From Narcine bancroftii (Eukaryota), in assembly GCF_036971445.1 (NCBI RefSeq), contig NC_091473.1, positions 187,550,001 to 187,614,000 on the forward strand: a DNA stretch of 64,000 nt, read 5' to 3'. Below are positions 1-64,000 of the stretch, piece by piece (the stretch's first letter is position 1; each line of letters opens with the position of its first letter). The position numbers were made by a program, and so were the translations under genes. The notes below the pieces were generated by a model, which saw nothing but the letters and a program-made list of their open reading frames with translations, did not search any database and was not told the DNA's origin.

Positions 1-441
1 CCCTCCTCACCTCCTCTTCACCACCCCCTCCCCTCCTCACTGCCCCCTCCCTCCTCACTGACCCTGAACCACTGCCTGGACACTACCTGACAAACAAAAA
101 TGGAGGTTTTGCAGTCTGAAGAGCTTTAATCTGGTTTCACGTCAGTACTGTTACGTAGGCCGAAGGGCCTGTTCCTGTGCTCCACTGCTCAAAGTTTGAC
201 ATTGAGACCTCTTGGAAAACTGCTCTTTCCTATTGCCTTTTGCACTGATGAGAAGTTATTGTCAGAAATCAAAGTTCAGATTTATTATCAGAGTCCAGAC
301 ATGATGTCACATACAACCCTGAAATTCTTTCTCCAGCGGGCCAGGCAGAATTTCTACTTGTTGGTAACTTTATTCAAGAAACAAAACATTTACATGAGGT
401 GGGTAAACAGACACAATACAGAAATAATATTCAGTATTAAC

Positions 442-900
442 TCAATGCAAAGTGAAAGTCCTTAAATGAGTCCCTGATTGAGTTTGTCGTTGAGTCTGAA
501 GGCAGAGCGGGAGTGGCTGTTCCCGAACCTGGTGGGTGCGAGTCTTATGGCACCGAGACCTCTTTCCTGGCGAGAACAGAGTGTGTGCTGGGTGGTGAGG
601 GTCCTTGATGATCGCTACTGCTCCCTTGTAGATGTCCTCGATGGCGGAGAGGGATTTGCATCTGATGTCCTGCGCTGCGTCCACTACCTTTCTGAGGGCT
701 TGAGTAATGGTGCCCCCGTACCATAGCATCACGCACTTCCCAACACACCTCTGCAGAAATTTGCCGGGGTTCCCGGTGTAATGAACCTCCGCAAGCCCCT
801 CTCCCCCACCCCACCCCACCCAGGAAGTCGAGGCACCGGCGTGCTTTCTTCACGACGCCATTAGTGCGTTGGGTCCAGGAAAGATCCTCCAAGAGAGAGT
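442..900 (-). mobile_element. Rex1/Babar-like LINE 3' fragment
   Basis: EDLSWTQRTNGVVKKARRCLDFL and IIKDPHHPAHTLFS.GKRSRCHKTRT motifs. Related fragments at about 1040-1430, 29120-29560, 33815-34020 and 48480-48620. Confidence 0.7.
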
Positions 901-2255
901 GGCTCCAAAGAATTTAAACATGCTCACCCTCTTTCCACCTCTGGTTTCCCCTTCCTGAAGTCCACGATTAACCCAGGTGTAACATAACAACTCTGCCTAA
1001 ATTCTCCTTGCAGCTGCATTAATACCACAGGGAAGGCGGAGGAACACGAACCATTCCTCGTTGAGAGGTCAGCAGTGGAGAGGGTAAGAAACTTCAAACC
1101 TCCTGGGTGTCGACATCTCCAAAGACCTAGCCTGGGACTCTCGTGCCAATGAAGGCGGCTCGCTATATAAGCTCAAGATCAGGGTAAGAGCCTGGTCGCA
1201 TCACTGTCTGGTATGGAGATGCCAATGCACAGGACGAGAATCGGGCCTGTGATATCATGGGCATTTGCTTTCACTCCATTAAGAGCCATGCTTCAAGAAA
1301 GCAGCCGTTATCCTCAGGGACCCCTGCCCTCCACCAGCCAGGCCATGCCCTCTTCACTCTGCTCCCATTGGGAAGGAGGTACAGGAGCCTGGAGACGAAC
1401 ACCCAGCAGCTCATCTTTCCCTCCTGAATGGACGATGAACGTCAGTTTCTCTTGTATGAATTATTCATTTTTAAATAGTGTTTTTAATGAGATTGCGATT
1501 TTTGCACAGTTCCGCAGATGCAAAATGATGCAGTTCGCGACAATAAATTATGAATCTGAAATTAATAACAACACACAGGAGTAAGGGTGTAAGAAGCGTG
1601 GATAATTATTCACAGAGGGGAAAGTAAACAGCAGTACTGCAGAGAGATGGGTCGTGGGGTAATGTGGTCGCTGCCCATTGTATAGAGCAGGATCCCATGA
1701 TCCACCAGGCAGTGGGTAAGGCCCCTCTTTCAATAGGCTCTTCTATGCCCGCCCAATGCTCTCAGTTTGGTACTTTCCCTCCTCACCACCCCTCCCTCAT
1801 CTCCCTCCCATCTTACTCCTTCCCTCATGCCCCTCCCTCCTCACTGCCCTTCCCACCTTACCTACTCTACTCACCTACTCTACTCGCTGCCCCTCCCTCC
1901 TCAACCCCCTCCTTCCTCATTGCCCCCTCCCTCTTTACTCCCTCCTCACCACCCCTCCCTCCCTCCCTCCACGCTGCCCCCTCCCTCCCTCCACGCTGCC
2001 CCCTCCCTCCCTCCACGCTGCCCCCTCCCTCCTCGCTCCCTCACTGCACCCTCCCTCTTTACTCCCTCCTCACCACCCCTCCCTCCTTCCTCCTCACCAC
2101 CCTTCCCTCCTTACTCCCTCCTCACCACTCCTCCCTCCTTGCTGACTCTCCCTCCCTCAACCCCGTCACCACCCCTCCTTACTCCCTCCTCCTTACTCCC
2201 TCCTCACCGCTCCCTCCCTCCCTCAACCCCCTCCCACCTTACTCCCTCCCTCAAT

Positions 2256-2445
2256 NNNNNNNNNNNNNNNNNNNNNNNNNNNNNNNNNNNNNNNNNNNNN
2301 NNNNNNNNNNNNNNNNNNNNNNNNNNNNNNNNNNNNNNNNNNNNNNNNNNNNNNNNNNNNNNNNNNNNNNNNNNNNNNNNNNNNNNNNNNNNNNNNNNNN
2401 NNNNNNNNNNNNNNNNNNNNNNNNNNNNNNNNNNNNNNNNNNNNN
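2256..2445. other. Assembly gap within a C/T-rich low-complexity tract
   Basis: Run of N. A second gap lies at 51057-51193. Confidence 0.99.
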
Positions 2446-2769
2446 CCCTGCCCTTCCTTCCCTCCTCCCTGCCCTTCCTTCCCTCCTCCCTGCCCTTCCT
2501 TCCCTCCTCCCTCATCACTGCACCTCTCTCCTCACTGCCCCTCCCTCCTCAAGCCCCCTCACCACCTCTTCCTCCTCAATCTCCTCCCTCCTTACTGCCC
2601 CCTTCCTCGCCGTCCCTCCCTCCTCCCTCCTCGCCAGCCCCTCTCTCAACCCCCTCCTCCTACCCGCCCCTCTCTCCTCACTGTCCCCTCCCTCTTAGCC
2701 ATCCCCTTCCTCCTGACCACCTCCTCCTCCCTGTCCTCTCTACCCTCCTCCTTGCAATGAGCGGCACCG

Positions 2770-2888
2770 CCGCCAGATGGCGCATCCCCTCCACCCTCCC
2801 CGGGATTCCCCGACAGCTGCGGCGACGACACCTTCGCTCTCAGTCAGGGCTTTGTTGACGAGACGCTCATTTACAGCTGGGACCTCGG
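2770..2888 (+). promoter_or_regulatory. CpG-rich putative promoter / non-coding first exon of TMOD4 with a CTCF-like motif
   Basis: CCGCCAGATGGCGC at 2770-2783 fits the CTCF core consensus. A CpG-rich patch ends in a strong donor GG|GTAAGC at 2888/2889. Assignment to TMOD4 is inference. Confidence 0.4.
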
Positions 2889-4149
2889 GTAAGCCCATTC
2901 CAATGACCTCTCGTTGAACATTTATCTTTGCAAACTGTCGCCGTTGCAAGTGAAATTCGCACTTTCGATTTAACTTTGCAAAGTTAAAGCCTTTTTTTTA
3001 ATTGCAATCAAGTATTTTTTTTTGCTAGTAAATAGTTTACGCGTTCGCTGAGTTGAGGCGAGGATTTAAAGGAGCGGGGTCCACTCAGGACCGTTGCATT
3101 TAATGTTTTTAAAAGTTTGCAAAAGTAAGTTTTAAGCTCCTTTAAAGTAAATCACCTTGGATACAAACTGGTTAATTCTGCAAAATTTCGCCTTGCCTTT
3201 GCGAAATTCTGTATGGGAGGGGGTAGTATTGGAAGTAGACCGTTCGGCCGCTGGTTCACCCGCTGGCGTATCTGCCCCCCCTCTCACCTTTTCTCCCCTC
3301 TCTCCTTCCCAACACCACCACACCCCCACCCCTTCCAGCCTGCCCGCACCCTTTTCTCATAAAAGGGTAACCTGCTCTTGTGGGGGGTGGGGAGGCGTTT
3401 CTCCACCAAATTTGTGGCTGAATCGTCATGCATTTCTCCACTCGACCCTCGCCGTGTGAATTGTATCAGGAATTCTCGACCAGTGAGGGCTTGCCCGTTC
3501 CGTGCGGGTTCGAGAGATTGGGGGAAGGTAAGGTGTGACGGGCCGATCGGCCACGAGGCTGGGAGTTGGCATCTTAATGGAAACTTGCAGAATGATCTCC
3601 TGATGGACTTGGAATAGGTGCCCCTTGTTACATTCTGTAGTGTCACGTTGCATAGACCCCAACCGTTCTCAAGGTGTGAAATGTGTCCTAATTTATTGTC
3701 ATGAACCAAGATGTTAGTGGAGGAAAGGATGATAGGTGGTTTAATGGGGGTCCACAAGATTCTGAGAGGCAGAGATTGGGTGGGTGGCCAGGGCAGGATC
3801 AACAGACAAAGTGAGGGATAAGTTTCTTTTTTAACACGAGAGTTGTGGGTGCCAGGAATGCCCCGCCTGAGATGGTGGTGGAGGCTGGAACATTAGGGGA
3901 CATTTTAAGAGATTCTTAGGATGGTAGAAAGAGGGTTACGGGATAGGGGAGGGCTTAGTGCTTATGTTTTGGTAGGAATGTATAGGGCAAGACAACATCA
4001 AGGGCCAAAGGGCCTGGATTGGACTTCTTTGAGGTTATAGACGGTGGGGAGCAGATGGCGCTCGATAAGGTGCCGCATAAAGACTTGTACAGGAGATGTG
4101 GATGCGTAGAGTTGAGGGTAAAGGATCAGCATGGATGGGGGATTGGTTA

Positions 4150-4990
4150 ACCCATAGAAAGTAGGAAGTTGGGGGTACGGGAGTGTTTCTCTGGTTGGCA
4201 CTCAGTGGGGAGTGGGGTGCCACAATGGGTCAGTGCTGGGCCTGCCACCGTTCATGATTATACATTGACGATGTGGAGGAGGGGACGGAGAGTGGTGTGT
4301 CTAATTGTGCAGAGGATTCGGAGAGTCTGCAGGGAGATATCGATAGGATAAGTGAGTGGGCAAGGGTCTGGCAGATTGAGGACTATGTCGGTAGATGTGA
4401 GGTTTCCACTTTGGAAAAATGGAAGATCAGAGTATTATTTAAGTGGTGATTGCAGCTGTGCAGAAGGACTGGGGAGGGCTGGTGCTTGAATCGCAAAAGG
4501 TCGGTTTGCAGGTACAGCAGGTTATCAAGAAGGCAAATGCAACGTTGGCTTTCATTGCTGGAGGGATTGAGTTTAGGAGCAGGGAGATTCTGCTGCAACT
4601 GGACAAGGTCCTGGTGAGGCCGCATCTGCAGTTCTGGTCTCCTTACTCAAGGAAGGATGGACTGGCTTTGGAGGCAGCACAGAGGAGGTTCACCAGGTTG
4701 ATCCCAGATATATGGTGGGGGGGGGGGGGGGTGGTCAGCCTATGAGGAGAAATTAAGTCATCTGGGACTGTACTCGCTCGAATTTAGAAGAATGAGAGGG
4801 GATCTTATAGAAACGTGTAAAATTATGAAAGGTGTAAATAAGATAGAGGTCGGTAAGTTGTTCCCATTGGTGTGGGAGACCAGAATGAAGGGACATAGCC
4901 TCAAGATCCCGGGGAGTAGATTTCGGAATGAGAGGAGGAGGAACTGCTTTTCCCAGAGGGTGGAGGTGACCTCAGTGAATGGAGTTCAAA
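4150..4990 (+). mobile_element. CR1-type LINE 3' fragment
   Basis: KKANATLAFIAGGIEFRSREILLQLDKVLVRPHLQFWSPY...ALEAAQRRFTRLIP, LEFRRMRGDLIETCKIMKG. Further CR1 pieces at about 10620-11300, 24770-24900, 25490-26110 and 61480-61730. Confidence 0.85.
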
Positions 4991-5324
4991 CAAGGTTGGA
5001 TAATTTTTTTTTACAGAGTGGGGAGATTAGGGGATATGGGGAAAGGGCAGGTGGGTGGATATGGGCCCATCACCAGATCAGCCATCTACAAGAAAACAAC
5101 CTCTATCCTCAAGGACCCCCACCCCCCAAGCCGTGCTCTCTTCACTTGGCTACCATGGGGGGAAAAGTACAGGAGGCTGAAGATGAGCACTCAACGGTAC
5201 AAGGACACCTTTTCCCCCCTGCCCCTGGCCACCACATCTCTGAATGGACAAAAGACATAAGAAATAGGAGCAGGAGTTGGCCATCTGGCCCCTCAAGCCT
5301 GCTCTGCTGTTCAATGAGATGGGT

Positions 5325-5790
5325 TGGTGTCAGGCTCAAGGTGAGGATCAGGATTGGGGTCAGGTTCAAGGTTAGGATCTGGGCTTTGAGGTCAGGTTCA
5401 ATGTTAGGATCAAGGTTTTGGGGTCAGGCCTGGTCAAGGTGAGGGTTGGGGGTCAGGTTCAAGGTTAGGATCAGGGTTTGGGTCAGGTCCAGATTCAAGG
5501 TGAGGACCAGGGTTGGGTCCCAGGGTTGGAGTCAGGTTCAAGGTCAGGGCTGGGGTCAGGTTCAAGGTTAGGATCAGGGTTTGTGGTCAGGGCCAAGGTT
5601 GGGGCCAGGTTTAAGGTGAGGACTGGGGTTGGGTCTCAGGGTTGGGGTCAGGTTCACGGTGAGGACTGGGGTTGGAGTCAGGTTCAAGGCTTGGTTCAGG
5701 GGTTGGGGGCGGGTTCAAGGTGAGGGTCAGGGTTTGGGAGTCGGAGTCAATGTCAGCGTCAGTGTTGGGGTCAGTTTTAGGGTTAAACCT
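5325..5790. repeat. Degenerate GGGTCAGGTTCAAGGTTAGG-type tandem repeat
   Basis: Repeated GGGGTCAGGTTCAAGGT(T/G)AGGA units visible directly. Confidence 0.8.
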
Positions 5791-6894
5791 TACAGTTTTA
5801 CTTGGGACCTTGTCCAATGAGATTTGGTCATGTGTCATCTGGAAACGGCCCTTTCCATCAACTGGAGCTGGGGGGGGTGGTGTTTTACCTCCCGACCCAT
5901 ATGTTGTGGGAGGAGGTGGGGAATGCTGCGAGGTTCCCCCCCCTCCCCCCCTTCTCTACTCTGGCCCGGGTGGATTCACTGCAGAATCGCAGCCCAGCAG
6001 GTGCGGGCCTGACCTGGCAGATATCACCATTATCAGCAGCGCGGGGTGTGGGCCCGGGGTTCACTGCCGGCTCTTTCTGAAGCTGTCACTTTTGTCAGCG
6101 GGTGTTCAAAACGAGGAAGAGCAGAGGGAAATCAAGTGGAAATTTATGGTCATGTGGGCCAAGTTTCACCCTGAGAGCAGTCCAGGTTGTCATCAGCCCG
6201 TCTGCAGTACAATGCAGTGTCAGGAGAGAGACAGAGAGAGAGAGAAGCAAACACTGGACAACAAATTTTTTCCCCTAAAGATTTTCTTCCTGAAAAATAA
6301 TGGGCGATTCTGATGGACGACATCAAGGTGAACCAAAGGATAACTTCAGATTTGCTGTAACACATAGAAAGTTGGAGAAACAGACGATGTCTGTACAAAG
6401 TGAAGGGAGGGAGGTTTAGGACAGACGTCAGGGGTAAGTTTTTTTTTTACACAGGGAGTGGTGGGGGCCTGGAAGGCCTTGCCCAGGGAGGCTGGAACAT
6501 TAGGAGGCATTTAAGAGATTCTTGGGTCCGTAGATGAAAGAAAAATTGAGGATTACAGGGTAGGGAGGGTTTTGTTTTTCTTTGGTTGGGATATATAGGT
6601 CAGCACAACATCAAGGGCCGAAGGACCTGGACTGTGGGATTCTATGTTCAACGGCAGTGTTTTTTTTTAAACTGCGTAGGGTTCATTCAAGAGCCTGATA
6701 AGAGTGGGGAAGGGGGGAATCTACTTCTGAATCTGGCACTCAGAGGGAATCTTCTACCCAATGGGACGGGAACAAGGGATTTGGCTGGGGTGGGGGGGGA
6801 GGGTCTTTTAACACGTCAGCTGCTTTTCCAAGGAAATGTCCGCGGGGGGGATGGGTGGGAGGGGTACTGGGACTCGCTCACGTTCCCTCCAGCT

Positions 6895-8200
6895 TGTAGG
6901 CTACTAGCATCAAACCACATGAGGCAGAGTGAAGATAAAACACTAGTTTTAATAGATTGGTATACAGCTAGGCTTTGAAGCCTTGGCCTTGCCTCTGTAC
7001 AAACCTAGGCCAGAATGAGGGGGAAGGGATTCCCCCGGGCTTATATACTCACCTGGTGACCTAGTGGTGTAATGACATCATGCATGACATACCACCACAT
7101 TCACCCCCCCTTAAAAAATTGTGACTGACCCTTCCCCCCCCCCCCCCCCCACATCTCTTTGCACCAGTTCAGTATGTAGTGGACTTTTTGACGTGGTTTC
7201 CTCTTCCTTCGGGGGGGCTGGGGGTCTTGGCCCTGGGCAAGGGTGTGGTGTGTGGATGCAGAGCTTTCTGCCGTGGGGCTGTGTTCGTCTGACGCTCTTC
7301 ATGCTGCTCCATGGGGGTCCGCACCCCTCCCACGTCGACCATGGTTCCTTCCTACTGATCCCCCGGAGCCTGTGGTACTCCTGCGTCGTCTGCCGTCCCA
7401 TCTGCTGATCTGTAGGGGTCTGTAGTTCTTCTGCGCTGCCCACGTCTCCCTGGTGGCCACCAAGTCTTTCCGTCCATCCTTGAATGTGACGTAGGGGTAG
7501 TGAGGGTACACGTGCCTCACTTCCATGGGCTCTACCAGTGGGTCCGTCCTGTGGCATCTACAATGCTTGCGGAGGAGGGCCGGTCCCGGTGACATCAGCC
7601 ATCCAGGCAGCAAGGTGCCTGTCGTGGTTTTCCTTAGGAAAGAAAAGATACTGTCATGTGGTGTCACGTTAGTGGTGGTACACAATAAAGAGCATATGGA
7701 GTGCAGAACCTCTGGTAACACGTCTTGCCACCTTGCTACTGTAGGTACTTTGCTTTGAGAGTTAGCGGAACCGTCTTCCAGATGGTGGCATTCTCCCTTT
7801 CTACCTGCTCGTTCCCCCGAGGGTTATAACGCGTAGTGCAACTGGTCGCAATGCCTCTATCCAAGAGGTACTGTTGGACCTCGGTGCTCATGAAGGCAGC
7901 ACCCCTATCCTTGTGTATATAGCTAGGGTACTCACACAAACTGAATTTAGATTGCAGGCACTTTATTACTGTGGCTGCGGTGACATTGGGACACAGGATA
8001 GCAAAGGGGAACTGAAAGGCGTGGTAGATTTTATTAAGGGGACGCTGTCTGGCAGGTGGAACTGCGGTTTACACTCCGCACAGATGGGGCAACCCCTGCT
8101 TACCGTCCTTACCTCCTCCACTGAGAACGGGAGGTTTTGGGCCCTGACAAAGTGGAAGAGCTTCAGGACTCCCGGGTGGCCCACCTCATCCCCGGCACCC
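6895..8200 (-). mobile_element. Gypsy-like LTR retrotransposon remnant: integrase, PPT and 3' LTR
   Basis: GHPGVLKLFHFVRAQNLPFS...CPICAECKP (zinc-binding), IHKDRGAAFMS...YNPRGNEQVERENATIWK (rve core). PPT AAGGGGGGGTGAA abuts a TG...CA LTR at 7099-6895. Confidence 0.88.
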
Positions 8201-8584
8201 TCAACCCCTGACGTCTCCCCAAAACTTCCCTCCCTTCGCTTTGTATAGATGTCCTCACTGCCCCGGGAAACGGGTGCTGGCCGCCCATCCGATCGATGCC
8301 TCTCAGAATCTTGCGGACCTCTGTCAAGCCTCGTTCTTCACTCTGAAGGGGAAAAGGTCCCAGTCGTAAGACGCGTTCTCCAATCCAGACAACACCCTAG
8401 TACATCTCCGTCCCCTCCCAGCAGTCTCCACGTCCTTCCTGTAAACAAAGTAACCAGAACTGAAAGCAATATTTCAAGTCGAGTTTATTGTCAAGTGATT
8501 GGACAAGTACAACCCGACGATACAGCGTTCTCCAGTCCTCACAGAAACACACCCAGACATAATACATATACAGACAAACAATAC

Positions 8585-9529
8585 AGTGATAGAGTATAAA
8601 GATGTGTTTTTGGGAGACAAATCAGAAAAGGTTTGTTAGAGTAGGTCACATACAAGCACTTTAAAACAGATCTTATTTGAAATACTGGAGCTCTGCCCCA
8701 TGGTAGACATATTGACTCCACAGCTTTTGCAAGAGCTTTGAAGAGTGCCCAAGAGACTTCACTAATGGATTGTTGTTTACAAAAGGAAACAGATGAAAGA
8801 GTTTGTTGGAGCTGCATATTGTCTGGAGGAGAGAGAAACGCTGTTGTAAGAAGATCATGTGGTTTTGCAAGCAGAGAGAGTCAAACAGGCTTTCTCTCAG
8901 AGAGAAAGACACAATAGACAATAGGAGCTGGAGTAGGCCCTTCGGCCCATCAAGCCAGCACCACCGTTTTACAGATCATGGCTGAAGCAGAAGTAGATGG
9001 GACTGGAACAGGACAAGCTGGCAAGCCCAGTTGGAAGACGGACTGGTCGAAGCCCTTGTGCTTCATGCAAGAGGAGAGGACCGTCTGTCTAATGTTTCAT
9101 TTGGAATGAGAAACAAAAAGAACCTGCGGTGACCTGAAAGAAAGAGGTTATCATCTGGAAAACCCTGGGAAGTACATCAGTGGTGGGTGTCCTGGAACAA
9201 TTAATCTCTCTCTGGAAACCGGCGGTAACCATTTACCTTTCAAGCACCAAAGCCTAGTGAACTTTATAAATGTTAAATTCTGTGCACAGTATAAGAATTG
9301 CCTTCAACCAGTGAACTTGGAGGAATGAGAAGTGAGATTGAACTGTGAACCTTTCTGAACTTACACACATGTGCTTTGAATTAGAAGGGGGTTAAGTAAG
9401 TCAATAGAGATAAGTTAAAGTTTGATTCTATTTTCATGTTTAAAGATAATTAAAAGCAACTTTAAGTAATCATTTGTCTTGGTGAATAACTATTGCTGCT
9501 GGGTTTATGGGTCCTCTGGGTTCGTAACA
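8585..9529 (+). mobile_element. Probable solo LTR with a short nested LINE-tail insert (about 8907-8985)
   Basis: Discrete AT-rich block ending ...GGGTTCGTAACA that interrupts a flanking repeat; no ORF. Confidence 0.4.
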
Positions 9530-10081
9530 ATATGTACACAGGACAAATATTCATCTCTACAAATAAATAAATATTGTTTTGTGAATACGAGAGTCTCGGG
9601 TGGTCATTCACCGTTCTCACTCCCCATGGGGAAGAAGCTGATCCTCAGCCTGGTGGTGCTGGGCTGATCCTCCTGTATCTCTTCCCCAACAGGAGCAGCT
9701 GAAAGATGCTGTGTGCAGGGGTAGAAGGGGGTCTTTAATGATTTTTCCCACCCTCTTCGGACAACGACCCAGTAGATCATGTCAATGGGGAGGGTGTGGT
9801 GGTGGTGGGGAGTCCCACCATGATCCTCTCTTCCGCTCTAATGGTCCCACGGATTGACCTCCAACCCATTTCTTTGCGGCAGCCAGACCAAGGGTGGCCT
9901 CACCGGAGATTGGTAGAGTTGCGACTCCTGTGCTTGATACCCCACCCCTCCCGACGAGTGGGGAACTAACCGTCTGTCCCTCTCCCTGTTACAGCACCAG
10001 GAGAGGACCGTAACCTCATAACCTTCCCCTGCAAAAAAAATCCCCAGCTCCTCAGACCCCGGGACCGGTGGGATAATAAAG

Positions 10082-10203
10082 ATGCAACAGCAACATCGAG
10101 ACAAGTACCTGAACATCGACGAGGACCAGATTCTCGGGGAACTCTCGGAGAACCAGTTTGTAACTAGGAGCTAGACCTGGAGCTGATGGAGATGGATCCC
10201 GAG
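10082..10203 (+). CDS. TMOD4: Tropomodulin-4 coding exon 1 (frameshift and in-frame stop in this sequence)
   Basis: ATG 10082 reads MQQQHRDKYLNIDEDQILGELSENQ; a second frame reads ELDLELMEMDPE up to donor GAG|GTGAGT at 10203. This matches the tropomodulin N-terminus (KY.DIDED.IL..LS...L..LD.EL.EMDPE). Probable acceptor 9994 (ACTAAC branch point, pyrimidine tract, ACAG). Confidence 0.85.
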
Positions 10204-11769
10204 GTGAGTGGAGTGGGGGGGGGGGGGGTGGGGGAATGACAAATTCTGCACCGATTGGTGGCCGGACAGAAGGTGATGAAGGAGGCAAAAGGGGTTCATG
10301 AATGGAGGGGCATAAAATTTAAGTGGAACACGGAGGTCTGTGGGCACGGTGATTGTAGTACATGGACAGTGAGCGCTGGAGGAACCTGGCCAGTCTCGCA
10401 GCCATCCAAAACGTAAAGATACGTTGTCCGACATTTCGGGCCTGGGCCCTTTCCTCGAGGTGTGTGTTTTTAAAAAAAACGGGAAGGCTCTATTCTTGTT
10501 GCTGGCATCAGGAAAGGGGTAGGAGCAGAAGTCGGCTCATTGAGTCGGCCCTGCGATTCTGATCCTGAGCTGATCCATCCCTCGACTCCCCGTAACCCTC
10601 CACGCCCTGACTCATCCAATACGTGTTGATCTCTGGCTGACACACAGTCACCAACCTCGCTCCCACAGTCCCAAGTTCCAGAGACTCATGTTAAAGACAT
10701 TTCTCCACATCTCTGATTTAAGTTGACACCCTTTTATCCTGAACTTGTGCCTCCTGTCCTGGACTCCCCTCCCATGGGGAAATGTCCTGGCCACATCTAC
10801 TCTGGTCAGGCCTTTCAGCACTCAAAATGCCTCTATAGGGTCCCCCCTCATCCTTCTGTCCCCCAGTGAGTTCAGTCCAAGAGCCGCCAATCTTTCCTCA
10901 TAAACTAACCCTTCCATTCCTGGTCTCATTCTAGTAAATCTCCCAATGTCACCACGTCCTTCCTCAAATGCGGCCCCCAATCCTGTACCTAGTCTCCATG
11001 TGGGGCCTCACCAGAGCTTTACAGAGTCTCCACATCACATCCCTGCTCTTGTATCCTATCCCTCTAGAAATGAATGTCAAACTTCATCACCATTAACTCA
11101 ACCTGGAGGTTCACCTCCAGTGTATCCTGCATGAGGACTCCTGATACCCCCTGCACCTCCCAATTTAGAATCCTCTCCCCATCTAAATAATCATCTGCAT
11201 GACTGTTCCTTCCCCCAAAGTCCACGAACGTACACTTCCCAACACTGTATTTCACCTGCTACCTCTTTTCCCCATTCTCCTCATCTATCCAAATCTCTCT
11301 GCTGTATTTCCATATCCTCAGTGTCACTCACCCAACCACCTATTTTGTATCTGCAAATTTGGCCAGAAAGCCACCCAAATCATTTATTTACAATGTATAA
11401 AGAAGTGGCCCCGACACTGACCTCCCTGGACCACCACTGGGAACCAGGAGCCGAGCAGGGTGAAGTTTTACAGTGAGTCACTCCCCCTCCTCTCTCTACC
11501 CCACTCCACCCTACCCCCTCTCCACCCTGCCACTATCCACCCTGCCCCCTTTCCAAACACCTCTCCACCCCTCCCCTCAACCTATTACACCCTCTCCCAA
11601 CTCTCCACTCCCCCACACCTTTCCCCCTTCTTCCACCTCACTTTTCTTTGTCCATCTTTCTCCTCCCTATTCTCCACTCCCCTCTGCCTTTCCCATTCCC
11701 CCCCTTCTCCCCTACCCCCCCACCTGCCATTCGGTCTCTCCTGCACCCTGTAACCACCCCCCCACACAG

Positions 11770-11926
11770 AACGCCCTCCTACCTGCGGGCCTGCGGCAGA
11801 GGGACCAGACGAAGAAAACGCCAACGGGCCCCTACGACCGGGACCAGCTGCTCGATTACCTGGAGAAGGAGGCACTGAATGTGGAGGAGAGGGCTGACCT
11901 GGTCCCATTCACCGGGGAGAAGCGAG
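11770..11926 (+). CDS. TMOD4: Tropomodulin-4 coding exon 2
   Basis: NALLPAGLRQRDQTKKTPTGPYDRDQLLDYLEKEALNVEERADLVPFTGEKR(G); CAG acceptor, GT donor, phase 0 to 1. Confidence 0.95.
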
Positions 11927-12000
11927 GTGGTTCCCCCTCTCTTTCCCCCCCACCTTGCAGTCCCATTCTAACTATATCGCCTGCTCACCCCTGGCCCCGT

Positions 12001-13375
12001 GTCCCCCTCTCAGCCCCACGTCCCCCCCCTCAGCCCCGCGTCCCCCCCTCTCAGCCCCGCGTCCCCCCCTCTCAGCCCCGCGTCCCCCCCCTCTCAGCCC
12101 CGCGTCCCCCCCCTCTCAGCCCCGCGTCCCCCCCCTCTCAGCCCCGCGTCCCCCCCTCTCAGCCCCGCGTCCCCCCTCTCAGCCCCGCGTCCCCCCCTCT
12201 CAGCCCCGCGTCCCCCCCTCTCAGCCCCGCGTCCCCCCCTCTCAGCCCCGCGACCCCCCTCTCAGCCCCGCGTCCCCCCTCTCAGCCCCGCGTCCCCCCC
12301 TCTCAGCCCCGCGTCCCCCCCTCTCAGCCCCGCGTCCCCCCTCTCAGCCCCGCGTCCCCCCTCTCAGCCCCGCGTCCCCCCCTCTCAGCCCCGCGTCCCC
12401 CCTCTCAGCCCCGCGTCCCCCCTCTCAGCCCCGCGTCCCCCCTCTCAGCCCCGCCTCCCCCCTCTCAGCCCCGCGTCCCCCCTCTCAGCCCCGCGTCCCC
12501 CCTCTCAGCCCCGCGTCCCCCCTCTCAGCCCCGCGTCCCCCCTCTCAGCCCCGCGTCCCCCCTCTCAGCCCCGCGTCCCCCCTCTCAGCCCCGCGTCCCC
12601 CCTCTCAGCCCCGCGTCCCCCCTCTCAGCCCCGCGTCCCCCCTCTCAGCCCGCGTCCCCCCTCTCAGCCCCGCGTCCCCCCTCTCAGCCCCGCGTCCCCC
12701 CTCTCAGCCCCGCGTCCCCCCTCTCAGCCCCGCGTCCCCCTCTCAGCCCCGCGTCCCCCCTCTCAGCCCGCGTCCCCCCTCTCAGCCCCGCGTCCCCCCT
12801 CTCAGCCCCGCGTCCCCCTCTCAGCCCCGCGTCCCCCCTCTCAGCCCCGCGTCCCCCCTCTCAGCCCCGCGTCCCCCTCTCAGCCCCGCGTCCCCCTCTC
12901 AGCCCCGCGTCCCCCCTCTCAGCCCCGCGTCCCCCTCTCAGCCCCGCGTCCCCCCTCTCAGCCCCCGCGTCCCCCTCTCAGCCCCGCGTCCCCCCTCTCA
13001 GCCCCGCGTCCCCCCTCTCAGCCCCGCGTCCCCCCTCTCAGCCCCGCGTCCCCCCTCTCAGCCCCGCGTCCCCCTCTCAGCCCCGCGTCCCCCCTCTCAG
13101 CCCCGCGTCCCCCCTCTCAGCCCCGCGTCCCCCTCTCAGCCCGCGTCCCCCCTCTCAGCCCCGCGTCCCCCCTCTCAGCCCCGCGTCCCCCCTCTCAGCC
13201 CGCGTCCCCCCTCTCAGCCCCGCGTCCCCCCTCTCAGCCCCGCGTCCCCCCTCTCAGCCCCGCGTCCCCCCTCTCAGCCCCGCGTCCCCCCTCTCAGCCC
13301 CGCGTCCCCCCTCTCAGCCCCGCGTCCCCCCTCTCAGCCCCGCGTCCCCCCTCTCAGCCCCGCGTCCCCCCTCTG
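12001..13375. repeat. About 20-bp GC-rich minisatellite (CCCCGCGTCCCCCCTCTCAG)n
   Basis: Near-perfect tandem units over about 1.37 kb in the TMOD4 intron after coding exon 2. Confidence 0.97.
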
Positions 13376-13915
13376 TCCCACCCTGCCCTGCATCCACCCC
13401 CGTTCAAATTTTCCCACCTCTCCTCTTGTACACTTGCTCTCCCCCTCTCCATTACGCTATCTACCCTCTCTCCATATTCCTCTACCTTTCTCTCCTCTCC
13501 ACCTCGCTCTCTCCCCTCTATCTGCCTCCATCTCTCACCTCCTCCTCCTCATTCTCCTCTCATCCCTCCCATTCCCTTTACCCGCCTCCCTGACTCTCCC
13601 ACCTGACCTCTACCCTCTGATTCCGACCCATCCTCCACTCTCTCCTTCCTAACACATCGCCTCCACTGCTGACTCTTTACCCTTCCAACTACCCTCCACT
13701 CTCCTGCGGACTCTCTCCTCTCTCTCCCTGCTGAACCTCCCATTCTCTCTCCCTCCCTTCTGATTTGCTCCCTCCCCCTCCCTGCTGACTCTCCCTTTTC
13801 CTACCCCCTCCCCGCTGACACCCTCCACCCTCTGCCCTCCCTCCCTCTCCTCTGCTGACTCTACCCCCTCCTCCATCCCCTTTCCTTCCCACTGACCCCC
13901 CCAAACCCGGTATAG

Positions 13916-14041
13916 GTAAGCCCTTTGTGCCGAAGCAGCGGGAATTGACCCAGTTTGAGAAGGATGCGGCCGTGATCCTGGAGCCTGAACTGGAGGAGGC
14001 TCTGGCCAATGCCAGCGACGCCGAGATGTGTGACATTGCCG
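13916..14041 (+). CDS. TMOD4: Tropomodulin-4 coding exon 3
   Basis: (G)KPFVPKQRELTQFEKDAAVILEPELEEALANASDAEMCDIA(A); TAG acceptor, GTGAG donor, phase 1 to 1. Confidence 0.95.
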
Positions 14042-14450
14042 GTGAGGGAGGGGGACAGGGAGGAGAAGAAAGGGGGGTTGGACAGAGGTGGGGAGAGGGG
14101 TTGGTTGGAGTGGGGTAGGTGTTGGAGGGGGGAGAGGGGTTGGACGGAGAGGGGTTGGACAGAGGTGGGAGGATGGACTGGGAGATGGGGGGAAGAGAGG
14201 GGGTGGAGAAGGAAATGGAGGGGGGGGAGAAACAGAAAGGGGAGAGTAGGTGGAGGGAGCTGCCACAGGAGCTCTCCTATTCCCTTGACTCAGCTGTGGG
14301 CACAGCGCCAAGGCAGGCGGCTGAGATACGATACACACACAGGTGGGTAATCCATTCCTCCGGGAGGTTGCAGGGGTCCAGATGGTTCCCCACTCTCTGC
14401 AGGGTGGGGGGGGTGGTGTTAAACAGCCTGTTCAGGGAAGTAACAGCTAT

Positions 14451-14878
14451 GTGGAGGGAGCTTCACTCTGTGTCCGATCCTGGGAGTGTGTGACAGGATG
14501 GTGCAGAGGGAGTTTCACTCTGTGTCTGACCCCAGGAGTGTATGACGGGACGGTGCGGAGGGAATTTCACTCTGTGTCCAATCTCAGGAGTGTGTGATGG
14601 GATGGTGCAGAGAGAGCTTCACTCTGTGTCTGACCCAGGAGTGTGTGACAGGACAGTGCAGAGGGAACTTCACTCTGTATCCGAGCCTGGGAGTGTGTGA
14701 TGGGTCGGTGCAGAGGGAGCTTCACTTTGTGTCTAACCCCGGGAATGTGTGTCGGGACGTTGCAGAGGGAGCTTCACTCTGTGTCTGACCCGGGAGTGTG
14801 TGATAGGACAGTGCGGAGGGATCTTCACTCTGTGACTGACCCTGGGAGTATGTCATGGGACGGTGCGGAGGGAGCTTC
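14451..14878 (-). repeat. 52-bp dispersed minisatellite array
   Basis: Unit CACAGAGTGAAGCTCCCTCYRCACCGTCCCRTCACACACTCCCGGGGTCAGA (reverse complement here). Confidence 0.9.
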
Positions 14879-14923
14879 CTTTTGTCCCCAATTCCCTGAC
14901 CCTCCTTTCCTCCTGTATTGTAG

Positions 14924-15013
14924 CCATCCTGGGCATGTACAAGCTCATGAGCAACAAGCAGTACTACGATGCGCTCGGCAGTGGAGTCATCATGAACACG
15001 GAGGGCATTAACA
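14924..15013 (+). CDS. TMOD4: Tropomodulin-4 coding exon 4
   Basis: (A)ILGMYKLMSNKQYYDALGSGVIMNTEGIN(S); LMSNKQYYDAL is typical of TMOD4; TAG acceptor, GTGAGT donor. Confidence 0.95.
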
Positions 15014-17090
15014 GTGAGTGCTGCCTCTCCCTCCCCTGCCCTCCTCTACCTTTGGGGAGGGTAAATGCCCCTCCTTCCCATGACCGCCCATTTGTCTGTT
15101 CGACCATGGTCACCCTCTCCCTCACCTCTGTTGTATTATCAGTGCTGCCCTGCTTTATCAACAACTCAGGGTCAATGCCCATTTCAGCTTGGGGACGGAG
15201 CAAGCCCTTTGGCCCACATGACTGTGCTGTACACAACGCTCCCTCTCATTTTAAAAAGTCCGTGTGTGACAAAAGTACACTACAACTCCAATTATCCGAA
15301 ATGGTCGGGACCGGGCCTATTTCAGATGAAGTAAATTTTCGGAGAACTGGTAATTTTTTAAAAACAGCCCGTTTAAACAACAGCAAACAGCAAGGGAAAA
15401 TTAATAAAATAATGTTTAATTAAAATAATATTTAATTCTCACAAAAAAATAAAATGGTTAAAATAATGTCTCACCAAAAATTAATAAAATGTTTCTCACC
15501 AAAAATCATTAAAATATTGTTTAATTAAAATAATTTTTAATTAAAATAATGTTTAATTCTCACCAACAAAAACCCTGACCTGAACCAAATGCGATTAAAC
15601 CCAACACCAAACACTGGAAATCACACTCGATAAGTTTTTCAACCTGTGACGTTGGCTCAGAAATCTTTTTTTTTTAATGGGTAACTGGGGATCTCGGACA
15701 TCCTCGTTTATCCCAACATTTTTCAGAGGCGAGAAATGGCGTCATTGCAGCTTCAAAAATCTTTCGGGTGAATTAGAATTTCTGAAATCCCCAGTTATCG
15801 GGGGGGGGGGGGGGGCTGGAATTAATTTTCAGAACCGAACTTCCCCCAGGTCCAAAATATTTTGGATAAAGGAGGACTTGGGACCGTCAAGGTTGTGTGA
15901 ACGGATGCACGGAATGTAAACTTGAAACTGAAGATGATTTCGCCACAGCCTCTCTCTCACGGCTAACAAAATTGTACTGGCGTATTTTAATTTAACACAA
16001 TATTACCACGTGATGTATTTAGTTAGTAATTATTAATTACTGCACTATTTTTGGTAACTAACCTTTAATTTCCTTGGTGTGATTACAAAACGTGTGTGGG
16101 GGTTCATTCACGCTCAGCTTAGAGGGAACAGTAGCTGCACATCATGGGCAAATTAAACTTTCCGGCTGGCACCCACACCATCTGCCTGGAAACCTCTAGT
16201 CCGCCGCAATTGAACCTGCTTCCCCTGGAGCACCCCCCCCCCCCCACCATCTCCTTTAAACTTACCCACTCCAGTCTGTTGAACTTTCATCCGGGAGAAC
16301 AGATTCCAGCAGAGTCCAGGCCCTTCAGCCCACGATGTTGTGCCGACCTTCTCCACAACGTCTCCGCAGGGTGTGTGTTGTTTCCCCCCCCCCCAGCCTC
16401 TGACCCTCCAGGGGGTTAAAAAGTCCCAGCCTTGCTTTGACCTCCACCCCTTTCCAACATCCTGGTGAATCTCCTCTTCTGATGTGCTGGCACACCTCTT
16501 AAATATTTCCTCTTCGCCTTAAACCTTTGACCAGGACACAGAATGTTCCAGTGTGGCACAGGCCCTTTGGCCCACAATGTGATGCCGGCCCACATAAACC
16601 CTCTATTTTTCTTTCATCCACATGCACGACAGAGTGCTTTAAATGCCCCCAATGTTCCAGCCTCCACTACCACCCCTGGTGAGGCATTCCAGGCCCCCAC
16701 TCTTCTCTGGGCAAAAAAACCCACTTACCTCTGACATTTCTCCTATACTTTCCATCATTCGCCTTGGGCAGGGTGGGGGGTGTAAGGTGCTGGCTGTCCA
16801 TCCTGTCTATGCCCCTCATCATCTTATAGACATACAGCATGGTAACAGGTCCTTCTGGCCCGCGAGCCTGCACCTCCCAGTTACACCCAATTTACCTACA
16901 GCCTCCAGTGGGAGGAAACCCCTGCGCAGACAAGGGGAGAGCACACAAACTCCTCACAACCAGCGCTGGACACCTCCATTCCCTCCCTTCATGGCTCCAA
17001 AGACAAAAAGCCTTTGCCTCAGAAGATGAATGCTCCAGCCCCCAAGGTTTCTACCTTTTTTTTGTTCCATGTTCCTGTTACGTCCCTCAG

Positions 17091-17227
17091 GCGTGGTGAA
17101 GCCAGATTCTTACGAGTACAAACCCGTCCCTGACGAACCTCCCAACGAGACCGACGTTGAAGACACGCTCAGGAGAATAAAAAATAACGACAAAAACCTG
17201 GTGGAAGTTAACTTGAACAACATCCAG
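17091..17227 (+). CDS. TMOD4: Tropomodulin-4 coding exon 5
   Basis: (S)VVKPDSYEYKPVPDEPPNETDVEDTLRRIKNNDKNLVEVNLNNIQ; CAG acceptor, GTAAC donor. Confidence 0.95.
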
Positions 17228-18709
17228 GTAACGCACTCTGTCGGGGGGGTGGGTTGAAGCTGGGGAGGGGGGCTCTTAACTGATCCACCGTGCTTCTGTC
17301 AAAAGTTCAAGGTTTTTATCGTGACCTGATAAGTACAGTAAAAACCCCTGCTATCCGGCACCTATGGGTGTATTTTCCGGTAGTTTGAGACTTACACCTG
17401 CATTAAGGGTAAACGGTTTAAAAGACAAAAGTACTTAACACTGAACAAACTTCACTTGCATGAATATAAAAACCTTTCAGCATTTTACGTTATTTTCAGT
17501 CACATCCAAAAGTGTTTAACCGTCGCTGCATCTGCAGGTTCATCCCCCTCCAGACATTAGAGATAATTAAACCCTCCCCCCCCCCCCCACAAAGTTTACA
17601 GATAAAGCCTCAGACAACTTTTACTAAGGGAACACTTTGGAAGAGTCCACCCAGCGGCATCGCCAGATTTCACACAAATTTACTCAAACCGCTTCTGCGA
17701 GCAAAGCCTGGCCAACGTCCTCCTTCCGCTGCTCTTCACCAAAGGTTCATGCATTACTCCAGAGAACATTTACAATTAATTTTTTTAATTTATTTAAATG
17801 TTTACATTTATTTATTTTTTTTGCCGGTGGCTTGAATTCTGGATAACATGGGTTATTCTGTACATAAAAATGTCGTATACATGACGTATGTCGGAATTTT
17901 CCCCGCCACAAGGTAAATGTAGAGTCGCCTTGTGCATTTCCCGGTGCCCCTAACCACAGGAGAAAGGGGAGCAGAAGTGAGTCTCCCTTCACTGGGTCCA
18001 TGGATTCACCTCCATTGCTCTTGCAGTTGCATGGACGCCTGTTTCATCCATCGGCGACCTGGGCTCCAGATCCGAACCTCCGACAGGATCAGGGAGCCTG
18101 AGGCCTCTTCTTGACTTCAGCGCCCTCTCGAATCTGGGTTCTGCTGCCTGGTTCCCACTGTGACCCCAGTGTGAGCCCTTCGGCTGCAAGTCATCAGCAC
18201 CCCTCGCAGGTCCGCTGCCCTGGTCACCGTCCGGTAGGAACGTCTTTGCTTCTCCTCAACAGGGGGTGCCCTCTCTGCTTCTAGTGCCCCACACCGGTCT
18301 GCTGCTCCCCCACAGACTGCAACCCCTCATGGTCCGTGGCCAAAAACATGGGCCGCCATCTTGGGCACTGAACTATGTGGTTGCAGCGTTTAAAAACAAA
18401 AACCATCACCTCTTCTATCAGACAATTTAATGCCCACATGGGGCTTGGAATCAGACCCAGGCAGTAGGACACTGCAGAGCAGCAGTGTATGTCTGCTCCC
18501 TGCACTCCTGGGTCTGCATTAGCAACTTTGCTGCCATTCCAGCAGTCTGGCAGGGCCACTAATTGATTTTCTGGCTGGGGTTTCAAAATAAACTATCAGT
18601 CATCATACAGGATTATCAAATGAACTATTCAAGAAATGTTGAATTTTCCATTTTTCTTAAAAAGCTCTTGTTTATTAATTCTAGAGAGTGCTGGAGGTTG
18701 ATTAAGTTG

Positions 18710-19080
18710 CAGAGTGAAGCTCCCTCTGCACTGTCCCATCACACACTCCTGGGGTCGGACACAGAGTGAAACTCCCTCCACACCATCCCATCACACACTC
18801 CCAGGGTCAGACGCAGAGTGAAGCTCCCTCCGCACCGTCCCGTCACACATTCTGGGGTCAGACACAGAGTGAAACTCCCTCCGTAACGTCCCGTCACACA
18901 CTCCCAGGGTCGGACAGAGTGAAGCTCCCTCTGCACTGTCCCGTCACATATTCCTGGGGTCAGACACAGAGTGAAGCTCCCTCTGCACTATCCCATCACA
19001 CACTTCTGGGGTCAGACAGAGTGAAGCTCCCTCTGCACCGTCCCGTCACACACTCCTGGGGTCAGAAACAGAGTGAGCTC
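18710..19080 (+). repeat. 52-bp dispersed minisatellite array
   Basis: Same unit as 14451-14878, about 7 copies. Confidence 0.9.
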
Positions 19081-19147
19081 CTGGTGCACTTTGCTTCCAA
19101 ACATGTTATATTCCCACATTTCTGAGCTGCCGATCTCTTGCCCCCAG

Positions 19148-19255
19148 GATATCCCCATCTCTATGCTGAAGGAACTGGCGGACACCATGAAGCAGAACCA
19201 ACACGTGCAGGTGGTCAGCTTGGTGGCAACCCGGAGCAACGACCCTGTGGCTCAC
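19148..19255 (+). CDS. TMOD4: Tropomodulin-4 coding exon 6 (LRR domain)
   Basis: DIPISMLKELADTMKQNQHVQVVSLVATRSNDPVAH; CAG acceptor, GTGAGT donor. Confidence 0.95.
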
Positions 19256-19419
19256 GTGAGTGGGTCTTGAGCGGTATGGGGGTTCGCTGGTCCAGTGACT
19301 GTGATGCGCCCTGACCTCGGTCTCCTATTGGTGGGCAAGCAAAGCTGACCAATTGGCTGGCCAACAACGTCTCTCTAGGGAAGATTTTATAATCAGGAAA
19401 TCCGGAGTCAATCCTCTAC

Positions 19420-19750
19420 CCGGGACCCCTGCAGTGTCCCTCTCCCCAGGACCCCCGCATTGTCCCTCTCCCTGGGACCCCTGGAGTGTTCCCAGGACCC
19501 CTGCATTGTCCCTCTCCCTGGGACCCCTGTAGTGTTCCCACCCACCCCCACGACCCCTGGAGTATTCCAAGGACCTCCACAGTGTCCCTCTCCCTGGGGC
19601 CTTGCAATGTTCCCAAGACTCCTGCGGTGTCCCTCACCCCCCTCCCTCCCCGGACACCTGCAGTGTCCCTCTGCCCAGGACTCCTGTGGTATCCTGCACC
19701 CCCCCCTCCCCCCCCCCGCGTCTCTGTACAGCTTTCTGGGACCCCAGTTG
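19420..19750. repeat. Degenerate tandem repeat of about 28 bp (GGACCCCTGCAGTGTCCCTCTCCCC)
   Basis: Visible directly in a TMOD4 intron. A different repeat of about 31 bp lies at 20030-20170. Confidence 0.75.
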
Positions 19751-19842
19751 TGCAGACCCCAGGATAGTTGCTGCTGACTTCTAACATAGCTGAGCAGTGA
19801 GAGGCTGCGAGCGTTGACGTCCCTCTACTGTTGCCACGACAG

Positions 19843-19986
19843 GCTCTGGCTGGGATGCTTGAGGTGAACACTTCTCTGAGAAGCCTGAACATTGAGTCAA
19901 ATTTCATCACGGGAGCAGGGATGGTGGCAATTGCAAAAGCAATGAGGCAGAACAGGACGGTGACCGAGTTAAAGATCGATAACCAG
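19843..19986 (+). CDS. TMOD4: Tropomodulin-4 coding exon 7 (LRR domain)
   Basis: ALAGMLEVNTSLRSLNIESNFITGAGMVAIAKAMRQNRTVTELKIDNQ; CAG acceptor, GTGAG donor. Confidence 0.95.
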
Positions 19987-20289
19987 GTGAGGGAGAGATC
20001 TGGGGTCTGCTCACTTGGGGGGACGGGTCTCAAACACACGACCCTCACTGAGGGGACAGGTCCCGCACACTGACCCTCACTGGGGGATGGGTCCCACACC
20101 GACCCGACCCTCACAGGGGAATGGGTCCCACACACACTGACCCTCACTGAGGAGATGGGTCCCATACACACACACACACACACAAACACACTCAGATGTA
20201 CAGAAATGAAGATGAACTCTGGATCTTTGGTCAGAACCTGCAATATTTATCTTCTCTCCAAACCTCCCCCCCCCCCCACCCCCCGGTAG

Positions 20290-20434
20290 CGCCATCAACT
20301 GGGTGATGCTGCCGAGATGGAGATCGCCAGCATGCTGGAACAGAATACGAACATTGTGCGCTTCGGTTACCACTTCAGCCAGCAAGGCCCACGGGCCCGC
20401 GCTGCCATCGCCATCACCAAGAACAACGACTTGG
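20290..20434 (+). CDS. TMOD4: Tropomodulin-4 coding exon 8
   Basis: [48 protein letters not shown](V); TAG acceptor, GTGAGT donor. Confidence 0.95.
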
Positions 20435-21288
20435 GTGAGTGCACCACCCCGATCTCTGAACACTTCTGCCCAGTTCTCCCGTCCCAGCTTAGGGGTCCTT
20501 GTAGCCGTGTTGGGCCTGGAGGGTGTTTTAGGACTGAGGCTTGGTCTTTTCCTCACCCCCCCATCCCCACCCAGAGCTGTGATGAACGGGAAGGACGGGT
20601 TATCTGAAATTGTCCAACAAATGCATTTTGGCGTGGGATTGGATGGGGCAAAGGGGGGGGGGGGGAAGTTGCGAGCCTAAGTGTTACATAATAATATATC
20701 AAAGATGTAATATGCAGGATTTACTTCAACTGTTGTCTGCCATTAGGAGAGACATTGACCTCCAAAGCTCCCGCAGCTGCGCAGAACTCCTGGTTGATCC
20801 ATTGGCCATCCGGGCTCCAGATCCGAACCTCCAACACCATCAGGAAGCCCCTTCAGCACCCGAGGCCCCTTCTGGCCCCCCCCAATCCCACTACCTGGTC
20901 CCCACAAGCTGGTCTCCAGCAGCCCCGCTGACCGTGTGGGTCCTTCAGCCACAAGCCTCCAGGAGCCCGCAGCAGAGCGTCGATGTTCCTGGTTTTGTCA
21001 ACATCCAGTGCAGGAACAGGCCCTTCGTGTCTGTGATGACCCACTTATCTGCACCCATTCTGTTTAATTCTCCTGATATTCCTGTTGATGGCCCCTGTTT
21101 GGGGGGGGGGGGGCTAGAGTTCACCGGTGGTGGTGGGGGGGGAGAACCAACATGGTCACAGATGGAGCACAGGGAGCCGCAAATTTAGAAAGGGGTGTCC
21201 GTTGGGGAAATGGCAAAGCAGGCCAAATGTCTAACTCCCTCCTGTTCTTATGCATTTCTCTCCCCCCCCACCCTCCATTACCCCACAG

Positions 21289-21311
21289 TGCGCCAGCAGC
21301 GGAGGCGATGA
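21289..21311 (+). CDS. TMOD4: Tropomodulin-4 terminal coding exon
   Basis: Pyrimidine tract plus CAG, then (V)RQQRRR*, similar to the human TMOD4 end RRQQKKR*. Confidence 0.85.
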
Positions 21312-23019
21312 GCTGATCGTGGAAGACAGCAGAGGTTTGACCATCTCGCTGGATCCTCTCCCTGTTTGTGGGCAGCAGAACTTTGCGTGGGGAGCCGCAA
21401 TACTCGCGCTGTGGCTGCGACCCGCTGCCCGTTTTGCTTCATTTTGGTCAGGGAGGGGTTTGGGTGGGGGCCGCGCATGTGTGAGGCAAGTAAAGGTTCG
21501 TGAAAAAATTTTGGCTGGAGATGGAACGGCTCTTTACCCTTGTTTGGCGGGTATTGCAGAAGGGGGTGGCAATGTGGGAATGGGGGGAAGGGTCACCTGG
21601 ACTTGGATGGTAATCGGCTGAGGGATTCTACAAGGTCCTGGAGGCGCAGTGGGCAGGGTCACTGGCCTAGGGCTCAGAAGAGACTGGTTCGATCCCCTCC
21701 TCTGGCTCAGTGTGCATATACATGCGTGTCCGTGTGTGTATACATGCCTGTGTGTACACGTTGATCCCCACTTCTGGTGCTGTGTATGTGAGTGAAAGTG
21801 TAGGTGCACATGTCTGCGTGTACCCTAACCCTCCACAACCTCAGTTACCCCCGGTTCCACATCCACATGACATGACGGGTCAGTGAGCTAATTGGCCACT
21901 GGTAATCACCTCCTCCCCATAGAATCTGGAGCACAGAATCAATCAGTCTTAATGGCAGTGTGATGATCCACATGAAGTTGTTGGGCTGCATAACCTGTTC
22001 TAGTGCTGGAGTAAGGTGAGGGGGAGAAACGGTTCAGGTGCTGAGCTCTGGGACAGCAGAGGGACCTCAGAATCATCTAGCCCCTACACTAACCCCACCC
22101 CCCCCCCCACCGCTCCTGGGGACACCTGATCTCTCTCTATGGCTCTCGTCGGGCAGAGAAGATTGACGGGGATGTTGCCAGGACTCGGAGGACCTGAGCT
22201 ACAGGGACAGGTCGAGTAGGCTGGGGCTTTATTCCTTGGCGGGGGTGATCTCACAGAGGTGGACCACAACAGGGGAGGGCAAACCTTGCCCAGAGTCGGG
22301 GAAATCGGTGACCAGAGGTTTCAGGTGAGAGGTTTAACTGGAACATTTTGTTTTACACACAGAGGGGTGAGTGTATGGAAAGGGGGGCTGGTTGAGACAG
22401 GGACTGCTGCAACATTTGCACGAATAAGATGGGTTCGGAGGGACCTGGGCAGGCGGGACAGTTCAGTGGGTGTGTTTCCGTGGTGTGTAACATCACTGAA
22501 GTCACATAATGGAGGGATTCTGTGAGCGACAGTCCAGAATAATCGCCCTGCGGTAACCCTGACTCAGTACAAAATGAGAAGGGAAATAACCCCACTACCA
22601 CCCCCCCCAACAGCCCTCCCTCCCCTGCCCATTTCCCTGGCAGAAGGTCTCGGTCACTTGCCGACCAGCAGAGGCCTCGGGTAAGGACAGGGCCCGCCCT
22701 TGCACCGGGAGATCTCCTCACGGGCGGAGGGTCACCAGGGCTCTGAGCGAGGGGGAGAAGCTGGAGGGACTCAGTGAATGACTTGCCTCCCCCACCCCAC
22801 TGACTCTTTGCCAGAGGAAGTGGAGGGATAGATCAGTAAGTGTGAGATGATACAAAGAGTGGATGTGCTGTGGATAGTTAACGTCCTTTAAATGTTGAGA
22901 CAGTCCCCTCTATCCCGCTCCCCTCTTCCACACACTCACTCCCCTGTGCTCCCCCCTCCCACCGTTAATTTTTTTAAAATTTAGACATACAGCATGGTAA
23001 CAGGCCATTTCAGCCCATG

Positions 23020-23215
23020 ACAATTAACACCCAATTAACCTACAACCCCCCCTCCCTCCACCAGCACACTTCGAAGGGAGGAAACCGTCGCCCCCCCCCA
23101 CCCCCCGAGAAAACCCATGCAGACACAAGCTCCTTACAGACAGCAACGGGATTCGAACCCTTGTCCCGATCGCTGGCGCTGTAAAGGATTCGCGCCAACT
23201 GGGCCGCCCACATCC
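23020..23215 (-). mobile_element. tRNA-derived SINE (HE1/V-SINE-like)
   Basis: Minus strand ...TTTACAGCGCCAGCGATC...GGGTTCGAATCCC (B box) GTTGCTGTCTGTAAGGAGCTTGT. Related copies near 45285-45335 and 62900-63050. Confidence 0.65.
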
Positions 23216-25296
23216 CGAATATCTTGCCCCTTCTGCAATAGATTTCAGGCAGGTAAAGAGGCCCTTCAGCCCACAGAATCTGTGCTGACCCATTTATTTT
23301 GACATTCCTATCAAATTTGCCCATGCCTGCCACCACCCCCCCACCCCACACCCCCAGATTCTACCTAGGGATTTGCAGAGACTGACAAGCCCACTGACCG
23401 CACACGTCCATGTGTGGGCCCTGCTTGGGGTCTGCACGGTTCCTGGTATGCGGACCCTGTTCCTTGTGTGCACGTCCTTTGCAGTGAATACCACGCCTTT
23501 CTTTAAAACAAAAAAGAATTCGAGGGTGTGTCTGCACAACCCTGGTCTTCCCCTTTCCCCATGCCAGGATTCAGGAGACTCCACTGCCTGGCTTGAGGCC
23601 GGACCTGGCTCATCAGCGCCCCCTGCCTACAAGCCGTGGACTGCGGACCCAGAGCCTTGAGGACAGTGGGGAAAGCAGGATTAGTAACCGGAGAAGTTGG
23701 TCAGTGCCACAGATCCCTCTCCTGGGATAAAAATAATTTAAAACCATGTTTGGACATGGAGTTTGGAGGGAGCAGGCTCTTATTTTGGTTTCTTCAAGAC
23801 AGGCACACGCGTGTTTAAAAAGAAAATGTGTGCGCGTCTTTAAAAAGAACTTGCGCAGGGATGTGTGGGGAAAGGATCAAGATAATGAAAAAACGCACAG
23901 GTGTGCATACAGTGGCAGCGCGCAAACCATGCATGTGCCAAAAAAAGAGCACATACATGGACGGGCCTGTGTACAAACTGCATATCCCAACTTTGAACAC
24001 ACCGTCAACATGGAGTGAGAGGGGGAGGACATGAGGAGGTGCCCGCCAGTCGGCTCGGAGCCACTCACACTCAACCCCCCCCTCTCCCCATGTAGGATCC
24101 GTCCGCGCCGCTTGTCAGATGCAACGGCGGCTAGGAGTGGGAGTGTTGGGAGGGGGCTCGGATACCATCACCTGGTGTCCATGAACTGCCTGGTTTGTCG
24201 CCAATCACAGCCACCATCCCAGTCCCCCTTCCCACATGGGCCCCAGTCCACACCACGTCCCCAGGCTCCTTCCAGCCCTCTCCATCTTGGGGTGCACGGT
24301 GATGGGGAGGAGGGCACAAAGAGGGGGAATGTGAGGAAAGGAGAGGTGGAAAATGGGAGAAATGGAAATGGGGAGAGAGAGGAGAGGTGGAAAGAGGGAG
24401 ATGGAAAGGAAAAGAAGGAGAGATAGAGAGTTTGAAAGAGGAGAGCTGGGATGTTCTTCCGACTGAGATAGCTCAGAGTCAGAGGCAAGGTCACCTGCAG
24501 ATGACCAACCAGTCCCAGCTGCTGCCTGGGGTATCTTTTTATAGGGAGCAATTGTTGATGGAGAATCCATCGGTGGGGGGGAAGTGGGGAGAGGGAGAAA
24601 TATGAAGAAATACTATACACCTCCCAATGGGAATGGGGGGGAGGGAAAGAGAAAGCCAGTTAATTGGGGAGGGGACAGGCAGTGACTATTACATGGGCAG
24701 GGTTCAGAAGGATATGAACCACACAGGTTGCCAAGGCCAGAATCTGGTCACCTCACTGCACGGACGGATGTGGACGCTGTCGGGGAGATTCACAAGGACG
24801 CAGCCTGGATTGGAGAGGACACCTTGTGAGGGCAGATTGAGCGAACTCAGTCTTTTTGGAGGGATGGAGGATGAGGGGGAGGGTGCTCTGAAAGAGGTTT
24901 TAAATTTTTAAATTTAGACGTACAGCACAGTAACAGGCCCTTCTGGCCTATGAGTCGTGCCGCCCAATTGACCTACAACCCCCAGTAAGTTTTGGAAGGT
25001 GGGAGGAAACCCATGTAGGAACAGGAAGAACATACAAACTCCTGACAAATTTAAACCCCGGTGGCAGTACTCTCCCTCTTTCCTGCCGCCCCAGGGTTCA
25101 CAAGACAATGAGAGGCATTGATTGTGTGGACAGCCGGAGGCTTTTCCCTAGGGGCTAAAATGCAGAGGGGGGTAGTTTCAAGGGGGTTGGGAGTAAGTGC
25201 GGGGGCTGAGGAATTGCAAGAGGTAGGTTCTTCACACAGAGAGGAATACTCTGCCAGTGTTGGTGTCCACTATACCTCCTCACTGCCCCCTCTGTA

Positions 25297-25456
25297 TCAC
25301 TGATGATCGGAGGGCCACAGGATACCCCTCGGGGACAGGCACTGGCTCAGGACGGGGGGGAGGGGGGGGAGGGGAGGGGGCTCCTCTTCATCCGAGTCGA
25401 ATTCAGCCACGGCATCTCGCACCCATTTCCCAGAGGGATCCTGGATCCAGCCGGAG
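25297..25456 (-). CDS. SCNM1: SCNM1 terminal exon (acidic C-terminal domain)
   Basis: (S)SGWIQDPSGKWVRDAVAEFDSDEEEPPPLP matches SSGWIPDGRGRWVKDENVEFDSDEEEPPDLP. The stop position depends on homopolymer lengths. Confidence 0.9.
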
Positions 25457-26250
25457 CTGCGGAGAGAGGAGGGCAAGGCATCACTGATATCGTAGATGGA
25501 GGAAGGTCGTTCCCCATGGTGGGAGGATCTAGGGCAAGGGGGCACAACCGCACGATTGAACAGCGTTCACTGAGAGGAATTTCTTCAGCCAGAGGGCAGT
25601 GAATCTGTGGAATTTGTCACCACAGGTGGTTGTGGAGGCCAGGCCATTGGATGTACTTAAGGGAGAGATTGACAGGTTGTTGATTAGCCAGGGCAACACC
25701 GTTTACGGGGAGAAGGCTGGGCAGTGGGGCTGAGTGAGAAAATGGAATGGGTCATGACTTGATGGGTTGAATGGCCTACTTCAGTCCTCTGCCTCATGGT
25801 CCTACTGCACACAATTCTGTGTGGTCTCACCAGCGACATCCCTGTTCCTGTACACAGAGCGTTGACTGATGAAGGCAAATGCCTTCACCACCGCCCACCT
25901 TTGTCTATGGGAGTTGACACTTGCAGGGAACAATGAACCTGTACCCCAGGCCCTCTCTGTTCTGCAACACATCCACCAGGGCCCTGCCATTCACAGGGTG
26001 AGTCCTGCCCTGATTGAACTGCCCAAAATGCATCTCCTCGCACTTGTTCGCCATCCGCCATTGCTCAGCCCAGTTTCCCAGTTCACCTGGATCCTGTCTT
26101 CTCTGATAAGCTCCTTCACTAGATCGCCAAGTTTGGAATCATCCACACATTAACTGACCACTCATTCCATCTCGGACGGTCGGGTGCTATGGAAATGGAG
26201 TTGAACGGGAAGGACTGCGGACGCTGGGGGATAAGCACAACACACAAACT

Positions 26251-26626
26251 CACTGGAGAAACTCCACAGATCACGCAGCATCTATGGGAATAAAGGGACA
26301 CTGACATTTTGGGCCTGAGCCCTTCAGGGTACGAGCTAAAGCAGACAGGAGCCTGAATACAAAAATGGGGGGTGGGGCAGGGGGAGGAGAGGAGGGAGGA
26401 AGGGGCAGGGGGAAGAGAGGAGGGAGGAAGGGGCAGGGGGAAGAGAGGAGGGAGGAAGGGGCAGGGGGAAGAGAGAAGGGAGGAAGGAGCAGGGTTTCTC
26501 CCCCAATCATTTTATTTAGGCACTTGCCTGCTTTCTGCTCACACCTTGACAAAGGGCTCAGACCTGAAATGTTGGTTCCCCTTTACTTCCTGCAGACACT
26601 GTGCGACCGGCTGAGTTTCTCCAGTG
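26251..26626. mobile_element. Penelope-derived inverted pLTR pair
   Basis: About 110-bp imperfect inverted repeats (CACTGGAGAAACTC ... GAGTTTCTCCAGTG) around a GA-rich spacer. The same repeat flanks the GIY-YIG fragment at 42085-42369. Confidence 0.65.
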
Positions 26627-26685
26627 CTGTGGGAACGGAGACCTTTCCTCCAACGAGGGTATTCCCCTCACTCACTGGGCCTCAC

Positions 26686-26836
26686 CTCCTGAGGTGCAGG
26701 TGGTAGTCGAGCAGCTTCTGCCGGTCAGGGTCTGCGGACACTGATTGTGATGCAGGTGGACAGCTGGTATTCCTTCTCCGGCCCCCTCGCTTGACGCATG
26801 GCGCGGGTTCAGCGTGGACAACCGTGGGGTGGGAGG
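26686..26836 (-). CDS. SCNM1: SCNM1 exon 7
   Basis: (A)SHPTVV...DPDRQKLLDYHLHLR(S) (compare RRRALDHYLTLRS); TTTCAG acceptor, GTGAGG donor. Confidence 0.88.
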
Positions 26837-27305
26837 CTGAAAGCAGAGAGGGCCAATTAATTGGGTGAAGCAGCATGTGAAACATGCAACACCACCCCAG
26901 CCCGCCCATTGTGGCCACCTGCATCGTTCCACTGCACACGTAGACACCATGCATCCTTCCGCATGCTCTCATGCTGGTTGTGTGCACTCTGGCGCTGCAC
27001 ACACACCCTTACACTCACGCCTCATGCACTCTTGTGCTGCATGCACACCACTGCACCATACATGCCCTCTTGTGCAACACACACCCCTTTGCAAGTAACG
27101 TGCACAAATTTCCTTTGAGGGCCACGATTGTCGCGCACGTGCACACTCTCAACCCGCACACACACCACTGCATGTCATGTGCATCCACTCACATATACAC
27201 ACACTTGCACGCAGCACCCTCACCCCACTTGCACATAAACCCTAACCCACGCCCCGCCACCCCCCCCCCCCCCCCACCGGACCCCATCATCACCCTTTCC
27301 GTTAC

Positions 27306-27403
27306 CTGGCGCCGGCCCCTTGAGGGGCTCCTCCGCTGGTCCCAGCACCGGACTTGCTGCCCCCACTTGCCCCTGCCACCATACACCGGCTGGCTCGCTG
27401 TGG
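27306..27403 (-). CDS. SCNM1: SCNM1 exon 6 (low-conservation linker)
   Basis: TAG acceptor, GTAAC donor. HSEPAGVWWQGQVGAASPVLGPAEEPLKGPAP; phase 2 to 1 bridges exons 5 and 7 exactly. Confidence 0.7.
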
Positions 27404-28039
27404 CTAGGAGACGAGATGGAACAGTCGTCACTGGGCCTGAGGAAAGTGAGTGGCACTCAGCAGGAAATCGGCTCATCCATACCATGGCACAAGGTTACTG
27501 CCACACCAACCCACACCATCTGAATTTTATAAACAAAGAGAATACAGGACAGGGCAGTACAGGCCCTTCAGCCCACGATGCTGTGGCTGACCAATTCAAC
27601 CTAACCCCTCCCACCACCCAGAACCCTCTATTTTTCTTGCATACATGTTAAATTTTCTTGCCATTTCTTTTTCTTTGGCTTGGCTTCGCGAACGAAGATT
27701 TATGGAGGGGGTAAATGTCCACGTCAGCTGCAGGCTCGTTTGTGGCTGACAAGTCCGATGCGGGACAGACAGACACGGTTGCCGCGGTTGCAGGGGAAAA
27801 TTGGTTGGTTGGGGTTGGGTGTTTCCCGACGAAAACAGCGTTTCAGTTGGCCATGAAGCACATGTGCACACATTATATAATGGTCACATCGCTAATAAAC
27901 ATAATTACATCTAAATGTTTTGGAATGATATACACGGTTACGGGACACTGTTCATCAGTCTCACAGACTGCGGGAAGAAGCTATTCCCCAGCCTGGCCGT
28001 CCTGGCTTTGATTCTCTTGGACCTTCTCCTTGTTGTTGT

Positions 28040-28420
28040 CCATGCTGTTGAAGACGCAACTACACTGGACAGGGCACGTCTCCATGATGGAGGATCATTG
28101 CCTGCCTGAGATTGTGCTGTACAGCAAACCCTCCACTGGCCTCTGTGACAGGAGGGGCTCTGAAAAAGTGGTACAAGGGCTCCCTGAAGAAATCCCTTGG
28201 GGCCTGCCACGTTTGACCACCGCCAGTGGTCTGCTCCAGCCTCCGATTGCGCAGCCCGATGGCCCACCATTTGCCAGTCTGCCTCCTCCTTCGGGAACGT
28301 GCGCAGGGCCAGCCTTGACGACAAAAGGAGACGGAGGAAGACCATGACACTGCCGCACCAAACCCAGAACGATTTTCCCTTGCTGCGGCAGGGCACGTCC
28401 ATCCCGCATTGGCCACCAAC
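28040..28420 (+). mobile_element. RTE-clade LINE fragment
   Basis: MLLKTQLHWTGHVSMMEDHCLPEIVLY motif. An RTE 3' end lies on the minus strand at about 27670-27830. Confidence 0.75.
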
Positions 28421-29867
28421 GAGCCCCTTCCTGATGGTAGTGGGTCAAAGACCCCCCTTGATAATTCTTTGAGCTCTATTTATCCAGGGCTCCCGGTGAA
28501 TGTCATCAATAGAGGGAGACCCCAGTGCTCTTCTCAGCCATTTTGATGACCCTCTGTGTGGAATCCAGACCGATGCTTTGCAGCTACTGGCCTGTGCAGT
28601 GATGCAGCCAGACAGTCTTTTGACTATCCCAACTGTACAAGCCTCTACCACCACCCCTGGTGGGGCATTCCAGGCATCCACCACTCAGTGTAAAAAGAAC
28701 ATTTCCCCTGACCTTGAACAAGATTTCTGCTGGGCACCCCAGGAAAATGGTGCTGGACATTTAACAGGTCCACCCCTTCTGCCCCAGAAGGAATAAACTC
28801 AGCTGATAAAAATCTCCCCTTGTAACTCAACATCCCAGTGAGTCTCTTTGGCTCGTGCATGTGTTCTCTCTCTCTCCCTCTCTCTCTGTGCTTCTCCACA
28901 TCCTTTAGCATGGTGTCGTCACCAGTGAATGAACTTGCAATGCGGCAGCGGTACAAGCCCTTCCTGCCCACAATCCCACGCCACCAAAATATACCCCATA
29001 CGACCAATTAGCCTGCTAACCCTTGTACGTCCGTGGATCGTGGGAGGTCCAGAGCACCCAGAAGAAATCCACACTGAACTTTTTTTGGGGGAGGAAGATG
29101 GGGGGGGGGGAAGAAGGGTTAATATAACGGATGACCTCTCCTGGACCCACAGCACTACCTCATCAGTCAGGAAGGTGCAGCAGCGCCTTCACTTCCTCAG
29201 GAGGTTGACTAGGGGCAGGAATACCGGCCCCCCATCTCAACTACATTTCACAGGAGCACCACTGAGAGCGCCCTGTCCAGCTGTGTCACTGTGCAGGGTG
29301 GCAGCTGCAAAGCATTGGACCAGGTCAATACAGAGGGTCATCAAAATGGGTGAGGGTCACTGGCATCTCCCTTTCCTCTTCTGGGACCATTGCTTATATA
29401 GGGCTCATGAAATTATCGAGGACCCTTTCCATCCAGTGCACAGGGTCTTTGACCCACTACCATCGAAAAGGAGGTACAGGAGCATCAAAATCAGGACGGC
29501 CAGGCTGGGGAACGGCTCCTTCCCGCAGGCTGTGAGACTGATGAACAGTGTCCTATAACCAAGTAAATCATTCCAAAATATTTATGTATATTTATTTTAG
29601 ATAATATTGTAATGCATGATTATTAGGTATCTGTGTCCATGTGTACGCATATGTGTATACATGTGTGTGTACCTGTGTGTCCGTGCGTGAGTGCGCATTA
29701 ACCACGATCCAGAGAAATGCCATTTCATCAGGTGGTACGTGCACAATCAGGTGATAATGAAGTTGAGAAGGTGTGAAAAAAGGGGCGGATTCGAACCCTG
29801 CCCAGGCAAATCGCACCTCCCCGAATGACCACCTCAGATACCAGGAGGGGAGAGCACTGCGTCATAC

Positions 29868-29962
29868 CATTTCCGCTTGCACTGGCTGCTGTAGGGGGAG
29901 GCTTTCAGGAGGGCATGATGCGCAATCTCCCTGGTCCTCCGGAGGAGAGGTGGCAGCTGTCC
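29868..29962 (-). CDS. SCNM1: SCNM1 exon 5
   Basis: GQLPPLLRRTREIAHHALLKASPYSSQCKRK(C) (compare APLLTQTRLITQSALHRAPHYNSCCRRK); TTTGCAG acceptor, GTATGA donor. Confidence 0.9.
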
Positions 29963-31479
29963 CTGCAAAGAGAGGCACTAATCAGTCGAGTGACCCCGAG
30001 GGATGGGATCCTTGCATCACCGCCAAGACCCTGGAGCAGATCAGGCCAATTCGAATCTTTCCCCCTTTAATCGCATTCTCCCTGTACTTTTGGCATTCGA
30101 ATCCATCAACCTCTGCTTAAAATCTACCAAATGACTTGGCCATCTATGGCAATGAATTCCACAGATTCACCACCTGAGAAAAGTCCTCATCTCTGCTCTA
30201 AAGGGATGTCCTTTCATTTTGAAGCTTCATCCACTGGTCCCAGACTCTCCCACTGCTGCAAGTATCTTCTTTCACTCTATCCAAACCTTCAATTAAAAAA
30301 ATCTGGCGCCACTACCCTAACAGAAGGACTGCCGCTGACATGGACCCAAGGAGAGCAGGGAGCAGAGATGAGGCGCAGCTCCACAGGGTCCTTCTGCCCG
30401 GTACCACAGCCGACAGTTCTGTACTGCCTTCAAACGACCTGTCAAAATCCTGCAACGTCACAGGGTATGGGCCCAAGATGGCGGCACCTGCATGCGGCAG
30501 CTGCCTCAAGGGCAAGTAGCGGATTGGCGAAGGACACCAGCGATGTGAATGCCACCCCCCCTCCCCCACATTGTAAAGAGGACAACCCTAGGGACAGTGA
30601 TCGTGGTGGCAGGCAAGCGAGGAGTTCTGTGGCTGAAAGACATGCACAGGAGGAGAGCTGTCTGCAATTTGCAAGCGGTCAGGAGGGGGAGGGGGACCCA
30701 GGCTGCTGGAGACCAGCTTGTGGGAACCAGGTATCGAAACCAGGATTCGAGAGGGTTGCCGAGGGCAAGGAGGGCTCCCGAAGGGGCCTTGGGCACAAAG
30801 GTTTGGATCGGGTCGCCGATGGATCTGTTCGGCTGCGGGGAGTGCTGGAGAGGAATCCACAGGTTCTCACTGACTCAGAAGGGACTCTTCTGCTTCTCCT
30901 TCTCCGACTGTAAAAGGAGCACTAGGCAATGCTAATGAGAAATCTTTGTCCGCCTTCTGACAGACCAACGCCAATTCATTTCTGTTTTTATTGCATGACT
31001 ATAAATAGTATCTGATCTGATTTGATAAGTTTCGATGAGATTCCCCTCCCTCATCCTTTTAAACCCCAGCAAGTACCGACCCAGAAACATCAAATGAACA
31101 TTAACCATCACCCCAGGACCTTTCCTGTAAACCACCTCTGAACCCTCTCCAACACGTTCTTCTTCTCAATCCCCCTCAGTAATCACAAACCTATAGAACA
31201 TCGATCCCAATCTACGGCAACAAATTCTGTACATTCACCCCCACACCCCTCAGAAATTCCTCCTCACCTCCGTTTTTTTTATTTTGAGCCTGTGGCCTCT
31301 CCCATTTTCTCCGTGTATGGGGTACTTTGTTGAGGGCTGGACTGAGTCGTTGGGATGGAAGGTGCTCAAACCCAACGTGAGAGGTGGGATTCAGCTGATG
31401 CCGACCCAACTATTCAGGATTTCTGATGGTTCGGCTTCTGGGATACCAGGCGGAATTTCACACCGTCTTTTTAACTATC

Positions 31480-31857
31480 GGGACCCCGTCACCCGTCACG
31501 CTCCCCGGGACCCCGTCTCCCGTCACGCTCCCCGGGACCCCGTCTCCCGTCACGCTCCCCGGGACCCCGTCTCCCGTCACGCTCCCCGGGACCCCGTCTC
31601 CCGTCACGCTCCCCGGGACCCCGTCTCCCGTCACGCTCCCCGGGACCCCGTCTCCCGTCACGCTCCCCGGGACCCCGTCTCCCGTCACGCTCCCCGGGAC
31701 CCCGTCTCCCGTCACGCTCCCCGGGACCCCGTCTCCCGTCACGCTCCCCGGGACCCCGTCTCCCGTCACGCTCCCCGGGACCCCGTCTCCCGTCACGCTC
31801 CCCGGGACCCCGTCTCTCGTCACGCTCCCCGGGACCCCGTCTCTCGTCACGCTCCCC
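31480..31857. repeat. 27-bp minisatellite (GGGACCCCGTCTCCCGTCACGCTCCCC), about 14 copies
   Basis: Near-perfect tandem array in SCNM1 intron 4, with decayed copies to about 31950. Confidence 0.97.
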
Positions 31858-32202
31858 AGACCCTATCTCCCTTTACACTCCATGGGACCCCGTCTCCCAT
31901 TCCTTTTATTCTCTCTAGGACCCTGTCTCCCTTTACACTCCCTGGGACATAGTCTTCCACTCCCCAGGATCCTGTTTCCTGCAGAATTGATTGGTAATCC
32001 CGTTACCTGTTTAAACCCCCTGGGGCCATGCAACCCACCCCCCTTAATTCCAGATCAGGAAGTCGAATAGCCGAGGAGGGGTGAAGAAAAGGCTGGGGTT
32101 GGATGTGGGCAGGAGCAATTCCCCAGGCCCATTTCTTATCCCGTGCAGTTTCAAAGGTCTGGATCAAATGGACCAGGTTGGGAATTACAGACCAGGTTTT
32201 AC

Positions 32203-32312
32203 CTCCTCCCTTTGGGGATCTGATCCCGACTCCTCCTGGAGGTGCTGTCGGTGCCGGTGTTTCTGAACTTCCAACTGGATGCTCCTCTTCTGGCCATAGA
32301 ACTGCTGGAGAC
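32203..32312 (-). CDS. SCNM1: SCNM1 exon 4
   Basis: (S)LQQFYGQKRSIQLEVQKHRHRQHLQEESGSDPQREE (compare LQLFYGKK); CAG acceptor, GTAAAA donor; phases consistent. Confidence 0.9.
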
Positions 32313-32925
32313 CTGGTCAGGGGGTTGGGTGGGTGAGGGAGGAGGTGAGAGTTAGGGATTGGGGGGACAGAGGGAGGAGAGGGGGAATGGGCAATAGGGG
32401 GAAAGGGAATGAGGAGGGTGTTGGGGAGGAGGCAATGGAGAGAGGAAGGAGGAGGTGGGGATTTGGGAAGGAGGGAGTCAGAGGGGATAATGGGGAGGGA
32501 GGAGGGGCAGAGGTTGGAGGGAGTGTGAAGGAAGAGGGGAGAGTTAGGGAAGGGAGGGGTGGGTGGAGGAGGGTAAATTGGAGGGAGGGCGTGAGTGGTG
32601 GGGGCGTGGGGGGGGAGGAACATCCATTACTGGACTGACTCACAAGGCACTGAAACTACAAGGTAAACCTGGCGGCACCCATCCACAGCGCTCCCTCCTC
32701 ACCCCCCTCCTTCCTCATCCTCATCCCTATCCCCTCGCCCCCTCATCCCCTCCCTTTTCGCCCCTCCCTCCCTTGTCACACCCCGTTCCTTGTCCGCTCT
32801 CTCCTCACCCCTTGCCCCTACCTCCCTTCTTGCCCCTTCCACCTCCCTCCCTGCCCCTTCCCCCTCTCACCTGGTGACCCCTTCCCCTGTTCCACCCCCC
32901 CCACCTCCCAATGTTGAGCACTCAC

Positions 32926-33014
32926 TGGTGATGTGCTTCTTCCCCGTTCTGTGAGCAGCCAGCATGTCGACTGTGTCAAAAACGGGCCGGTATGAGCACA
33001 CGGAACAGGCATAC
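32926..33014 (-). CDS. SCNM1: SCNM1 exon 3 (C2H2 zinc finger)
   Basis: (R)YACSVCSYRPVFDTVDMLAAHRTGKKHIT(S); CAG acceptor, GTGAGT donor. Confidence 0.95.
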
Positions 33015-33603
33015 CTGGGTGGGAGAGAGGGGGTGGGGGGTAAAGTCCAGTTAATGTACACCCTCCCATCTCCTAATGGAACAAAGTGGGGGAGGGGGAG
33101 AAAGGGGAGATAGACAGGCAGAAAGAGGGAGGAAAGGTAGAGAGTGGGGAAGACACAGAGGGGGAGAGGCGCTTCAGTCCATCAGGCCCTTGCTTATAAT
33201 CCACTACCTGTTTACACCCACAATTTAACTCCATCAACTCCCCCCTGGGGTAGAAATCCCCCCCCTGGATTCTACCCCCTCACTCACACACCCAGTGGAA
33301 CAATCTGGAATGGCTGATTAAACCCCACCCCCACCCCTCACTCTCACAAGTTGTAAGGATAAACAGATTCAATGGTCAGCATCTGGCCTGTCAAGCCTGC
33401 TCCGCCATTTAATGAGATCCCGGAAGATCTGACCGCTGACTCAGCTTCACTTCCCCACGACCATAACAAAAGCTTCCCCCAAAAATCTAACTCTTTAAGT
33501 TCAAGCTCAAATTTATTACAGAGCACACAACGACATCACATACAACTCTGAGATTCTCTTTCCTGTGGGCCAGGTAGAATTTCTAATTATTAGTCGTGTA
33601 AAC

Positions 33604-33720
33604 CAATGGTTTTCAACCTTTTTTTTCCACACTTACCACCTCTGCCATCGGTGCTCTGTGATTGGTAAGGGGTTACTTAAAGTGGGACGTGAGTGGAAAG
33701 AGAAAGGTTGAGAACCCCTG
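33604..33720. mobile_element. hAT/Charlie-like MITE
   Basis: TIRs CAATGGTTTTCAACCTTT / AAAGGTTGAGAACCCCTG; imperfect 8-bp flanks GTGTAAAC / GAATAAAC. Confidence 0.7.
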
Positions 33721-34818
33721 GAATAAACTGTACTTGAGAAAAGATAGTTTTGCAAAAGAGAGAAATATTCATGAAGAAGTGTAAACAAACTGATTGTGCA
33801 AATACAGAAAACACAGGCCATCACAGGCAAAACCACTCCCCACCATCGAGAACGTCTACGGGGAACGCTGCCTTCGGACAGCAGCAGCAATCATCGAGGA
33901 TCCGCACCACCCAGCAACATGCTCTGTTCTCGCTGCTGCCATCAGGAAAGAGGTCTCAGTGCCACAAGACTCGCACCACCAGGTTCAGGAATGGCTGCTA
34001 CCCCTCCACCATCAGACTCAATAACAACAAACTCAATCAGGAACTTATTTAAGGACCCTTACTTTGCACATTATTTACTACTGAATATTTATACCTCTGT
34101 ATTTACATTTCTTTGAGTACAGTTTACAGTTACCTGGCCCGACCCTGATGAAAAAGAATCTCATGGTTGTATGTCCTCTGACTTCTCTTGTCTCCATTAA
34201 CCCACCCCCCCTCCATCTTTCCCTACAACTCCTGTCCTTGAGCTCTGTCTTTCTTCTCTTTCCCCTCCCACCCAGAGTCCCAGACAAACCCACCTCCTCC
34301 AGTCAATTCTTACCTTTCCTCTTGCCAGCTATACCCAGTTCACACCTTTTCTCTGTTGGTCATTTCCCTGTTCTTTTTTTCCCAACCAAGCCTGTTTATT
34401 CAGGGGGCCCTGCCTGTTTTCTGCACATCCCTTGCTCAGGCCTGAAACCTCAAATATACAGTAAGAACCCCTGGTATCCAGAACCTATGGGGATTGATAG
34501 ATGCCAGATAAGTGAATTTTTCCGGTTGCTTGAGATCACGAGTTGCGTGGATTGGCGAATTAACGGCGAGGTGTGGCAATTTTAAACTTCCACGCTTTTA
34601 ACCGATTTATTTTCCCCTAGTTGTTTGATTTCCAGATATATCTTTACCTCCCCTGGACCCTGCGAGACTGGCTGAGTTCCTCCAGCCTTCCGGGCTTGGT
34701 CTCGGGGTTCTGTCGTCTGCTGGGATAGATTGCTCCACCCTTCCCCAGCTGGCTCTCTGCCCTTGCTCACCCTCCCAGGTGACCCATAACCAGCCTCGCC
34801 AGCCCCCTCCCTCCTTAC

Positions 34819-34889
34819 CTGCCGCTGTTCAGCAGGAGGGCTTCGTCCTCGGGGATGTAGTGTGCAAGCAGGTCCGCCACCCTCCGCTT
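34819..34889 (-). CDS. SCNM1: SCNM1 exon 2
   Basis: KRRVADLLAHYIPEDEALLLNSG(R); CAG acceptor, GTAAGG donor. Confidence 0.95.
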
Positions 34890-35262
34890 CTGTGTGGAGA
34901 CGGGGAGACGGTTACTGGCGGGAGGAAAGAGGAGGGTTGGACGTAGAGAGGCGGCGAGGATCTGGAAGGAAATGTTCCGGAGCCCAGGCCGCGGAAGCTA
35001 CGGTGCAGAAGATGGCACCCACTGATCTCCATGCAATGGGGTCATCACCATGGGCAACCCATGCAGCCTTGGCGATCGATCGTTACCATGGCAACCTAGC
35101 TCTGTTACCATGGCTACAAACGCTCCCCGGTACAGGGGCCCGTTACCATGGGCAACCTCATGCTCCCCCGGCTGACAGGGCGCTGCAGCAGGTGTTTGGG
35201 GCCCCCTCCTTCCCTTCCTCCCCCGGGCCCACAGCCACCACCCCCATCGTCGGTACCCTTAC

Positions 35263-35313
35263 CCTCAGCACGTTGAGCTGGCTCAGATCGTCGCCCTCCC
35301 TCTTGAAGGCCAT
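35263..35313 (-). CDS. SCNM1: Sodium channel modifier 1 (minor spliceosome factor) exon 1
   Basis: MAFKREGDDLSQLNVLR, GTAAGG donor; matches the SCNM1 N-terminus MSFKREGDDWSQLNVLK. Confidence 0.95.
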
Positions 35314-35489
35314 GCCCGATCCGCCGGGCCGCGTCCCGCTTCCGGGAAACTGCGCCGCGGGGAGTTGGACAACAGCGACCACAATGCAATGGGCGTGCGG
35401 GACCCCGCAGCGGCCCGAGGCTTCCTGACGCGCTGTTATTTCTCCTCCTTTTGTGGCCCCTGATCTCCCTTCGAACCCGTCCGGACTTT

Positions 35490-35632
35490 GCCCTGGGGAT
35501 TATAGTGGCAAAAGACGCTGAATTCGCGCAGGCGGTCGGGATTTCCCAACGCCCTCTGGGAACTGTAGTGCCATGCTGTCAATGACCAGGGCAGCCCGGA
35601 CTAAAGGAACTACATCATCCAGCATGCACTGT
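35490..35632. promoter_or_regulatory. SCNM1 promoter with divergent ZNF143 (SBS)-like motifs
   Basis: Minus strand ACTACAGTTCCCAGAGGGC (35551-35569) and plus strand ACTACATCATCCAGCATGCA (35609-35628), in CpG-rich sequence upstream of the SCNM1 ATG. Confidence 0.7.
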
Positions 35633-36129
35633 AGTGACACCCCTGCCAGAGGTTCCCTGGTCAATAGAGTCTCCTTGCTTTCTAATAATACCTTAAGCAG
35701 ATGTGTACTTTCCTTTTTTAAAAATACTTTATTAAATTCATAGAGATAAATATTACATGCATAAATTGTTTAGATATTAATTACATAATGCACTACAGAA
35801 TATGTCACATATCAATTTACAACAAAAAAGTGAAAAATCCACCTCATATTCTAATAGAAACAGGTGCAGGAGTAGGCCATTTGGCCCTTTGAGCCAGCAC
35901 CGTTCCTACCTTCTCCCCCTATCCCTTGGCCCCGGTATCATTAAGAGCTCCGTCTGACTCCCTCCTTGAAAGCATCTGGAGAATTGGCCCGCTGAGGCAG
36001 AGGTCTCCCTCTCCCCCAACCATCCGAAATGGCCCACCCCTTATTCTTAAACTGGACTCCCCCGAGATCAGGAGTGTTTCTTGCCTCTAACATGTTTTAA
36101 TCAGATCCCCTCGCCTCCTGCTAAATCCA

Positions 36130-36390
36130 ATCTTTCAACATATGACAGTCCCGTCATCCCAGCAATTAACTTCATCCACTCCCTCAATAGCAAGAATGTC
36201 CTTCCGTAAAGTTGGAGACCAAAACTGCAGAATATACTCCAAGTGTGATCTCACTGGAGCCCTGTACAACTGCAGAAGGACCTCTCTGCTCCTAAGCTCA
36301 TCTCCCCTTATTATGAGGGCCAACATGCCATTAGCTTTCTTCACTGCCTGCTGTACCTGCACACTTTCTTTCAGTGAATGATGAATGAGG
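36130..36390 (-). mobile_element. CR1 LINE fragment between the SCNM1 and LYSMD1 promoters
   Basis: MQVQQAVKKANGMLALIIRGDELRSREVLLQLYRAPVRSHLEYILQFWSP. Confidence 0.85.
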
Positions 36391-36849
36391 ACACCTTGTG
36401 ATTATCTAAATAGACTGATCTTTCATAGAAAATAAGAACAAAAGAAGGAAAAAACCCTTCCCACTAAACACGGTCACCAGCAAGTAAATTGTGCAGAATC
36501 GAGTCTTGGCTCTCGGGCGCCAGATCAAAAACCCCTGAAGCACCCTTGCCCAAGTCATCAAATTATGATTATCACCCCAAATCTTGTCAAATTCAACCTT
36601 GATCTCTGTAACATTAGAGCTAATTTTCTCCAAGCCCAAGGTGTTTCCTTCTTAAACAAACTAATTTTCAAAACACTTCAAAAAGAATAAAAAACAGTGA
36701 CCCCTATTAATCAAACCCCTCCCTCTGAACAAGGTCAACTTGCATATTTAAGGTACTTAGGACACGAAGGTCAACATTGGGAAAACCAGACAGAGCTGCT
36801 CAGGAGCACCCAAACACTCGTTAAATTATGATAATGATTTATGGTAGTG

Positions 36850-37160
36850 TGGGGTATGACAACGGCTCTGTATCCGCTTATCTTTGTGAGGTTTATCAGT
36901 TGGTTGTTTTTCCAGACTCTTTTGTGTAGTCTTCCAAAGGCGCTATTTGCCTTGGCGCATCTGCGGTCTATCTCGTTGTCGATCCTTGCTTCTGATGAAA
37001 TGGTGCAGCCGAGGTAGGTAAACTGGTTGACCGTTTTGAGTTTTGTGTGCCCGATGGAGATGTGGGGGGGCTGGTAGTCATGGTGGGGAGCTGGCTGATG
37101 GAGGACCTCAGTTTTCTTCAGGCTGACTTCCAGGCCAAACATTTTGGCAGTTTCCGCAAA
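36850..37160 (-). mobile_element. RTE-clade LINE RT fragment between the SCNM1 and LYSMD1 promoters
   Basis: FAETAKMFGLEVSLKKTEVLHQPAP...VNQFTYLGCTISS..RIDNEIDRR..KANSAFGRLHKRVW. Confidence 0.88.
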
Positions 37161-37845
37161 ACAAAATACATTATGGTAATAATATTATAGTAATAATTTA
37201 TGGTAATAATATATGGTAAATTATGGTAATTCTCCATGAATGGGCCCCACCTTTACATCTTTTAACGTTACATCTGATTTTTTTTGAACACGGGAAGGGC
37301 ATGAGCCCTCTGTCACCGTTGAGTAGGTGGAGCGCTGTCTTTCCATTCCATCAGGATTCTGCCCGACGAGCTGTCAATGAGGTAAGCGCTTAAATTTGCT
37401 TCTGAGGTGAAGTCAACGAGCGATTCGGCCTCTAGTTTGACCTTAAAAATGACTGATAAAAGTTTGAAAGGGATTATTTTCCAACGGCCAGAGCAGCGAA
37501 GCCTCGAAAATGTCACATCGGAACAGAAGCCCGACTTTGGAAATATGTGCCCTGTGCAGCACTTAAAGTCCCCTTTATTTGTCGTTCGAACCGTGCTCTA
37601 AAGATGGCATTTCTCCAGGAACGCGGAGCAGATTTGCCTAAACATTGAAATATTAAACTATTACGGTATTATACAGTAAACATCCATGCTAGATGATCCG
37701 CGTCTTCCCGTTCATGGTCATAAAAGCCTATTGGTCAGGTAACTTCTAGCCTTCAAACATGCATCACGATGGCAACGAGTCTCAACATTGGGTTCAGCCC
37801 CAAGGATTTTGGTAACAAATTAATATTAGAGGCTGAAGATTAGAC

Positions 37846-37906
37846 CCCTGGGAATTGTGGTGCATTTGACCGGGGCAGCAGGAACTACAACACCCAGCAT
37901 GCACTG
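37846..37906. promoter_or_regulatory. LYSMD1 promoter with divergent ZNF143 (SBS)-like motifs
   Basis: Minus strand ACCACAATTCCCAGG and plus strand ACTACAACACCCAGCATGCA, about 250 bp upstream of the LYSMD1 ATG and its CpG island. Confidence 0.7.
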
Positions 37907-38154
37907 CGGCGATCCCTTTGACGGCCTCCAAATTAATAAATGCGGCGGATACAGTCGTTTCATCCTGTTTTTCCCTGACTGCCTTTGTTGAGGAGGATTT
38001 TGTTCCAATCATCGCCTTTTGCGAAGGGCGCCTGGCGCGGAGGCCGCTGGGAGCTGCAGTCCTGTGAGGGCGGGTTGGCGCAGGTCATTGAACTCCCGGC
38101 CTGCCCCACGCCGGCGGTGGGGGGGCCCGTCGCCCCGGGACGCGGCTGCTGTTG

Positions 38155-38337
38155 ATGGCGAGCGGCGGCGGTTCCTCCTCGGCCTCGGAGCACGGGGCGC
38201 TGCGGGCTTCGGCCCAGAGCCGCTCCCGCTCGTACGGCAGCACGGCCCGGCTTCCCACTTCCCCCGGCCGACGCCAGGAGCACCGGCTGCGTCCCGGCGA
38301 CACCCTGGCGGGGCTGGCGCTGCACTATGGAGTCAAT
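38155..38337 (+). CDS. LYSMD1: LysM domain-containing protein 1 exon 1
   Basis: MASGGG...SRSRSYGST...EHRLRPGDTLAGLALHYGVN; start of the LysM domain; GTGAGT donor; head-to-head with SCNM1 as in human. Confidence 0.92.
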
Positions 38338-39458
38338 GTGAGTGGCGGGGGCGGCGCTGTGCTACGGAGTCGGTGTGAGTGGCGGGGGCGGGGGACGCGT
38401 GCCCTGAACCGGGGGCGTGCACTGAGGGTGCGAGGGGCGTACACTGAGGATGCGAGGGGGCGTGCACTGAGGGTGCGAGGGGGCGTGCACTGGGGCAAGT
38501 GGCGCACACAGGGGTGTGAGGGATACGCACCAGGGTGTGGCAGTGTGTGCATCGGTGTATGGGCACATGCACTGGGGTATGGGGATGCACTGGAGCAAGG
38601 GGGGCGTGCACTGGGGTGTGCTCTGGTAGCCAGGGGAAGGGGAGTAACTGGAGGGTCATGGGTGTGCTCCAAGGATTGAGGGGGATGGTCCACTGGGTCA
38701 GGGAGGGCGATCATGGGGTCAGGGAGGGGTTCACGGGGTCAGAGAGGGTGGTCACTGGGTCGGGGGAGGGGACACTGGATTGGTCAGATAATGGCCAAAC
38801 AGGCAAGGGTTGGAGTGAGTCCTTCCCTGTGTCCATGCCTCTCCTGGACAGATGCAGATGGAGGCCAAGGCGGAAGGGGAGGGGATTGACAATGGACTCA
38901 AATCTGTCCCCATGGGGTGGGGTTCACACACACGCATACACACCTAGAAACACACACAGTCACAGCCAGAGACAGACACACCCACACATAGTCACAGACA
39001 CTCTCACACACACAAAGTACATGCACATGCAGACAGACACACCCACGCAGACGGAAACACACACACTCCCACAGCCAGAGACAGACACACTCACTCACAC
39101 ATACTCGCAGGCACTCACACACAGTCACAGCCAGAGAGACACACCCACACAGACTCACACTCTCACACACACAAACACACACACACAATCACAGCTAGAC
39201 TCACACACAGACTGTCACACACTAACATACACAAATGCAGTGATGTTCTGAGTGTCATTCACCTTCTGACCTCGAGCAGAGCAGCTCCCATTCCCTGCTG
39301 TGATGCACCCAGTGAGACTGTTCTCCATAGTGCCCTGTTGCAGGTTGTTAAGGGACGGGTGGGGCAGAAGTGGGGGAGGGGAGGAATCGGCCCAGACCCT
39401 TCAGTTTATGAAGGGGGTGCCCCTCACTCCGCCACCATTTTCTTTCCCCCGCCTTCAG

Positions 39459-39718
39459 ACGGAGCAGATCAGGAGGGAGAATCGCTTGCACACCAATGAC
39501 TCCATCTTCCTGAAAGACGTGCTGTGGATTCCGGCGGTTGGGAAGGAGTATGTCAGCAGGATGGAGTCCAACACTGAGGGGGCTAGGAGTCTAGCAGGGG
39601 ATACGGAAACTGAGCCAGATCCCGAACTGTCTGCCACGGAGTTCCTCAGGAGGCTCGATGCCCGCATCACTCAATCGAAGGCGGCCGCGCTCCAGAAGCT
39701 GAGAGAAGAGGGTGACCG
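39459..39718 (+). CDS. LYSMD1: LYSMD1 exon 2
   Basis: TEQIRRENRLHTNDSIFLKDVLWIP...ELSATEFLRRLDARITQSKAAALQKLREEGD(R). The frame-preserving donor is GTGGGT at 39719. Confidence 0.9.
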
Positions 39719-39809
39719 GTGGGTAAGGAGGGCATGGGCGTGATCTTTCTCCCCCATCAAATCCACCCCCCAACTCAGGCGTGGGATCTTCCTGTGATCA
39801 GTGAAGGCA

Positions 39810-40318
39810 ATGCTCCCTCCACACTGTCCTGTCACACACTCCCGGGGTCAGACACAGGGTTAAGCTCCCTCCACACCATCCCATCACACACTCCCGGGGT
39901 CAGACACAGAGTGAAGCTCCCTCCACACCGTCCCGTCACACACTCCCGGGTTCAGACACAGAGTGAAGCTCCCTCCATTCTGTCCAACCACACACTCCCG
40001 GGGTCAGACACAGAGTGAAGCTCCCTCCACACCATCCCGTCATACACTCCCGGGGTCAGACACAGAGTGAAGCTCCCTCCGCGCCGTCCCATCACACACT
40101 CCCGGGGTCAGACACAGAGTGAAGCTCCCTCCACACCGTACCATCACACACTCCCGGGGTCAGACACAGAGTGAAGCTCCCTCCACACCGTACCATCACA
40201 CACTCCCGGGGTCAGACACAGAGTGAAGCTCCCTCCACACCATCCCGTCACACACTCCCGGGTCAGACACAAGTGAAGTTCCCTCTTCTCTATCCCATCA
40301 CACGGTCCTGGAGTCAGG
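39810..40318 (+). repeat. 52-bp dispersed minisatellite array in LYSMD1 intron 2
   Basis: GTGAAGCT recurs at 39911, 39963 and onward with period 52. Further arrays at about 43515-43745, 49730-49915 and 52520-52680. Confidence 0.92.
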
Positions 40319-40431
40319 AGTTATCAGGTCAAGGGCCCTGATGCTTTACCAGAGGAGGGGTAGAGGAGAGGGGTGGGGGCTTGAGACCCCGTGGTTCCAT
40401 CTGATCCTGATATCCTTTCCATTCTTAGCAG

Positions 40432-40555
40432 GTCAGATGGGAACTGCCCCTCCAGTGTTATACGGCAGCAGTCGCTCCTGGGACCAGCACGCCTCACAGA
40501 AACTGCCCGGGTCACCCGCCTGCGGGACGTGGAGGACCGCATCTTCGACCTTTGA
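40432..40555 (+). CDS. LYSMD1: LYSMD1 terminal exon
   Basis: SDGNCPSSVIRQQSLLGPARLTETARVTRLRDVEDRIFDL* (compare LGPVPLTRTSRTRTLRDQEDEIFKL*); NAGNAG acceptor TAGCAG at 40426-40431. Confidence 0.9.
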
Positions 40556-41616
40556 CCCTCCGGTCGGACGTTCTCCCACAGAGTTAACAGGCGGAGGCAC
40601 CAGTCCAGTGCCATTCACAGCAGGCAAGGAGCTGCCCACGGGTGGAACCAGCCAAGAAGAGCGAGCTGGGCTCGCTGAGGAGATTTGGGTCAGAGTGCCA
40701 GCTCATCGACTGTGTGGGTGGCGGTGTGAGTGGTTGTGTGTGTCAGTGAGTGGGTGTGTGTATGAGTGGGAGTATTTGGGTGTGTGTGTGTGTAAGTTTG
40801 GGTGTGTGTTCATGGGTATGTATGAGTGTGTCTGTGTGTGTATGTCTGTGGGTGTGAGTGATCGCCACATCAACACCAGATTCTACCCCCTTAACCTATC
40901 TCCGAGAGGGTTGGGAGGGGGGGGTAGAATTGATTTAAAACAGCTGGTAACCTGCAGACCCTGATGGTAGGGGGAGTGGCGGGGAACAGGATCCCTGTGT
41001 GAGAAAGATCCGTCAGGTCGACAGGGGTGAAGTGGATACACCTGGGTTGGGGAATTCGGTCCTCGGGAACAGCAATCCAGGGGGAATCCGTCGATTGCTG
41101 CTCCTTGAATGGGCTGTTGAAGGGATCCTCGATACCCTGCTCGATGTAGGTGCACACTGCAAAACCAGGGATACTGGGAAAGGTGTGTGTCTATTGCCAT
41201 CAACCCCAGACAGCTGACTCCATGGGAGAGAGTGATCCGCCTGGCGTTCCCCACCCCACCACCAGCAGTACCGCAGATGCCAGCACTGCTGCTCTCTCCC
41301 CTCCACGCCCGGCTCTGAGCCTCGAACTGCCCTGTGCAGGGATCTCAGCTCCACGGAGCCAGCAGGTTTGGCAATCCTTTGCCAGCATGCAACCCCCTGC
41401 CATTGACAATGGGGAAGAAATCTGTCTTCCCCCCCCCCCCCCCCCGATTACCCGAACGTTATGGAAAACCCAACCCACCCTCCAGAGACATTTTGCTGCT
41501 TCACCCCAGAGACTTTCTCCCTTTTCTTTACAAAAACCCACCCCCTTTTTATTTATGCAATGAGAAATCCCAGAGCTAAACAAGAAAGTCCTCAGAGGGT
41601 AGTTCCCAAACGCACC

Positions 41617-42641
41617 AGAGAAACTCAGCGGGTCACACGGTGTCCTGAGGGGGGTAAAGGGGAACCAACGATTTGGGCCTGAGCCCTTCGTCCGAGGTGA
41701 GCAGAATGCAAGCAGGTACCAAGATGAAATGGTGGAGGAGGGAGGGTGGGAGGGAGGAGAGAGGAAGGGGGAGTAAAGGAGGGGGAAGAGGCTGGGGAGG
41801 AGAACAGAAAAGGGGCAGGGGAGGAGATGAGTCGAGGCAGGGAAGGGGCAGGGAGAGAAGGGCAGGGTGGAAGGGGGAGGGGAGGAGGGAGGAAGGGGCA
41901 GAGGAGAAGAAAGGGGCAGGGCAGGAGAGGGAGGAAGGGGAGAAGAGGAGAGAGGAAAGGGGAGGGTAGGAGAAAAATGCTGAGGTGTTGGGGGGAGGTA
42001 GCTCTCCGAATGGAGAGGGAAAGGGATGGGAGCTGGAGGACAGGAAATAGAAGGATGGGGAAAGAGGGAGACACGGGATGGGGTTTAACAGAAACCAGAA
42101 AAGTCGATGTTAATGCCATATGGTTGGACGGTGCCCAGACAGAATATGTGTGGCTCCAATTTCCAGGTAAGCTCGGTTTGACAGTGCATGAGGCCAGGGA
42201 CAGACAAGTCGATGTGGGACTGGGGCAGGCAATTGGAACGGTTGGCCACTGGCAGATCGCCAGTATTACAGAGGGCAGAGCCGAGGTGGTCAAGGAAGCG
42301 ATCTCCCAGTCTGTGTCCAGTCTCTCCAATGTAGAGGAAGCCAGAACAGGAGCTGTTCCCTGTCTCCACCCCCTCTCCATTCTGAGAACTAGCCCTTTCC
42401 CCATCACCTCACCTCTTCAACCTTCCCACCCTTATCCACCTGTATCCTCTGACCTATCGTGCTCCTCTCCTGCCTCCCCTCCTCTCCTCCCCTGGCCCTT
42501 CCTACCTCCCCACCCTTCCTTTTTATTTCAGGTGCTTGTCTGTGTTTTTGCTAACACCCTGACTATGGGCACAGGCCATAAATGTGTGTTCGGCAACCTT
42601 TTACTTGCTATGGATATTGTGTGACCTGCTGCGTTTCTCTG
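41617..42641 (-). mobile_element. Penelope-like element remnant (GIY-YIG endonuclease fragment flanked by inverted pLTRs)
   Basis: CSGFLYIGETGHRLGDRFLDHL...DLPVAN at 42085-42369; inverted terminal repeats at about 41617-41730 and 42520-42641. Confidence 0.8.
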
Positions 42642-44394
42642 CCTCCTTTATCCTGTTGACTGAGAAATTACGGCCCTGTTTTCACAGATGTGATGGAGCG
42701 CTTTCCCTGAAGTAACAGAGAGAGGGTGGGAGAAACCCAGAGGAAGAGGGGAGAGAGAGAGAGAGAGAGATGGAGGTAGAACAAGAGAGGAAGAGCAAGC
42801 AATAGAGACAGGGAGGAGAGAGAGGATCCCAGCTCACTCCTGGACACCAAGCGCCCCTCCTCCCCTTCCACTCTGCCATGACCTCCCCCCCCACCCTCTT
42901 ATCTGCCTGGCAGGGATCGAGGCGCTCCACCTGCACTCAAATAGCCACCCTCGCAGGCTGGTGGGCGGCCAGATACCGGGAGGACCCAGTGGGTTGGGCA
43001 GCTTTGACGGAAAGGCGATAGACAGTCGATGTTTGGGACCTGCAGAAAAGCCTCTAATGTCCCACCGTCTCTCGCCTTCACTAGGGTCGCTGATTTCGGC
43101 CCGTCTTCATTCCATTGTCTGCAGACTCCCATCGGGTGACAAGTAACGTCATACAACATCAGTAACACTCCAAGTGAGAATTTACACCCCCATGATCACT
43201 CACAGGAAACAGTAATAGGGATGTCATTTTTATTTATTGGCTGAAGTGAACTGAGAAAATCCTAGGTGCACTGCACACCAGGCTTGTGGACACCTGAGGA
43301 TATCTGTGGAAAGCAAGATGTCGAATTAAAGACTCCCGACGGCACTCTCGAAACTTGTTTCTCCAACCGCTGCCTCAGAGGGACCACTGGATGCAGGATG
43401 CAGGCAATTATTGTACAAAATGGTTTATTATCAAATAAAATTATTTACACAGGTTTGATTCAAGTTAAATTTGCATTTTCCTTTTTGATGAGAGCAGTTT
43501 CCAGACAGAATGGAGGGGTCTGACACAGAGGGAAGCTCCCTCCACACCAGCCCAACACCCACTCCTGGGGTCAGACATAGAGTGAAGCTCCCTCTGCACC
43601 GTCCCGTCACACACTCCCAAGGTCAAACACAGAGGGAAGCTCACTCTGCACCGTCCCGTCACACACTCCCAAGGTCAAACACAGAGGGAAGCTCACTCTG
43701 CACAGTCCCATCACACACTCCCGGGGCCAGACACAGAGTGAAGGTCCCTCCAAAACATCCTGGCAATATCTTCGTTTTGTTAATCTTTGCACCCTCTTTT
43801 GAAGAAGACTCACACAGGTACCATTTAATAGTATCCCGTCCAGAACATTCCATGTGGGGTGGTACCGCCCAGCCCGAGACCACTAGAAAGTGTGGAGGGT
43901 TGTGATTGTGGCGCTGAACATTATATCCCTTTCCCACCATGCACCCACCCCGTCCACACCTCATCACATCCCCTCCCCTCCATCGACCCTGTCTACACCT
44001 CATCACACCTCCCCCCCCACCCCCCACCCCCTCACCTCTTCCTGTTCCCTTTAAGATGTGCGGATGCAATCAGCGTCCAAAGGGAATTAATGTGCACTCA
44101 AAAGGTTAGTTACCTAAAATAATATAGTAATTAATAATTATACTTATTGAAAAAATCTCTAAGTGAACTGTTTCTGTTAACTTGTAATCATACTTGGTTT
44201 AAAAATTGCCAGTACAATTTTATTAGCCGTGAGAGAGGCTGTGTCAAAATCATTTGGAAACATTTCCAAGTTTACATTTGCACAAGCATTCCGTGGGCAC
44301 AGACCTTTGTCACAGGAAAAGAACTTGCACATCATCAGATGCTTGCACACGCTGACTATATTTAAAAATTAAAGGGAACATTGCCCATCATCTT

Positions 44395-44765
44395 TCCCCC
44401 TCCCCCCCATTTGACCCCATCTACACCTCATCACACCCCGTCCCCTCCATTGACCCCATCTACACCTCATACCCCCTCCCCTCCATCAACCCTGTCCACA
44501 CCCCGTCCCCTCCATTGACCTCATCATACTCCCTCCCCTCCATCAACCCTGTCCACACCTCATTATCCCTTCCCTCCATTAACCCCATCCACACCTCATC
44601 ACAGCCCCTCCCCTACATTGACCCCATCCACACCTCATCACAGCCCCTCTCCATCGACCGCCTACACCTCCTCCCCTTCTTCGCCCATCTACACCTCATC
44701 ACACCCCGTCCCCTCCATTGACCCCATCTACACCTCATCACCCCCTCCCTCCATTGACCGTCTAC
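44395..44765. repeat. Degenerate tandem repeat of about 35 bp (CCCCTCCATTGACCCCATCTACACCTCATCACA)
   Basis: Visible directly; two more copies at about 43945-44010. Confidence 0.8.
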
Positions 44766-45353
44766 AACAGCTCCTCAGGAATGCTGCCGTCACCTTAATC
44801 AATCCATCCGACCTTGGTCGCACCCTCTCCCCCCCACCCCATTGGGTGGATGATTGTCAAGCTCGAAAGCCTCGCTCCGTTTCAACTGATCTCCCTCGGC
44901 AACCTGCTCCTCTGCCCTGCATCTTACCTGGCATGCTAGGAACGGGAATACCGGCATAGACTGCTTGCTGGCCCAACTTCTTCACCTGCGTCTCTTGGGG
45001 TGAGGGGAGAGAAGCAAGTTGACAGCCTTTCCCTTTGGAGTAATGAAAGCTGAAGCTGTTCTAATGAAGGTGCACAAGACTTTTGGAGGGGGTCGTCCAT
45101 TTCTGGGGAGGCTGCAAAGCCCAGAGGACATAATTTTGAAAGTTTATTTTTAAACAGAGTGGGGGCCGGAAATGCGCTGCTGGGAGGGATGGAAGGAGGC
45201 TGCAACAGGGGCATTTGACAGACTCCATAGGCCCATGGACGTAAAACAAATGGAGGGTAATGGGTGAGGGAGGGAAGGGTGACACGGTCAGGGCAACACT
45301 GTATACAGCACCAGCCAGCAGGGTTCAAATCCCATTTGGGGGGGGGGGTGGGG

Positions 45354-45649
45354 TGTGGTGCGCTGTTAGACAGAATCAGACACACACACACAAGGTCAAG
45401 ACTGTACAACAGTCTTTAATCCACAAAGATTTCCACAGAGCCAGGCTGGCTGTGGCTGCAGCAACTCTGAGTGTGGCCTCAGGAGGCCGGCACAGGCTTA
45501 TATCACGGAGGGTGATTGACACCTGACTGGGTGGGGCTTGATCCATTCAGGCTGACTGATTGACAGCCGGCCAGGTGTTGTCCTGTCCCCTCACACTCCT
45601 GCAGGTAAAGAGGTTGCCCCCTGCAGTAGGCCGGTGATGTACCACCACA
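45354..45649 (-). mobile_element. Gypsy-type solo LTR
   Basis: Termini TGTGGTG...CACCACA, 4-bp GGGG flanks on both sides; shares the terminus TGTGGTGGTA with the LTR at 7099. Confidence 0.75.
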
Positions 45650-47015
45650 GGGGGACTGCATGGGCCGAGAGGCAGAAAGGGGCTGGCTGTGCTGGGTGTT
45701 CCGTGAAATTGAAGGGGGGGTGGTGAGTTTCCCAGTTGGCTGTCCGAGAAACAATATGCTGGGTGGTGGGGGTGGGGGGAGTGGGATCCTGTGGTTCAAT
45801 CAGCATCTGGGGAGGAGGTGGGGAAGGGTCTTTCTGGGACCCCTCCATTGAGCAGGAGGGGAGACGGTGATGGGGGGGGGAGGCTGTTGATTGGCAAGTG
45901 CTGGACACCAAACGTCACCCTCTCCTTCCCTCCCACTGATGTACTAGTTTTCTTCTGAATCCCTCCACCCCCCCCCACTGCCACGTGAAGCTCAATGGCC
46001 CACCCCTCAACAAAATGGCTGCCAGCCTCTGCCGCCATTTTGGAGTTTTATATATTCACTGTACAGAGAGGAGTCAACAGGGGACTTCATTCAGACAGAT
46101 TTTCCAGCATTTTAACATGGGGGGCCACACCAAAAAAAAAATCACAGTCTTAGTAACTGCTCCTGTACTCAGCCGGGCAACCGTGGTGCCATCACCTCCC
46201 GTTGTCCCAGTAACCATTGTTGTCGCCTCTGTCCTGGCCTGGGATCACCATAACTGGGCAATTGGTGGGGTGGGGGGTGGAGGGTGTTTGCCTCAGGGTC
46301 TTGGGAAAGAGGAGGGGCTGGAAGAGGAGAGGAGGTGGTGTTGAGGAAAGGGGAGGTGAGGGGGAAGGGGGCACAGGAGGGGGAGGGGAAGGGGGCACAG
46401 GAGGGGGAGGGGAAGGGGGTACGAGAGGGAGGTGAGGGAGGAGGGGGCCCAGTATTTGACTGAAAGCCGGGTTTATTTGGAGAGTGGAAGCAGAGGGAGA
46501 GAGGAAGGGGCAGAGGTGGAGGAAAGGGAGCATGGATAGCGGAGGAGAGTTGGAGGTGGAGGAGAGAGGGGCAGTGGAGGAGTCAGAGGGTGGGGGTGGT
46601 GGGAGGAGAGGTGGAGACAGGGAGAGGTGGTGGAGGGAGGTAGGGAGAGGAGGGGTGGTAGCAGTGGGAGGGAGGGAGGGGTGGGGGAGCCTGAGAGGAG
46701 GCAGAGGGAGGAGAGCTTGAGGGAGGGTGAGCAGTGGTGGGGGAGGGCATGAGGAAGAGAAGCAGATGGAGGGGGTAGGGGAGGGGATGCTGAGGGGGAG
46801 GGGAGGGGGTCAGAGGGAGGCAGGGTGTGGAGGGGAGGACAGGAGGAGAATCGGGGCAGGGGAGGAGATGCTGAGGGGGAGGGTGGAGGGAGGCAGGGTG
46901 AGGAGGTGGAGGGAGGAGGAAGGGTGAGGAGAGGGAGGCAGGGGAGAAGATATTGAGGCAGAAGGAGGCAGGGTGAGGAGACACAGAGGAAGGGGAGAAC
47001 CAGGACACGGCATCT

Positions 47016-47576
47016 CTATAGTGTCCCCTCCTCCAGCAGTTTATTGAGTCCCTCACAGATCTTCTTCAGGTGGGGTCCATAGGGGTCCCCGGGGCTGTAG
47101 AGCTTCGTCAGGAGGTCAGGGTTGGCGAAGTGATTGAAGACGTGCCTGATGCGGCCATGGGACTTGGGCGTGAGGTGCTTTGCCACCAGTTTCAGCAGGA
47201 GGTCCCTGCACTCTGTCAGCAGGTCCACCATAATGCTGTACTCAAAGGTGAAGGCCACCTCATGGAAGCTGATCATGGTCATGGCGCCTCGCCGCAGCTT
47301 CCTCCGAAAGTCCTCAGCTAGGTCCAGCTCGTCCTGGCTGAACTGCTGGTGCCGGTAAAGCACTCCGATCTTCACCGCCACCTTCACCAGGTCCTTCAGC
47401 ACCTTCTGCGACTCGGCCTTGTTGCCTGTGAACTCCTTGGACACCCGGTGGAGCTCATCAAGTATCTCACCACTGGTGTCATCAATGAAGAGGTTCGCCA
47501 AGGTCTTCGACGCCATCCTGCTGAGGACCTTCTTCTGGGTGCGGAGAGCCAGGTCCTTGGAATTAAACTGGTCCAT
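47016..47576 (-). CDS. TNFAIP8L2: TNF-alpha-induced protein 8-like 2 (TIPE2), 186 aa, single coding exon
   Basis: MDQFNSKDLALRTQKKVLSRMA...LFIDDTSGEILDELHRVSKE...HLTPKSHGRIRHVFNHF...LKKICEGLNKLLEEGTL*. TNFAIP8 family; CAG acceptor 6 nt before the ATG. The L2 paralogue is assigned by synteny with LYSMD1/SCNM1/TMOD4. Confidence 0.92.
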   Translation of the reverse strand: MDQFNSKDLALRTQKKVLSRMASKTLANLFIDDTSGEILDELHRVSKEFTGNKAESQKVLKDLVKVAVKIGVLYRHQQFSQDELDLAEDFRRKLRRGAMTMISFHEVAFTFEYSIMVDLLTECRDLLLKLVAKHLTPKSHGRIRHVFNHFANPDLLTKLYSPGDPYGPHLKKICEGLNKLLEEGTL

Positions 47577-47599
47577 TCTGGCCTGGGATAGAAGGGGAG

Positions 47600-48305
47600 G
47601 AGGAGGGGGGAGAAAGTAAAACCTGGCATCACCTCTGTTGTGGGGGGAAGGAAAACCCGGCATTGGGTCCGGAGTTGGGGGAGGGATAAGGGGGAATAAA
47701 ATAAAACCCAGCATCAGGTCCGGAGTGGGAAGATGTGGGAGGGTGAGGGGGAATAAAGTAAAACCCGGCATTGGATATGGAGTGGGGTGATATGGGGGTT
47801 AAGAGGGTGATAAAAGTAAAACCCGGCATCGGGACCAGAGTGGGGAGATGTGGGGGTGAGGGCGAATAAAGTAAAACCTAGCATCAAGGTCAGGAGTGGG
47901 GAGATTTTGGGGTAGGGGACAGGAAGAAAAACCCAGCATCGGCTCTGGAGTAGGGAAATGTGGGGGTGGGGGGGAAGGAAGTAAAACCTGGCATAGGATC
48001 CGGAGTGAGGAGATGTGAGGGGGAATAAAATAAAACCCGGGATCGGGTCCGGAGATGTGGGGGGGGGGTGAGGGGGAATAAAGTAAAACCCGGCATCAAG
48101 GTCAGGAGTGGGGAGATGTGGGGGTGGGGGGAGAAGGGAGTAAAACCCGGCATTAGATCTGGAGTAGGGAGATGTGGGGGTGAGGGGGAGAAGGGAGTAA
48201 AACCCGGCATTAGATCTGGAGTAGGGAGATGTGGGGGTGAGGGGGGAAAACCGAGCATCGGCTCTGGAGTGGGGGTGGGAGGAGGAAGTAAAACCCGGCA
48301 TCAGC
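47600..48305. repeat. Degenerate 55-60-bp tandem repeat (AAAGTAAAACCCGGCATC...GGAGTGGGGAGATGTGGGGG)
   Basis: About 12 copies directly upstream of the TNFAIP8L2 coding-exon acceptor. Confidence 0.88.
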
Positions 48306-48869
48306 ATTATACTTGTATATCTGACAATAATATCCCATCCCACAATTCTTTGCCTCCTTATGAACCTGCATCCTTGGATTTATACCCACAAGGTCCCTCT
48401 GCCCTACAGAACCTCCCAGTGCATTCAGTCTATGGGAATATCCTGGTGAACTAGTCCTCTCAAAGTCCATCGGCTCAATTAAAACCCGCCTGCTGCTGGA
48501 GCAGCCTGTCCTTTTGCCGCCTGAACACCCTCCATCAAAAACCTCACCAGTTCCTGTGTCACGCTCCAACCTCTGGTCTCAAGAGTAGTTCCTTCACAAC
48601 AGCTATCAGGCTCTTGAATCACCCCCTTGCTCCACTGATCAGGGACTGCTCTGACCTCACAAAAAGACTGCTGGCACTATTGCAAAGTCACTTCTTTTTG
48701 CACAAGGATTACTGTGAAAATATATAATATCCATATATTTTACAATTCACTCCATTAAAGTTACTGTTATAGGTGGGTAATTTTTAGAAATACTTCCAGT
48801 AAACTTGTATACTGTATGCTGTGTATAACAATAAACTGATTATCATCTTCTTAATAATCTTCTCAACTG

Positions 48870-49362
48870 CATCTATATTGATGATGTCACACAAGGATCC
48901 CACACCAATCACATTCTCACTGATGATCTCACAGCAAAAATTCCAGCCAATCACATTCTCACTGATGATTTCACAGTAAAAATTCCAGCCAATTACTTTC
49001 ACACTGATGATGTCACTGCAAGGATCCCAGCCAATCACATTCACAATGATGATGTCACAGCAAGGATCTCAGCCAATCACTCAAACACCAATGATGTCAC
49101 AGTAAGGTTCCTGGCCAATTACATCCACACCAATGATGTCACACTAAAGATTCCGGCCAATCACATGAACACCAATGATGTCACAGTAAGTATCCCGGCA
49201 ATAACATTCAAATTGATGATGTCACAGCAAGGTTCCCACCCAATCACATCCACATTAATGATGTCACAGCAAGGTTCCCACCCAATCACATCCACATCAA
49301 TGATGTTACAGCAAGATTCCTGGCCAATCACATCCACATTGATGATGTTACAGCAAGGATTC
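48870..49362. repeat. 42-bp tandem repeat (TGATGATGTCACAGCAAGGATCCCAGCCAATCACATTCACAC)
   Basis: TGATGAT starts at 48879, 48921, 48963, 49005, 49047 and onward; about 12 copies. Confidence 0.92.
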
Positions 49363-52300
49363 TGGATTTGATTGCTGGAATACAGTTGTTCACTCAAACA
49401 TCCCTCTGTTATGACTCTGGGAACCTCATTCCAATCCAACCTACTGTGGATCCCTCTTGTTCCATCTGTCTGGTGAAGTACAGATGTCTGTGTACACTAC
49501 ATCTATCACACCACCCCCATAGACACTCTTAACAGCAGGATCCCAGCACCAGGCTCTGGAACACTGTGTTCACAGGCTTACATTCACTTACCCTTCTCTC
49601 CCCTTCGAACATAATTCAGATCTAGATTGTCAACATGTGCTGAATGCCCACTTGTTGTAACCATTTGGACACTTGCCCTTGGGTACCTTCCTGAAGTCCG
49701 TGTATTTTAAATGTACAATGGTCCTCTTGTGACAGTGCAGAGGGAACGTCACTCTGTGTCTGACCCCGGGAGTGTGTGATAGGATGGTGTGGAGGGAGTT
49801 TCACTCCGTGTTTGACCACGGGAATGTGTGACGGGATGGTGCAGAGGGAGTTTCACCCCTGTGTCTGGCCCTGGGAGTGTGTGACAGGACAATGTGGAGG
49901 GAGCTTCACTCTGATCTCCATCTGTTGGTTTAAATGTGCTTGGATCAGCGTTCCTTTCCTTTCAAAGATCAAACTGCATCAAAGGCGAACTCAAGCAGCC
50001 ACGTGTGTGGCCCAGGATGTGGTCTGCAAACCACAAAGGAAAACAGTCACAACAAGCCCCACAGAGAGACACTTCTGCGCTTGAAGTCTCATTTTCTTTG
50101 CATGTTTAATGAAATAAAAGCAATGTGAGAATTTCCTTTGGAAGTTGGGAAGTTATGCTCCATCCACAAGCGCAGGCCTGTACAGCTTTCACTCATTAAT
50201 TGGGAAAGTGGGCCAATTTAAGGCACACAGAGACACTTGTGTCATTCCAAATGTGATTAAAGTTTCTCTCCATTGAGGATAAATGAGATAAATCTAAGGT
50301 CAGGCCAATGGGATTGTCATATCCATATCTGGGCTGACTATCCAAAACACACAGTGACCCAGGATAGTCACGGAGGAGATCGCTGTGTCAGCACCTGGGG
50401 ATGGTCTGCATTGGGGAGGGGGTGGGGTTTGGTGGCTGGGGGCCCAACTGGGCAAGGAGATTTGGGCTGTGAGGAGAGCGGAGGGGATGATGGGGAGGTA
50501 TCGATGGGAAGCCTCCCTCTATTCTGCTGCTTTGCTTGACCAGACAGTGAGTGGACCTTGGCTGTCTGTGCTCACGGCTGTGCGGCTGAGAACCTGCTAG
50601 GCGAGGTCGGTTCCTTTAATTGCCAGCTACCCCCCCACCACCCCCACCATCTCTGTAACCACCTCCATCCCCTACACGCCTCCCTGTCTCTGTAACCCCT
50701 TCCATTCCCAACACCCCTCCCTATCTCTGTAATCCTCTCCGGTCCCCTACACCCTCCCCCGTTTCTGTAACCTCCTCCAGTCCCCAACCCCTCCCTGTCT
50801 CTGTTACTCCCTCTGGTCCCCTACACCCCTCCCTGACTCTGTGCTCCCCTACACCCTCCCTGTCTCTGTAACCTCCTCTGTTCTCCTACACCCCTCCCTG
50901 TCTCTGTTACCCCCTCTGGTCCCCTATAACCCTCCCTATCCAGCATGTGATCAGGATCTTCTGCCCACACTCTTCCTGCTGAACACCAACACCCCACTTA
51001 CACACATCTTGTTTTTTGTGCTACCTCATTTCCGTCAAATTCCCTCACCTTTGTGTNNNNNNNNNNNNNNNNNNNNNNNNNNNNNNNNNNNNNNNNNNNN
51101 NNNNNNNNNNNNNNNNNNNNNNNNNNNNNNNNNNNNNNNNNNNNNNNNNNNNNNNNNNNNNNNNNNNNNNNNNNNNNNNNNNNNNNNNNNNNNAGACACA
51201 CATGCACAGATAAATACAGACAGACACAGATAAATACACAAACACAGATAAAAACACACACATTCAAACACACAGTTTCACACACAGATTCATTTCAGAC
51301 TGCACACACATATTTTCGTACCTGCACATTCTTGCCTATTCTCACACGCTTGCATACATCACACATCAATACAGTTATACACACTCTCACACATAAACAG
51401 TTGAGTGCACACTCACACACACACTTTCACAACTGCACATTCTTCCCTATTCTCACACCCGCATGCACCCACTCACACCTATAACACACCACTCTCCCTC
51501 TCACACAAACACACTGACACACCCGCTCACTTCCACACCCGGCTGACACCCCTGCCCCTCCACAGAGAACCCATGGCAGTGAGGTGGCATGCCACCTACC
51601 ACTGCCCGTGACCCCCCCTTCCCTACGTGTTGCACCTCTCCACCCTCCTCCCACCCCCATTCCCCCCACAACCCACCAAATGTAAACCACAGAATGCCTT
51701 GGCCTACCTGTGTCCGCGAACCCTTCTGTCAGTTCGAACCTCTTCCTGGTTCCACAGACCGTGCAAAGGAAGCCACAGGGCTGACGCACAGGGCTGACGA
51801 CATCTGCCAAGCTACACCCAACCAGAAAAAATTCCCCCCCCCACCCCCCACAACCACCACCACTTCCAGCAACATTCAGGGCCGATGGCCTGTCTCTTGT
51901 CACTGTGGAAACAGCCAGGCCTCACTGAAGCCCACACAACCCACCCTTCCTCTCGAGATCAAAATCTCAGCCGAATTTTGCTCAACTCTGCAAATAATGT
52001 TAGCATGCAACGTTATCTGACCTCCCCGGGTTCTTGCCGAGATCCCGAGGGGGTCACGAGGTTACCATTCGCTCTGGGCATATCAACTTCAGTGAGAAAA
52101 GGAAGACCTCCCTGCACTCTTATCTTGCTCAATATTCTACGATTCTGCTTCAGTTTAGTTTATAATTGTGCATTGGGAAACAAGAAAGGCTTGGTGAAAG
52201 CCTAAAATGGAAGGTCACGGTGGGGAGGGGGTTAAAAAAAAAAGCCTGGGCCTTTTCCTTGAGGGATGCACGAATGGGATTCCTAGAAGTGGTCGGTAGT

Positions 52301-52814
52301 CTCCTGTGCAGGGGAGGCAGCGGGTTAAGAGGAGATTTAGTGAGGGCATGCAGAGCCTTTTGCAGAGTTGGAGAATCAGTAACCAGAGGTTTAAGGGGGG
52401 GAAGGGGGAGAGATTTATCAGGTATGCGAGGGGTAACTTTTATAAAAAACCACAGAAGGTGGTGGGTGTATGGAACGGGCTATGGGAGGAGGGGGGATGA
52501 GGCAGAGACTTTTGCTTCATTCTGTGTCTGACCCCGGGAGTGTGTGATGGGACAGTGCAGAGGGAGCTTCACTCTGTGTTGACCCCGGGAGTATGTGATG
52601 GGATGGCGTAAAGGGAGCTTCGCCATGTGTCTGACCCCGGGGGTGTGTGACGGGATGGTGCAGAGGGAGCTTCACTCTGTGAATATATTCCAGTGCTACC
52701 CAGTGGATTGAGGGTTACACATTTTGAGTCTTCCAGTGAGGAGGATCCAGATGTCTCTCTCTCCACAAGTCTCGTTAATTTATTCTTATATCAAAATCGC
52801 TTGATTCCTTTTTC

Positions 52815-55800
52815 TTTTCTTTTTTTTAAATTTTTTATTTTTCACACCATAAATCACATTAACCATGATACACACTTTTTCCTTTTCACACATATACAGT
52901 GCCCATTTTCTCCCCCCCCCCCCCCACCTCCCTCCTCCCATCCCACCCTTCCTACATCCCCCCTCCCGTCCATTTAAGGTACAAAATCTAGGATACATTA
53001 AACCAGTCAGACAATGTTGTCATTCAATAAAAATACACCAGAAATTCCACTGAGTCCATTCTTTTCATTTCCTTTTCCTTCCGTTAACTTAGGTAGTGAT
53101 TGTCCCCGGTAGGTTTTCGTAAGGCTTCCATATTTGTTCGAATATTTCAATATTATTTCTTAAACTATATGTTATTTTTTCTAATGGAATACATTTATTC
53201 ATTTCTATATACCATTGTTGTATTTTCAAATTATCTTCCAATTTCCAGGTTGACATAATACATTTTTTTGCTACGGCTAGAGCTATCTTAACAAATCTTT
53301 TTTGTGCATCCTCCAAATCAATTCCAAATTCTTTGTTTTTTATGTTACTTAGGAGAAAGATCTCTGGATTCTTTGGTATATTGTTTTCTGTTATTTTATT
53401 TAATATCTGATTGAGATCTTCCCAAAATTTTTCTACTTTCTCACATGTCCAGATTGCATGAATTGTTGTTCCCATTTCTTTTTTACATCGAAAACATCTA
53501 TCAGATACTGTTGGGTCCCATTTATTTAACTTTTGAGGTGTAATGTATAGCCTGTGTATCCAGTTATATTGTATCATACGTAACCTCGTATTTATTGTAT
53601 TTCTCATCGTTCCAGAGCATAACTTCTCCCATGTTTCCTTTTTTATCTTTATATTTAAATCTTGTTCCCATTTTTGTTTAGTTTTACCATTTGTTTCCTC
53701 ATTCTCCTTTTCTTGCAGTTTAATATACATATTTGTTATAAATCTTTTGATTATCATTGTATCTGTAATCACATATTCAAAGTTACTTCCATCCAGCAAA
53801 CTCAAACTGCTTCCTAATTTATCCTTCAAGTAGGATCTCAATTGGTAATATGCCAGCGCTGTATCTTGAGTTATATTGTATTTATCTTTCATTTGTTCAA
53901 AGGATAATAATCTATTTCCTGAAAAACAATTTTCTATTCTTTTAATCCCTTTTTTCTCCCATTCTCTAAAGGAAAGGTTATCTATTGTAAAAGGGAGTAA
54001 CTTGTTTTGCGTCAATATTAGTTTTGGTAATTGATAATTTGTTTTATTTCTTTCTACATGAATCTTCTTCCAAATATTGAGTAGATGATGTAATACTGGA
54101 GAACTTCTATGTTGTACCAATTTTTCATCCCATTTATATAATATGTGTTCAGGTATCTTTTCCCCTATTTTATCTAATTCTAATCTAGTCCAATCTGGCT
54201 TTTCCCTTGTTTGATAAAAATCTGATAGGTATCTTAATTGTGCGGCTCTATAATAATTTTTAAAGTTTGGCAGTTGTAAGCCTCCTTGTTTATACCATTC
54301 TGTTAATTTATCTAGTGCTATCCTCGGTTTCCCCCCTTTCCATAAAAATTTCCTTATTATTTTCTTTAACTCCTTGAAGAATTTCTCTGTCAAGTGTATT
54401 GGCAATGCCTGAAATAGGTATAATATCCTTGGAAAAATGTTCATTTTAATGCAGTTTATCCTTCCTATTAGTGTTAGTGGTAAATCTTTCCAATGCTCTA
54501 AATCGTCCTGTAATTTTTTCATTAGTGGATAATAATTGAGTTTATATAGTTGGCCGAGATTTTTATTTATTTGTACACCTAGGTATCTTATTGCTTGCAT
54601 TTGCCATCTAAATGGTGATTCCTTCTTAAATTTTGAGAAATCCGCATTATTCATAGGCATTGCTTCACTTTTATTTACGTTGATCTTGTAACCCGACGCT
54701 TCTCCATATTCCTTCAATTTCTTATATAATTCTTTTATTGATAGTTCTGGTTCTGTTAAGTATACTATAACATCATCCGCAAATAAACTGATTTTATATT
54801 CCTTGTCTTTTATTTTTATCCCTTTTATATTATTTTCTGTTCTTATCTATTCTGCTAGTGGTTCTATAGCTAACGCAAACAATAAAGGTGATAGTGGGCA
54901 TCCCTGCCGTGTTGACCTGCTTTAAGTTAAATTGCTTTGATACATGTCCATTTACTGTCACTTTCGCTAATGGTCCCTTATATAATGCTTTAATCCAATT
55001 AATATACTTCTCCGGTAAACTAAATTTTTGCAATACTTTGAACAAATAATTCCATTCTACTCTGTCAAAGGCCTTCTCTGCGTCTAAAGCAACTGCTACT
55101 GTTGGTGCTTTATTCCCTTCTACTGCATGAATTAAGTTAATAAATTTACAAATATTGTCTGTTGTGCGTCTTTTTTTGATAAATCCAGTTTGGTCTAGAT
55201 TTACCATTTTCGGTACATACTTTGCTAATCTGCTTGCTAATAGTTTAGCTATTATCTTATAATCTGTGTTAAGTAAAGATATTGGTCTATATGACGCTGG
55301 TGTGAGTGGATCTTTCCCTTGCTTTAGAATTACTGTAATTATTGCTGTTTTACATGAATCTGGTAAGCTTTGTGTTTTATCAATCTGGTTGATTACTTCC
55401 AGGAGGGGCGGAATTAATAAGTCTTTAAATGTTTTATAGAATTCTATTGGGAATTCATCCTCTCCTGGTGTCTTATTATTTGGTAATTTTTTTATTATCT
55501 CTTGTATTTCTACTATTCCAAATGACTCTGTTAATTTATTTTGTTCCTCTATTTGTAGTTTTGGTAGTTCAATTTTAGTTAGAAATTCATCTATTTTCCC
55601 TTCTTTCCCTTCGTTTTCAGTTCGGTATAATTGTTCATAGAATTCTCTAAAGTTTTCCTTAATTTCTTTTGGATTATATGTAATTTGTTTGTCTTTTTTC
55701 CTTGATGCCAATACCATTTTCTTAGCTTGTTCTGTCTTAAGCTGCCATGCTAGGATTTTGTGCGTTTTTTCACCTAGTTCATAATATTTCTGTTTTGTCT

Positions 55801-55908
55801 TCATTATATTCTTCTCCACCTTATATGTTTGTAGTGTTTCATATTTTATTTTTTTATCTGCCAATTCTCTTCTTTTAGTTGTATCTTCCTTCATTGCTAA
55901 TTCTTTTT
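52815..55908 (-). mobile_element. Young 5'-truncated L1-clade LINE (ORF2 RT and C-terminus, 3'UTR, A-rich tail)
   Basis: YRPISLLNTDYKIIAK, DAEKAFDRVEW, FADD and C-terminal CFRC...HAIWTC motifs. One frameshift (about 54922) and one stop (about 54848). TSD CTTGATTCCTTTTTC at 52800-52814 and 55909-55923. Confidence 0.95.
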
Positions 55909-57025
55909 CTTGATTCCTTTTTCAATGCATAATCCTCATTTGAAAGAATGGGACTTAAAGGGTTTGGCATTAATTAAGATTGCTTTGATGGTGGTTTATT
56001 TCTTTCATTTGATAGGGAGAAGTTTGGGATATCACAAAATACATTGTTTGCATTTTATCAAGTACGTGATTTTTTAATGAATAAAATTGGTCGAGAAATG
56101 ATATTACCAACACAATTTAAGTTTGAAATATTGGTTATGGACAAGGGAAAGAAAGGGTTTGTTTCTGAAATTTAATCGATGTTACAGTCAAAAATGAAGA
56201 AGGTAGGTGTGTGGCGAGTAAGAGATAAATGGGAACAGCAGTTAGCTACGTTTATTCCTGAGGAGGAATGGTCTGACTTACGTTTATATAGTGTTACAAA
56301 ATTAGTTAATGTGCGTTATAGTTTAGTTAATTATAATTTTTTACATCAGTTATATATAACTCCTGAAATGTTAAAAAGGTATGGTTTTAAAGATTCTGCC
56401 TTGTGTTTTAGGTGTGAGATCAGATAGGTACTTTTGTACATTCTGTGTGGAATTGTCCAAAGGTTAAACCTTTTTGGAAAAAGATTATTAAATTTTTGCG
56501 AGATTTATTTCAAATAGATTTATATGTGGATCCATGGCTGTGTTTACTTGGATATATGAATCCATTAACAGTATGTTTGGATAAATATTGGATTGCATTT
56601 ATTCGATTGAGTTTGGCAGTAGCTAGGAAGTGTATAGCGGTAACTTGGAAAAATGATGTAGAGTTGAGCATACAGAGGAGGCATAATGATATTCAATCAT
56701 GCTTACTTTTAGAGAAAATTACATATAATTTGAGAAATAGTTATTCCTTTTTTGAAAAAAATGTTGACCCCCATATTTGAAATGTATGAATTTGAATGTG
56801 TACATTTTTCTTTTAATATTTTTGTTTGAATTGTTGAAATGATGTATTGTAATCTAACCCACTTTATTTGTTTGTTTCAATATTTTTTTGTGTGTATATT
56901 AAACTTCGGGGGGGGGGGAGAGGGGATAGTAAGGGATGGGATTGTGGGTTGGTGAGTGGGGGTTATGGGGAGTAATTTAGAAGGGTTTTCTATGTTGTAA
57001 ATTTTTAAATAAACTTTAAAAAAAA
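55909..57025 (+). mobile_element. Older degenerate L1-clade LINE 3' part (host of the nested L1; left stub at about 52770-52814)
   Basis: VNYNFLHQLYITPEMLK...CFRCE, WNCPKVKPFW, LAVARKCIAVTWK, LLEKITYNLRN; AATAAA plus A-run at about 57008-57025. Confidence 0.88.
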
Positions 57026-57059
57026 GAGACAGGGAGTGGTGTAGGGGACCGGAGGGGGT

Positions 57060-57715
57060 TATAGAGACAGGGAGGGGTGTAGGGGGTTACAGAGATGGGG
57101 AGGGGAGTAGTAGGGGTTTGTGGGTGTATATGGGGCATGTGAGTGGGATGTTGGGGTTGTGGGGGTATATGGGGGGTGTGAGGGATTTGTTGGGGTATAT
57201 GGGGACTGTGAGGGAGATGTGGGAGTATATGGGGTGAGGGGATGTGGGGTATATGGGGGATGTGAGGGTATATAGGGGTGTGTGAAGGGGATGTGGGGCA
57301 GTTGTTGGGGGGATGTGGGGGTATATGAGGGGGTGTGAGGGGTATGTGGGGGGTTGTGGGGGTATATGGGTGTGTGTGAGGGGGATCTGGGAGTATATGG
57401 GATGTGTGAGGGGATGTGGGGGTATATGGGGGTGTGTGAGGGGGATGTGAGGATATATGGGGGGTGTGAGGGGATGTGGGGGTATGTGGGGGGTATTGTT
57501 AGGGGTATATAGGGTGATGTGGGCTGTGTGTGAGGAGCATGTGGGGGTATATAGGGGGCTGTGAGGGAGATGTAGGGGTATATGGGGTGTGTGAAGGGAT
57601 GTGGGGGAAAATGGTGGGGTGTGAGGGAGATGTGGGGGGGTTGCGGGGGTACATGGGGGTGGGAGAAGGGGATGTGTGAGGAGGATGTGGGGGCATGTAG
57701 TGGGGGGGGTAGATG
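57060..57715. repeat. Degenerate G-rich tandem repeat (GGGGGTATATGGGGG...GTGAGGGGATGT)
   Basis: Visible directly, downstream of the cyclase stop codon. Confidence 0.85.
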
Positions 57716-57796
57716 TAACAGGCCTGGGAGCAGGTCCAAGCCGCCTATCCCTTCCCGCACGCTGCGTTGCCACAGCAACCAGAGCCTGAGGCTATG

Positions 57797-58049
57797 TCAC
57801 ACCAGCACACAGGTGACGCTTCCGAGTCGGACGCGGGGGGCATGCGACGTGGGGGCGGCTCGTTCTCCCGGCTGGGCGGGCGGCACTGTTGCCGTGGCGA
57901 TGCCAGGTGGGGGCAGGGCCTGCTTGACCCTCCGGCCGTGGCTCCTCCTCCTCAGCTCCCGGAAATCCTGCGACCCCTCGTAGGAGCTGCCGCTGGCTAG
58001 GCAGTCTTCCCCACTGTCTGTGTCCCTGGGGGAGTCCCTCGGGCTCCGG
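57797..58049 (-). CDS. Guanylate-cyclase-like gene, terminal exon ending in CaaX (CVLV*)
   Basis: CAG acceptor at 58050-58052 after a long pyrimidine tract; phase 2 joins the previous exon; 253 nt open frame RSPRDSPRDTDSGEDCLASGSSYEGSQDFRELRRR...RLGSVTCVLV*. Confidence 0.7.
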
Positions 58050-59936
58050 CTGGTTGGAGGTGGGGTGGGGAAGGGAGATGTGAGGGAAGGGGAGGGTGGA
58101 GGGAAAGGTAGGGGGAGGGAAGGGGAGGGTGGAGGAGGGAGAGGTAGGGGAGGGGGTGTGAGGAAGGGGAGGGGTTGTGAGGGAAGGGGAGGGTAGAGGG
58201 AAGTGGAGTGGTGGAGGGGAATGGGTTACAGGGGATTGTGGGATGGGTTGGAAGGGGAAGAAAGGGGAGGCAGGAGAGGAGGGGTGAAGAAGAGGGGTAG
58301 AGAGGGATGGGTGAGAGGGAGGGGTTGACGGGTTGTGGGAGGGGTTGGAAAGGGGAGGCAGGAGGAGGGGTGAGGAAGAGGGGAGTGAGTGAGGGGTAGG
58401 GGAGAGAGACAGGGAGGAAGAGGGGAGAGAGTGAGGGTAGGTGGAGAGATGGAAGGGGAGGAAGAGGGGAGGGAATAAAGAGAGGGGTAGGGGAGAGAGG
58501 GGTGAGGGGGTAAAAGAGGGGTAGTGGAGAAAGTGAGGCGTAGGGAGGGAGAGGGAGCAGGGAGGAAAAGGAGGAGTGGCAGAGAGGGGGTAGAGGAGGA
58601 CGGGGGAGTAATGGTGGTTGAAGGGGAGAAAGAGGAAAGGGGAGGGAGAATCATCAATGCAGGTCCTGCCCATCCCCCTCCTTCCCCTCGTCCCCCTTCC
58701 CCCTCAACCTCCTCCCCCTCAACCCCCTCCCCCTCAACCCCCTCCCCCTCAACCCCCTCCCCCTCAACCCCCTCCCCCTCATCCCCCTCAACCCCTCCCC
58801 CCTTGTCCCCCTCAACTCCCTCCCCCTCATTTACTTCACCCTCCTCCCCCTCATTCACTTCATCCCCTCCCCCTCATTCACTTCACTCCCCTCTCTTTGA
58901 CCCCTTCCAAACCTTCCCCCCTCTTGCCCCTCTCCTTGACCTTCTTGTCCCCTATCTCTTATCTCCTCCCTGTTGTCCCCTTCGCCTCACCCTGTTCCCA
59001 TCCCCTCCCCTGGGGAGGAGAATTATCAAACCATCCCCAGACCATAGCCACCCACCCCTAAAACATCGAGGTGAAGATGGGGAGAGAGGTGAGGAGAGAA
59101 AGAAAGAGAGAATAAAGGGAGGGAAGAAGTTGAGAGGGTAGATTGATGAGAAGAGATAGAATGGAGAGGGGGGGCAGGGAAAGAGTGGGAGAATGGAATG
59201 GGGAAGGATCGTGGAGGCAGGGAAGTGGGAGAATGGAAATAGAGGGGAGGGAGAGGCAAAAAGGAGAGAGAGAGTGGAGGGGAGAGGAGGGAGGGAGAGG
59301 AGTGGGGAAAGAGAGAGGGGACTGAGGATCGACAGAAAGGTGGAGAGAGTGGAGAGGAGAGCGGAGAGGGAGGAGGTGGGGAGGGAGAGGGTGTTGAGGG
59401 TGGAGGGAAGGATAGAGGGACAGGATGGAGGGAGATGGAGAGAAGGTGTGAGGGAGAGGGAAGAGATGGGGAGGGGGATGGTGTTGGAGTGGGGAAGGAC
59501 TGAGAGGAAAGAGAAAAGGTGTGAGAGAGTGGAGGGAGGGAGAGGGGAAGGACAGAGAGCGGACTGAGAGGATAGAGAGAGGGGTGAAGGAGAGAGGGTG
59601 CAAAAGAGAATGGAGGGAGGATGGAGAGGGGGATAGAAAGGTATGGAAGAAAGGGAGGAGGGGGATGTAGGTTGGAGGGAGTGGGGACAGCGAGTCCGGT
59701 AGAGTGAGGGATAGAGATTTGGGGGTGTGGAGAGAGAGAGTTGGAGGGATAAGGAGGAAGGGGAGAATGAGAGAGTTCTCGTCCTGGTGAGCAGGGTTGG
59801 GGACAGGATTGGATTAAATCTTGGTGGGGGGGGGGAGTGGGTCAGTGGGCAGTCTTTTGGGAGAGAATTGAGGAGGAATCATCCCAATGAGTGGAGGGAC
59901 CTAATAGCCTAGCCAGTTTTCCTGGGGACACCTTAC

Positions 59937-60040
59937 CTGGACATACTGCCTTCCTTCAGCTCACTGCTGTACTCCATGGAACCCTTAAAGCCTGGGCTCC
60001 TCTTCCCTTTCAACCAGTATGTCTTCATGTATCCTTTGCC
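59937..60040 (-). CDS. Guanylate-cyclase-like gene, penultimate exon (end of class III cyclase catalytic domain)
   Basis: Pyrimidine tract plus AAG acceptor, GKGYMKTYWLKGKRSPGFKGSMEYSSELKEGSMS(S), GTAAGG donor. (K)GKGxMxTYWL closes guanylate cyclase catalytic domains. The upstream exons are outside the window. Confidence 0.8.
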
Positions 60041-60272
60041 CTTGGGGGAGAGAGGAGTAAACATTGAGACGCGGTGATTGAAGGCCGGAGAAACTCAGCA
60101 GGTCGCACAGTGAGAGCCTGCAGTTTCCTAACATCGACCCTATTTAGGAATGTCAAGGAACCATCATTTCGGGCTTGAGCCCTTCACCGAGGGATGACAG
60201 TAGGGAGAGGGATTTATCCATTCAGCTACATTTTCCTCATTCCTTGATGAAGGGCTTAAATGTTGGTCTTTA

Positions 60273-60766
60273 GGCCCCTTTTACGCTTGCAATCGTAAAA
60301 TCGGCTGTCCGATGTCCTGGGATAAGGATGGCGTTTTCTCGCATCTTCATGCTTGACCACAACCCTGTTACTTCCCATGCAGGTACCAGCCTCTCAACAC
60401 ATTCTACGGGGAGAATCCCGTGTAACTGCATCAATCCCCCAGTTTGAAAGATTGGCCACTATTTACAGAAAGCCGTGAACATCGCCAGGGACTCAGTGAC
60501 ATTTATACCCTCATTTTAATTTTCCTTCACGTTACCTGCACTCATGCAAAAACGTGGATCATTTCAGTCCCGCAATCACCCCATTCCACACTTGCCCGAT
60601 TGCAACACCGGCCTCTGCAGATGCCAGGGATTGTACTAGGGGCTGAGGGCGTCAATCCCCGGCATGAGATGACGTCACCTGACGCCACCGTTGAGAGGAT
60701 TTTCCTTTCACACCAGACCCTTTTTAGCCCAAATAGCCGTTAATTCCTGCAAGTGTGAATGGGGCT
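60273..60766. mobile_element. PIF/Harbinger-like MITE
   Basis: TIRs GGCCCCTTTTACGCTTGCA / TGCAAGTGTGAATGGGGCT with TTA on both flanks. Confidence 0.75.
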
Positions 60767-61734
60767 TTAATCTTTGCTACACAGAGTACACGGTTTGACC
60801 TGGTGAGATTCTCCCACGTTGCATTTTTACCCTTGGGAGAAACTCTGGAGAACTCCCGTTGCGGATTGGTTGGAAAGTGAGTCAGAGGAGATCCGAGGTC
60901 AGAGGCACATGCCCTGCAGAACGGGGAGGAAGGTCGCTTCGAGTGCAGTCTAGCGAGGCAACCCTTGCATATTACAGATGTTTGAAAGGGAGAGAGAGGG
61001 GCTGTTGGGATGGAGAAAAGGCAGTGAAATTCCAGGGCACAAAAAAACGACTACCCTTGAATCTGGCAGGGCGTGATCTCGCGCTCGGGAATCTTCTTCC
61101 CGACTGGAGGGGTGAAGAGTGGCTGAGACTTTTCCTTCTGTATATTATCGTGTCATAGTTGTCCCTCTCTTTGCCCAAAGATTGTGTGTTTGCTGTATGA
61201 TCTGTGTAAAAGTCGACCCTCCTATTTTTGGCCTTGACTGCCTGCCCATCCGAGGTCCCGACACCCTAGCTGCCCGCCCATCTGAGCTCCCGACGCCCCG
61301 GCTGTGGACTCTTACCTGGGCAGCGACCACCCACCCATTTGAGCTTCCGATGCCTCAAGCAACGTAGGTACTTACTGGGGTCAAATGTATGACCCGTGCA
61401 CATCGACCCCTCCCCAAAAAAATTTGACCTGAAAAATGGTCCAAAGAATTCGACGATTACATGAGTATGTCACCACAGAAAGGATGTGGATGCTGTAGAG
61501 AGGGGGCAGAGGAGATTCACAAGGACGCTACCTGGATTGGAGACCATGACCTATGAGGATAGGTGAGTGAACTTGTCCTTTTCTCCTTGGAGCGATGGAG
61601 GATGGGGGGGGGTGACCTCAAGAGGCATTGATTGTGTTGGACGGTCAGAGGCTTTTCCACCCGGAGCTGAAGTGGCCAACATGAGGGGGGATCGTTTTAA
61701 GGGGCTTGGGAGTAAGTACAGGAGTGGTTAATTA

Positions 61735-62220
61735 TAATTTTTTGCATCAGTTGTATCTGACCCTTGAGAAATTGAAAAAATATGGATTTAGTAATTCAGA
61801 AGTGTGTTTTAGATGTGGATTATGTGTAGAAACATTTTTACCCTCAGTTTGGCTTTGTGATAAGGTTCAACCATTTTGACAAAAACATTAGAGAATTTCT
61901 TCAAAAATTGTTTAAATTAAATTTTTATTAGATCCAAAAATTTTTGGGTTGTACTTAGTGATTTGAGGTGAGACAAGTTTCAGACAGCTTTACTTCATCT
62001 AGCATTGGCTGTAGCACGTCAATCTGTGGCGATTTCATGGAAAGATGAGCCTGAGGTAAATGTAACTCGTTGGCAATAATGAGTTGAGATCTTGTATGGA
62101 AAAAATACCCTTGTGGGGTTTGCTGAGATGGGGTGGATTAGTTGTAGTTTTTCATTTTTATATTATGGACTTTGTATAGGTTTTTTCTTGAAAATTTTAA
62201 ATAAAGTTTGAGAAAAAAAG
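61735..62220 (+). mobile_element. Degenerate L1-clade 3' fragment
   Basis: Similar to 56330-57025 (YNFLHQLYLT..., CFRCG, LALAVAR..., AATAAA tail). Confidence 0.7.
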
Positions 62221-62449
62221 GGGGGATGGTCTTCACACAGAGAGGGATGGGGGCAGGGACTGCGTTGCCAGCAACAGTGGTGGAGGCTGGGACGACAGGG
62301 TCTTTGTTAGGCAGGGACATGGGACTGAGAAAAATGGAAGGGTACCCAGTGGGGAGATTCTCGACCAGTTGTTAGATTGCGAAACTCAAAAGTCTGCAGA
62401 TGCTGTAGTTGGAGTAAAATCAAAGGTGCTGATGGAACCCGACTGGAGG

Positions 62450-62700
62450 GATGAGTCAAAGGAGAAGTTATTGAGGGTGATGACATTCTGCCAGCTGGAG
62501 GAGGGTGGTGGGGCTGGTTGGGTCTGTTGTCCAGAAAGAAACGAAGGGCTTTGAGGCCTTTGGTATGGGGGATGGAGATGGACAGGGATCGGACGTCCGT
62601 GGTGAAGGCCAAGTTCAGGGAGCTGGGAGTTGTGTGAGTGATGGAGGGCGTGTGAAGTATTCGCGGATGTAGGTGGGGAGGGACTGAACTGGGGGGGGTG
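62450..62700 (-). mobile_element. Penelope-like RT fragment
   Basis: FTTDVRSLSISIPHTKGLKALRFFLDNRPNQ and ITLNNFSFDSS motifs; pLTR-like sequence at about 62700-62795. Confidence 0.75.
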
Positions 62701-63063
62701 CACCTTGAGGAAGGGCTCAGGCTTGAAACTCCATCATTACCGCCTAAGGATGAAGCGAGACCCGCTGAGTTCCTCGGGCGTTTCTGTGTGTTTTGAACTT
62801 GTCAGAGTTGGGTCGGCACAGCACTGTGGGCCGAAGGGCCTGTCCCTCGCTGTGTTAGTCAACGAGGGGTCTGGGGCAGTGCCCAGAGGTGCTGGAGAAA
62901 CACAGTGCCAGCGACCCGGTTGGGGGTGGGGTGGGGGTCCGAATCCCATGCTGTCTGTAAGGCGTTTGTGCACTGTCCCCATGATTGCGTGGGTTGCACC
63001 AGTTTTCCCCCCACCCTTACCAGGGTTGGGTGGTAGTTGCAGGTCAAATGGGCTCGTGCTGTG

Positions 63064-63306
63064 TTTGGTGATACACTACTAGCCGACTGCAGGGGCAACC
63101 TGTCTACCTGCACTGGAGGAGAAGGCAACACCTGGTCAGCTGTCAATCACCCTCCTGGATATAAACAAGATCTGGCCCCTTGAGGTCAGTCTCAGAGCTT
63201 GCACAGCCACTCTCACACACAATCTCTGTGGGATTTTATACAGAATAAAGCTTGTTGAACAGCTTTTATGTTTTGTGTCTGCTTTTCTGCTTGACAGCGC
63301 ATCACA
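63064..63306 (+). mobile_element. Solo LTR related to the 45354-45649 copy
   Basis: Shares ACTGCAGGGGCAACCT...TACCTGCA and the terminal ACAGCGCA(T/C)CACA; internal TATAAA and AATAAA. Confidence 0.65.
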
Positions 63307-64000
63307 CTGCGAAAGGGTCCGTTACCATTCTGTGCGTTGAAGTGAAAAGGCAGTCGATGTTTCAGCCCTGAGTCTTCAAAAGTGAGGTGGGGGGGAGGGA
63401 TTGGTGTAAGCCAGGGGTGGCCAAACCCCGGCTCACCAGCCGCCTGCGGCTCTTTGACCAGTAACGTGGGGCTCACGGAAAGAGATGGGCTGAGACAGGA
63501 ACCGTACGGGCCGATGCTCACCCTGGTAGTGTTAGTGGGCCTGGCTTGTGTGTGTGTGTACGCATGTAAAAAGCCGACCCCCTAAATTTCACCCTAGAAA
63601 TTGGTCCAAAGTGCAAAGTGCTTTTAGGATATTGAAGCTAATGCAAATTAGTTGTTTAAAAATTACATACATGAATAAATATTAATATGTGTGTACATTT
63701 CTTAGATAAAAATTTTGCAACAAAATGTGCATGCTAAAGTAAAAACATTTTATATTTTTTCTTATTGAATGTGGCTCCTACGTTAAACAAGTTTGGATCC
63801 CCCCCCACCACCCCCCACTCCGCCCCAGTACAACAAATGTTGGACGGTGAGGAGAGAGTGGGTTGAAATCTACAAAGCCTTCTCCCCATCCCCCTGCCAA
63901 CAAGAGGGGTGTGGAGAGGGAGAGAGGTCTAGGGATAAGATTCTTGAATCACCCAGTTCACAGACTGAGCTTGGGAGAAGGGGACCGGGGTAGGGCTCTC

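Follow-up and report, generated by a model that had tools for sequence, protein, structure and literature searches.

A Gyc88E-clade soluble guanylate cyclase of Narcine bancroftii and its fish paralogue: a candidate one-site, CaaX-tailed heterodimer

Introduction

Two short minus-strand exons in the genome of Narcine bancroftii encode the end of a guanylate cyclase catalytic domain followed by a tail that closes on a CaaX box, and the locus raises the question of what kind of cyclase this is and how a chain of this kind might work. CaaX boxes are carried by rat sGC beta2 and by the C. elegans proteins GCY-35/36. The earlier note on this DNA had proposed a prenylated, membrane-tethered cyclase of a Gyc88E/beta2-like type, kept in this lineage and possibly forming a gas-sensing module. 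Here, the window means the whole stretch of 64,000 nucleotides that was analysed.

Terminal exons and gene neighbourhood

The penultimate coding exon, at 59937..60040 (minus strand, 104 nt), encodes the last part of the cyclase domain (GKGYMKTYWL) together with the start of the tail, and matches residues 639-672 of the RefSeq protein P0002 at 100%. The coding part of the terminal exon, at 57797..58049 (minus strand, 253 nt), encodes a low-complexity Ser/Pro/Arg tail, the CaaX box and a TGA stop codon. Read on the minus strand, the first of these exons has a pyrimidine tract and AG upstream and GTAAG downstream, the second has AG directly upstream, and joined they make 119 codons, that is, 118 residues and the TGA. 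The low-complexity last intron that separates them (58050..59936, minus strand, 1887 nt, GT..AG, phase 2) is also the only solution with canonical ends, as a scan of splice pairs returned five shifted pairs that yield the identical protein and GT..AG only at 59937^58049. The product equals the last 118 residues of P0001 and P0002 of N. bancroftii (XP_069796341.1 and its longer isoform XP_069796340.1), which RefSeq names 'soluble guanylate cyclase 88E-like'; P0001 was also the single hit when longer proteins were searched with the frame of the first exon. The pair of phase-compatible exons put forward in the earlier note is thus borne out by canonical splice sites and by the match to a RefSeq protein. 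The predicted junction was likewise recovered, as contigs from 4/4 public runs omit exactly 58050-59936, though the runs all belong to one study, have a guessed RNA status and are possibly data behind the gene model, and so are not independent replicates. The contig of one run continues past 60044 and encodes IIEERGKIFV, the preceding part of P0002. We regard it as confirmed that the two exons terminate a spliced gene.

The motif GKGYMKTYWLKGK, the RRR-containing basic patch and the terminal CVLV* are all as previously described from the sequence. The patch, RELRRRSHGRRVK, lies at 57923..57961 (minus strand), some 45-55 residues ahead of the C-terminus, and shows loose conservation in other fishes (sharks, bony fishes); the CaaX box CVLV, read from the two-exon translation, occupies 57800..57811 (minus strand). 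The start of the 3' UTR covers 57650..57796 (minus strand), and three contigs go on beneath the compared stretch for some 585 letters or more. At the other end, the preceding intron takes up 60041..64000 (minus strand), with residues 1-638 encoded beyond the right end of the window and known from the RefSeq model and from relatives. A tblastn search within the window found no additional exons of the cyclase gene, and Pfam returned no match with either of the two exons singly.

The neighbouring gene was previously called TNFAIP8L2. Its coding exon, at 47016..47576 (minus strand) and not part of the cyclase gene, does belong to the TNFAIP8 family, with TIPE3 best by score (238 bits) ahead of TNFAIP8 (222) and the shorter chain TIPE2 (213); the L2 name comes not from the score but from the gene order in human and from the adjacent tropomodulin, SCNM1 and LysM exons. 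Exons of tropomodulin (plus strand), an SCNM1 zinc finger (minus), a LysM protein (plus) and the TNFAIP8-family protein (minus) form a block at 11.4-47.8 kb of the window, which matches the human order TMOD4-SCNM1-LYSMD1-TNFAIP8L2. Between this block and the cyclase, at 53089-55921 (minus strand), two overlapping long frames match RVT_1 and zf-RVT and are, judged by these matches, a frameshifted copy of a LINE-type retrotransposon. An integrase core (rve) fragment at 7736-8068 (minus strand), slightly below the Pfam cut-off, is likely the remnant of an LTR retrotransposon. GC-skewed minisatellites occupy 47683-48269 (periods 57/110), 48879-49362 (42) and 57158-57638 (30/31), the last of these just below the cyclase stop codon and inside or adjoining the 3' UTR.

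Domain composition and clade

Pfam finds HNOB (2-163), HNOBA (204-459) and Guanylate_cyc (470-650) in P0002 and nothing else. No kinase-homology domain was found in this protein by Pfam, and no transmembrane segment, the top 19-residue hydropathy being 1.49. An H-NOX domain, an HNOBA domain and a class III cyclase, with neither transmembrane segment nor kinase-homology domain, make up the composition of a soluble cyclase, and the earlier proposal of an atypical soluble enzyme as opposed to an NPR/GUCY2 receptor holds on these grounds. In a quick tree of 57 rows, P0002 groups with Drosophila Gyc88E and with proteins of molluscs, hemichordates and amphioxus, and the branch that splits this Gyc88E clade from the beta1, beta2 and alpha-like rows has an SH-aLRT support of 100, the beta1-like and alpha-like rows being assigned by motif only. 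As far as its sequence tells, the window gene is a Gyc88E-clade atypical soluble guanylate cyclase. Only the first half of the label 'Gyc88E/beta2-like' survives, as the tree puts P0002 outside vertebrate beta2 and across the branch with support 100.

Two paralogues in jawed fishes

Jawed fishes have two Gyc88E paralogues, A, which is the window gene, and B, which is about 50% identical to A. Both are present in sharks, rays, chimaera, bichir relatives, gar, teleosts and coelacanth, and at least 35 species are named with both among the matches listed. The view that the gene was kept in this lineage therefore gives way to a range that runs from chimaera to teleosts and coelacanth. In N. bancroftii itself the A and B genes lie on different contigs. 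Neither A nor B of a tetrapod, lungfish or cyclostome was found among the matches listed, from which Danio rerio is absent too; this range comes from two lists of 120 matches (about 410-1300 residues) and from listed cluster members, the large clusters (339, 100, 61 and 56 members) being represented by 15 members each. New representatives of 50% clusters proved A- or B-like in five of 147 cases, all of them teleost.

Both chains are strongly conserved. Between shark and teleost, A is 98% identical in the H-NOX domain and 99% in the cyclase domain, and B 97% and 93%, as against 52% and 71% between A and B. In a more careful tree of 25 proteins chosen from the relatives collected, the amphioxus and fish proteins form one clade (support 99/98), in which the two amphioxus genes cluster together (99/97) and the sister grouping of A and B reaches just 68/45. 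Orthology of B with the amphioxus copy that has an Arg-to-Tyr change was rejected (p-AU 0.025).

Some individual records deserve mention. Two B records of N. bancroftii, P0102 and P0398, are on the same contig with distant accessions and are identical save for a 45-residue insert, which makes them either a recent duplicate or an assembly duplication. P0173 of Sarotherodon galilaeus, an A-type copy that evolves fast, has damage in its second Asp motif, an intact CaaX box and the source label CDKAL1; it is probably a decaying duplicate that has been mis-annotated.

The C-terminal CaaX motif

Conservation of the CaaX box across shark, ray and fish orthologues, which the earlier note had named as a check, was found: a cysteine stands at position -4 in 57/59 A proteins with a complete tail. 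It is also there in 32/38 B proteins and in 28/37 invertebrate proteins that have a tail. The rest of the tail is poorly conserved, with just 15-46% identity to P0002 (8 comparisons), and poor in cysteine, which makes up 0.4% of the remaining tail residues of A proteins; the retention of this one cysteine against such a background is thus not a matter of chance. These alignments speak for a motif that is under selection and ancestral to the clade, and since Drosophila, molluscs and amphioxus carry it as well, the CaaX box cannot be counted as a novelty of the fish gene. The final residue of the motif is Leu in 49/59 A proteins and Ser in 19/32 B proteins, and the last-residue rule for CaaX boxes would put a geranylgeranyl group on A and often a farnesyl group on teleost B. 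The tails of A and B are likely to be prenylated and membrane-anchoring.

Haem pockets and gas input

The H-NOX site aligned with Ile145 of beta1 has been linked to O2 binding (PMC1435932, excerpt), and a Tyr at this position marks the O2-sensing clade (PMC1435932 and bioRxiv 10.1101/2022.02.14.480389, excerpts). This distal position is Tyr in 38/38 B proteins and in 39/39 invertebrate proteins, and Phe in 68/69 A proteins (Phe143). A otherwise has the elements of a haem pocket, with the proximal His104 in 66/66 proteins and a YxS/TxR motif in nearly all (Tyr133 and Ser135 in 68/69, Arg137 in 69/70), and B too keeps the proximal His and YxS/TxR. Because the distal Tyr is lost in A, this chain is probably not the one that binds O2. 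Judged by these residues, any O2 binding is more likely to sit on B, or on A by way of a relocated tyrosine. In the fly enzymes, activity rises when O2 is absent and is inhibited when it is present (PMC2990333, excerpt). By analogy, gas might enter through the haem of B with its distal Tyr and give an O2-inhibited, hypoxia-stimulated synthesis of cGMP, a suggestion to which we give about even chances; the pocket of A (Phe143, Tyr5) would then have another ligand preference.

The input may, however, not be O2 at all, with the A pocket holding no haem or another ligand and the Tyr of B insufficient for a stable O2 complex, and we hold this possible if somewhat on the unlikely side. Position 5 of the H-NOX domain touches the haem (PMC1435932, excerpt) and is Tyr in 63/63 A proteins as opposed to Leu or Ile in 74/74 others, and the tyrosine rule is itself contested, as a Tyr mutant of full-length sGC failed to bind O2 (PMC9592903, excerpt), which suggests that a distal Tyr is insufficient there. 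Against such a reading, A retains His104 and YxS/TxR, in an H-NOX domain that is almost unchanged from shark to teleost. This alternative bears on nothing but the input and leaves room for the A/B heterodimer to which we now turn.

Catalytic half-sites and the proposed A/B enzyme

A class III site takes Asp486, Asp530 and Arg574 (alpha numbering) from a first chain and Glu473, Cys541, Asn548, Arg552 and Lys593 (beta numbering) from a second (PMC6005667, excerpt). We mapped these sites by alignment to human alpha1/beta1, with roles as given in Table 1 and section 9 of that source (excerpt), and counted residues in 155 proteins (72 A, 44 B and 39 invertebrate), excluding rows gapped at a site and also the K638/K640 columns, which were misaligned for B. 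A further sample consisted of 85 additional cluster members.

In B, Gly, His and Ala replace Cys541, Asn548 and Arg552 of human beta1 in 43/43 proteins, and the same pattern recurs in 27/27 further B cluster members. B keeps the Asp, Asp and Arg of the metal half with normal flanks, as well as the Glu and Lys of the beta half, the latter being Lys618, the equivalent of beta1 Lys593 in the alignments. Cya2 is active with a Glu-Gly pair (PMC6005667, excerpt), so the change from Cys to Gly is not in itself enough to kill B. B is strongly constrained yet unable to complete a site alone, and would thus need a partner.

A presents the intact beta half, with Cys in 68/68 proteins, Asn in 61/62 and Arg in 62/63, and with the guanine-specifying pair Glu521 and Cys591 in 68/68. 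Every covered A sequence has the canonical catalytic set of eight residues in full, among them both metal Asp and Arg570, and because of these three the metal half of A is not formally dead. It is altered around these residues: Lys484 and Asn486 are found in 71/71 A proteins and Arg524 in 68/68, and the changed residues recur in 51/51 further A cluster members. Arg524 replaces a near-invariant Gly beside the metal Asp and is found in 0/142 other cyclases. Forty-seven of those 142 keep the full catalytic set, of which 46 have Gly524 and 43 have Thr at position 486, where Asn never occurs in this set. Asn does stand there in human beta1, a chain that makes no use of its metal half. Lys484 was rejected as proof of a dead A site, since two of the 47 full-set cyclases have it; fly Gyc88E has Thr there. 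Judged from these alignments, the case for complementary half-sites is clear for B and suggestive for A. The invertebrate relatives mostly retain both half-sites (Asn598 in 35/39, Arg602 in 29/39 and Gly524 in 39/39).

Amphioxus offers two variants of its own. Among the isoforms P0072-P0093, apparently of one gene, the beta half-site segment is intact in some (35-type RWCLFGDTVNTASR) and degenerate in P0083, P0086, P0091 and P0093, where the Cys, Asn and Arg are gone, and the chains end either with or without a CaaX box; possibly, alternative exons let a single gene make both an active chain and one with a dead half. In the second amphioxus gene (P0074, P0077, P0081, P0084, P0085 and P0094) the catalytic Arg is replaced by Tyr and the GKG loop contains an insertion, which by its residues represents an independent decay of the half-site also lost in fish B.

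On this evidence we think it probable that A is one half of a one-site A/B heterodimer with a predicted CaaX-prenylated membrane tether. A would supply the beta-type residues Glu521, Cys591, Asn598, Arg602 and Lys638 (P0002 numbering), and B the alpha-type Asp461, Asp505 and Arg550 with intact GFT and IGD (P0102 numbering). In the second, pseudo-symmetric site, Arg524 and Asn486 of A would lie opposite Gly571, His578 and Ala582 of B, leaving it dead, and the prenylated CaaX tail would keep the dimer at the membrane. A joint model of A and B over the dimerisation and cyclase region scored 0.69 against 0.00 for the best of three controls, with runs agreeing in at least 68% of contacts and a partner pLDDT of at least 76; as similar complexes (alpha1/beta1 sGC) are already solved, this pass is a likeness and not proof of pairing, and such a model cannot distinguish family members, the comparison being one of A:B with controls. 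The mark was reached by 51/78 solved and 2/108 mismatched microbial pairs, and in eukaryotes by 71/105 solved and 2/126 mismatched pairs.

We consider it unlikely that A is instead an active homodimer like fly Gyc88E, with B, in the manner of Gyc89Da/b, an optional partner or modulator that brings in an O2-type haem. The full canonical set in A and the variability of position 484 among full-set cyclases would agree with such an enzyme, and so would the fly precedent, in which Gyc88E homodimers are active (PMC1435932, excerpt) and the enzymes also act as heterodimers with Gyc-89Da/b (PMC9075734, excerpt); what weighs against it is that Lys484, Asn486 and Arg524 are all fixed and all within one half-site, that neither Arg524 nor, in full-set cyclases, Asn486 has any parallel in the counts given above, and that Asn486 is the state of a chain, human beta1, in which this half is unused.

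It is very unlikely that A serves as an extra beta-type subunit to alpha1 or alpha2 in a membrane-anchored, NO-responsive cyclase and leaves B to another partner. The intact beta half and the non-polar distal residue, like that of NO-selective beta1, could be read in this way, but A falls in the Gyc88E clade, distant from alpha and beta1, has Ile77 and no Cys at the position of beta1 Cys78, and has its taxon range in common with B, unlike the alpha subunits, which persist in tetrapods. A receptor guanylate cyclase of the usual kind (NPR1/GUCY2), or an exon joined in error, has a negligible probability. The GKGxMxTYWL motif, which NPR1 also has, and the location of NPR1 on the same human chromosome arm might have pointed that way, but the reading is refuted by the domains of the full protein (HNOB and HNOBA present, kinase-homology and transmembrane segments absent) and by spliced contigs with the junction in 4/4 runs.

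Relation to known cyclases

If the A/B heterodimer is real, this near-invariant pair would add another sGC system to those of vertebrates, with a range that takes in sharks, rays, chimaera, ray-finned fishes and coelacanth. It would also be a clean instance of the passage from a homodimer to a one-site heterodimer following duplication, a shift that the alpha/beta, insect and amphioxus lines each appear to have made on their own. It would also follow that a single fish 'Gyc88E-like' gene expressed by itself might show zero activity. To our knowledge, molecular O2 sensing in fish is unsettled, and A and B provide a concrete candidate that can be knocked out. The fullest picture, a direct O2 sensor of jawed fishes in the form of a doubly prenylated A/B cyclase with two haem pockets and a split ancestral Gyc88E site, lost landward and a candidate sensor of O2 cells in gill or brain, is tentative, and as a whole we would call it rather doubtful.

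The automatic 'soluble guanylate cyclase 88E-like' annotations in fish genomes are these genes, under a name that lumps A with B. One such gene is reported as upregulated in pikeperch brain, under a heading for genes with no known activity in fish (PMC12673963, excerpt). In the excerpted text of a 2006 survey, the O2-sensing basal clade consists of insect and nematode proteins only, with the vertebrate ones in alpha1, alpha2, beta1 and beta2 (PMC1435932). Open-licence literature, with subscription work on insect sGC and on medaka cyclases outside this scope, yielded no study of the function, half-sites or pairing of A and B; an earlier mention of the fish genes is possible, for instance in the accession list of PMC1435932 or in supplement trees.

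Among known systems, vertebrate beta2 (GUCY1B2) resembles A in its soluble architecture and CaaX ending (CNVL in crocodile, CALL in deer), but differs in its identity of only about 36-41%, its retention in tetrapods and its two intact half-sites. The alpha1/beta1 enzyme (GUCY1A1/GUCY1B1) is a one-site heterodimer in which the catalytic residues are divided as predicted for fish A and B, and human alpha1 is likewise without the Asn and Arg (Thr/Lys), like fish B. Unlike alpha1/beta1, the fish pair belongs to a separate clade, has the haem His with its motif and a CaaX tail on both chains, and places an O2-type Tyr on the alpha-like chain, B. Drosophila Gyc88E and Manduca MsGC-beta3 share the clade and domains of fish A and its LHEY and YxS/TxR motifs; the long tail of Gyc88E also ends in a CaaX box (CRIL in D. 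tropicalis). In Gyc88E the distal Tyr and IGD are retained and the homodimer is active (PMC1435932, excerpt), where fish A has Phe143, Tyr5, Lys484, Asn486 and Arg524. Gyc88E and Gyc89Da,b, the heterodimeric O2 sensors of the fly, resemble A and B in combining a complete-looking chain with one that lacks the Asn/Arg half, and an unnamed protein of the insect branch, P0181, which we infer to be Gyc89D-like, is without the Asn and Arg lost also in B. The two pairs arose by independent duplications, with fish B inside the chordate clade (99/98), and differ in that the fish pair has fixed changes on both chains and usually a CaaX ending on both. What is new here is the A/B pair, with its apparently complementary half-sites and swapped haem-pocket tyrosines, the CaaX motif itself being ordinary for the clade.
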